A stretch of DNA of 56,726 nucleotides, filler included, from Platydemus manokwari (taxonomy: Eukaryota), in the NCBI GenBank assembly GCA_037951405.1. It is 5 parts of 5 records of this genome, joined end to end, with 100 filler letters (N's around TTAATTAATTAA, not from the genome) between each part and the next. Parts side by side here need not be neighbours in the genome. Positions count along the whole stretch, not along the records: positions 33,511 to 47,366 come from JBBMOY011594742.1; 4 more parts are not named here. The stretch is one strand, 5' to 3'. Below are positions 1 through 56,726 of the stretch, one piece after another. How positions within the stretch are numbered: position 1 is the first letter of the stretch; each line of letters begins with the position of its first letter. The position numbers and the translations under genes are program-made. The notes under the pieces were generated by a model, which saw only the letters and a program-made list of their open reading frames with translations, was not told the origin of the DNA and searched no databases.

Positions 1-122
1 AAAGGTGGTCAAAATGTATAAAAAGCAATGGTCAATACTTTGAATAAATGTTTTTTACTTTTTCATTCAAAATTAGTATTTCATTTTAACAAAAAACGCT
101 CATTTCATACCGGTACACCTGG
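1..122 (+). mobile_element. 3' end of a mariner transposon (Mos1/mauritiana-like): transposase C-terminus plus right terminal inverted repeat
   Basis: Bases 3-47 translate RWSKCIKSNGQYFE*, compared with the Mos1 C-terminus RWEKCVASDGKYFE. Bases 94-122 read CCAGGTGTACCGGTATGAAATGAGCGTTT on the minus strand, close to the remembered Mos1 ITR TCAGGTGTACAAGTATGAAATGTCGTTT. A TA target site follows at 123-124. Confidence 0.88.
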
Positions 123-129
123 TAAGAAT

Positions 130-700
130 TAAAAAAAATGAGCCGTTTACTATGACGAAATTAAGGAATTATTTCATTATTATTACACACAACAGGTCTA
201 TAAAAGGAGTCAACTCTTTGAGAACAACTACCAGGTTTTTTATGATCCATAAACTCTGCGTTATTTTTATCTTTCGTGTACTGAACGTATTCGGATTTCG
301 ATATTTTGTTTACTAGGTTTTTGCTTCTTTGAGTAACTTCGAATTTGAGATTTTTGAGTATTGCATACCGGTAATTTGATTGGCGTAGTAAAAATGTCAA
401 TTAGGGAATTAGAATCTTCATTTGTTCAGATCATTGTTAAATTTTATGAGAATTCGCCATGTAGAATCTTTAATCTGTTTGATATTGTTAGATAATAATG
501 AACAATACATAACTGATTCCAATATAACACAACTACAAAGTCTTTACCTAAATATAGCTTTCAACTGGCAGTTGTCCATCTTTACATTGATTTTTATTAT
601 CGCGATATGTGCGTATTTTTTGTGTCATATTGTATTATATTTTGATTTGATGTTTGATTTTCTGTATTTTATTGGGTTTTTAAGTTTTTACATGAGTAAT
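130..700 (-). pseudogene. Older, heavily degraded mariner transposase remnant
   Basis: Minus-strand frames give GKDFVVVLYWNQLCIVHYYL (cf. GKKTMLCVWWDQSGVIYYELL), LIKFNNDLNK (cf. LINLNRALQR), LKNLKFEV (cf. LETLNWEV) and VVCNNNEII* (cf. VVxNNGEYI), in the expected order but broken by stops and frameshifts. Confidence 0.45.
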
Positions 701-1149
701 CCCTATGTGTGTTTTTTGAAGTTATGTACTTTTTTCCAATTGTAATTTACCATCTAACTTCGCTGTGATTGACCGATTGCTTTGCATGTATGGCCGTGTA
801 GGCATGCAAATGCCAAAACAAGGGTTTCAAGGTGTAATTTCGTTTTTATTTTTGCAGAATTTCACCTCAATCAACAATATTTTTATTGTACTTCCTATTT
901 ATTCTTTCATTGTGGACTATTAAACCTTTAAAGGGTTTCTCGAATGTTGAATGCTTAACTTTATTGTTGGACTACTCCATGATATTTTCAACTAAAAAAC
1001 GGGAACTTGATTTACATATTTCTTTATATTATATTTTAATGAAGATAAATAATAGAGTCTATAAAAAATTAAAAATTATTTAACAATATTTATCCTGTAA
1101 ATTTCGAATTAAATAATTTTCAGATTCAGTGGTAATAAAGTCTATCTAA

Positions 1150-1460
1150 TATTTTGGCAATGCATATATAGGCATTTTTTAGCGTAGCCAACTCCCATTA
1201 GCTGTATAAATTGGTTCATAAATAGTTCTAATAGATAATTTTTAATAAAAATAGTTTGATAAAAGCTCGGTGCGCATAATGAAATCATATTTAGTAACAT
1301 GTCAGACATCCAATTACTACCCCTTACGAATTGCAATCGATTTATTTATTTAATAAGATTGCAAGTGTATTAAAATCGTATCATGATAAAACAGGATACC
1401 AAATATCGAAAATCTGACCATCCATTGTTTAATTCTGTTCATACCCTGAACGATAAAAAC
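1150..1460 (+). pseudogene. hAT (Buster/SPIN/Charlie-like) transposase relic, copy 1
   Basis: MSDIQLL...RFIY followed by LKSYHDKTGYQIS resembles DESTDI..QLLxFVRY...LxxTTTGEDIF. It shares TCAGACATCCAATTA (1302-1316) with 2137-2151. Confidence 0.35.
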
Positions 1461-1799
1461 TTAATTATTGTTTAAGAATAAATTGTATTTAAAATAAAAA
1501 TAAAAATATGCCTTCAAATTTGAAATTTCGAAAGTGAGCCCTAATATTATTAATTATATTTATTAATAATATTTTGAATTTTTAGTTTTTGTATTTAAAA
1601 ATTATTTTCGTTGTTTGAAAATCAGAACATAATTAACAATAGCTTTGAAATCTCTGAGATGATTGTTTGAAATGCATGTGTAAAAATAGATAAAATTGCA
1701 AATTAATTAAAATAAGTAATTATTTTTACTTTAAACTTTACTCAAATAATTTTATAAAACATGTCGATTAACTTTGAAATATATTTCAATTTTTTCCAT

Positions 1800-2160
1800 A
1801 CATGTAGGAAATAAATACGTAGATTGCAGAAAGAATCATATAGATGGCAATGTATTTTGTCCTTACTCGAATTAATAGACTTTTTTTACAGAGAAGACAC
1901 ACAAAAACAATGCCACCCAATGAAGTCGATAATGTAAACCAACCTTCGGAAAAAGGTAAAATACTATGCACAGCTTCATGTTTGAATACATTTATTAAGG
2001 TATGAAAAAATTAAAAATAGATGACGGATTACAAAATGTTTATTTGAATATTTGTACGGTTGGATCATCAAGCTAAACATGTGCGGATATATTCGAGAAT
2101 ATATCAATCACAATGGAATTACCAATTGATTAGTCATCAGACATCCAATTATATTCGAGA
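1800..2160 (+). pseudogene. hAT (Buster/SPIN/Charlie-like) transposase relic, copy 2
   Basis: NQPSEKGKIL, QNVYLNICTVGSSS*TCADIFEN and LPID*SSDI resemble KPxTxGExL, KxIPLSNxTVxRRI and LQLDESTDI, in the same order. Confidence 0.4.
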
Positions 2161-2845
2161 ATAAATTTTTTAAATAAATTAAATTTAAATAAGAAATTTT
2201 AAATGAACAACTAAAATCATACAATAATTTCTAATCATATGTAAAAATTATTTAAATAAAGTCAAAGTACCTGGCTCTTGACTAAGCCTAATAAATAAAT
2301 GCACCATAAAATTTTTAATAGGTTATCGAGATTACCTAAAATTCAAATAAACATCTTAATAAAACAAATCAAGTTCAATATAAATAAGTTTAACTGTCGA
2401 CAACTTAACAAAGAATCATCATAATTTCAATTAAATTTCCGAATTTGAATAAATAGTACCAACTCACATATATCATGACTTTCTAAGTACTTTTCCAATA
2501 CTTTAAGAATTTTTTTTATTATTTAATTCCAAATAGTATTGAAGAAATTCCGATACCAAACACACATACTTTTGAAATTTTCCAACGTTATAACCAAGAA
2601 ATAAGACTAGAAATTTTTATTTAAAATATATTGAGAATTAGGAATCTAGGCGAGATTTACGTAGCATATTTTCGTGGGTTTGGGAATTAAAAAAATCTAT
2701 ACATAAATAACTCTAAAAACAAAGAAAGATCATGCAAGGGTTGTTAATAAAAACCCTCGACACGAATTTGAAGAAAGAATCATCTCCCGAAATTCCTAAA
2801 TCTCAGAATCAATTCAACTGACACATTCACATAAACTGTCCATTT

Positions 2846-5800
2846 TTATTTTCTTCTTCTACTTTTGATAAGTCTTCTTGAATTTGCTTGCAACGAAGGA
2901 CCTCCCATAGCTGGCTTATTGCCACTGTTAAATTCAAAAGGGTTACTAGTGTTGTTAGGATTAATGTTGCTAGTAAACACCGAAGAAGTTTTAGAATTAA
3001 AATTGAACATATTATCCGAACTGGCAGCATTATTCTCTAACATAGCGTTACTGTTGAAAACTGGAGCACTGACTGATGGAGCAATTGTTTGAGGTGCACT
3101 ACTACCGAACATTGGTGTGTTAGAAACAGAATTTGTTGGTTGAGAATTGAATAATCCGCCTCCGTTGAAATTATTTGATCCCCCAAACGACGTAGAAGTT
3201 TTCATGAAATTTGAGCCGACTAAACTAGCTGATGATGATACGCTCTGTCCAAAGCTAAGCATTGGACCAGACGAAGAGCTCGTTGAATTATTGATTCCAA
3301 AAATTGGCTTAGACGTAGATTCAGATGTTTTCGAATTAAACATATTGGTAGTATTTGAAAATGAAAAACCATCCGACTTTTCCTTGATCTGATTTGTAGA
3401 TAATGAAGAATTTGTAGATTGTGATGTATTTGAACCGAATAAATTTCCATTTGATCCACCTGCAGAATTTCCCGAAAACAAAGAATTTGTGGCGCTAGCT
3501 GTCGACGACTTTGTGTTATCCGTAAATGTAAATTTTGATGAATTTGGTTTTTTATCAGAGATCGAAGCTTGTCCAAATCCACCTTGTTTATTTGTATCAT
3601 TTGTTGTGGCACTTGCACTTGAAACTTTTCCAAACGTAAATCCGGTCGATGGTTGCACAGAAAAAACGCTATTAGATTTGTTCAAATCACCAATTGGGGC
3701 GATAACTGGATCAGGTTGTTTTCCAAATGTGAATAACGACGATGATGAAGATTGTGGAGTTGCAGGCTTTTCACTGTCCGCTGATGATGTTAAGCCAAAT
3801 AAAAATGTAGATGATGTTTTCGAAGAAGAGACACTTTGTGTGGATTGACCAAACAATGCAGATGGCTTGTTAATATCGTTTACTTTTGTTTGTCCAAAAA
3901 ACCCTGGTTGTTTACTATTATCACCTGATGATTGACCAAAGAATGATGAGGGTTTATCCGTCTCGGCAACATTCTGTCCAAAGAATGGTGAGGGTTTATT
4001 TACTCCAGATACTCCTGCTTGACCAAATAATCCCGAAGGCTTATTAGAATCATTCGATGTTTGTCCAAATGAGAAGTCTGCTGTTGGTGCTTTATTCGAT
4101 TCGTTTATCGATGTCTTTCCAAGCTGAAAAGCGGGTATTGATTTATTAGATTCACTCACCACCGATTGTCCAAAAGCAAATGATGCAGCTGATGAAACTT
4201 TATTAGATTCAGTACCCGAAGTTTGTCCAAAGGCAAATGTTGAGGCTGTTGAAGCTTTATTAGATTCAGTACCCGAAGTTTGTCCAAATGCAAATGTCGA
4301 GGCTGTTGAAGCTTTATTAGATTCAGTACCCGAAGTTTGTCCAAATGCAAATGTTGAGGCTGTTGAAGCTTTATTAGAATCAATATTCGAAGCTTGACCA
4401 AATCCAAATCCAATAGACGAAGTTTTACTTGCTTCACTACTGGGTGCCTGACCAAATGCATAAGGTGCGGCGGATAAAGTTTTACTTGTTTCATTACTGG
4501 ATGTCTGAACAAATGCAAAGGGTGCGGTTGTTGACGGTTTATTTGTTTCATTGCCTAACGATTGACCAAATGCAAATGGTGTTGTTGATGAAGTTTTGTT
4601 TGTTTCATTCGTGGATGTCATTCCAAGTGAAAATGTTGTTGTTGTGGTTTTATTCGATTCATTTACAGATGTTTGTCCAAATGTAAATGGTGCTGTTGAT
4701 GATTTATTAGAATCAGCAACATTTGATGTCTGGCCAAACAATGCCATTGGTTTGTTTGAATCTTGAACTGTGGTTTGATTAAATGTAAATGAGCTTGTAT
4801 TTGCTGGTTTATTAGGTTCGATATTTGATTTTTGACCGAATGGCATCAATGTTGATGGATTAGATGAGCTTACATCAACTTGTTTGGTATTTTTGTCTTG
4901 TCCAAATGAAAATGTTGTTGACGATATTGAAGTAATTGTTTTTGATTTATTTAAATCATTTCCTGATAATTGACTCAATGACACCGTTGAAGATTTGTCT
5001 AATACCGATGTTTGACCAAACGTTAATGAAGTCTTTGTAGCATCTTGTTTTGATGTTTGACCGAAAGAAAAAGCGTCTCCCGAAGGATTAAATTTGATAT
5101 TCCCGAATTTATTAGAATCTTCAGTCTTTGATAAACTTTCCGATATTATTGATTTTTGAGCTTCAGAAACGGTTGATTGATTAAATGTGAATGGTGTTGA
5201 ACTTGTTGAGACAGAAATTCCAAATTTATCAGTTTCAGCTTTTGATGAGACAGCACCAAATGTAAAAGCAAGTGATGATTTAATAGGATCTGAACTTAAT
5301 GGATTTGTCGATTGCGTACTAATGCTTGTTGCGAGTGACACTTTACCAAACGAAGTGGTAGTCAATGATGATGAAGTGACAATTTCGCTATTTTTCGATT
5401 CATTACTCAATGGCTGACCGAAAGCGAATGCACTTGTTGATGGGTTGGAAGATTTTTCTCCAAACCCAAACATTGGTGGTGGAACGGAAGTATCAAAAAT
5501 CGGTTTCTTGATTTCATTGGTGGATAAACTAATCGATTCATTTGTTATAGATGGTGTTGAGATGGTCGAGCTAGCAAGTGATGTTTTAAATTCCAATTTC
5601 GAAGCGAGAGAAATATTTGTTGAATTCGAACTGGTGCTACTTGAAGATGTTGATGATAAAATTCCAAAACCAAACGATTTAGAATCAGATGTAATCGGCG
5701 CAGATCCGAATTTTGGAACGTCTGATTTAATTTCTGATGTTGGCTCCAATTTATTTCCAAACGAAAATGTGCTCGAACTATTCACTGAACTAGCTGTATT

Positions 5801-7281
5801 GAATTCTTGAGATAGACTTACAACTGGTTTCACATTATCAGTGTCTGTTTTACCATTATCTTTCTCCAACATTTTTCTAATAAGAGCACATCTATCATTA
5901 TTCCCAGTAACGGATTTCTCCAACAAAACCACAGGATTTTTATTTTTTGTGGACAAATTTCCGCAATTTGTACATTCGGATGAATCTTCAGTATTCTCCA
6001 TGTAACAAGTATCGCAACGCCATAAATTAACGATTTTCTTATCGCTGCCATTCTCACGCCGTTTATCATATTGTTCCATTTCTTCTGTGGTGATTTTGGA
6101 TTTAAATTGATACATAATTGTAGCTTCCCGTGATTTCTGGCTGTGGTATTCTTCATCATTCACTGTGGTTGGAGATCTGAACGTAAAGTCTAAATCAGGA
6201 CTTCTCTCACGATTTTCGACTAAGTCCAAATCTTCACTGTTATTTGACATTGATTTCTTCAATAATGGAAGATTTGAAAAATCAACTTGTGCTGAATCAT
6301 TTAATTTCGGAATATTGGCGAAGTCATTTGTGTTTTCAGAATCCAAGTCGATATCATCAACGAAACCAATTTTTCGATACCGTGGCATTTTTTCACGTCG
6401 AATTGGACCACACGATTTCTTGGCTAGATCGCTTGTAGCGGATACGGTGACTGCTTTGATTGGAATTTGCTTTTTACCACAAATTGGTGGTAATGGTCTC
6501 GAATAAGGACTATTTATTTGTTTGGTGTTATTCATGTGAAAATGTCTTTCTTTTCCAATTATACTATTTAATCTATCTGCGGCTGTTACTGGTGTTGTCA
6601 ATCTGTCCAATTTTTCCAATATTTTACGTGCTGGAGAACTCATGAATTCGTTTGTGTTTCGCAATGATTTGTTGCACATAGGAGAAACGATCTTTTGTGA
6701 CAAATTCAAATTTCTGGGATATTTAATTTGTGATTGAATTGCAGAATCGTTATTCTGACCAATTATCATCCGTTTACTAGAGCGTGGATGTAATGAAGAC
6801 ACACCACTGGTTGACACTGATATATCACTGAAATCTGAAGCTGCATCATTGAAGTTATTATTATATAGCATATTTTTCTCTGAATGAACATGTACAGACT
6901 GCTTAATAATTCTTGAACTTGGTAAAGTCATTGGATCATGATGTAATCTCGCTCGCTTTATTTTTATATCTTCATCATCTTTACCAAAGGCTTCTGAAGC
7001 CAAACGCCGATTTGAAGGATATCTTATTGGCGATAAGTGTTTATCAAATGAGACTTGAGACACATTCTTAGAATGAAAGAAAGAAAATTAATAAAACATA
7101 ACTAAAAACTAATTAAATACCGGTAGTTCCTTTGCAGTGGAGTTAAATGGGAAAATACTTGTAAATGAGTCGCTGAGCTTTTGAAAAAATGACTAAAAGA
7201 AAAAAATTCGATGAAAATTATGTTGTAATTATAAATCAAATATCAAATTTTATGAAATAGAATTACTTTTTTATTAGACAT
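2846..7281 (-). CDS. NUP153: Nuclear pore basket protein Nup153, about 1435 aa, three coding exons (7281-7267, 7192-7121, 7066-2846)
   Basis: The 1405-aa ORF carries the Nup153 motif SSPARKILEKLDRLTTP, one RanBP2-type zinc finger (WRCDTCYMENTEDSSECTNC, about 5960-6022), many FxFG repeats in an S/T-rich domain and the basic C-terminus RRLIKSRRRK. The ORF-track start is a GTG. Two phase-0 GT-AG introns (7266-7193, 74 nt; 7120-7067, 54 nt) restore an ATG start: MSNKK|SFFQKLSDSFTSIFPFNSTAKELP|NVSQV. Confidence 0.93.
4198..4378. repeat. 57-bp coding tandem repeat (about 3.2 copies) inside the Nup153 FG domain
   Basis: Three near-identical units encode ASTASTFAFGQTSGTESNK and differ only at a few synonymous positions. 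Confidence 0.95.
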
Positions 7282-10200
7282 TAAATTCAAAATTTAAGTA
7301 AATGTGTCGCGTGTTAAAACAAATAATTTAAAAGAATTATTAAAAACATACTTGTCGTGATTGCATTTTACAAAATATGCTTGACTAAGATTTTTAAAAC
7401 AAATTATTTAGAAATTATTGTATTTTATTTTGATGTTCAAAAAAATTTAATAATTAAATATTTCTGAGATTTAACTAAACTTTTAAAATTTAAATATATA
7501 ATATTTACAATTTGTGGTAAATAATAATACTTGTTATTCTAATCTAAATAAGCAAAATTAGAATTTAAATAAAACATTTAATTTAATTTTAACTTTATAG
7601 CTTAATTAAGATATTTTTATTAAAAAATATTTATGAAAATTTAAAATATTTCAAAAAATTTAGAATTCTTGAAATTTGAAAATTTTATTTTATATTATAT
7701 TGATAAATTTTAATGACAATTTCTTTTAAAAAAAATATAATAAAATAAATTAAATTTTAAAATACTCTAACTTTAGATTAGATATCATATTTAAATAATG
7801 CTAAATATTTCCATTGATAACTTGAAATTATTTTCATAATAAAATTCAAATGCTTTTAAATTATTTAAATGTTAATAAAGCTTTATGTTCTTTTTATAAA
7901 AAAATACAATGTGAATGTATAAAATTTTCTGAAATTAATAATCGAGTATTTCTTTGATAATATTTAGATGAGATTCGTGAGAGAGTGGTGGTGTAATTAA
8001 TTAGAGGATTTAGGACCCTACATAATTTATTGAAAACTGAAAGTTTGACGAACCACTACGAGATGAATACTAATATTTATTATAGGCATTATCGTATTGT
8101 TTACTTTTGAAGTAAAATGGGTGCAGTCCCACACTGAGCTGACAATTTTAGTTTGATCTTTTTCGTACTGTCGAACGCTCCCTATTTATTGTCCTAAATG
8201 AAAACTTTGTGCGAACTTCAAAAGTTTCTAACACTAACATATTCACGAACATCGTCAAAAATTATTTAGATTGCCAATATTATAAGTCGAAATGAGCCTG
8301 TATTTGAAACATAAATTAATAAATATCATTCACTGAAACTACTATCTTCGATCTTACAAGTTTTGTAAAAGACATTTAATTTTCTTATCACAATTACATA
8401 ACGGTTCTATTCTTATACTTTTTAAATTCTTTTTTCATCTTTTGTTCTATTTTCATGCAATTTCTAATTATAATCTATCTATTAATTATTCTTCTTATTG
8501 ATGTAGGTTTTTATCAGATTGGGAATTTTGTCCTCACTTTTATCCTTCTTCAGCTTCTCCCAAACCTTTTTCAATCTATCCTTTTGTTTTCATACTTCTT
8601 TTTTTACTGTGAGCCAATATTTATTGGATGTTACGGAGTGTCTTACTGATTCTGTTTCGGCGTTTCTCTTTTTCCATTGTTCATGAGAGGTAACAGTAAA
8701 TGGCATCTTTTAATCATCTGTTTTGTTATCCCACAATATTAATATTGTGCCTATTGTAGAAAATTTTTCAGAGCTTTTGCTTTATGACTCTGTTAGTAAG
8801 ATCATAATAATTAAAATTATAATTTTGAGCTTACAGCAATAGTAATGCTTAAATGTTATGATTTTTTTTATAAATAAAATAAATTCAAGAGTATAAAATT
8901 ACGATGTTATTGAGTAAATAAAAATGCAGTGTTCAAGCAATAAGTATATAGTCTCAACCGTTAATGAATAAAGTATATATGTGTTGTTCAAGTAATAATA
9001 ATCGAGTATGTATCAATCGACAATTTTAAATGACCTCATTAATGAGGTCTGAAATGCTCAATCAACAATTACCTGATAACAAATAACAATATTATTAATT
9101 TAAAATCCTGTTTCTCATCTAAAATTGGATGACAATAATTCACAACACTGGTTGTTTATCGTCTTCGTGGTATGACAAGTATACACAAAAAATCCTTATT
9201 TAGATTTAGTTTAACTCTATCTTATCATATTTTTGGCCATTACATTCTCTCATTGCTAAGAATAAACCCCAGCAGCAATTATAACAGATCAAAACATTAA
9301 ATTCTATCACCCCTTAGCAATATGATATGTAATAATATATAACTTTAAATAGTTTATATACTATACAATCAGAAAAAGTTATTTAATGTTTTTAATAACG
9401 TTTAACTACTATTTAAGATTGAATATGACAAGATTCGCTTTATCCAAATAAAATCTTATTAGTGAATTTAATTCACTATAACTTTATAATGCCACTATGC
9501 TGTGATCAATAGTGATATGCATCACCAGTCTTTGAGGACCGTATTCTACGAAAACAAGAATTAAATTTCGGTAAATAAAAATGTGCTTTCAACATTTTTG
9601 AATTTTAACATTTAAAAAATATCTATCGTTCATAAATTTGATTATAGTTTAGTAAATAATATGAGATCTGTTCAAGAAATGTTTAATGCTAAAGAAAGAA
9701 CTTATATAAGGAACGATTATAGAAAATAGGTTAACAATGATAGAGATTAAATGAAAGGGAATTTGGGATTAATTCATTACAGAATAACAATGACTTTGAT
9801 GCTTTTAATAAGAAATATCCTGAAAAAAGTAGAGAAGAAATTAAAAAAGTATTTTGAAAATAATTTCAGAGCTGAATTAATAAAAAACAACAAAGAAAGT
9901 ATTTGTTGGGAGCACCACCGAGGAGCACCACCAAATCCAACACTAAGCACGCATCCAACACAACGAACTATATTACAACCCATGTATATAACAATACAAT
10001 TACATCCACATAATACAACACCACCTTTGACTATGGACAATCCAAAAGCAATGCACAAGGACTGACACGTCAATTCATATGTTCCTGTCATCAACAATTC
10101 TGATTACAATATTGTTTCTGCTTACCCAATTTGTCTTTGTGTTAAAACAATTTTATTATTGTATAACAATTCGGTTTGTGATAGTTCAATTTTCTTTTTA

Positions 10201-11184
10201 TATTTAATAACAATTCTGTTTAGTAATTTTTATTTTTTATATAATGTAAGAAAGCCTACGGTAAGTGGAAATTTTGGCAGATGGAAATCGATAATAAAGA
10301 TTAAATACCGTAAAATAGTACGATAAAATTAATTAGAAAAAAAATGAATAGGAATAAATAATAAAAAAGTAAAATTATGTAACTATTTCGAGAAAAACTA
10401 AATAATAAGAAACAAGAAATTGCATATTCAATAATACTAAAAACAGTGGAGGCCGTTGTTGAAAGACAGATATAAATAGTGAAGCAGAGTTAAGGTAAAT
10501 ACCCACAACTAACTTGTGAGTAATTACAGAAGCCGTTAGCGAAACTTTGGTAAAAACTATCAGTTATTTAACCTTGATTTTTTGAGTCATCAATTTTGTA
10601 AAAGAAAATATATTCGACGTAGCAGCATTTCCTATCACATTGAGTGGGGTAAGGATCTTATTTAATATTACCTTTTTATCATTTATCATTATTAAGTAAT
10701 TAATATTGAAACGATTCTTTTATTATAATTTTATATTATTGTCACTTATCAAAATCTAATAACTATCCAACATCTGTCAAAATTTAACCGCTTATTGTTG
10801 ACAATTGCTCCGTCCGCTTTCGGATTTTGTCAGCTACCTGCTTTTTTGTTATTATTTCGTCTTTTGTTAACATTTTTTTCCAAATAAATCAATTAATAGA
10901 TCATATCTTGAATTGAGTTTTGTGTAAAAAAAATAACAACAACGAGAGGCGGGACAATTTTCTTCGATAATAATCGTAAAGTAGAGTTTATAAGAATTGA
11001 CCGATGTTCATTTCCTTATTTGAGAAAGAAAATGGACACCATGACTATCAAACCGAGATTATTAATTTATGAATTTAATACAATATCACAAAATAAAAAC
11101 TAATAATGTACGGTTTAAGTAATTAAGTACTAGATATGAAATTAATTTATTAATTATAAATATATTTTATTATAATGCATCAAA

Positions 11185-11284
11185 NNNNNNNNNNNNNNNN
11201 NNNNNNNNNNNNNNNNNNNNNNNNNNNNTTAATTAATTAANNNNNNNNNNNNNNNNNNNNNNNNNNNNNNNNNNNNNNNNNNNN
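11185..11284. other. Artificial scaffold spacer N44-TTAATTAATTAA-N44
   Basis: Identical 100-bp construct with a six-frame stop linker; it occurs four times in the window. Confidence 0.97.
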
Positions 11285-11447
11285 CGCTAGACGAGTACTT
11301 AAGACTGAGTTGGCGGAAATTAGGAGCAGTACACCTTTGGGCTTAGCTGGCAACGGAACTGTATAACATTCAGACTAACTATTTAGTTAACGTGGAATAA
11401 GATTCATAGAATCATTTGTCATAGTATTATTCTGAATACTGATATTT

Positions 11448-11473
11448 GTGTATGTGTGTGTGTGTGTGTGTGT
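11448..11473. repeat. (GT)n microsatellite
   Basis: Directly visible run of GT dinucleotides with one interruption. Confidence 0.9.
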
Positions 11474-14400
11474 AATGATTGTCAATGGTTACATTGGTGA
11501 ACTCTCTGAACTCTTATAGCTATTGATCATCACAAATAAAAAAAGTACAAAATAATTATTCAAAATGTTTATTCTCATCCAATATTTTAATTCTTCATCA
11601 AAAGGAGAAATTTTTGTTCATAGTTCTTTGACGTTTTATCAAAATCCTCTGAAATATTTACATCTTTTAACCAAAAAATGAGTAGCAAACAAGCACCATG
11701 GTGATGAGGAATCCTTTAATAATAAATTCCAAATTCTTTATAATCGTAAAATCAAAATTTGAAGCTCTAATTGCATACTTAGGTCTGCAGTTGTTCGTTT
11801 ATGTGCAACATAGAATACAAGTAAAATATACAGAGACAGATAACAAGCTCGTAATTGATATGTTGCATGCACCATATTTTCAATCCGGTCTGTAGTTTGA
11901 ATAAATTCAAAATCCTAATTATATATTCCTTGAACAATAATGAACCAATTATAAAATTTTATCATAATCTATGAGATCCAATTATAAATGACTGAAACTT
12001 AGTCAAAAAATTGAGTTTTATTTTATTGAAAAAGTTTCAATGTGGTTACCGAAAAATAATGAAAACTGATGTGCAACATGTCAGTTCAATTTCGATCTTA
12101 TTCAGTCACAAAATAGCCATGTATAACTCATGGTTGTTATGGGAATATATAGGAATAACCTCGGATAAATTGTGTATCAATAAAAATTCCAAGTTGACGT
12201 TTATCAGCATTGAGAAGGAGATAATTTTTTATGATATTTTGTATTGAATGAAAATTTTAAAGCTCTTTTTCAACAATAGTTTTATTTCCAGACATATCAG
12301 AATATCTAGCAGTTTCATCCATATTTCCAATGTCCTGTATTGAGTTCTATTATTTTTATACCCGATCGACTTCATATATAGATTTACTATAATTAGTTAC
12401 TTTCTATCCTAACGAATCAAAACATTCAACCAATTATAAACATTTCATTCACATTTACCACATTTATATCAGAAAATTACATATTTATGTAGCTTTATTA
12501 GAATTTCTTGTGATGGTTGTTAGATTTTGGGTTGTTATCCGGATCGACTTGTTGGTCTGACTTTAGATGTTGGTTGTGTTCATATTGTAGAAAATGATGT
12601 CAAAATCGATATAATACAAAAAAATAAATAATGATAAGGATGTGACCCTGAACAGATATAATTAACAATAACAGATAATAATGAACCAAACAAAAACGAC
12701 TCGGTCATTCTTTCAGTTTCCAATCCTATATGAATAACAGAACCGGTGAAGTGGTGTCTCACTCAACCAGTACAGAAAAGATTGGCAATACGGTAGCTAA
12801 ACCTATATAAAAGAAGTAAGAAAACGAAAGTTACACTTAGAATGAAAAGTATTTGATTGTATAAGCGTAAAAATATGTTACTTGAGAAGTTTTCTTGTAG
12901 AAATTTTCCGCCAAATTCACTGTTAAAAATTATGGTCTTGAATTTGGGGACTGTCAAAATATGGCTGACGAGAATTGTAACCAATCAAAATCTTGTCTGG
13001 AAATTGTCGACAGTAATTCTGGTTATTATAAATCGTCACTGGTCAAATTCTGGTTGTCAAAAATAGTGTATTTCTTACAGATTATGTTCGATACTTATAG
13101 TTTTTCTACTTGGTTACTATGTGTTAGTAACAATTACTCCCTCATTTAATTTATGATTACGTCCACAATTTTTTTATGTGCTTGGTAATGCTTCCTAAAA
13201 CCACGAAAGTAGGATAATGGATTGAAGAACAATCAATTCAAGTTGATTTACTCAGACATTGAAATCTAATCTAGACTAATATCCCATTAATTACACTATG
13301 CTACTTTCAAGATACTATCACATCAGTGAAATGTTGAGAATTATTAGAATCATTCGTAAAGAAATCTAGTAGAATATAATTCTAAACAACAGATTGTTTA
13401 AAGGCATTAAAATATTTCCAATTAAGATTTCCAATACAGCACATCGTGATCAGAAATATAAATTTTAATGTATATAGCGATTTATTAAAATGATTTAAAA
13501 CTATTCATTCCTTCACACAAATATTCCTCACGATATTGTTCTCAAAATAACCGCTAATGGAATCTGTAACAAATATCGTTCAATTATAAAATCGAAACAA
13601 TTATCGAGGATTCTTACTAATTTTGGTGAGAAATGGACCAATTATGATTTCTTTTAGTTTATCTTTTCAATTGAATTGTTTCAATTATTTGGATTTAATT
13701 ATTCTATATTTTTATCTTTTTGTTTTCTATTCAAAGGATTTTGCTTATTTCGAAAATTACCGCTTCATTGTTTTGCACAATTTTTTGTGATTTAATTATT
13801 TTAATAATAATGTGTTCTGTTTGTATTTTTGAGTTTTCAATACGAATTACTTCATTTTTTATGTTTCTCAGGCTTGTTCATGTTTCTGTCAGCTAAATTT
13901 GAAGGTCGACAACTTTTTTCATTCACTTCTATTAGTAAATTAATATTTTAAAGACATTATTTTTTAATTGGTTCAATTTATTAATCACGATTTTATTGCC
14001 AGGGAATTTGAGATGATAGTAATTATATATTTTCGTACACAACATATTTACATCATAATATTTTGTAAAAAACCGGTATTCAATATAAAACTAACAGTTT
14101 TAAAGGTCACCATGAGGGTGGTGAATTTACTTGTCAGTAACACAACACATTTATCCAAGACAACTCGAGCCCTAGTAATAATTATGCATTCCGATTCCTT
14201 GATTAATACCAACACTAGAACACAAAATGTGGTTCTGCTGTGTCATTTATTAATTTATAAAGAATACCATCATAGTGATACTTTTATAACATACTAATAT
14301 TTATTCATAAACATTGATAATTTCCTTTGTTTCCTTCGATCGCTCCATGGATCACAGTTCACTAGGTCAACCATACGATTGTTTCAATAATTCAATCAAT

Positions 14401-15935
14401 TCTGTCTTCGTCTTCCACTTGCTTTTTTCTGAGATATATTATTAACATATTTTAAGGCTATCTTTAATTCTGTCCTTCCCCACGTCTGGAATTTCGATTG
14501 TATTCGACTCCATTTTATATTCGATTTTATGCAGACAAAAGCTATTTGTTTTAAAATTTTCATATCCATCCTTAATTTCTTAGAGGCTGTGTCATTGATC
14601 GATGTTCACTAAGTTCTGAGAACCCTTGCAATTTGAACTGGAATTTCTGAGGTCTGAGTATTTTTGAATATTCTTTTACGTTGTTTAGGGTGTTAGTGTT
14701 GGTTCGTCTATGATGGATTTTACATCCACTACTTACTATTTGGTACGATTCATAGAGTTTAGAGAGTGTAAATGAGGGATTCTCGTGTAATTTTAATCAT
14801 GTGTGCACAAATAATTGATTGATTGGTTGTTTTATTATGTGTGTATATGTAGATCCAAAATCCTGACAAAATCATTTCATGAACCTTCAAATTACTAGGT
14901 ACATCAACAAAATCAGAGGGGTTCAAATTAACAGAAGCAAAGAACATAAAAATGCATCAATCACATTAGAGGTAGAATAAAACCTTCCATACCAATTCTG
15001 TGAACAAAGGACTAAGAAATAGAAATCAAAAATCCTAGACACTAAATTGACACACAAATCTTACCATATTAATTGATATCTGTGTGTGTCTATGTGTCCG
15101 TGTAGATACTACAACTTTTTTTTCATAACAAAATAATCTGTTAAGTTTTTTAGAAAAACCATTCTGTAAATTGGCAACGGGATAAAATAGAAAATTCAGA
15201 TAAAGAGTTTGGAATCATCATTGATATATTTGATCATGAGTTTGTGTTGCAACTGAATTTTTTGACTGAAAATGATTATATTATCGATGTCGATGACGAC
15301 ACTTCTGTCTCGATAATTCCAGATTCGTTCTGAATGAAGAAAAGTCAATATAAAGTCAGCTTTAAAATTAAAAACAAAATTCCATTTAAGAAGTTATGGA
15401 GATAGAGATTATTAAGTACGTTTGTTGGTGCTTTTGAAATAAGGATGATGATAATGGTTAAGTTTTCCATGTCTTACAACTCAATACACTTATTTCCGAA
15501 ATAAAAATTGTAAACATAAATTTCCCGAGGAGAATCTTTGATAATTTTTGTAGAATCGTTAATTCTAATATCTAATTAAAAATACTTTTAATGGCCCATT
15601 TGCTTCTTCTTATTTGCTTCGAAAGAAATTTATTTTTAAATAAAATATTATTCTGGAAAAAAAGTTCTTTCAATAATTACGTTCTAGTATTAAATTCTAA
15701 TATTTAAATTATTTAGAAAAACATAAATAATGTAATTTATTTTATAATAATTAATTCGACATTATATTATTTGAAACCGGGACAAATCCCGTTTGTTGAA
15801 AGCAATAATTAGAGAATTTTCTAATGAAACCCATCTATAAATCACAATTATTCCATGTCGCAATATCGAACAGAAAAATTCTGTATTTAATAGTAAAAGC
15901 CATAAATTTTACCGCGTAAATCAATTTGATATGAG

Positions 15936-15955
15936 ATATATATATATATATATAT
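15936..15955. repeat. (AT)n microsatellite
   Basis: Directly visible dinucleotide run. Confidence 0.85.
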
Positions 15956-18900
15956 TTGCATTTTCCCCTCGATCGGTATATATTCGTCTATTTCGTTCTT
16001 GTTGTTTTCCAGGATATCAAAATCATTAACTGATAGCGATAATCAAAACCATGTGAATGACCTCACCATTTTTTATGGATTATACCTGGTTAATGCGATC
16101 TCCGAAGCAAGAATCGAATAAAATGTCAAATTAACCAAGTAATTGAGGAATGTAGTAATTTCTCTCCACAATACCAACGGTAAATCTTCCCGCTAACGAT
16201 TGACTAGCTATCTATTTTTATCAACTGGTGGTTATTATGACACAAAAAGTGAAACACCAAACAATACTCAAGAAACACTCTGAAAAGTAGACGCTTCTAT
16301 AGGGTTAATTGAAGCCCATTGTTGCGTATTTCGAATTATTAATGTTCAATAGCTACAGGAGGAAACCACAAAAACTAAACACACAACAACATTGAATTGA
16401 AAAGTGACAGGAGGATAAAAAAAATAATGTTACAAAATGATAGATCACCCGTTTAGAGAAATGAATGACAATTCATCAATATTAAATTAATTTGTCGAAA
16501 AATAATTCGTTTGTTGACTCTATTATGACGAGGATAAGTTCACAATACAAGTTCAACACCGTCAGACTAGACAAGTGAAATTTTTAGCAGAGTGGCAAAA
16601 TATTCTGTAATTATATTTCGTTAAATTTTCTGTGTTTATTTTTGTACTTTATTTTTCAAGTGTTTGGTAAATGAGCAATGCGAATGATATTAGAATTGGA
16701 TTTAGGAATAAGTAGTAAACTATATCATTTGCAATGTCATTATAGATGTATATGCCGTCTTCGTTCATGTGTTAAACTGAGACTCGTAAGAAAAACAAGA
16801 TAAATATTTTATATCATTAATGTGTGTTCTTGTACGGATGATGAGTTATTAAAAACCCGCTTGATATCATTAAATATTGGCTGATTTATGTCTACAACAT
16901 TTTCAAAAATTATGTCCTTTGTAGTTAAAATTTTCAAGCTTTATGCGACGAAGGAATTTTGCAAATATATGCGAAACAGAACACATATGAAAATCTGATA
17001 GAATCCATCGAGCTTAGTAAAACTTGTTAAAATGAATATCTGTTGTTGAGAGTAAGATTCATCGGCATCGTAGATTGCAGAAGTTCGACTATGTTTTCTA
17101 TTTACAAAGAGTGAAAACCATTAAGATTTTCTTTATGTGATCAGAAGTGTCACCAGAAACAAAAAAATAAAATAATATCACTATTAATTGGGTCTCAAGT
17201 AAAAAAAATATAGGTCCTAAAATAAAATTTTAAATTTGTCTAATGTGTTATAAAAAATTATATAATTTATTTAAATAAATTCTTTAAAAACATTTTGAAA
17301 TTTTTATATAAGTTCTTAAGAAGAATTTTAGTTGTTTGATATCAAATATTAAATAAACTACAGCTTCGAAATCTCCTAAAATTTGATCCAAGTCAAAGTA
17401 GGTCGAATTGCAATTCATTGGAAATTAGCGAGAATCCTCTTTTTAAAAATTGTAATCAAAATGGGAGATGTTTTAAATTTTTACAATTATTTTATAAAAA
17501 TAAACAATGATATTATTAAACATATCTGTAATTAAATAACTCGATTTATAATTATAAAAATTTAATTTAAAAAATCAAAAATCATATAAAAGGGTTGTAA
17601 TTAGATTAGAAACTTTTTTTACCATTCTGTTTAGTTCCTATTCGACATCATAAAATATTAGATATCAACAAATGAGTCAACTTTCATAAAACAATTTATA
17701 AAAAATCAAAAATTAAACAAAATATTTAAAAATTTACTTTTATATAAAAATTTATTATTTCTTGATGTCTTCTCCTTTTTATTTAAATGTCGAGGTTTGA
17801 TAATCTTTGAGGAAAACATTGGAAGATAAATATAAAAATGAAAGTATTACTTAATATTTTAAACATTGAACCGACACCAAATTGTGATTTTGTTTTTTCT
17901 GATAGAATTTGACTGTATTTATTTATTTTCATTTAAAAGTAAATAATGTACGAAAAATCATTACATTAAAATAGGTCAAAGAATCCTTTGTTTAATTTAA
18001 GTCTAAATATTTAAAAGTGATTTAAAATTTAGGAATACTCGAGCACTTATATGTGTTCATTTACAGCATTTAATTTATTGGAAAAGAAGAACGTTATGAT
18101 CGATTAATTTATAAAATTTCAAAAAAGTTAATGATAACCATCAATATCAATAAATATATCGCAGCTTCAAACATTTGTTGAAAAATTTTTCGTTTATATT
18201 AACAGTTTGAAAACAACCAATGGATATTATAGATAATATCAAGATATGGTCTCAAAATGAATCGATTTTTTCGATTGTCGGTAAATATAAACTTTTACGA
18301 AATGCTTGATTTTCGAAACAATGTTTGAAAAAAATAATTGTGTACCGATTATCTCTTTATTTGTCGATTCTTAAATTTAGAAATTTCTTTTGGATCATAA
18401 TTTTCTTTTATAATTATATGATAAATAAGTAAACAACAGTGGATGTTTGCAGGCATTGGGTGATTTTTTAATTGAAGTAACAATATTTGACCATATATAG
18501 GGGAACGAGAATGAAAGACAAAATCACGCGTTTATTCGACTTATAATACCAGGAAATTGTTACAAAAGTCAATCAATCAAACCACTGGCTGTTTGGCAGA
18601 ATCTTGTTACTGCAACAGTCGTGATCGGAAAGAAAGGAAAATTCCCACTTCATCTATTGATCAATATATCATGACTCTTAATGGTTTTAAGTCGTTAAGA
18701 AATTTCTGTAGCTCGAATTATTTGCCTGCTGTATTATATCTTAATTTTATTATCTTTATCGCACTTTATCATGAGGTGGAGTTTCATATTTATTTCTATG
18801 CTAACGTCTCAATCTAGCATTGGCACATCTGAGGCTCTTGTACAAGTTATTGAAGAGGCCACACACCACGGTATCTCTTTACAAATTTCTTCATAAAGAT

Positions 18901-19203
18901 GATCTAAAGAAATAAACATATATATATTGCAAGATAAAGGAAATTATTTCGTGAACTGATAGGGTCCGAAATGAAATGAGCTTCAATTTATAAAAATTTG
19001 AAACTTCAATTAGGATTTTAAGAAGTTTTGTTTATTATTAATCAGCAGAAAAGTTGTCTCTTGGCTCTTTACCTATAGGTGTGAACCTCTAATATTTCTC
19101 CAACAAATACAAAGGTTCACATTGATCTTTACGATTGAGAACCAATGCCATAGAATAAAATAGATATTTAATTGATAAATAAGCTTGTAAAAGAGGTTCC
19201 CCT

Positions 19204-19219
19204 CACACACACACACACA
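19204..19219. repeat. (CA)n microsatellite
   Basis: Directly visible dinucleotide run. Confidence 0.85.
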
Positions 19220-19399
19220 TCCTGAATTGTTTCTTATCTAATATCTTATCTAATAATTAATAATCTTTCTCATCTCATTTAAAACCTGTAATATAAATAA
19301 AATCTTTTGATAATCGCCGTCAGATAATTTTTATTTCTGAACTAGTCATTCGTTGTTTGTTCAAACTCGAATTTATTTCGCATGAATTAATGAACGAAA

Positions 19400-19960
19400 T
19401 CCATGTAAGCAATCTTATAAGCACTGATGCAATCAGAGAGATATAAAATGGATCCCAATTATTGCCGGTGAGAAATATGGAATATTCTATTTCAGAAATA
19501 TTTCATGACTAATTGTAGAACGTCACATAGGGCTACTGATTATTGAGGAGAAGGAGGAAATTTATCGTTGATGGTTTATGGCTTTATTAATAAGATGGTG
19601 ATTCGTGACAAATGGGAAATTAATCATTGGTCGATTGTTTTTATTATAGAAAATATGGAATGTCTTAAATAATTAGTTGAAAATGGGTAAAAAATTATTT
19701 ATCACACGATTGATTCAATCACGACTTCGAAAAATCGAAATTCCAACCATTAAATATTAGCCTAAGCTCATACTTGAATGAGTGAGGAAATATAAAATGT
19801 TGGAATTATTTTTAGATTAGAATATCTAGACGCTATACTATTAATCAACAAAACAATTTGGCAGAGAATCAATTTTATCAATGTCGAATATGAATCCATG
19901 AAGTCAATTAAATGAGATTCCATGTAGTGCACAGAAGGTGGAAAATGTGTTAGATGGTAT
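19400..19960 (+). pseudogene. Tc1/Tc3-like transposase relic
   Basis: GEGGNLSLMVYGF (cf. GGGSVMVWGAF), LRKIEIPTIKY*P (cf. LxxxxIxxLxWP) and terminal CTEGGKCVRW (cf. VIxxxGGxTxY) occur in order, with many stops. Confidence 0.35.
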
Positions 19961-20431
19961 CTAAAAATAGTTGGTATTAAAAACTATTTTAAACGACATC
20001 GTTAAAACAAAATTCAGATAGGAAAATGCCCAATACGAGACTTGATATTACCTTAGATGTTCTAATTAATTATTAACGAAATTATCGATTTATATTTGAT
20101 TGAGAAAAATTGTGCGGCTCTTAGAGTTGAATCGAAAAATCTGAATTAATAAATTTGCGAAAAAATTATATTTATATTAAAATTATCAATGATAAAAAAT
20201 ATTTTTATAAATTGGTCAAATATATTTTTGTAGACAGAACTTTTGAAATTCACTTAAAATTTTATAAAATAATAGTAGTTCACGTGATGACCATGTATTT
20301 GGATTCGATCCTTAGAAGATCAATATAAATAATATAGAAGAGTAGAAATTCAACAATGAGCCCTCAATTACAGAAAGAAAATTTTGCAGAGTTCGTCCGG
20401 ACTCCTAGTGAATGGACTTTAGCTAGACATT

Positions 20432-20531
20432 NNNNNNNNNNNNNNNNNNNNNNNNNNNNNNNNNNNNNNNNNNNNTTAATTAATTAANNNNNNNNNNNNN
20501 NNNNNNNNNNNNNNNNNNNNNNNNNNNNNNN
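20432..20531. other. Artificial scaffold spacer N44-TTAATTAATTAA-N44
   Basis: Same 100-bp construct as at 11185. Confidence 0.97.
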
Positions 20532-23500
20532 ATAAGTAGAACATAATCCTCATTTTATTATTTATTTAATATTTATATTTTTCCTATTTATTGTTGTGGA
20601 TAGGTAATTTTAAATGTTTTACTGAATTCTTAAACTGAGAAGCAAAGCCAGGAAATTAAACAAAACAAATTGTGAAAGTAGCTTTGATTTATTTAAGGTT
20701 TCAGGTATTTAAATAAGGATCCGAAATATTATCATAGATTTTTACTTTTACTAATTATTTTTACTTGTTACTTTTACTACCATATAACAATCGACTATAA
20801 AACCTAAAATAATATCGCTCTAGATATCAGAACCAGGTGCTTATTTTTAATTACCGATAACTTCAGCTAAGCTGGTTCGATTATAAATAAGGTTTAAGTT
20901 TATAATAAATAAAAAATAAAAAGTGAAATGTATTTTATAAATCGAAACTCTTCGACGAAAAAAATAATTTACTAAGACAATTTAAAAGACAAGCTCACTT
21001 AAGACTGCAATACAGATATCATTACACACAAAATGTAACATAACCAAGAACAATATTGTTATTGCACATTTACACAAAAATGATCAGTTTTATATGTCCA
21101 TAGATATCATAATATTTCACCGCTTTAAGAAAAAGTCATGATGTATTACTGGAAATTGTCAATTAAATCCAAACGAGTAACAAATTTTAATTGCAATATA
21201 ATTTAAAATATTTTAGTTACCTTACTTTCACAACTGAAATAAAGTTAAATTAAAAGTTTTATTTATATAATTATTTAAATAATATTATATAGGCCATACA
21301 TTTCAAATTTTTAAGTTTGTGGCCATTATAATAAAATATAAATTTTCTTATAACTAATTTAAATAACTTTTACGAATATCATGTTTCAGAATGATTATTT
21401 AGCAAAGTTCTTTTCTGGTATACTGTCAAATCAATTTAGAATCAATAAAAATATGATTTTATGTACTAAGGTAAACACTCGATTTCCTGAAGAGACATTA
21501 TTAATTTTTGAATCCGATCCAAATAGATTTACTTTTCAGTAGTGGATAAAAATAATGTGGTGTAAGTTAATTCGCCCTGAAACCAAAATTCAATTTTATA
21601 ATCTCTTAAAGACTGCATGGCAAGTTTCGCAATTTTACCACACATTAGAATTAAAGGTCTCTAATAATTGAATTGAACTACACTAATACTATTCAAAACT
21701 ATAAAGAACCAGTTATATATTGTGATATGATTTACTTTAGAAAGTTCCTCGTCGTTATTTGACCCTTATATTAATAAAAAAATTAATTCCTTGTTTGAAA
21801 ATCGAATTTTCATAAAATGCTTGTAGTTTTTATTGAAAAATTTTTGGTTCAATTTTTATCTGATAGCGTGTAAATGTTTTTACGTAACAAATATACGAAA
21901 ATCACATTATAATTATTAATGGATTAACAAAACTGTTTATACCCATACCCCTTATCACCATATTTATTAAAATCATGAACACAAATAATCCCACGAAAAG
22001 TCAAAATTATTCGTAGTGAAGTCATACCTAATCTTTAATAAGAATATTTGTTTAAAAAGACTGATCATATGTTATAAGAAAGATTTAATTATTTATTTTA
22101 AATTTTTTTAATTTATTATTTTAATAAATTATAATAAAGAAAATTTAATAAAGAAAACGAAAATACATCCAATTTGGAAAGATAATAAATATTCAAAGAT
22201 AAATTTTTGAATTTTGAACAAATCTAATTTTTAAGTCGTAAGTTTGAAGATACCAAAACTAGAACGAGTAAACTAATTTCTATGAATATTGCAATATCAT
22301 AAATCGTGAATACTATTATTTTATCATAAAATTAATTTTGAATTAATTGAAGAAATTCAAAAAATCATTCATAAATCTTGAGTAATTTAGTAGAAAATAA
22401 CGTTCCTTGCAATATATTTCGAAGAAAGAAAACCATGAGGAATTTTCAAAATATATTGAAGCTGAGATATATTATTGTGAATTTGAATTATTTTATCGAT
22501 TGTTTTTTGAAAATCCCCAAAACATATTTGAAGTGCAATTTAAAGTTGGTAAATAAAACAAGTGACAACTGAATAACATCAGAAATGTTTTAATTAAAAA
22601 TACAAACAAGAATAATATCAATTAAAAAACTGATTCTACAACGAGAAAAGTTGTAACAAGATTTATAGGGATAATTTATTAAGAATTGAGATTTTGCAAT
22701 ACAAACACTTCAACTATAGTAATAATTTGCTACATAGATAATAGATGATTTAGTTCAGCAACTTTCTATCTATATATCCTACAAGGCATTACAATCATCA
22801 ATAAAAATTAAACGAAAAACTCTCAATTTACTAGTTTTATTTCTGACAATCGTCCAATGATTTATTAAAAAAATGACATCAATGGGTCTATCATATTCCA
22901 CTTAAACGGAAATTTCTAGTTTCAATATTTTGCATTTATTGGATAAAATAAAATTGCCACTATAGGTTTCCCAAATTATTCTGACAGTTTCAACAATTGT
23001 TGTATAAATACTTTAGAACATCAGAACATTAAACTAATTTATGCGATCATTGTGATCATAACGTTTAATGATCCATCAGTGCTTAGTTTTAGTAACTCGA
23101 CTTAACTTCATGAAAATAATTATGTTTAGTTAAAAAATAAGTATCTATTAAAAATGGCAAGATAAAGAAATACATTTTAATTATTTTAAGAATTATACTG
23201 AAATTAATAAGAACACTTATTGATTTCTAATTTATAAAAATTGTTTTAACCTAAAAAGTAATAATGATAGATTCAAGCATTAGACTGCCATCGTACGAAT
23301 TCGAAAACAAATATTTTTTTAAAGTAATTTTAATATGCTGATTAAAATATGTTGAAGATATGCGTTATAAAAAAATCACTTAGTGTTGTAAGAAGCCTGT
23401 ATAGCCTATCACAAACTTCATAAAATAAAGCACCCAATAAATCCATCAATTCCGAAGCTCCTAAATACAGGAATCATTTTCAAAAAAACATTGCGTTGCA

Positions 23501-26500
23501 TTATAACATTTGATTAAATTAATAAAACATTTTATATCATGATTCTGAAAACATTTATTATGACAACTAATATTTTGTTATTTAAATATTATAATTATAT
23601 TTCCTTGTTACTATATTTCCATATTAAATGAAGTGTTGTTGGTATTTATCTCTGACTCTGATTTTATGATAAAATCTAAATGATTGCAGCTCTGGATGAT
23701 GATTAAACATTATGAAGATGTAAGTTGATTAAAATATGCTAAAATTAAATAAGAATAAAAATAATAAGAAATAAATAGAGGGTGGTATAAGAAAATAATT
23801 ACACATATATACAAAGGTTGTTGTGGTATGAACCACTTTTAAAATTCTAAGGGAAGTCTTTTAATCAAATTTAGAATTATTATATCAGCACAACACTTTC
23901 AATACTTGACTAATTTGAAGATTAATTTTCTTTATTGTAACCGTTATTATTAATTGTAAAATTTATAAATAATATCATTTCTGTTATAAATATTAATTAC
24001 TTATTTTTTTGGTATCTGTTCTTTGTCCTATTTTTCAGATTATTATTCAGCAATATACTTCAGTGTTGAGCTGAGCATTCTGCAAAATTTTGTTTAGTAT
24101 AATTATTATATTTTTATCCTTCTTAAACAAAGTATTATTATAGAGATTCTTGCATTATAATTTAAATAAATTTTACATTTTGATTATCGCAGAATATTAC
24201 ACATAGATGCTGTTTACAGGTTATGTTAAAATTTAGTAGCAATCAATCGCACTACGCCTTATGATTGAATTTAGCTTTGAAAAATCCTCCTCAGATTTTT
24301 CAGCGATTCCAATAGATTGTCATCAAACACTATAGAACCCCGTTAGGATCCATAAAATAAAATAACGAAAACTTAAATTAGTTTAACATAATTAAATGTT
24401 AAGAATTCGCTGAAAAAATTATTTAGAATAATTAAAATTTTAAACTTAATTATATATTTCTTATTTTTGAGTTTATATGTAAGACCACAAAATTGACATA
24501 TTTATGTTCTTCAAAAATGCATCTTTTGAGATAACTGTTTGTCATTAATTAAATTTGTTCCAAGGTTATATTCAGACTAATTGCACTTGGAGTTCAATTA
24601 TCAAATTTAAAGTCAAAAGGAACCTTTAGATAATTAATTATCGATAATATTGTTCTCAATACTAACTATCAAAGCTCTTTAAGAACCAAAAAGAAAATTA
24701 AACCGAAAGATATTTAATGGATATGTACAATAAAAGACCCAACGAGATAACTATTAATGGGCTAAGTGCGAACATCATTAAACTCAGAAACAAATATGGA
24801 AAAATTAACAAACCGAAATACCGATTACAAAAATCCAAAGGCTAATCCTGAATACTGATTCTTTAAATTGTGAATATCAATATCTTATTGATTTTTTGAG
24901 AATATCTACATATTTATTCTATTATTTTTATATGAATATGCATCACTATATCTTATTTATCGACGTAGTAATACTCGCATTATTGATTTGATTTTATTCT
25001 TGAATAAACAGCGAGAATAAATATATTTGATAAATATTTTAATTTTAAAAAAACATACGATATAATACGGTATAAAACATGTATTAACAAAAAATTGTTA
25101 ATCATAAAATATAAGCATTACATATTCCTAACAATTACATATCTAACACATTTCAATTATATAGAATAGGTAATCACTTCACACTTTCAGTTAAATGACA
25201 AATAACGCTTACACTGATAAACGAATTTAAATAATACATTAAAAAGTCAGACTGAAAATAAGAACGAAATTCAAATAAAACGAAGACTGTTTTGCTAGAA
25301 CTTAACATTTTAAAATTTATATTAGAAAAATATGTTAAAAAGAAAAATAAACTTCTTCCAAGAATCTATTTTGGAAATATGATTTGATCATTTCCAAATC
25401 ATATATAACCGATATTTCTAAGCATCACATAAAATCTAATATCGAACTAAGCTTTGACCAATAAAGATTTTATCAATATATGCAAACAAAACCAAACATA
25501 ATCTGGAATTGTTAAACTTTTACTATACTTAATTTGAAAATGATTGATGCATTTTAAATTAGAATATAGGAAACTGATATCTAAAATTAATCAAGGATAT
25601 TATATGTGAAAAAATGTAGGTGATTGACTATACCTTATATTGAGAATGAATTTTATTCTCATTAGTATAACAGAAACCACCTTTATTCTATGATTAAACA
25701 TCGTTAATTGCTGAGAATGATACGATGCATAATTACAAAAAACGAATAGAACTTTGTTTTAAGTTAATTTTGGAATATTAAAATTTAATATCGCTTTAGT
25801 GAAACAGGACCTCGAATAACATAAAATTATTTTATTGTGTATTAACAAGAAGTGTTACTTTCACATTCAATGACTAAATAATTACGCTCTTTATTATTTC
25901 AATTGATTACCGGGAATAAGAAATCTGGTTTCAAATATTTTCGAATTTTTCAATCTATATGTGTGTTTATGTGCCTATATCCCCTTTTCAAATTATCATT
26001 TTCCATTTAAATTAATTGGCATGCTTATACGGTTATATAAGCATTTCAATCCTTAAAATGGTTAAATAAGTATTTCCGGATATAAAATACTTTTACTTTT
26101 TCAAGATTTCGTCTATTCTCAACATATTTCCATCCTCATGAAGAATTAATTGAATCGAATCAAAGTGCTGAAAGATTATATATCATCGTGAGCATCACGA
26201 TCACGTACAGTAGCCATTGCAGTTCCAACATATATTGCACCATCTTAATAGTAACTAAACTTCTAATATCATTTAAGTCAGGTACAAGACCAGCTTTCTG
26301 CTGTTGAGACCTTTTAGACGAATAATTAAATTATCAGTAATTTGGTTATCATACCGGTTAGTGAAGCCCCTACGAACCAAACAATAAGTTAAATTCACCC
26401 ACAACTACGATATTATTTAATAGGTGTAAATAATGATATAGGTGAAGATTTAGAAAATTTTAATAGCCACCCAAGTTCACGATAATTATTTAATGTCTAA

Positions 26501-29500
26501 CATAGTTTATGTTTTGAATATAATTTTATGTGTTCATTACTTATTTGATAATTAAAAATAAAAAGATAAATAATAATTCAAAGTTTTGTTTAAAAGTAGT
26601 TCAGAATGTTAATTTTAATTTTATAAAATACATGTTTATAATCATAGACATTTACAAACAAACCAAGTTGTATACGATGAATATCTATAGTACGATTAAG
26701 TAAATAAACTTTAACTTCACTTGTATATTTTCAAATTTCTTGATTATTAGTTAAGATTGTCATAGGTTCCATTTTAATTTTCAATTTATATTTTTGAGAT
26801 TTTTAAATATGAAGAAGATACATATATTAATTTCATAAAAGCAGTATTTCGAATATCTAGTAATATTTCTTCAACATTATCCCATTTTTTACCAATTAAA
26901 TCTCTGTCCATTCCAAAAAATTTATGATTTACTCATTTTAATTTACTCTCGGCTTCTATTTGGACTTATGTCTTTCATCTGGCTTCAATCTTCTAACAAT
27001 GCCTTCATTTATACTTATAGGAAATTTGGAGTTCTAGATATCATCTCTATGCTCAATGATGACTTTGTACGGAATGTAGTAGTCGCCTTCGGATTACTTA
27101 ATGGTAGGGCTAAGGTCTTTCGGAAGTTCATTTCAAAAAAACTCTAACACGTGCAATTACCGCTTTGCATACTTCCATTGAAATGATATTCGTCAGGTGT
27201 TGGACTAGTTGAGCGACATGAATAATACTGCAGCGACTTTGTGGTCTAAAGTTCGTAACATTTGGACACAAGCCTCCGTTCAAATCTCATTATTGAGAAT
27301 ACTGAGAAAAATAACTTTCCTTCTTGATATGAATGCCCTACGATGCCGAACTTAATTTTGCCCGCAATTGTGAGATTGATAGGACGAAATATAGGACGAA
27401 CTGAACTCTGCTCAGACTTGGTCTGACACCCATGTCTTTATAGGACGTGGCTACGCTTCTTATTGTAACAATCTGTGGCTTATAAACCATTTTAATTAAT
27501 TGTGATCAATGCACAATATTATTTTGTCCGTTAAATATTGCTTGAAATGTGTGCGTCTACGAAAAAAAAATATTAGAACTTCATTTTTACTATTAATACA
27601 ATTCTTTTCGATTTTCTTTAGTGACCTGTTATATGCTACCGTATGATCTTTTTCTCCATCATATTGATCTAAAGCAGCTACAACAGCGATTCCATTAGCA
27701 TCATTAAATTATACTATGTTATCCATTGGTCTGATGTCAATCTATATAGAGGGACAAGTAGAGTATTGTAATTTAAAATCCTTGGTTTAGTACCTTTTCT
27801 AATGTTTTCGCAGTAACCTGGTTGATCTATTAAGTTGTCTTCAGTTTTTTGTCTAACTATTATTGTTGTGAATGTTTCAAATGTATCTCGTTTCTTTTTG
27901 GATAATAATCGAGTGTATATGCTTAAAGTTAAAAGGTACCATGTTACCAAGAATCATCAATTTAATTAGGATTCTTCTACATCCAATATATAAAAAGAAA
28001 ACATATAATAAATATAAAAACGTATGTATTTTGTTAATCACTATTATTTTAAAATAATTAAATAGAAATCATTTCATAGAGAACTGAGTTGGACTACATC
28101 TACTGTACACTATTATCAATATTTTTAATTGACAAGATATTTCCAAATATGGTGATTAGGGCTTATTTATATTGAATCTGAGACATTTGACGATAAAATT
28201 TAATTGCATGAAACTTTGAACTTTATAAAATCGAAGTCATTTGGGAAAAGTTCAATTTTACTGTATAGTAACGGTTTTAATTTTAATTACCAGAAATATC
28301 TAAAATGTATAGTTGATTTTTGATAGATAGGCCAATATATTATTGGCCATGCTATTATGCGACCGGTTGTGGTAATTTGGGTATTTTCCAAAATATAGTC
28401 ACAAAAATAAGTATTTTGTATGTTTTTAATAAAACTAAACACTATAAATATCATAATTCCATATATTACCTTCAGTCCTGATATAAAAATAAAGCATTAA
28501 TGCATTTCGTAGTTATTTCATCATTGATATCTAATCAATATCAACCGAAGAACACGAAGACAAAATTTGGTCCGCCAATATTTTTTACTTTATAAGACAT
28601 CAATTTTATAGTGCAGTAAAACTATATTTGATGTATAACTTTATACAGATAATAGAAATAAATTTTTAAAAACTACAAAAAAAATAATACCATTTTAAAT
28701 AAATTGAAGCTTGACTTCTCAGAATATTCGTTATTAAATTCCGAGAACAATGTTAATAATTAAAATGGAGAATAAATTATCGAAAGGATATAATTCAAAA
28801 TTAAGAAATGATAAATTCATAGCCGTTAAACAAATTAATCAAACAAAGAAAAGTGGTAGTCGTTTTAAGTTTCATTGTTTTTAAATGGATTTTCTTGAAA
28901 CATTTTTATCTCGAATCCATAAATTCTATGATATTTTTTTATTTAAATCATATAAAATTATGAAACATTTTATAATCTTTTGAACATAAAATTTTATAAA
29001 AAATTCAGAAATTAGTAACTTTTATTCGAAAATTGGGAATTGATTTAAACTGAAGACTTCTATATAATATAATATATAAAGTAATCAATAACTTTTTATC
29101 AGCATATTTTTCGAATGAACGTCACATGTAGTAACTGATGAGTATTCTTTGATCTAACAACAATCTTTTTAATAAGTCTTTATGTGAAATTTTAATCAAA
29201 TAAAAACATGTCAGATCAAAATCAAATCACAATAAGTGGTTCAGTGCCAGAGAAATAAAATGCAAAATCAATTATCAAAGTAGTCAAAAGACTTGCAAAT
29301 TTCTTCAATGATTAGATAATTTGCTTGTCTATATATTAATTCAAGGGCTTTATTGCTAATTAAATCATAACAATCTAAGATTAATTTATTAAATAAAAAT
29401 AGGTTCGATATTAAAAAAAATGACAACATTAATTCTAAATTTGTCATTTATGAATCTTCAATTGCAGCCTTAGTCACTCGTAAAGTTATACGAAATAATT

Positions 29501-29858
29501 ATACCAGAGTTAAAATTCAGAGTCGTCTACTGCAAGTCGCTTAAGAAGATCCAAACATACTAAACAGAAATATACAAGCTTGTTTAGAAATCACAAAGTT
29601 AATAGTAAATTAATTGAATAAACTATAATTAATACTGAATAGAAGTTGCAAGACATTCAAATTAATTTTTNNNNNNNNNNTAACAAATTAAAAAATAACA
29701 ATAAGGAACGAGAATGCTCCGCAAAATAAACATTGAGATAATATTTCCAATAAAGGGATTTGGAAAGGAGCCTTGTACAAAAACATTAATTCAATAATTG
29801 ATTCTTAATGATTCATCTTAACGAAAAAATTAAAGCATATCAAAATTTATTAGCAACA

Positions 29859-30509
29859 TCACGAATGAAAAGTATCGATCAAAAATTGAGAATCGATTTC
29901 TATCTGATTAGGGAGTTTAAATTTTCGAATTGCTCGATCAGCAGGTTTGAATAAAAAGTGACTTCCAAAAATAATTACATGGTGTGAATCACTAATTTTG
30001 ATAATAAATTCACTTTTTTCTTTTAAAACATTTTTGAGAACACAATCTTTTAATGATGCAACTTTAAACGTGTTTTTTGTATCTAGTATGATAATACCAC
30101 TGAATCCAACCAAACTAGGGCAAGATGATGACTTTTTCACAATGATTTCAGCGCCAATCAAATCCAATCTCAATAAGGAATCATTAATTGCTTTTGTGTT
30201 TATATTTGATGTAGAACGCAGAATTGATGCAAAAATTTGTTGAACGTAAGTTTGCCATAAATTATTTAATTCAATCAATTGATTATTATCCATTTTCTTT
30301 TGTGCTAGAATTATCCTTATATTCTTTCTTTTTTCTTTACTTGTTAACCCCTTTTTACCTTTGGGCAAATTATCAGACTTCTTTACAATTTTCGATGAAT
30401 GGAAATCTAATGTAGCCCCATCTTTCTCTGTAAACTCTGAACCTGCTTCTTTAAAATAATTTTTAATAAAACTTATATTTGTCTTGAATTCTCCAGATGA
30501 TAGATCCAT
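29859..30509 (-). CDS. POP4: Ribonuclease P/MRP protein subunit p29 (POP4/RPP29), about 216 aa
   Basis: Family motifs LNNLWQTYVQQI and LLRLDLIGAEIIVKKSSSCPSLVGFSGIIILDTKNTFKV...NVLKEKSEF...IFGSHFLFKPADRAIRKFK. The first ATG is at 30509. A probable 5' intron spans 30757-30528 (GTAAGT...TTTTCAG). Confidence 0.93.
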   Translation of the reverse strand: MDLSSGEFKTNISFIKNYFKEAGSEFTEKDGATLDFHSSKIVKKSDNLPKGKKGLTSKEKRKNIRIILAQKKMDNNQLIELNNLWQTYVQQIFASILRSTSNINTKAINDSLLRLDLIGAEIIVKKSSSCPSLVGFSGIIILDTKNTFKVASLKDCVLKNVLKEKSEFIIKISDSHHVIIFGSHFLFKPADRAIRKFKLPNQIEIDSQFLIDTFHS

Positions 30510-32299
30510 TACCAAAATATAATTGCTCTGAAAATCATTAAAATTTATAGATATTTAAACAAACTTTCAATAATATAAATTAATTGTGCTCAAGGAGATT
30601 TATTTGTAAAACTCGAAATCTTTCTATTTCAATTCACTATAACTATCAATTTCAAACTTTGTATTAAACAAAGTTATCTCTTTTAGTTGAAAAAATTTGA
30701 ATTATAATAATAATTATATTATTTCTCAAAAGTTTAAAAAAAAATTTTGATACTTACATTTTTTCTTTTAATATTTATTATTTTTAGTTTATTTTATACG
30801 AAGAGTATTTCCAATCCAAGATAATTGACTTTACAATAAATGATATGATAACTAATGGATAATCAGTTATTGTAATAAGTCAAATAGTAAATAACAATGA
30901 ACAAGATATTGAGTTTGAATTAAACAAATGTGTAATGACGAATATAAGAAGTATTGTGACTTGAAGACATTCCAAAAATCATTGCTAGAAATAAGTGATA
31001 CTAAAAGTCAATTAGTATATAAAGTTCATAAAATGACAATGGACTAATACTGTGAAATCAATATAAAAATTTGAATAGACTTTTATTATTTGTATTATTA
31101 TTATTTGTATATTTGTATAGTTTATTATTTGTATAATTTTTGAAGTAACTAAGTTAACTTTAATATAATAATCAAAATTTAGCGATATATTATTAAAAAA
31201 ATTAAAATAATAACATGCCAAAGGGTTCTGCCCTTTATTATTAAACAGTAGACTAGAATGCAGATTCAGTAAATTTAATTAATGATACATTTCTAATTTA
31301 GACATTTAAATAATACAAACGATTACACAATTCTTGGACCGAATTAGTTTCTAGGACTACTTATTAATATTTGTGTAAAACTGAAACTATTTGTATAAAT
31401 AGAATACATAAATTGAGGTAGAATAAAAATAATCATGTGAAATAAATTTAATAGTCAAATAAAATAAGCAGGCATTTAAGATATACTTATAGAATAAATT
31501 TGTTTCTACTTTAGTAAATTTAATTGCGGAGAATATTTTACTGCTCTAATAAATTAACGGCTAAAAAATAAAATACAGCTAAGGCACGATAATAGATAAT
31601 TCACGATTTCATAATTCTATCTGCAGAGAAGACCGAATCACATTACAATCTATTACAATCTAAAATCATATTTTGAAATATATAAAATCTTTATTTACCG
31701 AGTCATGTCTCAAAATTGAGCCGGTTTTGATCCAGTGAAACAAGGGAACCCTGTTAATCATAATCTTTTCAGAAATCGATTGGGGTAAAATCAACTTTTG
31801 CTTCAAATTGTAAAATTTGCAAGGAATATTGAATTAGTGTATAATTGTATAATTTTATATTTTAGTTATAAATCACGTGGTTAATAAAAGATCAATAAAA
31901 ATAGAGCTGAACAATGGCCTGAAGGCAATATATGTATAATAAGAAACAACGGATTGAAAAGTAATAGTAACTTCAATATCACTCATAAAGATAGAAGACC
32001 TAGCTCAGATTTAAAGAAGAAAAACTTCTGGAATTCGAGAAAATGACTTATTCGGGACGGAGAAACGCCAAAGTATTAAAAGAAAAAGAAATGAAAGCAG
32101 AAGCGACATCGACTTTGACCAAATTCCAAGTTCATGTCAAGGAGACAAATACCAACCAAGATATGTTTGTAACATGACAGGCAACTAAATGAAATTCAAA
32201 AGAAGAAAGTTTTGACATACCCAAGGCAGTACTTTTACAATAATGCTTGTTAACTAGTGACTTATATAATTAGTGATTTATAAATAATATTGTTTAATT

Positions 32300-33410
32300 A
32301 ATAATCTTTTTTGGTCTTTTTGTAATTTAATTTTTGAAGAGTTTCGGCGATGTTTTAATTTAGTAATGTATTGCTTGAGACTTAACTTCTCAGCATTTAA
32401 CTTTTCAATGATGTTCTTTTCATCTGATTTTATGTGCTCCAGGTCCCATGGCATATTCAGATCTTAGGATTTTGGCTTTGAAACACCCGTTTGTTCTTTG
32501 ATAAGTCTGATAGCTTCATAGATATTCTTGAGGCTTAGTTGCTTCAGTCCAAATTTCAAGATCTTTTTAGAGAAATCTTCTTGGAAACTTCTTCCTTGGT
32601 AGCCAAATTAATTCTAACCACGGAAATTTTAACTGTTTTGAAAAATCTCCAATAAAGTGTCCCTATCAAGTGTAATTTTTGACTTTTTCTTCCTGTATAT
32701 ATCAACAAGAATTTTCTTAATAGAAGCTCAATCGGCTATGTAATTTATATCAGATTTTATCTCAGACTAGTGTTAGGTTTTGGTCTTATAAGTAATTAAT
32801 CCCAACACAAGTGAGTTCTTTAAAGTTAATCTGATTTAAATTGAAATCAACCTTCTCGATTATCAGTCTGTTATTATTAACTACGTAAAAATATATTATC
32901 GATTAAAATCAGAACAATTATTAAATAACAATTCAAAAAATTAAAGACACTTTTATAAGAAAAGTCCACTATTGAAAATCAAAAACAAATTACAAAGTTT
33001 TCAGAATAATTTACAATTAACGAGTATCGATTTATTAATAAATCGAACCAACAAACAAAATTAATTAATCTACAACGATCTCAATTTTAGCTCAATCAAT
33101 TTAGGGTACGTGAGTGGTCGATTCGAATTTGACGAAGCGGCCTATAAGTAATAATTTTAGATAATATAGATTTTAAAATATATTTTTATATTCGTTCTGG
33201 CAACCTCCGCACCTTTGAGTTAATCCCGTTTAAGCAAACTATACGATACTGCCAATTGTGTCGTAATTGAAGCTTGTGGAGCTTTTGAAGTCTATAAATT
33301 CGTCGTCTGAAATCGAGTATCGTCGTCGGCAGTTTTTCTGTTTTAAAGTTTTTACTTTCTAAGAGTTTTCTTTCTCCGTTAAGACTTTTAGGTTTTATCG
33401 TTAAGATTTT
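32300..33410 (-). mobile_element. Degraded LTR-retrotransposon 5' part: partial LTR running into the gap, PBS-like site and gag-like relic
   Basis: The minus strand has ...GACACA followed by ATTGGCAG (about 33250-33262, resembling an LTR end and PBS). Downstream is a stop-interrupted lysine-rich frame containing *ASIKKILVDIY and NMPWDLEHIK (cf. gag PMDLD). Confidence 0.3.
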
Positions 33411-33510
33411 NNNNNNNNNNNNNNNNNNNNNNNNNNNNNNNNNNNNNNNNNNNNTTAATTAATTAANNNNNNNNNNNNNNNNNNNNNNNNNNNNNNNNNN
33501 NNNNNNNNNN
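33411..33510. other. Artificial scaffold spacer N44-TTAATTAATTAA-N44
   Basis: Same 100-bp construct as at 11185. Confidence 0.97.
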
Positions 33511-33530
33511 ATTATTACTATTATTATTAC

Positions 33531-33570
<40 letters not shown>
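33511..33570. repeat. (ATT)n microsatellite at a contig edge
   Basis: About 20 ATT/ACT units, directly visible. Confidence 0.92.
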
Positions 33571-33571
<1 letters not shown>

Positions 33572-33857
33572 GCATAAATTATCAAATTTTAGGCATCAAT
33601 TACTACCTAAAAATAATTATTTAATCTTGTCATCATGTATTTCCAATAATTTAAAAATTTTCAATTACAAGTCTATATTTAATCGAAAATATAAATTAAA
33701 ATATTTATTAAACTCAAATTCTGGACAATTAATTTTTAATAACAAAATTATTGCATATAATTTTTGAACTTGTTATTTCGAGTTTTAAATAAAACCTTTT
33801 TTTTACGATCTCAATGAATATTTAAGAAATCAAGAACATATTTGATATAATAGATTA

Positions 33858-34463
33858 ATGACAAATACTCATCATTATGATGAAAACGTCAATTATTTCT
33901 TTGGTATTTGACACGGTATATAAATTTATCTTTCTTGACGGAATGATTATTTATAATAGTTTTGCAAATTGACACCATTTTTCTACAAAGTTATATCAAA
34001 TTTGTCTAGAAAGTGTCGTTAATCAACTAGTCGTCTATTTATTCTTACTAATTAATTCCTTTGTTATCATTATGATTTATTATATTTATACATTCTATGA
34101 AAGTTAGAAAAATATTTATCTTAGTTTATGAATGCGATCTATTAAGATTTGCTTGTTAAAGTAGTCGGATTTCGAAAATACATTATTTTAATTAACTAGC
34201 ATAATTAAATTCTTTAATATCACAACAATATTTAATATTGATTAAATATACTTGATTGTTAGAATATTTAAAATTGCCTAACTTAGATTTGAAACGTTTT
34301 TTCGTTTCTCAATTGTTTTAATCTTAATTGTTTTTATTTTAATCAATAATGATTATTTTTACTGTAAACAAATTTTCACTCAAATCATCTCACTCAATTC
34401 GTAATAATTATCTTACTATCTCTTAATAATAAACAAATTATGTTCGCAGAAACATGTTATCGC
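33858..34463 (+). CDS. Putative upstream exons (33854/33858-33903, 34010-34102, microexon 34450-34463) encoding a short N-terminus and a transmembrane helix of the death-domain-like protein
   Basis: All three are flanked by AG/GT with compatible phases (1, 1, 0). They give MTNTHHYDENVNYFF-E-SVVNQLVVYLFLLINSFVIIMIYYIYTFYE-K-TCYR, in frame with exon 34879. Hydrophobic runs arise easily in AT-rich DNA, so this is tentative. Confidence 0.38.
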
Positions 34464-34878
34464 GTATTTTAAATTATTACTTATAATAAACAAACTTGCC
34501 GGATTTCAATTAAATATTTCGCTGTTAAAATGTATTATTTTAAATTCATTGATTGACATTTAACTGTGATCTCCTGCATATCTGATTTTATATTGTAAAT
34601 AACAGAGTTTTTATATTTTAATAATTTACTTGCTCGATACATTATAATAATAGGCTAATAAATAATTCCAATAATCTTCTTAAAGTAATTACTTATTTTT
34701 GGCAACAATTATTGCTAAAAACAATTTTGGAAAATGTTCCTAAGCATGAATTTCTTTAGTAGAATTTTAAAATTTGTTTTAAACATATTTCTGAAGCGGT
34801 TTTGTTATATTTTTATTTATTTATTTATTTATTTCAAATATAGTTAACAAACAATACTAATAATTGAATATATATTAG

Positions 34879-35290
34879 ATTGTGAAAAACACAAAAAATG
34901 AGCTGTACTTACCAATTATTGATTTCGAATTGTTGGAAGAAAGTAAACTGAAAGAATTCGTTAAATCTACAAGTGGAAATGAAATCCAAAATGTGATTTC
35001 ATATCAAAACAACTCCAAAAATTGCATTCACGTTAGAAAGATAATGGCATACTCCAAATCGCATTTTCGAATTATTGCTTCGAACTTAAAAGACTATTTC
35101 AAACTTCCCGATCGTTTATTTTATGTTTATCTGTCTTCTTATGATAAAATGATAAATCAAAAACATATGGATGTACTTGCTCTACTTCAGCACAAGTATG
35201 CTGACAACGTATTGCAAATACTCATTGATTATTTAATTAATATGGAAATGGTTCACCCATTGGTTATTTGTAAAATTAAAAAACATTTCT
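34879..35290 (+). CDS. Internal coding exon with a C-terminal death-domain-like helical bundle
   Basis: A 412-nt open exon in very AT-rich DNA, bounded by TATTAG| and |GTAAGT. HFRIIASNL..FKLPDRLF...INQKHMDVLALLQHKYADNVLQILIDYLINME follows the death-domain pattern WxxLAxxL..Lxx.I....EQxxxMLxxWxxxxxxxxxxxLxxAL. Confidence 0.6.
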
Positions 35291-35408
35291 GTAAGTATGC
35301 AAAATTCGAATTTCATTTCGTATAAGATCAATAAAATAAATTAGTTTCTTCGTTAAATTTTACGAATAATATATTTTGTATGCATTATATATTTTATTTA
35401 TTAATCAT

Positions 35409-36000
35409 TGTTGCTTTATATGATCGTTCATTTAAATCTTTTTTATTGTATTCACTGTTTGGTAGGTCACAAATCAACGAAAATGTTTACAGGAACCAAT
35501 GAAATAAACCCAAAAAGGGTCCACACACGTGAGCAGTCAGCCAATCAGATTAGTTCTAATTTTAATCCATATTTAGAAGTTAAGAATCGACAGGCACATA
35601 CATACAGATGCGGCAAGCCTAAATGTTTACCAATGGCACGAGAAATGCGAGGAAAATTTCAAGTAGACTTATCCTAGAATAGATTCAGCAAATGGAAAAC
35701 GAAGATCGGCGACATCAAGCGGACACACCTGATAGCTCTATAAAAGAGGCTGAGTTCCATGAATAAATGTCAGTATTTTTGGTCGGTAACTCGCGTGTTA
35801 AACTTATCTTTATGTGATTTACAGTAATCAGTCTTTTTAATTACTTTCTATTTTGTTTTCGACTTTCGTGTGCTGATCCTGTCTTGCGTGATTAACCTTT
35901 GTGAATTGTAAAGAGGTTTACTAGCAGTTGTTGAGATTGCAATTGTAATGTTTTTGGGTAATATAGTTTTCAGGTCCAATTGTTTATTAATAATCCAACA
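35409..36000 (+). mobile_element. Solo LTR (592 bp)
   Basis: Termini TGTTG...CAACA, flanks TCAT/TCAG (4-bp TSD with one mismatch), and internal CCAAT and TATAAAAG. It aligns by eye along most of its length with 38966-39496. Confidence 0.75.
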
Positions 36001-36780
36001 TCAGCTGGCATAGTCATCGTGAAACAATCTATTTTTAATCTAATAAAATATTCAAAAATCATTACAGAAAGATTAGATAATTTGTTAATAATTGGGATAT
36101 ATTTTGTATTTGTTGAAATTAATAATCTCATAATAAAATTTCCGTCAAAATTTTAACGATATTTTAAATTAGATAAATAAATATTGGATTATTAGCTCAA
36201 AGAATAATTTATGAAATATTAACAATGGTGTAGTGGGGACTTATTATCCATTATAGGACAACTTTTATTAATTATGTTTTTGTCGTGATTTAATAAACCA
36301 TATTGATGGTATTTCTGGCTCTTGATTATGTTTAAAAAATTCAATTTCTTATTGCAATTTTCGATTGGCAGTATGGGCTTGTTTTATTAATTTTTTATTC
36401 ATCAGTAAACAATTCAAACTAAGGTAACTTGAGGAGATCAAATAATCTGAATATAATCTTATTTGCAATTATTTTAATCTAAAAGTTAATTCCGTATGTC
36501 GCTTTAATTGAAACAAATAACGTCATAATTATCATCGATATGACCGATTAACATTAAATTAAAGATTCTGCATCGATTTTATCATATATATAAAATTGCT
36601 AATATTCCATTCAAGTTGTTGTTGATATAAATATTTTTAGAATCATACTAGGTTTCACACAAAGCATTTTTAAGGCTTTAATAAAATTTCCGAAACATCA
36701 CAATTTTACTGATTAATAATTTATTGATTCATCAAATATTTCAATATCCACCCCCATAATCATTATGAAAATCAGATATA

Positions 36781-37319
36781 CCGTGCGATTTTTAAGTATC
36801 CGTATCTAAAACCTAAATAAGACAACAGTAAGAACAAACTAAATGTATTGAATTACTTTAAAGCAAAACAAAACACAATTACAGTAAGAACAAATAAGCA
36901 ATTAGTGCCATCATTTTCTTTTACAATATTTGCCACCTTTTCCTTCATGATTTCATCAGACGGTCTTCCTGATTGCAACCTAGTGAATAAGTTTTCATTT
37001 TCTTTAAACTTCTGTTTCCAGTATTGCACTGTTGTCCGTGCTGGTGGTGCATGATTGAAATGTTGTTGAAATTCTTGACAAGCTTTGGCACTACTCTGGT
37101 ACACTATTGCATGGCTAACTATAAACACTCTATCTGCAAGCTAAAATTTCACATCACCAGCTGCTTTCTCCATATTGTAATAATGCAACTGATTAATAAT
37201 AAATAAAGTACATCAGCGATTATTTAATATCGATTAGTATAAATTTGTGAGTATAAATTACCATATTGTGTTTGTTGTTTTATTTTAGTTTTAGAGACGG
37301 AGACTTATGAATCGCACGG
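36781..37319 (-). mobile_element. Internally deleted non-autonomous Tc1/mariner element with about 50-bp TIRs and an N-terminal HTH (DUF4817-like) fragment
   Basis: The left end CCGTGCGATTTTTAAGTATCCGTATCTAAAACC matches the reverse complement of the right end CCGTGCGATTCATAAGTCTCCGTCTCTAAAACT, with TA on both flanks. The internal frame reads RVFIV...ACQEFQQHFNHAPPARTTVQYWKQKFKENENL...SGRPS. Confidence 0.88.
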
Positions 37320-38965
37320 TATATAAAAATAAACTAGTAATTCAACTTTCAGTTGAAATCACTTTTTAAGACCATATTATTTTACAGTTTTATCTGTAAA
37401 TAATATGTAATAGAAGCTGGTCTTGTATTATTCAATCATGGATTTGACACTAATTATTAATCACAACTTAAACTATATAATCAATTATTAATTGGCTCTC
37501 ATGTGTAAGTTTTGTTTATTTTACTATATTTATGATTAGCTTCTATTTATTTTGATTTAATTTTTTTCTTCATATTATTAACTTTAAAATAATCTGACTT
37601 GTTGGAATGAGTCATTGAATTGATAGGAAACTGTATGTTAGTATTTCGTTGGGTTGAGTAACCAATGAGTTGACTTTATGACTAATTTTTATGAGCTATT
37701 TAATGAAACCTCAACGAAGGAATCTGTACACTTTATCAGAGATTGATTGATTGTCGTAAGTAGTTATTAAATTATGTTTAAATATATAAATTAAAATAAA
37801 AATATATAAATAAACCACGTTTAAGTTAACATATAAGTCTTTTATCAAAATGAAATATTAATCGACTAAAATTTATCATTAAATTCAAATTTAAATTTAA
37901 AATTACATATTCAGTTAAATTGATAAAAGTTATTATGAAAGCGCTGACTTAGTTTAAAAATCCGTATATATTCATAAATAAACTTAAACAAATTAAAATA
38001 GGACCACAGAACCAAATGCTGACTATGATTAGAGGAACTGGTTTAACAAAGAACAATCCTGCTTCTTGAAGATGTTGATTATGCCTAATTAAAAGACAAC
38101 GGTTTATAGTGATGTTCTGCACACATACGCGCATATATATACATATATTAATAAGCTACTAAAAAATATTATGTTATGTTTGTGTGCAATCAAATATGAT
38201 TATTGTGTTCATGAGTTCTCTATTTAATCGTCTATGTTGTATAACTAATTAATTAATTCACTTTCAGTCTCAAAATTGTTGATCAATCGATAATTTGTTT
38301 GATGTATGTTTATCAGTGTATTTTTGCATAGAGTTTAATTTATTTTATCGTGATTAATTTATTTTCTGCTTTTATTTTTTTAATAATATTTTTTTATTTA
38401 TTAATTTGGAGTTGTTTTCATTATTTCGATTTGATTTTCTGAAAACCATAATATTTTCTAGTTTAAACATGTTCATGATTTTCTGACAACTCTATTTTTT
38501 TACATTCGAGTTTAAACAATATAATAAGCTGCTATATTATTTTATCATGATTTTGTTATTATTAAAATATTGGTATATAATTGTACTATTTTTCTACATG
38601 TGCTTAATATTAATTTATTATTACTAATATTCATGTATCTGCTATTTCCCTGTTTGGGTTTGTCTCATTTAATGATGCCGAAACTATCTCAAATTTACTG
38701 AAATCTAAATTAAAGGCAAGGAGAACCATAGATAATATTATGATATTAAGTTTAAAGTAGCTGGCTACAATAGGCAAATACCCAATCGATAGAATTGTAT
38801 TTTTTAGTGAATAACGACTAATTAATTTACAAAACTATTAAGCGTAATAATTAAATCAACAAATCTAAAAAGGTACCCTAACCCAAATACAAAGAACTCA
38901 ATTAATTGTCTTCACTCTAAATAGCTTCCTTTTGTAATAACAAATTGATTAAATGAACGAGAATT

Positions 38966-39496
38966 TGTTGCTATGGTGTAAGTGCGATGGTGTTTTCTTG
39001 ATGTTAGGTATATCAAAAATGGTCAGTACACACAAACCCGATAAACACACTTGCCTTTAACCAATCAGATTAGTTTTGAAGTAAATCCATATTTAGAAGC
39101 TAAGCATCGACAGGCACATACCTACAAACAGTAGCAAGCTCAAATATTCGCCAATGACACAAGAGATATAAGGAAAATCTCAAGTAAATCGACTCACAAA
39201 CAGATTCAGCGAATTAAGAACGAATATCCGTGACATAAAGCAGACACATCCGATGGGTCTGCAAAAGAGTTTGAGTTCCATGGATTTCTGCCAGTCTTTT
39301 TTGGTCGGTAACTACAGTGCTTAGATTATGTGAGATTTTAGTAATCAATTTTTTTGTTAACTTTTCATTCTGTTTTTGATTTTCGGGCGCTGATCCCATC
39401 TTGAATGATTTTCTTTGGGTTGGATTTTGTTGTTATTATTGAGACTTTGAATTAATACAGATTTTCAGATTTAAATTATCGTTTGATAACGCAACA
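38966..39496 (+). mobile_element. LTR (531 bp), probably the 5' LTR of the decayed element downstream
   Basis: Termini TGTTGC...GCAACA, homologous to 35409-36000, with no matching TSD. It is followed by TTGACAACC (possibly a decayed PBS) and gag-like sequence. Confidence 0.72.
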
Positions 39497-39699
39497 TTGA
39501 CAACCTAATTTAAATGTCCTGTGTAAATTTTTTCTTGTACGAAACTTTTTTAAGATGAATTTTTGTTGTATTTTTTGTGCTGAAATACGGTGCTATTATA
39601 GCGACTTTCGAAATACTATCCACCAGGATATTTTTTATTAAAATTCTTTTCGGTTTTAATATTCGTTATTTTAACCTGATCTAATAGGTTTCGATTGTA

Positions 39700-40900
39700 T
39701 GTATGAAAACACTACTAAGGGAAATTACTAGACTGAATGGTTAACGATTTGTTTTAAGTTACTTTGAATTATTTCGTTGACAACTGAAGAATCGAAGGTT
39801 GCAAACTGTATTTTCGTTAACATCAACGGACTACGGGTGCAATAATAGGATATGCACTGGATGTATATAAAAATCTGATACGAAAGAATAGCATACCACC
39901 TTTGCTATATGATGGAGTAAAAGAAGATATACAACGTAAAATGGTATTGGAAGAGGAATTGCGGGCTACGTTTGCCAAATCATTTCGAAATCAGTAAGTA
40001 TTAACGTTATACAAATTGGCTGTCAAAGCCTCCCAAATAATGAGGGCGCTTCCTGGATACCAAAAATACCGCTAGTACCAAAAGACTTTGTAATGCAAAT
40101 GACGAGAAATCAATTTATCACTGGTACGCGCGGGTATATTATAAATGCGTTATAAACTGTAGATGCAACCGGTCTAGAGACATTGAAACCCGTTACGAAA
40201 AAAGAGGATATGAAATCGGTCATTTAAAATTCGCTGATGAATTGAACGCTATTTTGATAAATAAAACAATTGATGCTAGCGTTGAAGATCAAAAAGAATC
40301 TGATAACAACATGAAATCGCATGATTTTAAAAAATTATTAGAGCCATTTCAGAAGGGAAAAAAGCAGAAAATACATCAGGATGTGAAGGTTTAAGAAATG
40401 ATAATAATAGGAGTTGAAAACGAGTAGACAATCCTAATTGGAATAATAATGGCAAATGGAATTCTAGAAACAAATTCATATGGTACGTAGAGATAATTCC
40501 CCGATAAGAGGATAGAGAAGTGACTGAAATCGCAATGATAATGATAAAACATATCAAAATAGCCAGAAATGATGGAATAATGATAGAAGCAATTTGATTA
40601 AAAGTGGATATAAGGACAACTGGCCAAATTGGAGAAAAAAGTTTCATCAAGAGTTGAAATATCAAAGAAATCGAGCAAATAACCCAGGATTCACAAACGA
40701 TAAAATTAATCGCGATAAATATACCCAATGTTATTTCCGTAACAAAAATGGACACAGCGAGGACATGACCAAAGTGGTATAAAGGCGAGCAGGTAGAATG
40801 AAAGTGAAATAAAACAAAATGAGATCAAACGTTTAGAGTCAGTGTAGAGAAATGAAGATTTCAAAACATTGAGAATGGAATTTAACGATGTAAGAATTTT
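39700..40900 (+). pseudogene. Degraded retrotransposon gag-like region with a zinc-knuckle remnant
   Basis: IGYALDVYKNL...YDGVKEDIQRK resembles the gag pattern LxGxAxxxYxxL..YxxLKxxL. An N/R-rich linker and TQCYFRNKNGHSEDM (decayed CX2CX4HX4C) follow. The region lies just after the LTR. Confidence 0.5.
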
Positions 40901-41699
40901 AAAATGAGAGAGAAAAGTAGTGTACATTATTATATGAAAAATCAGTCAACAAAGATAGACGAAAATGATAGTGTTTTGGTTTTTGATTGTTTGATTTTCA
41001 GAAGGATTTGGCTCGTTGAATTAATATTAATCTACACTTTATTTTGCGTCTGACTTTATGTCACTGTTAATTAATATAATGGCTAAAACATATATAGTAT
41101 AAAGATTAGAAAAATTAATAATGATAATAAATAATAGGTTATTTTAGAATAACGAATTGTAAGTAATTTCAATTTTCCGAGTTTTGGAATTTATTGATTG
41201 ATTAGTGACGGCTTTATATGCTCGCTAACAACTGAATTTAGTTGAAGAACTAATTGTTATGAGTACCTTATGGACATATTATCAATAATTACAGTCGTAT
41301 TTTTGTAGAGTAACTGTGGTTTTTCATCTTGAAACAAATAATAATTAACTGTTGATTATAATAACAGTGAGCTTTTTTAAAGCGATTGTTGTGGACGTAA
41401 TTTTGAGTCATCACTCCTTCTTTTATACTGTTTTTTCTCCATTTTTGATTTTTCATCATTTTTTTAATAATTTTTATATTTTATATAATCTATTTTTAGA
41501 TTCCCACACATCTTTAGTTCTATTTGAGTAACCTACCATTATTTCATCTATTTTTGGAATTATTAAATTATATTTTATATATTTTCTATTTTTAGCACTG
41601 TTTAGATGTCTATATTTTTTTAGAAAATTATATACTTTTATTATTATTATTTATTTCATGGTATTTCGGTACTCAACAATAGTGATCAAGCTAAAACTC

Positions 41700-44080
41700 A
41701 GACATTTGAACGAACTGAATAGAACTATAGAGGAGGATAAAGGATCTTTGCAAAAGTCATAAATTCAGAAGGCAGAATAATAAAAAATATATGACCTAAT
41801 GAGCATTATACGAAATGGCCGTAAAAAATACAGCAAAGGAAATGCTAAAAATGAAATTATTTGTTATAAGATTTGAACGTGATACAATTAAGAAAGTAAA
41901 ACCGAAACACAACCTTAAAAATTTAACAGCGGCGGAGATCAGTGAGGTTTTCACAAGAATAAACGAAGACAAACATAAAGAAGCAAGTCAAAGAAAAAAG
42001 GGAAGTAAAATGTTAACCATCATTGATTTCACTATAAAGCTCGTGTTAGATTCATTAAAACACGACTTAACAGAAAAGGCGATACGGGAAATATTCGAAC
42101 ATACCGCTACTATAAAAGATAATTTATATTTTTAATAAAAAAAGTGATTAAATGAACCCACAAATTCAATGCCTGTGATACAGGAAAGAAATTTTGAACA
42201 TGAGTTCACAAAGTTTAAAAAAGAGCTTGGTATAATCTGCACCAAATATTATATAAAATAAGAAGGAAGAGAAATATATCATCATGATAATATACTATGG
42301 GTTGTTACAGTCAAAGGATAATATTGTTGAGAACCAGTTGTTACCAGATAAACCTCACAATCTACCAATGGTGGAAGGCTTTTTCCTTACTATAAAATTG
42401 CAAGTAGTAACAATAGTTGATAAAACCGGGGAAGAACAACAAAGGTACATAATCCAACCGGTATTTTCAAAAACTAATTGGTTTGTAAAAATGATTAGAT
42501 GCAGAATAGCATTTCGAGAAATTATATGATGGATAAATCAAAATCATCCATGAAGGAAAGAGAATAGAAAGCGATCAGAAATTAATCAATAATTTCTCTA
42601 CGATGTGGACCAACAGAATACAAGTCTCGCACAAAATATGCAAAGGAATATCAGATTCACATGTTGACAAATATGCGGCCTGTAGACTTGTATAATGATA
42701 ACTACATTACAGCTTTATAAAACGGCAATGTAATAACCTATAGTTTACCGACTTATTAGAGTCAAAAGTTAATGGACGATCATGAAAAAAATAAATTGTG
42801 GCAACTGAAAGAGTTGATCAAGAAATTCAAACAACAAAACCCATCAAATGCGATCAATGGACAACGACTAAAAAGCCACGAGGACGGCCACCAAAAGCAC
42901 TAAATTGAGACAGAGAAACTGAAACCTCGAGTGATAAAGTTATAAAAGTGATTGAGAATAGTCAAAAGATGAATATGGAAATTAGTGACGAGTAACATTT
43001 GATAATCACGGACCTATTAAACACCAATATGCTGTAGTTTGATTTGCTACCAACACACAGCATTGCAATACAGATACGATTCATAACAAAGGACAAAGAG
43101 ATGATTCATAATATAGTAAACTTAGATGAAGCTATGATCAGAGAATCATATGATTGTGCCAGTAGATTAAAAAATATGTTGGTGCATATGGTTAAAACTG
43201 AAAACAGGGACCCATGGAAAACATATGTGAGAGGATAATAGCTTTATTAACACTGATAAAATACTCATTACTATCGCAAAAGATCATGATAGGATGAAAT
43301 AATGTGTTAGATGGACAGTTTTAGCAACAGTATTTTTTTTACATGTTAGACATGGACAGATAAAGAGTCTAAAGTGCTCCAGATCTCTTCAGATGTCATA
43401 TTCTGACGTACAATGGAATTTAGAAAGAATGGATGATCAACAGACCAGTTGGATGGTAGAGAAGGAGTTAGAATCTTGAGATGACTTACCATATCTTCTA
43501 TTGATGGAATCGATAGTGAGGTCACAGGTTCTAAAATTTTCCTGAATGATGATTTATAGTGAAGTTTCCACAGTGAATAATCAGAACGTGTCACTTGCAA
43601 AAAATGAATCAAAAGGCAAGAGAGGTAGAGATTTTCACAGAAACGATCAGAGTAAATGGATTAGGTAGCATGTCTTCCACAAGTCAAGATTAAGCAAATA
43701 TCGGGCTCATCATGGTTAAGCAGCAGATTAGCCTAAAATAAGATCGGATAAGTAAAAAGAGGACCTGATGTAGGAGGCAGATAAAACTCTTGGTATTATA
43801 CTGTATTTGAGATGATATGATTTATGTCACTACGAAGTAAGGGGAACAACGGAAGAATAAACTATAAGACTTTTATTACAAAAATTTAGGGAATATTCTA
43901 TCAGAAAGAGGTCACTTTATCATCGTTGGCCTGATGAGGTTATAAAGATAGAATTATCTGAAGGTAATGACAAAAGAAGGAACAAGAAGATAGTGGAAGA
44001 GTTCATCTAACTTATGTCACTGGTGAGATTGGCAAGAAAGAGTAAATTTGGTGTTAGGTCAATTGTGACTGATAGCCTTT
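41700..44080 (+). pseudogene. Decayed coding-like region, probably retroelement-derived, with an RRM-like segment
   Basis: A chain of plus-strand ORF fragments (41815, 42284, 43044) with purine-rich coding-like composition. IKLVLDSLKHDLTEKAIREIFEHTATIKD resembles the RRM beta1-alpha1 pattern. Confidence 0.3.
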
Positions 44081-44126
44081 AGTGTAAAACATATTTAATA
44101 AGTATTATTTTTAATTTCATTATTAT

Positions 44127-44227
44127 AAGTCCGTTGTTAAACGAACTGTCAAAAATTATCAACAAATGTTGAAATGCGGTCGTACCATATAAACTTTTTC
44201 AAGAATTCGATAAGACCGTCTAACGGC
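44127..44227 (-). ncRNA. SL RNA: Spliced-leader (SL) RNA gene, triclad planarian type, about 101 nt
   Basis: The 42-nt leader GCCGTTAGACGGTCTTATCGAATTCTTGAAAAAGTTTATATG (44227-44186) ends in the flatworm-typical AUG, directly followed by a GT donor. Stem I (CGGTC/GACCG) encloses the donor. Stem II is TCAAC-ATTT-GTTGA, the Sm site is AATTTTTGA (44157-44149), and stem III is AGTTCGTT-TAAC-AACGGACT. The first 22 nt match the Schmidtea mediterranea SL1 as I recall it. Confidence 0.93.
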
Positions 44228-45609
44228 AAGTAAACTTTTATTTCGTTTTGCGTTCACATATTTTCTGTTATATTCAAGAATTTGTATTCTTGCATAACCA
44301 TATCAAACCCGTCATACCTGTATTAGTTTTCTTCAATTTCAAGATTTCAAACACAGTTTTATTAACAAATTTATGGATAAAGTTTGATTATCATATATTT
44401 ACCAAATGTTTAATCGATCAAAAATGCAAAATTCTTGTCACTCCATTATTATTTATAACGCTGACAAAAATTAGATTTAATCTAAAAATAATCTTAAAAT
44501 ACACAAAATATAAAAAATCGCAACCAATCAATGAGCGATAATTTTTTCTAACGTTCAAAACTTTTGAATGTGTATTTATTTATTATTGATTATTTAGTTA
44601 TTAACAAACACACATTATTTATTTCTTAATAAAAACAGCTATTAACTGCTTGACATAAAATTGAGATTAAATGTTTTCATATTATATCGATCGATACAAT
44701 TTGGAGAATGTCCTCAATGGCATCTACTTGTTGTCATTGGTGAACACAAGATAATACTTGAGAAAATTTTTTTACTTAATTAAGCTAATTATTGATTAAT
44801 TAATTATACAACATACTGGATATGTTTTATTAAGTTTTATATAATTATAATTTTTTTATATTTTAATTATTTTGTGAATTATTGAATTAAATGAATTTAT
44901 ATATAATTATGTATAATTATATTTATTATCATTAATGACTAATAAAACAGTTATAAAATTAAAATAATAATTCTTATTTGAACTCATGTTTATTGAAGCA
45001 TTTTTTAATTTTTTAACTTTTTAATATTAATTTAACAATATCTTTGATTATCTATTTCTATAAGACCATTTTTAAAAAGATTTTAAGCCGAATTTTATTC
45101 ACATTTTCTTATTAATTATTTACAATTAACCTTTACAAAATTGAAAGAAATCAATTAGTTCCATTACAAAATACAATTCAAGGTGACATGTAATTCCGCG
45201 AAGATGAAAAATTAGTACACGTCTCTTTATCCTTTCGCTAGAAATTGCAATAAAATAAAGTCATATTACACATCTACTGATTGGTCATCAAAGAGACATT
45301 AACTAGTCTACCCACTAACTGATATGGTTGACTCTTCAATATATCTTCAAAATACATCTCCGCCTTTTTATTTAAATTTAGCTACCTGCCAAAAATATAA
45401 GGATATTTTTGAAATATTTATAAAAATTAATAATCTATTTAAATAATATACTAGAACAGATTTATCAGTATTTAATTTTACTATTAAACTTAATTAATTC
45501 TCTGGATTTAAAGTTAATTAAAATAAATTAAATTAGTATTGAGAAGTTGGTATAGATCAAATATAAATTTATTAAATATAATATAAATTTCGCTCAATTC
45601 AGTGTCGGT

Positions 45610-45900
45610 ATCAGGAAATACTGACTTTGACCGTGAAAAAGTCAGAATTTATATGCATATGAGCTCAAAAATGAGGTCGTCAAGTTTTTGAAGAGCGTAA
45701 AAATCAAAAAGCATCTAAAGAGACTAATTGACCAAAAATGTTCTATAATAATTGAAAGTTTTATGAGAACAAAGATTATTATTTTACAACATTTGGCACA
45801 AGCAAATACTGTTACTGAATGTGATACTATTTATGGAATTCAATTTGGTAATTCTAATAGATTTAAACCATCAAGATATTCCGATGATTGTAACCGTTAA
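45610..45900 (+). pseudogene. Possible hAT (Buster-like) transposase fragment
   Basis: LYAYELKNEVVKFLKS...HLKRLIDQK resembles LxRFYELRNEVxxFL...L.D; only this one motif supports the call. Confidence 0.3.
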
Positions 45901-47210
45901 TAAATTATAAATCGTTATAAACTGATACTTAATGTTTCCATCAAGGGTCTAACACCTAACATATAATTACTTTTATTGATTGTAATAGTAATTAACTAAT
46001 GTGTAATTTTTAAAGAAGCAGTTTTGTGACCTCAAGAGTAAAAAATCGACAAAGGGTACGATGTTACTCCCTACATCGAAATGAAAACTAAAGAAGTATA
46101 TGATTTTAAGCTCCAGTAAATTTTAATCAGAATTTGTGGAGGGCGTGATAAATATTTTTCAATAAATTTAGTGTCGGAGATGGATGAAGAAAAACTGTGG
46201 GGAACAAATCCAGGCTATTTCCGAGCCAGTTAAACAGTTAAATAAATATAAATGGTGTCTTTTTATTGCTAATTTTAACAACTCTTAAAACGCTATGTCT
46301 AAATTTAACAACATCCTACTGGTTTTAGATACTTAATTTACTAAATTAACCTACGCTATTTTTAGTAATGATAAAGTTACTAATAATAGATTTATATTTC
46401 ATATATTTATATAAAATTATTTATATATCTGCGACGTACAGATAAGTCAAAGATTATACTGAAATATTCTCACATAGAACTAATTTAAACCCTTCTGATA
46501 TATAAATTAATCAATATCTTTTTACAAATTGTACATTTATAATACAAACTTAAGTCTAATCTATATATTACTATCAATATCTTTGACAAAGGTAACGATG
46601 CTAATAATAATAGGAAGCTAGATAATGGATTCGCCGATTGAAGAGCAATAGAGAAAAATAAAACGGTCTGAATTTTAAAAATCTGAATTTGGATAAATAT
46701 TGTCAAAAAATATTGTATTTTTATTTCCAGATGAAAAATATAGTCTATCATCTTACAGTTACAATGTTTGATTTCTTTTTGGTAAAGATTTGTAAACAAA
46801 TACATTTAATTATCCTATTATTATATTATATGAATTCAATTTTGAATAATATAAACCTCATACGGCTTATATACAAAATTCATAACTGCTACTACTAAAG
46901 GTATTTGAACATTGACTCTTACAAAGGTATTGAAACTATGTTGAGTACACTGATGGTATCATACACGTATAATTAATCTGTGAAAATCTGCTATTGGCAA
47001 AGTAAATGGATCAAATCGTTTAGCAAATTTTATAGTTCTTAAGTTTTATATGAAAATAGTGAAAAAATACAAATTGATACTTGTTGAATATGAGACCTAA
47101 AATTTGTTGATATAATCGTTTCTTGGTGTTTGTTGTGACTACCGTATAAAAGCTAACGTTGTAATTAGTTATGGTATAAAACCAAACGGTAAATGGAATC
47201 ATCACGTATT

Positions 47211-47344
47211 TTCAAAATATTATAAATAATTTCTACAAATTTCTATGATGATATTAGAAATAATTTATATTTATTAATTCAAAATATTATAAATAATTTA
47301 TACAAATTTCTATGATGATATTAGAAATAATTTATATTTATTAA
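47211..47344. repeat. 67-bp direct tandem duplication next to a gap
   Basis: 47211-47277 and 47278-47344 differ at one base. Confidence 0.9.
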
Positions 47345-47366
47345 AGACAATTGTGAAGATTTTAAA

Positions 47367-47466
47367 NNNNNNNNNNNNNNNNNNNNNNNNNNNNNNNNNN
47401 NNNNNNNNNNTTAATTAATTAANNNNNNNNNNNNNNNNNNNNNNNNNNNNNNNNNNNNNNNNNNNN
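47367..47466. other. Artificial scaffold spacer N44-TTAATTAATTAA-N44
   Basis: Same 100-bp construct as at 11185. Confidence 0.97.
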
Positions 47467-50400
47467 TAATAATATGTTTTTCAAAAATCCAAATTCTCCT
47501 AAAAGTAGAAAACATAAATGTAATTAAATAATAATAAAAATAAATATAATAATTTAATAATTACAAAAATAGAATTTAAAAAATGCAACAATAATCTAAA
47601 AAATAATAAGTCAGAAAAGATAGAAATAAAAGTATAAAAAGCAACACGACTCATAACTACGCCCTTAAAATTATGTGTTAAAAAAAATCCCACGATTATT
47701 GAGCTAAGTACTCACTACTGTCGACAATATTTGTTATTGATAAATTTCAAATCTATTGATTTCTGAAAGAAAACAAACCACTCCACCTACGAGAAATTTC
47801 TTATTGATTAAATCGAGAAATCTACCAAAAGCCATCCTGACGTGAACGAGACAAATTAAAAGGGAGAAAATCTTATTGCCAATTCAACAGTAATTTTATT
47901 ATTCTTTTTTTACAACTTTTTACGATTAATCATTCCTGTTTTAACGATAATTATCTTCACCATTGCAATTAACAGTGCCTTGGGTACCGCCCAACCACTG
48001 TTTCATTAAAACCTAACTTCAACTAAATCTTAGTTACTTATTTGTGTAGTTGCCGAACTATTAATTCCCAACTATCTAAAATATTTAACAAAGGACCTTG
48101 CAACTCTCCACACAAGGATATAATAAACTCCAGGACAAAACATTGGCGATTAACGAATTCATTCAAATAATTCACCTGGGTATTTGATTTTGTTAATTGA
48201 TTAATATCGATATTTTTGTTTTTAAATCACATTTTTTATCATATTATTGCAATTCGATATTAAAAAATCAATTACATATTCTTATCTATTGCGTTCATTT
48301 ATTTATATTCTAATTATTATTATTATCATTTCTTTACTGCGCTTTCGGAGTTAGGTATAAGTTAAATTAATTGTTACCAGCCAAAAACGTTCCTGACATT
48401 CAAACCCAAACACAACCTACGATTCCGGAAACAATGCCCCGTAAAAAAATTTTTCATTTGAACTCATATTGATCTCCATACCTATGTGGTTTTTTAAATC
48501 GATAACAAACTCATATTCAATTATCCCTACCTTCATTTTTTGACATAAGGGTCTCTTACCACATAGTATAGCATACTTGAATTATTTAACATGAATTATT
48601 TATTTGGTCGAAATTCTAAAACTCCGATATTATAAATTAAATAATCTGTAGTAATTTTTCATATATTTTTATTCACCCTTTTATAATTAATTTTATTATT
48701 GTGCATTCTTTTGTATTATTTTCAACTAAATAAGGATATTTTTTACATATTCCTACTTGTTTACATCGTTAAATATTATCCTTGAATATAACTAACTGAA
48801 CCCATTTTTATGAAAAGGAGCGGGTTAACTTGGGAAACCACTATAAAAATCGCAACATCTATGACTCATTTTTTATAAAACTTCAGCAATTATATCAATT
48901 GAATAATACATGGATTTGCAAGATAAGATGTCTTCTCCTAAGGACCGGAACTAATGCTTCCAGACAATAGTTTATAAAATGTCAGTGCAGAAGAAGACGA
49001 GTATTCGACTTGTGTTGAATCTTAATTGATAATCAATTGAGTGATCAATTCTCTTATGGGTAATTTCATCATAAAAACATTTGAAAATAGTAGAATAAAA
49101 TTCCTTGATATAGTGGTCTTCTCGAATCCGGCATCAGTCTGCTCACTAATTATTCTCACCAAAAAATAAAAAAATTCACAGGCAAGTCCCAATATTCGAT
49201 GTTGCTGTTATTAACTAAAAACTTTCTTTTAAAGTAAATTTTTATATTTTCTATCATAACATGATTAGTTTAAATATTTTTCGGTAATAATTAATTTCTA
49301 AACCAGCCCTATACCAATTAACTTCATCAAAATCCTAATTATGAGCAAAGTTCGAATAGAATTTCATAATTGTATTAGCTTTCATTCGAAAACTATGTTC
49401 TTTATCGCAACCAAATATATTTGTATGCCTATAGACGTATTACCTTTCAACAGTATCTAGAGTTTTTTATTATGCAGTTTCTTTTAATTGAAATGTATCC
49501 ACGAGACTACTTTGTTTTCTCCTTATTGTAATTCTAGGGGATTTATATTTGTAACTTTGACATAAAATATTTGTAAATAAATCTTAGCTTAGTTAGGAAA
49601 TAATATATCAAATTATAAACTTCGCTAATTATTCCAAACATAATAATTTAAATGTTGAATGCTATTAAAGTATTTGTTTCATATGCGGACTTTAACTTAC
49701 TTTGATATATTGTACTGCTATATTGTTCAGAAAAAAATTATAATGCCATTAAATTATGATAAATTCTTAACTGAAATTTAATTTCATGTTTAGAAAAATT
49801 ATAAGAATTATAAAATTATTTTTAACGAATTCATTAAAAGAATGACAAGATAATTTCAAAAATACTTTAATAATTCACTGTTTCATTGCCAATAATAAGT
49901 TGTGCCGAAGGAGTATAAATGAAAACACGAATAACACATTCTTGGATAAATATTGGAAGATTACTGTCTGTAAACTTCGAACCACCAACGTGTGAGAGTC
50001 AATTTATTTTGTTGATATTTACACAAAGATAAATAATTCTTAAAATATGTGGAAAATCTTTATAGAACTTCGAAACACAGAGGTCACGATTTATCTGTGA
50101 TCGATTTGCGGAAATTACATTAATTAGTTAAAGTTTAAAAGGGATCCTAAAGTAAAATTTTTAATTTGTTAAGTCTATTTTAAAAATCTATATAGTTTAT
50201 TAATTAAATTCATTGAAATCATTTTGAATTTTTTATTTAAGTACCTAATAGGAATTTTAGTATTTAGAAATCCAAGATAAATTAAACAGAAGTTTAAAAT
50301 TTAAAAATTGATTATTTGAAAAACTGTTCAAAGTATATCAAATTGCAATTTATTGAAAATTAGCGATGACCTTCTTTGAACATTAGAAACAGAGTGGTCG

Positions 50401-50574
50401 CTATCACAAAATTTTAGAGTTAATTTACAAGAAAAGCGATATGGAAATAATTCAAGCATGCTAGGAATTAAGTGATTGTATTTTAACTTAAAATAAATGC
50501 ATTCGTGTTCGCCTAACAGGCTGGATACACAGATCTAAATTCTGTCTATTCTGTAATGTAATTAAAATTTCCAG

Positions 50575-51030
50575 TAAATAAATCGTACAAATCTAGATGC
50601 CACGAAAGTAAAAGTTTCCAATTGGGATTTTGTTATACAGTGCAGCTTTGTCCCTTTTCAACATTCTGAACATAAATTGTTTGTGGTTCACTGGGACCTC
50701 GTAGTGTATTACCAAGTGCAAACCAACAATCAGCAAATGGTGACAATTTTTATTAAAATAAAACTAAGAATTTAAAACTATTTATTAAGCTACAAAATAT
50801 ATCGATATCACACCTATGAAGAAATAGCACGATATTGATAAATATTCGGCGAACGAAATATCGTTGTTGAAATTGATGAATCATACTTTGGACAGGTCAA
50901 ATATAATAGCGGGTGTTGAAAACCAAACATTTGAGTCGTTGGAAGACTTAAAAGATATATTAAAAGGAATTGCTTATTATTGCCAGTCACCAACGGAAGC
51001 GCAAACCTAGAAGCAATAATTACAAGGTAA
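50575..51030 (+). mobile_element. Merlin / IS1016-like (ISXO2 DDE) transposase relic
   Basis: FGERNIVVEIDESYFGQVKYNSGC*KPNI*VVGRLKR..KRNCLLLPVTNGSANLEAII matches GGxxxxVEIDESxFGKRKYNRGR....WVFGxxER...CFLVPVxxRSxxTLxxII. Upstream LSLFNIL...LW...KPTISKW also fits. Confidence 0.82.
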
Positions 51031-51899
51031 ATAGAAAGTTAATATTTAAAATTTTACTTATCATTTAACCGAGATAATTATACTCAGAACACTGAAGGAC
51101 CTTGGGATCGACATTGAATTATGAGTGTTTTGCATTAGAATTTAACTATTGTTAAATTGAATTTTAAGTAAATATTTTATAAAAATCTCATTACAAATAA
51201 ATTTTAATATTAAATATACATATAAGAAAAATGATTATATTAATTTTAGTTCAAAGTACCCTTTTTATTAATTTAACCCCATTAATTTTGAAACGCTGAT
51301 TAAATTAGAGCAATAATTTATGTATACTCAAGATTTATTCAAATATTATAATGATGCACATATTCAATACCATACATTAACACATGAAAAAAAAAATGTT
51401 TATAATAACAATTTGGAATTTGTTCTCAGTCTATCATTTAGTTATCAATAATATTAAGTTCAAGTATCACTTATTTCATTCACAAAGCTTGTGCAATCGA
51501 ATCTAACACAAGACCAACTAATATTAGTGGATTATAAGCTATTTAAAAATTTCCATGCTAAATCTAAATATACCGAAATAAGCTGCGTTTCAGCTTGTGT
51601 TTTGATTGACTGTTATTTGTTCTTGCAAAATTCTGACAGCCATCGTTTATTACTCATCGTGTTACAAATATCGGATGAAACTTGTGTAGATTTGTGTATG
51701 ATAAATATAATGAAACTATGTTCCTTTTAAATAAAGAGCTTCAAAAACGATTTCATTCGATTTTTTAAAAATATGTTGAAACTTTCATTTTTATGTAAGA
51801 AATTTTAGCATTTTTTATATGAATGACACTGTAGTCATTAAATTATTTGTGGCTGTCATTAAATGCATGGCAGAATTTTTATTGCTGAGTTTGTATTTC

Positions 51900-52989
51900 A
51901 TATGGTTAGTTAAATGGAGCTTTACCAATATCTAAATTCGTGTTTTTATAGATAAGAAACTATTGGAGTAAACTAGCGATTGATATCATGGAGTGTGTCA
52001 CAATTTCTTTGTTCAGGTTCATCCAAATTTGAGGTTAGCTTTCATACACTATTTCTTTTACATAGTCGCAAAGAAAGAATTTACATGACGTTAAGTGTGG
52101 TGATCTCAAAAAGATTCCTCGGTGACGACTGTAATGGTTTTGAAAATTATGGTTAAAATAACTGATGCTACGGCTCTTCATCATGAATGAGCACACAAAT
52201 AGGTCTTACTAAGGTTAAAAGCGCATTTTGAAGGATGGAGAGATAATTTTTTTCGTTTACAGTTGTTCTGAAGAAAAAGCATTTAAATGCCTCTCCAAGC
52301 AGTGGCACCGCGTTAATCTATTAATTTTTTCTAGGCACACAATTTGGGTTTTTATCAGACCACTAAACACGATTATGATCATTAACTGATTCATTAAAAT
52401 CAAACTTGCATTCGTCTTTTCCAAATTGTTGTAGTAAAGTGATGAAATCTTCACAAATCTCAGTCTCCTACCAAAGCCATTCTTATCAAGCCTTTGAATC
52501 AAGCAAGAATGATAGATTTTGAGATCCAACCTCATTCCGAGAATATTTTTAAAGCGAAGAATTTGAAATATTAAGATTCTTAGATCTCTTTAGTATGGAG
52601 AAAGCATCATCTATTTCATTCATTGCGTTAACAGCTGCACCAATTTTTTATCATAATAATCACAATGTTTGCTATGTCAACGCTTCTAGTTGATTAAAAC
52701 TTCTCAGTCGAAGAAGGAAAAGACTTGTATGAATTTTCAAACTCTTCAAGTCAACTTCAAGACAACTTCCTGTTTTATAAAAATTCTTTACAAAAATGTC
52801 ACGCTCTTTAGTCGCTCGATATAGTGACGTGATTGTAATTGAAAAGCACACACTAATCAAACAACCAATAATCAAAAGAATTTGAATTTTTAATTTTAGC
52901 AGAACTTATTGTGATAGAACGAATGTCATTTACAAATGTTCAATGAATTATTTTAGATTTTGCATGTTTGTTCACTGTGAGGCACCCAG
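51900..52989 (-). mobile_element. Degraded Tc1/mariner element (DUF4817 / rosa-like type) with one TIR end
   Basis: In order on the minus strand: ERDIFVKNFYKTGS, IYHSCLIQRLDKNGFGRRLRF, DECKFDFNESVNDHNRV*WSDKNP (cf. DEAHFHLNGxVNxQNCRxWxxENP), FFRTTVNEKNYLSILQN, IHDEEP*H (cf. QQDGAPPH) and RSPHLTSCKFFLCDYVKEIVY (cf. RSPDLTPCDFFLWGYVKxxVY). A terminus TA|CTGGGTGCC lies at 52989. Confidence 0.85.
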
Positions 52990-53059
52990 TATATATAAGT
53001 CATAATCTAACATCATGAAGCCTCGATTGTCAAACAAAAATTTATGTGATTGCTTATTA

Positions 53060-53430
53060 TTATTTTTACCGACATGGAGTTTTTATTGCCGGTTGTAGAA
53101 GTAGTCAAGAGGGAAGAGAAGTGGATGAAAATTTTGAAATCAATTTGGAAAACTGAAAGACCATCAATAAAGAAAATAGTGAATATTGAGACAATATTCT
53201 GAAATCCTCAGTGTCTTTTTCTGGTAAGCTAAGTTTTTGGAATATTAACCTACCAACGTTATTATAAAAAACTAAATACTTATTAACTGAATCGATAATA
53301 TATGTTGATGTCGAATTTTTTCTTCGCAAACATTTATGAAAAGGTAAGCCAACAATATACAACACATTTTTTCTGAAACGATGCTTTAAAAAATGATGAA
53401 TTAGAATTGTAAATAATTGAAAACTCATAA
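53060..53430 (+). pseudogene. Possible hAT C-terminal dimerisation-domain relic
   Basis: LSFWNINLPTLL*KTKYLLTESIIYVDVEFFL resembles LxFW....PxLxxxAxxxLxxPxxSxxVERxFS. Confidence 0.3.
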
Positions 53431-55038
53431 GAAAATGTCCTTATCCTTATTAATCAACCCAAATGAAAAAACGAAATTTAGAAAGATATAATTTCAAAAT
53501 AAGTCAAAGAAAGTTATACCCAAATTTTTAAGTTATGGGTATGAATATCAAAATAATAAACATTTTTCAAACTTTTTTTGAATAGTTACCATCTATTTAT
53601 TCGGTGATATTGAACGATTAAAACATAAACTTAAAAATGATTAAAATTTATATATAAAAGACAAATTACTGATGATCTTGCTTGTGTACAGAATTTCAAT
53701 TGAGGAAATTTTATTATTGGTGAATAAATGTCTCTCTAAAGGTAGTCAACACATGATAATATTAAAATAATGCTACATACGTAATCTCATAAAAGAGATT
53801 ACAAAGTTAAGTGATTGTAAAATCAGGTAAAAGTTCGGTTAGTGATGATGTTGTGACTGTATGGAAAATTTGGTAAGAATTTTCACGTTCATCAATTTGA
53901 TATTGGCAGTAATCTGGTGATTGGAGAATAAATCATTTATATTTTCAAAATCATTTCAAAATTTATTTCAAAATAGATGAGAAAAATAAATTATTTTACA
54001 CAATGAAACGATTTTTGCAAGATTTAACTTATGTTTTGAAATTTCCTTATCAATGAAGATTTTAAAAAAATATTTAAAAATTTTGATTTCATTTGATTTT
54101 GTTTTTTTAAGTTAGATGAAAAGCTTTAGTAAATGATGATAAAAACTTTATGAACATTAAATCAAAACGGTTAACTTTCATATTTTTGTAAATTTCTTTG
54201 CATTCAAGAGGACAAGTGATTCGATCAAATTTTAAATTGTATAAAGACGAATATTTTTATTTAATTTAGAAAGTCTTTCCAATGATTCTCTTTCGCTTAG
54301 TTGTAGTATTTCGTATTCCGAACCTCATTAATTAACAAAAATAATTAAGTCACTAAGATAATTAAATGTCGCTAAAGTTAATTTCTTGTTTTAACAGAGA
54401 AACTATGATTTTAATTTCTTGAAGAAAATTTCTTCAAACACGTGTGTGGTATGATGGAAAACATTAGACATAATATTTTAATTTATTAATTCTAAAGCAA
54501 CTCTTAATAAGGAAATTTGCTTTCATTATAATCTAGTATAGGAATATATTCAATGAAACTACATAAAAATAATGGTTGGTAACAATTTTTTTTTCAAATT
54601 TTCCTTTAATTTAGTCATGATTTGTAGCTCAAAGTGCAGTCAATATTTCAGTCGATTGGAATGAAATTTAAGAGGTGTGCTCTTAATAAATGGTCAAAAA
54701 TATTTCTTATTGTAAAAAAAATGATATTGATTTTCTATAACATTTAATTTGTGTTGTTAATTGACATTTTTGTTTTAATGCATACGAATAAGATTTAACT
54801 ATGGAAATTGTTATTTCCTAAAATAATTCACTTGAAAATTATTTTATCATTTTAGTCAAAATGTTATAAAATATAATTATTTTTTTTAATGAAATAAAGA
54901 CATCCATGAGGACTTTATAATAATATTATTATAACATCGGAAAATACAATACAAAGATCTACATGGTAAAATACCAGAATCTAATATCAACAAACCATTT
55001 GTTTATGAAAGACGTTGTTCATCATTCTCACAAGTTAG

Positions 55039-56214
55039 TTACATGACTTGATCTTGCATTTCGGATTGTTTTAATTTATTTGAAAATGTCGTATTAAATA
55101 ACGATTTCTTCAACTGAAAATTATAACAGCCCATTTTCTTCTGGTGTTTATAAATCAAAATCGGCACAAACACTGCAAGAGTTAATATGCAAAGAGAAAT
55201 AACAATTAGCACAATACACAAGCCAACATATGAGGAATTATAATTTTGGGAGCAATTTGAATATTCGAAATATTCGCACACCTTTAAATCGAAAATCTTC
55301 AGTGAATTTTTCCCTTGACATTCAGCAATAAAGTTGTGTTTAATGAGCACTTTTCTGAGACCAGGACAACGAGAATGGCTAATAAGTGGTACCATTGTCA
55401 TATTGTTGAAAAGTAAAGAAATCATTTTCAACTGTTTAGTGCAACTGGGTAAGTTAAATGATTCGATTTTGTTGCGATGTAAATTCAGATTCTGCAACGA
55501 AACCATTTCCAATAATTCCAGATGACTGAGTTCATAAAGTGAATTGCCATTCAAATGCAAAGTCACCAAATTCAATAGGCCACGAAATCCAAAATCTTCA
55601 ATAATAGTCAGTTTATTATTAGATAATTCCAAAACTTTCAATTGTCGTAGATATTTGAATGTATCCGATTTGATCGAATTGATTTTATTATAATTCAATT
55701 TTAGAATTTTTAATTCATTTAAACTAACACGAAATGATTCGCTAATGTCAACTAAATTGTTGAAACTTAAATCAAGAAAATATAATTGTTCGAGCTTGTA
55801 GAGAAAATGTGAAGATAATTTTGTCAAATAACTATTGGACGTAATTATAACATTTCGAACGGTTGGTAAATATTGCAAACTGTAGTCATCGATTACTTGT
55901 AATCGGCTATTTTCAATCTGAAAATCTGTTAAATTTGGAGAAGGAATTTTCAATTTTGTTCCATCAATATATTCGATATCACCAGTTATTGAAAGGAAAT
56001 GAAGAGATCTACACATTGAAAATGTTAAATCATCAGTCAAATTCCAATCGTTTATTTCAACCATAAGTCGACCCCATCTGATGAGACAAATTGAACTTTT
56101 CATCGTAATTATACATTGTCCATCGGTGTTTAAACATTCGCAATTAATAGGGCATAAATTTGATGCTAAACAATAACAGACAGTTAATACGAGTATTGAC
56201 AATCTTAATAACAT
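55039..56214 (-). CDS. Leucine-rich-repeat type-I transmembrane protein, 391 aa, single exon
   Basis: Signal peptide MLLRLSILVLTVCYCLAS, LRRNT cap CPINCEC, repeated LxxLxLxxNxL units (LYFLDLSFNNL, LKILKLNYNKI, LKVLELSNNKL, LVTLHLNGNSL), transmembrane helix VGLCIVLIVISLCILTLAVFVPILIY and a cytoplasmic tail of about 37 aa. Confidence 0.92.
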   Translation of the reverse strand: MLLRLSILVLTVCYCLASNLCPINCECLNTDGQCIITMKSSICLIRWGRLMVEINDWNLTDDLTFSMCRSLHFLSITGDIEYIDGTKLKIPSPNLTDFQIENSRLQVIDDYSLQYLPTVRNVIITSNSYLTKLSSHFLYKLEQLYFLDLSFNNLVDISESFRVSLNELKILKLNYNKINSIKSDTFKYLRQLKVLELSNNKLTIIEDFGFRGLLNLVTLHLNGNSLYELSHLELLEMVSLQNLNLHRNKIESFNLPSCTKQLKMISLLFNNMTMVPLISHSRCPGLRKVLIKHNFIAECQGKNSLKIFDLKVCEYFEYSNCSQNYNSSYVGLCIVLIVISLCILTLAVFVPILIYKHQKKMGCYNFQLKKSLFNTTFSNKLKQSEMQDQVM

Positions 56215-56726
56215 GATTTGCGTGAAATAAAATGATCAACTGATATTAATATTTAATAGCATACAACAACCAATCAAATTCGTTATGGATTTATTGGATT
56301 TTATATGATTGAATTGAATTGATGTATTTTAGATTCTCAAAATTATTTTAATAATTATGACGTTATTATAAAATTTCAATACATTCAATTTTATCAATGA
56401 ATCAAAATTTTGAAATTAATTAAAACTATATGAAAATAAATTATATTTACATATATTTATTGCCATAATAATAATCTGTAGATTTTAAAGTTGCAACCTA
56501 AAGTTAATAAAATTATCAATTATTAATTATTATAAAAAAATAATGAAAATAGTGTTAGAAATTATATTATTTGGTATATCCTGTGAGCCCAAAAATACAA
56601 AAGTAAAACAGATGCAGGCAAAAAGTAAAATAAAATAAGAAAATAAATAATAATGATTAGAAAATTAATGATAAATCCATGAAATAAAATTAATTTACCA
56701 TAAAGATGATATTGGAATTTAAAAAT

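Follow-up and report, generated by a model that had tools for sequence, protein, structure and literature searches.

A probable planarian-type spliced leader RNA gene from a dispersed multi-copy family

Parts of the gene and their predicted fold

The DNA investigated in this study, here called the window, is a stretch of 56,726 nucleotides, which includes a piece of 13.9 kb at 33511-47366. On the minus strand of this piece, reading from position 44227 down to about 44128, lies an element with the parts of a spliced leader (SL) RNA. In the numbering used below, the RNA position equals 44228 minus the window coordinate, RNA position 1 thus corresponding to 44227. In the 5' to 3' direction of the RNA, its parts are:

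44228..44229, minus strand: the dinucleotide TT (in the sense of the RNA) that directly precedes the transcript start and falls within the identical multi-copy block
44186..44227, minus strand: spliced leader (mini-exon) of 42 nt, RNA 1-42, with its 5' end at the G at 44227
44184..44185, minus strand: GT splice donor directly after the leader ATG (AUG/GUACGA, in the context ...UAUAUG/GUACGA), paired inside stem-loop I in predicted folds
44177..44218, minus strand: stem-loop I, RNA 10-51, a predicted fold which encloses the donor
44159..44172, minus strand: stem-loop II, RNA 56-69, with a 5-bp stem (56-60 with 65-69) and a 4-nt loop, just 5' of the Sm site
44149..44157, minus strand: predicted Sm-type site AAUUUUUGA, RNA 71-79, between stem-loops II and III
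44128..44147, minus strand: stem-loop III, RNA 81-100, with an 8-bp terminal stem (81-88 with 93-100) including one G-U pair, and a UAAC loop
44108..44127, minus strand: 3' tail of about 20 nt, in which other genomic copies are still similar

The leader starts with GCCGTTAGACGG and ends with TTTATATG, its terminal ATG occupying 44188-44186; the frame of this ATG contains no stop codon within the 42-nt leader and reads AVRRSYRILEKVYM in translation. The parts listed in a preceding sequence-only reading of this DNA, namely a 42-nt exon ending in AUG, a donor in stem I, stem II, an Sm site and an 8-bp stem, were all found, on the minus strand. Sm sites follow the general pattern purine-A-U(4-6)-G-purine, to which AAUUUUUGA conforms. 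Flatworm leaders characteristically carry AUG at their 3' end (PMC12582326; PMC3510090), and the element also displays the order of motifs, the donor within a hairpin and the lack of a nearby mobile element by which flatworm SL-RNA loci have been recognised, along with 'hairpins surrounding the Sm motif', a criterion with which the position of AAUUUUUGA agrees (PMC12582326).

In the predicted fold, stem-loop I is formed by the pairing of RNA 10-14 with 47-51 (CGGUC/GACCG) and of 16-20 with 41-45 (UAUCG/UGGUA), placing the donor nucleotides G43 and U44 inside the stem. Its distal portion (RNA 21-40), where pairing is weak, contains, as judged from the fold, the alignment and the second genomic variant described below, all differences found between leaders. 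Unconstrained folding of 44120-44227 yielded a minimum free energy of -23.5 kcal/mol, at a z value of -2.33 relative to 200 dinucleotide shuffles, and a structure where the Sm site pairs with the 5' end. When the Sm site was forced to be single-stranded, the canonical three-stem-loop shape was recovered at -21.7 kcal/mol. Compared to shuffles one by one, stems II and III score far better, at z -6.9 and z -3.9, respectively, whereas the core of stem I (-9.9 kcal/mol, z -1.95) is modest and exceeds shuffles only marginally, all of these values being predictions from one sequence.

Within the window, the 5' 20-mer of the leader, the block of stem II and Sm site, and the leader-donor junction (20-24 nt) occur once each, at a chance expectation for the three pieces of zero for up to three mismatches. 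A resemblance that had arisen by accident in AT-rich DNA would draw on the composition of the region (about 31% GC) and on weak spurious Rfam matches in its vicinity, but it has to account for a 20-mer identical to that of an mRNA leader where no chance matches are expected, for five structural parts in their correct order, and for a unit that is present in multiple copies in the genome's own reads, and we thus regard this explanation as effectively refuted.

A search of Rfam at gathering threshold gave no match in 33511-47366, and at E values of up to 10 no SL family was found in 43900-44450. Since no Rfam family recognises the element, there is no curated model behind it. A match to SCARNA7 at 44024-44120 on the plus strand, beside the 3' end of the SL gene, was rejected as AT-rich noise, as it scored 25.9 bits compared to the required 65 and skipped 236 model positions. 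The sub-threshold matches to snoR27 and psRNA6 were equally taken as AT-rich noise.

Copies of the gene in genomic reads

The locus is contained in a single public run (here termed X1, from 2024), which is available as contigs of DNA-like character and whose kind is not on record. Its restriction to one run suggests a little-sequenced species, and its leader may never have been described. The X1 contigs were aligned to 43900-44500 at 80% likeness, with contig depth as a rough proxy for copy number, a measure for which single-copy contigs agree well among themselves. A contig of 82 nt, identical to 44148-44229 and containing no other letters, shows a depth of 100.1 compared to 15.2 for the 2547-nt contig of the unique 3' flank, which corresponds to about 6-7 copies sharing an identical block from position -2 through leader, donor, stem II and Sm site. 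In the copies with this block, the sequence of stem III and the flanks have diverged. Four other contigs, at depths of 11.5-18, extend from flanks of their own into the 3' portion of the gene, with 6-10 differences each, clustered at 44137-44145, where stem III has its 5' arm and its loop. Their likeness ends at 44107-44111 and is followed by unlike sequence; the tail at 44108-44127 may contain the true 3' end of the RNA or a signal for 3'-end formation. An identical functional block in diverged surroundings is what selection or gene conversion on a working family of small RNA genes would produce, and the contrast between the conserved stretch from leader to Sm site and the variable stem III and flanks offers a clean case of a dispersed small-RNA family in which to study concerted evolution or selection.

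The same data bear on the description of the gene in the sequence-only reading as intact and solitary. That it is intact and not decaying is borne out by its complete and ordered canonical parts and by the identity of the 44148-44229 block in about 6-7 genomic copies. Its solitary nature holds for the 13.9-kb piece, with one copy and no tandem array, but not for the genome, in view of these same 6-7 identical copies.

Besides the 42-nt leader, the genome contigs contain a 43-nt leader, amounting to at least two isoforms, plus many copies of the intron core only. The 43-nt form is found on a second variant contig (depth 34.6) and is distinguished by an extra base between RNA 23 and 24, by A29U and by C52A in the unpaired linker. 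For the bin of stem II, depth sums to about 540, around 35 times the unique depth, indicating many more SL-like copies that share the intron core while their leaders are less than 80% alike. A tentative possibility, which we consider rather unlikely, is that the leader represents an isoform not yet described that serves a separate subset of mRNAs or certain cell types, in the manner reported for SL3 in stem cells of S. mediterranea.

On the 5' side, a 31-letter identity between copies ends at 44229, and one other copy is unrelated right from there, at position -3. The window lacks cover by X1 contigs at 44236-44403, and the upstream comparison stops short of this segment. As nothing is common upstream of -2, the first 22 nt might, as a matter of speculation, double as an internal promoter. 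With no shared promoter seen among the copies, some of them, possibly including the one starting at 44227, may be silent. A copy of this kind would have been kept intact by recent duplication or gene conversion and would lack a working promoter, leaving expression to other copies, which are perhaps clustered. This explanation would be in line with the single copy within 13.9 kb, with the divergence of the copies at -3 and with the organisation in related animals, where SL genes reside 'in several clusters' in S. polychroa (PMC10899757) and in tandem repeats in many flatworms (PMC12582326), and where 6 of 54 SL copies of S. mansoni were judged pseudogenic by their aberrant flanks (PMC2770079). 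However, the transcribed block does not contain any change from the most abundant genomic version and the other copies also have single-copy flanks of their own, dispersal seemingly being the rule in this genome, whereas clusters would be invisible to short-read contigs. Overall, a silent copy, although the foremost alternative, appears unlikely to us, and we prefer to view the element as a genuine SL RNA gene within a dispersed family.

Some X1 contigs depart from the layout of the region. One of them (depth 29.5) joins 44229 to sequence that is 86% like 44421-44500 and thus skips 191 nt, reflecting either another copy without 44230-44420 or one with unlike letters of similar length in this place, which bears on the location of the promoter. 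In a second contig (762 nt, depth 16.4), the joint goes back 74, from 44184 to 44111, which points to a copy that either contains a partial duplication or has its SL intron part rearranged. In the 3' flank, the depth at 43976-44015 amounts to 25-41 compared to 15, and two contigs that are unlike on both sides of this segment identify it as a small dispersed repeat fragment.

The leader on mRNAs and its relation to known SL systems

When JGI metagenome contigs were searched for the first 20 nt of the leader, three loci were recovered. The first (L001) was rejected as a leader-bearing locus, since it is a chance match in GC-rich bacterial sequence. The two others (L002 and L003) originate from one environmental JGI metatranscriptome (Ga0247628) and carry the 20-mer at their extreme 5' end. 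L002 is the mRNA for a SAM50/Omp85-like protein and L003 the mRNA for the beta subunit of the mitochondrial trifunctional enzyme (thiolase), and a leader shared by two mRNAs that bear no relation to each other is the signature of SL trans-splicing. This leader, located at L002:1524-1565 (minus strand) and L003:1-42, each including one extra leading G, is 41 nt long and ends with TTTTTATG. The extra G may be a cap-derived addition and, if read in this way, it would place the 5' end of the family leader at the G matching 44227. In L002, the leader ATG is the in-frame start of the open reading frame, whose protein begins with MMHN, whereas in L003 it is out of frame and opens a short uORF, both consistent with the dual behaviour shown by the AUG of flatworm leaders (PMC3510090).

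Alignment of the window leader with that of L002 and L003 (alignment A1) revealed identity of nt 1-22, with all differences, four substitutions and one indel, falling at positions 23-38. Through the shared first 22 nt, the element is thus connected to a family of leaders for which trans-splicing is real. The confinement of differences to distal stem-loop I, as proposed in the sequence-only reading, is maintained in this comparison, with the leader on the two mRNAs differing in the same region. Both leaders end with TATG but differ in length, with 41 nt compared to 42 nt here, and L002 and L003 belong to another organism, from which the leader alone is known without its SL RNA gene.

Scans of viral contigs, which included the variant-specific half of the leader, gave no matches, and neither did a scan of bacterial and archaeal genome contigs. 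The best-matching homologues of the L003 thiolase are about 70% identical and the contigs that carry them are without SL, thiolase being too conserved in this respect. For the SAM50-like protein of L002, the closest relative in the protein collection is 57% identical, while the remaining ones are at about 30%, and among six contigs from three of these distant relatives none carries the triclad leader.

In planarians, SL1 and SL2 of S. mediterranea, with leaders of 42 nt on small RNAs of about 110 nt, were reportedly described by Zayas, Bold and Newmark in 2005, and SL3 of the same species is said to have been added by Rossi et al. in 2014. The gene described here resembles these SLs in its 42-nt leader ending in AUG, a predicted RNA of about 100-120 nt and several isoforms per genome. 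Compared to the presumed sequence of SL1 that is quoted in the sequence-only reading, the window leader is identical in 36 of 42 positions, among them the first 22 and the last 7 nt, and differs at 23, 27, 28, 30, 34 and 35; the count of 36 in 42 given in that reading is thus arithmetically correct. These sequence comparisons identify the window leader as a variant form of the triclad leader, which is invariant at positions 1-22 and free at 23-38 between species and isoforms, pointing to a constraint on 1-22 and on the terminal UAUG. According to work cited in the part of PMC12582326 concerned with planarians, SL3 is enriched in stem cells of S. mediterranea. The leader of S. polychroa is similar in sequence and fold to SL1 of S. 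mediterranea and is encoded by six genes (PMC10899757), a number which, in a comparison by description only, is close to the about 6-7 identical copies found here, whereas their arrangement in several clusters differs from the one copy per 13.9 kb. Searches of literature full text with fragments of the leader, as DNA and RNA, including the 3' half of the variant and the corresponding half of the presumed SL1, retrieved nothing relevant, and the supplements of PMC12582326 contain no planarian leader.

The SLs of parasitic flatworms (Schistosoma mansoni, Fasciola, Echinococcus) do not show sequence similarity to the gene (PMC12582326; PMC2770079). Their Sm-like motif ends with UVUUUGG, in contrast to UUUUUGA in the window, and their genes are often arranged in tandem, with a unit of 595 nt in S. 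mansoni, which is not the case here. The SL RNA of S. mansoni further differs in containing only two loops and a leader of 36 nt. The copies of its gene, 43 identical, 5 variants and 6 suspected pseudogenes (PMC2770079), present the same picture as in our case. The nematode SL1 and SL2 (RF00198, RF00199) share with the window gene the general character of an Sm-class small RNA that donates a 5' mini-exon, but their leader has a length of 22 nt and no terminal AUG, and no Rfam model scores on the window gene.

We thus interpret the minus strand from 44227 to about 44128 as a genuine SL RNA gene of planarian (triclad) type that belongs to a dispersed multi-copy family, an assignment to which we attribute a probability of about 80%. 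Its transcription, the binding of Sm proteins and the trans-splicing of the exact leader are inferred from its anatomy and from general knowledge of SL trans-splicing. In the proposed mechanism, transcription would start at the G at 44227 and lead to a small capped RNA of about 100-110 nt, on which Sm proteins would assemble as a ring at AAUUUUUGA (44157-44149) between stem-loops II and III. The GU donor, paired with leader positions 10-20, would be presented in stem-loop I and attacked by the branch point of the outron of a pre-mRNA, upon which the 42-nt leader would be transferred to the acceptor site of the mRNA. If located in frame, its terminal AUG could be used as start codon, like that of other flatworm leaders. 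Pairing with the donor region would account for the invariance of positions 10-20, whereas that of positions 1-9 may reflect either cap-proximal recognition or an internal promoter element. An element of the latter kind has reportedly been shown for the nematode SL.

That planarians employ SL trans-splicing and possess more than one leader isoform is established (PMC10899757, and studies cited in the planarian part of PMC12582326). The process has been known in these animals since 2005 and its concept is not changed by the gene in the window. The leader would, however, provide a tag of use for the annotation of true mRNA 5' ends, of operons and of chimeric transcripts caused by SL in this species. 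In S. polychroa, about 12.5% of chimeric transcripts are caused by SL (PMC10899757).

Surroundings of the gene

The 13.9-kb piece is AT-rich throughout, with a GC content of 20-34%, and neither protein-coding genes nor tRNAs or further Rfam RNAs were convincingly identified in it. No tRNA, 5S or snRNA gene adjoins the SL gene which, in the absence of a 5S neighbour, does not form part of a repeat unit of the SL-5S type, and no direct or inverted repeats bracketing it were found.

These surroundings are relevant with respect to a potential origin of the sequence from a mobile element, or as a retro-copy of either an SL RNA or a trans-spliced transcript. Retro-copied transcripts are the main class of false positives for SL loci, and 597 SL-like loci associated with LTR or LINE elements have been discarded elsewhere for this type of association (PMC12582326). 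The piece itself harbours a mariner-like remnant, which is located away from the SL gene at 36776-37324. However, the discarded loci contained partial leaders, whereas here the full leader is followed by donor, intron part, Sm site and terminal stem. Since the leader continues into donor and intron part instead of the body of an mRNA, a retro-copied trans-spliced transcript is excluded. The region around 44108-44229 shows neither a poly(A) tail nor flanking direct repeats, the 3' flank is at single-copy depth, and the nearby open reading frames contain no transposon domain within 500 bp. We thus consider a mobile origin to be very improbable and retain the assignment as an SL RNA gene of a dispersed family.

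The segment at 36776-37324 consists of inverted arms of 52 nt, 87% complementary and 445 nt apart, that surround an open reading frame of 91 amino acids with weak matches to the Mos1/mariner helix-turn-helix domain (HTH_48, DUF4817), and it looks like a short, internally deleted element of mariner type. The segments 35541-35807 and 39061-39329 are connected by direct repeats in two pairs, one of 66 nt (88%) and the other of 32 nt (78%), with a common spacing of 3.5 kb, which may stem from the duplication of a segment or mark both ends of an element that has decayed. At the edges of the piece, we found an (ATT)20 microsatellite at 33511-33570 on one side and, on the other, a 67-bp tandem duplication at 47211-47344, whose two copies are 98-99% identical.
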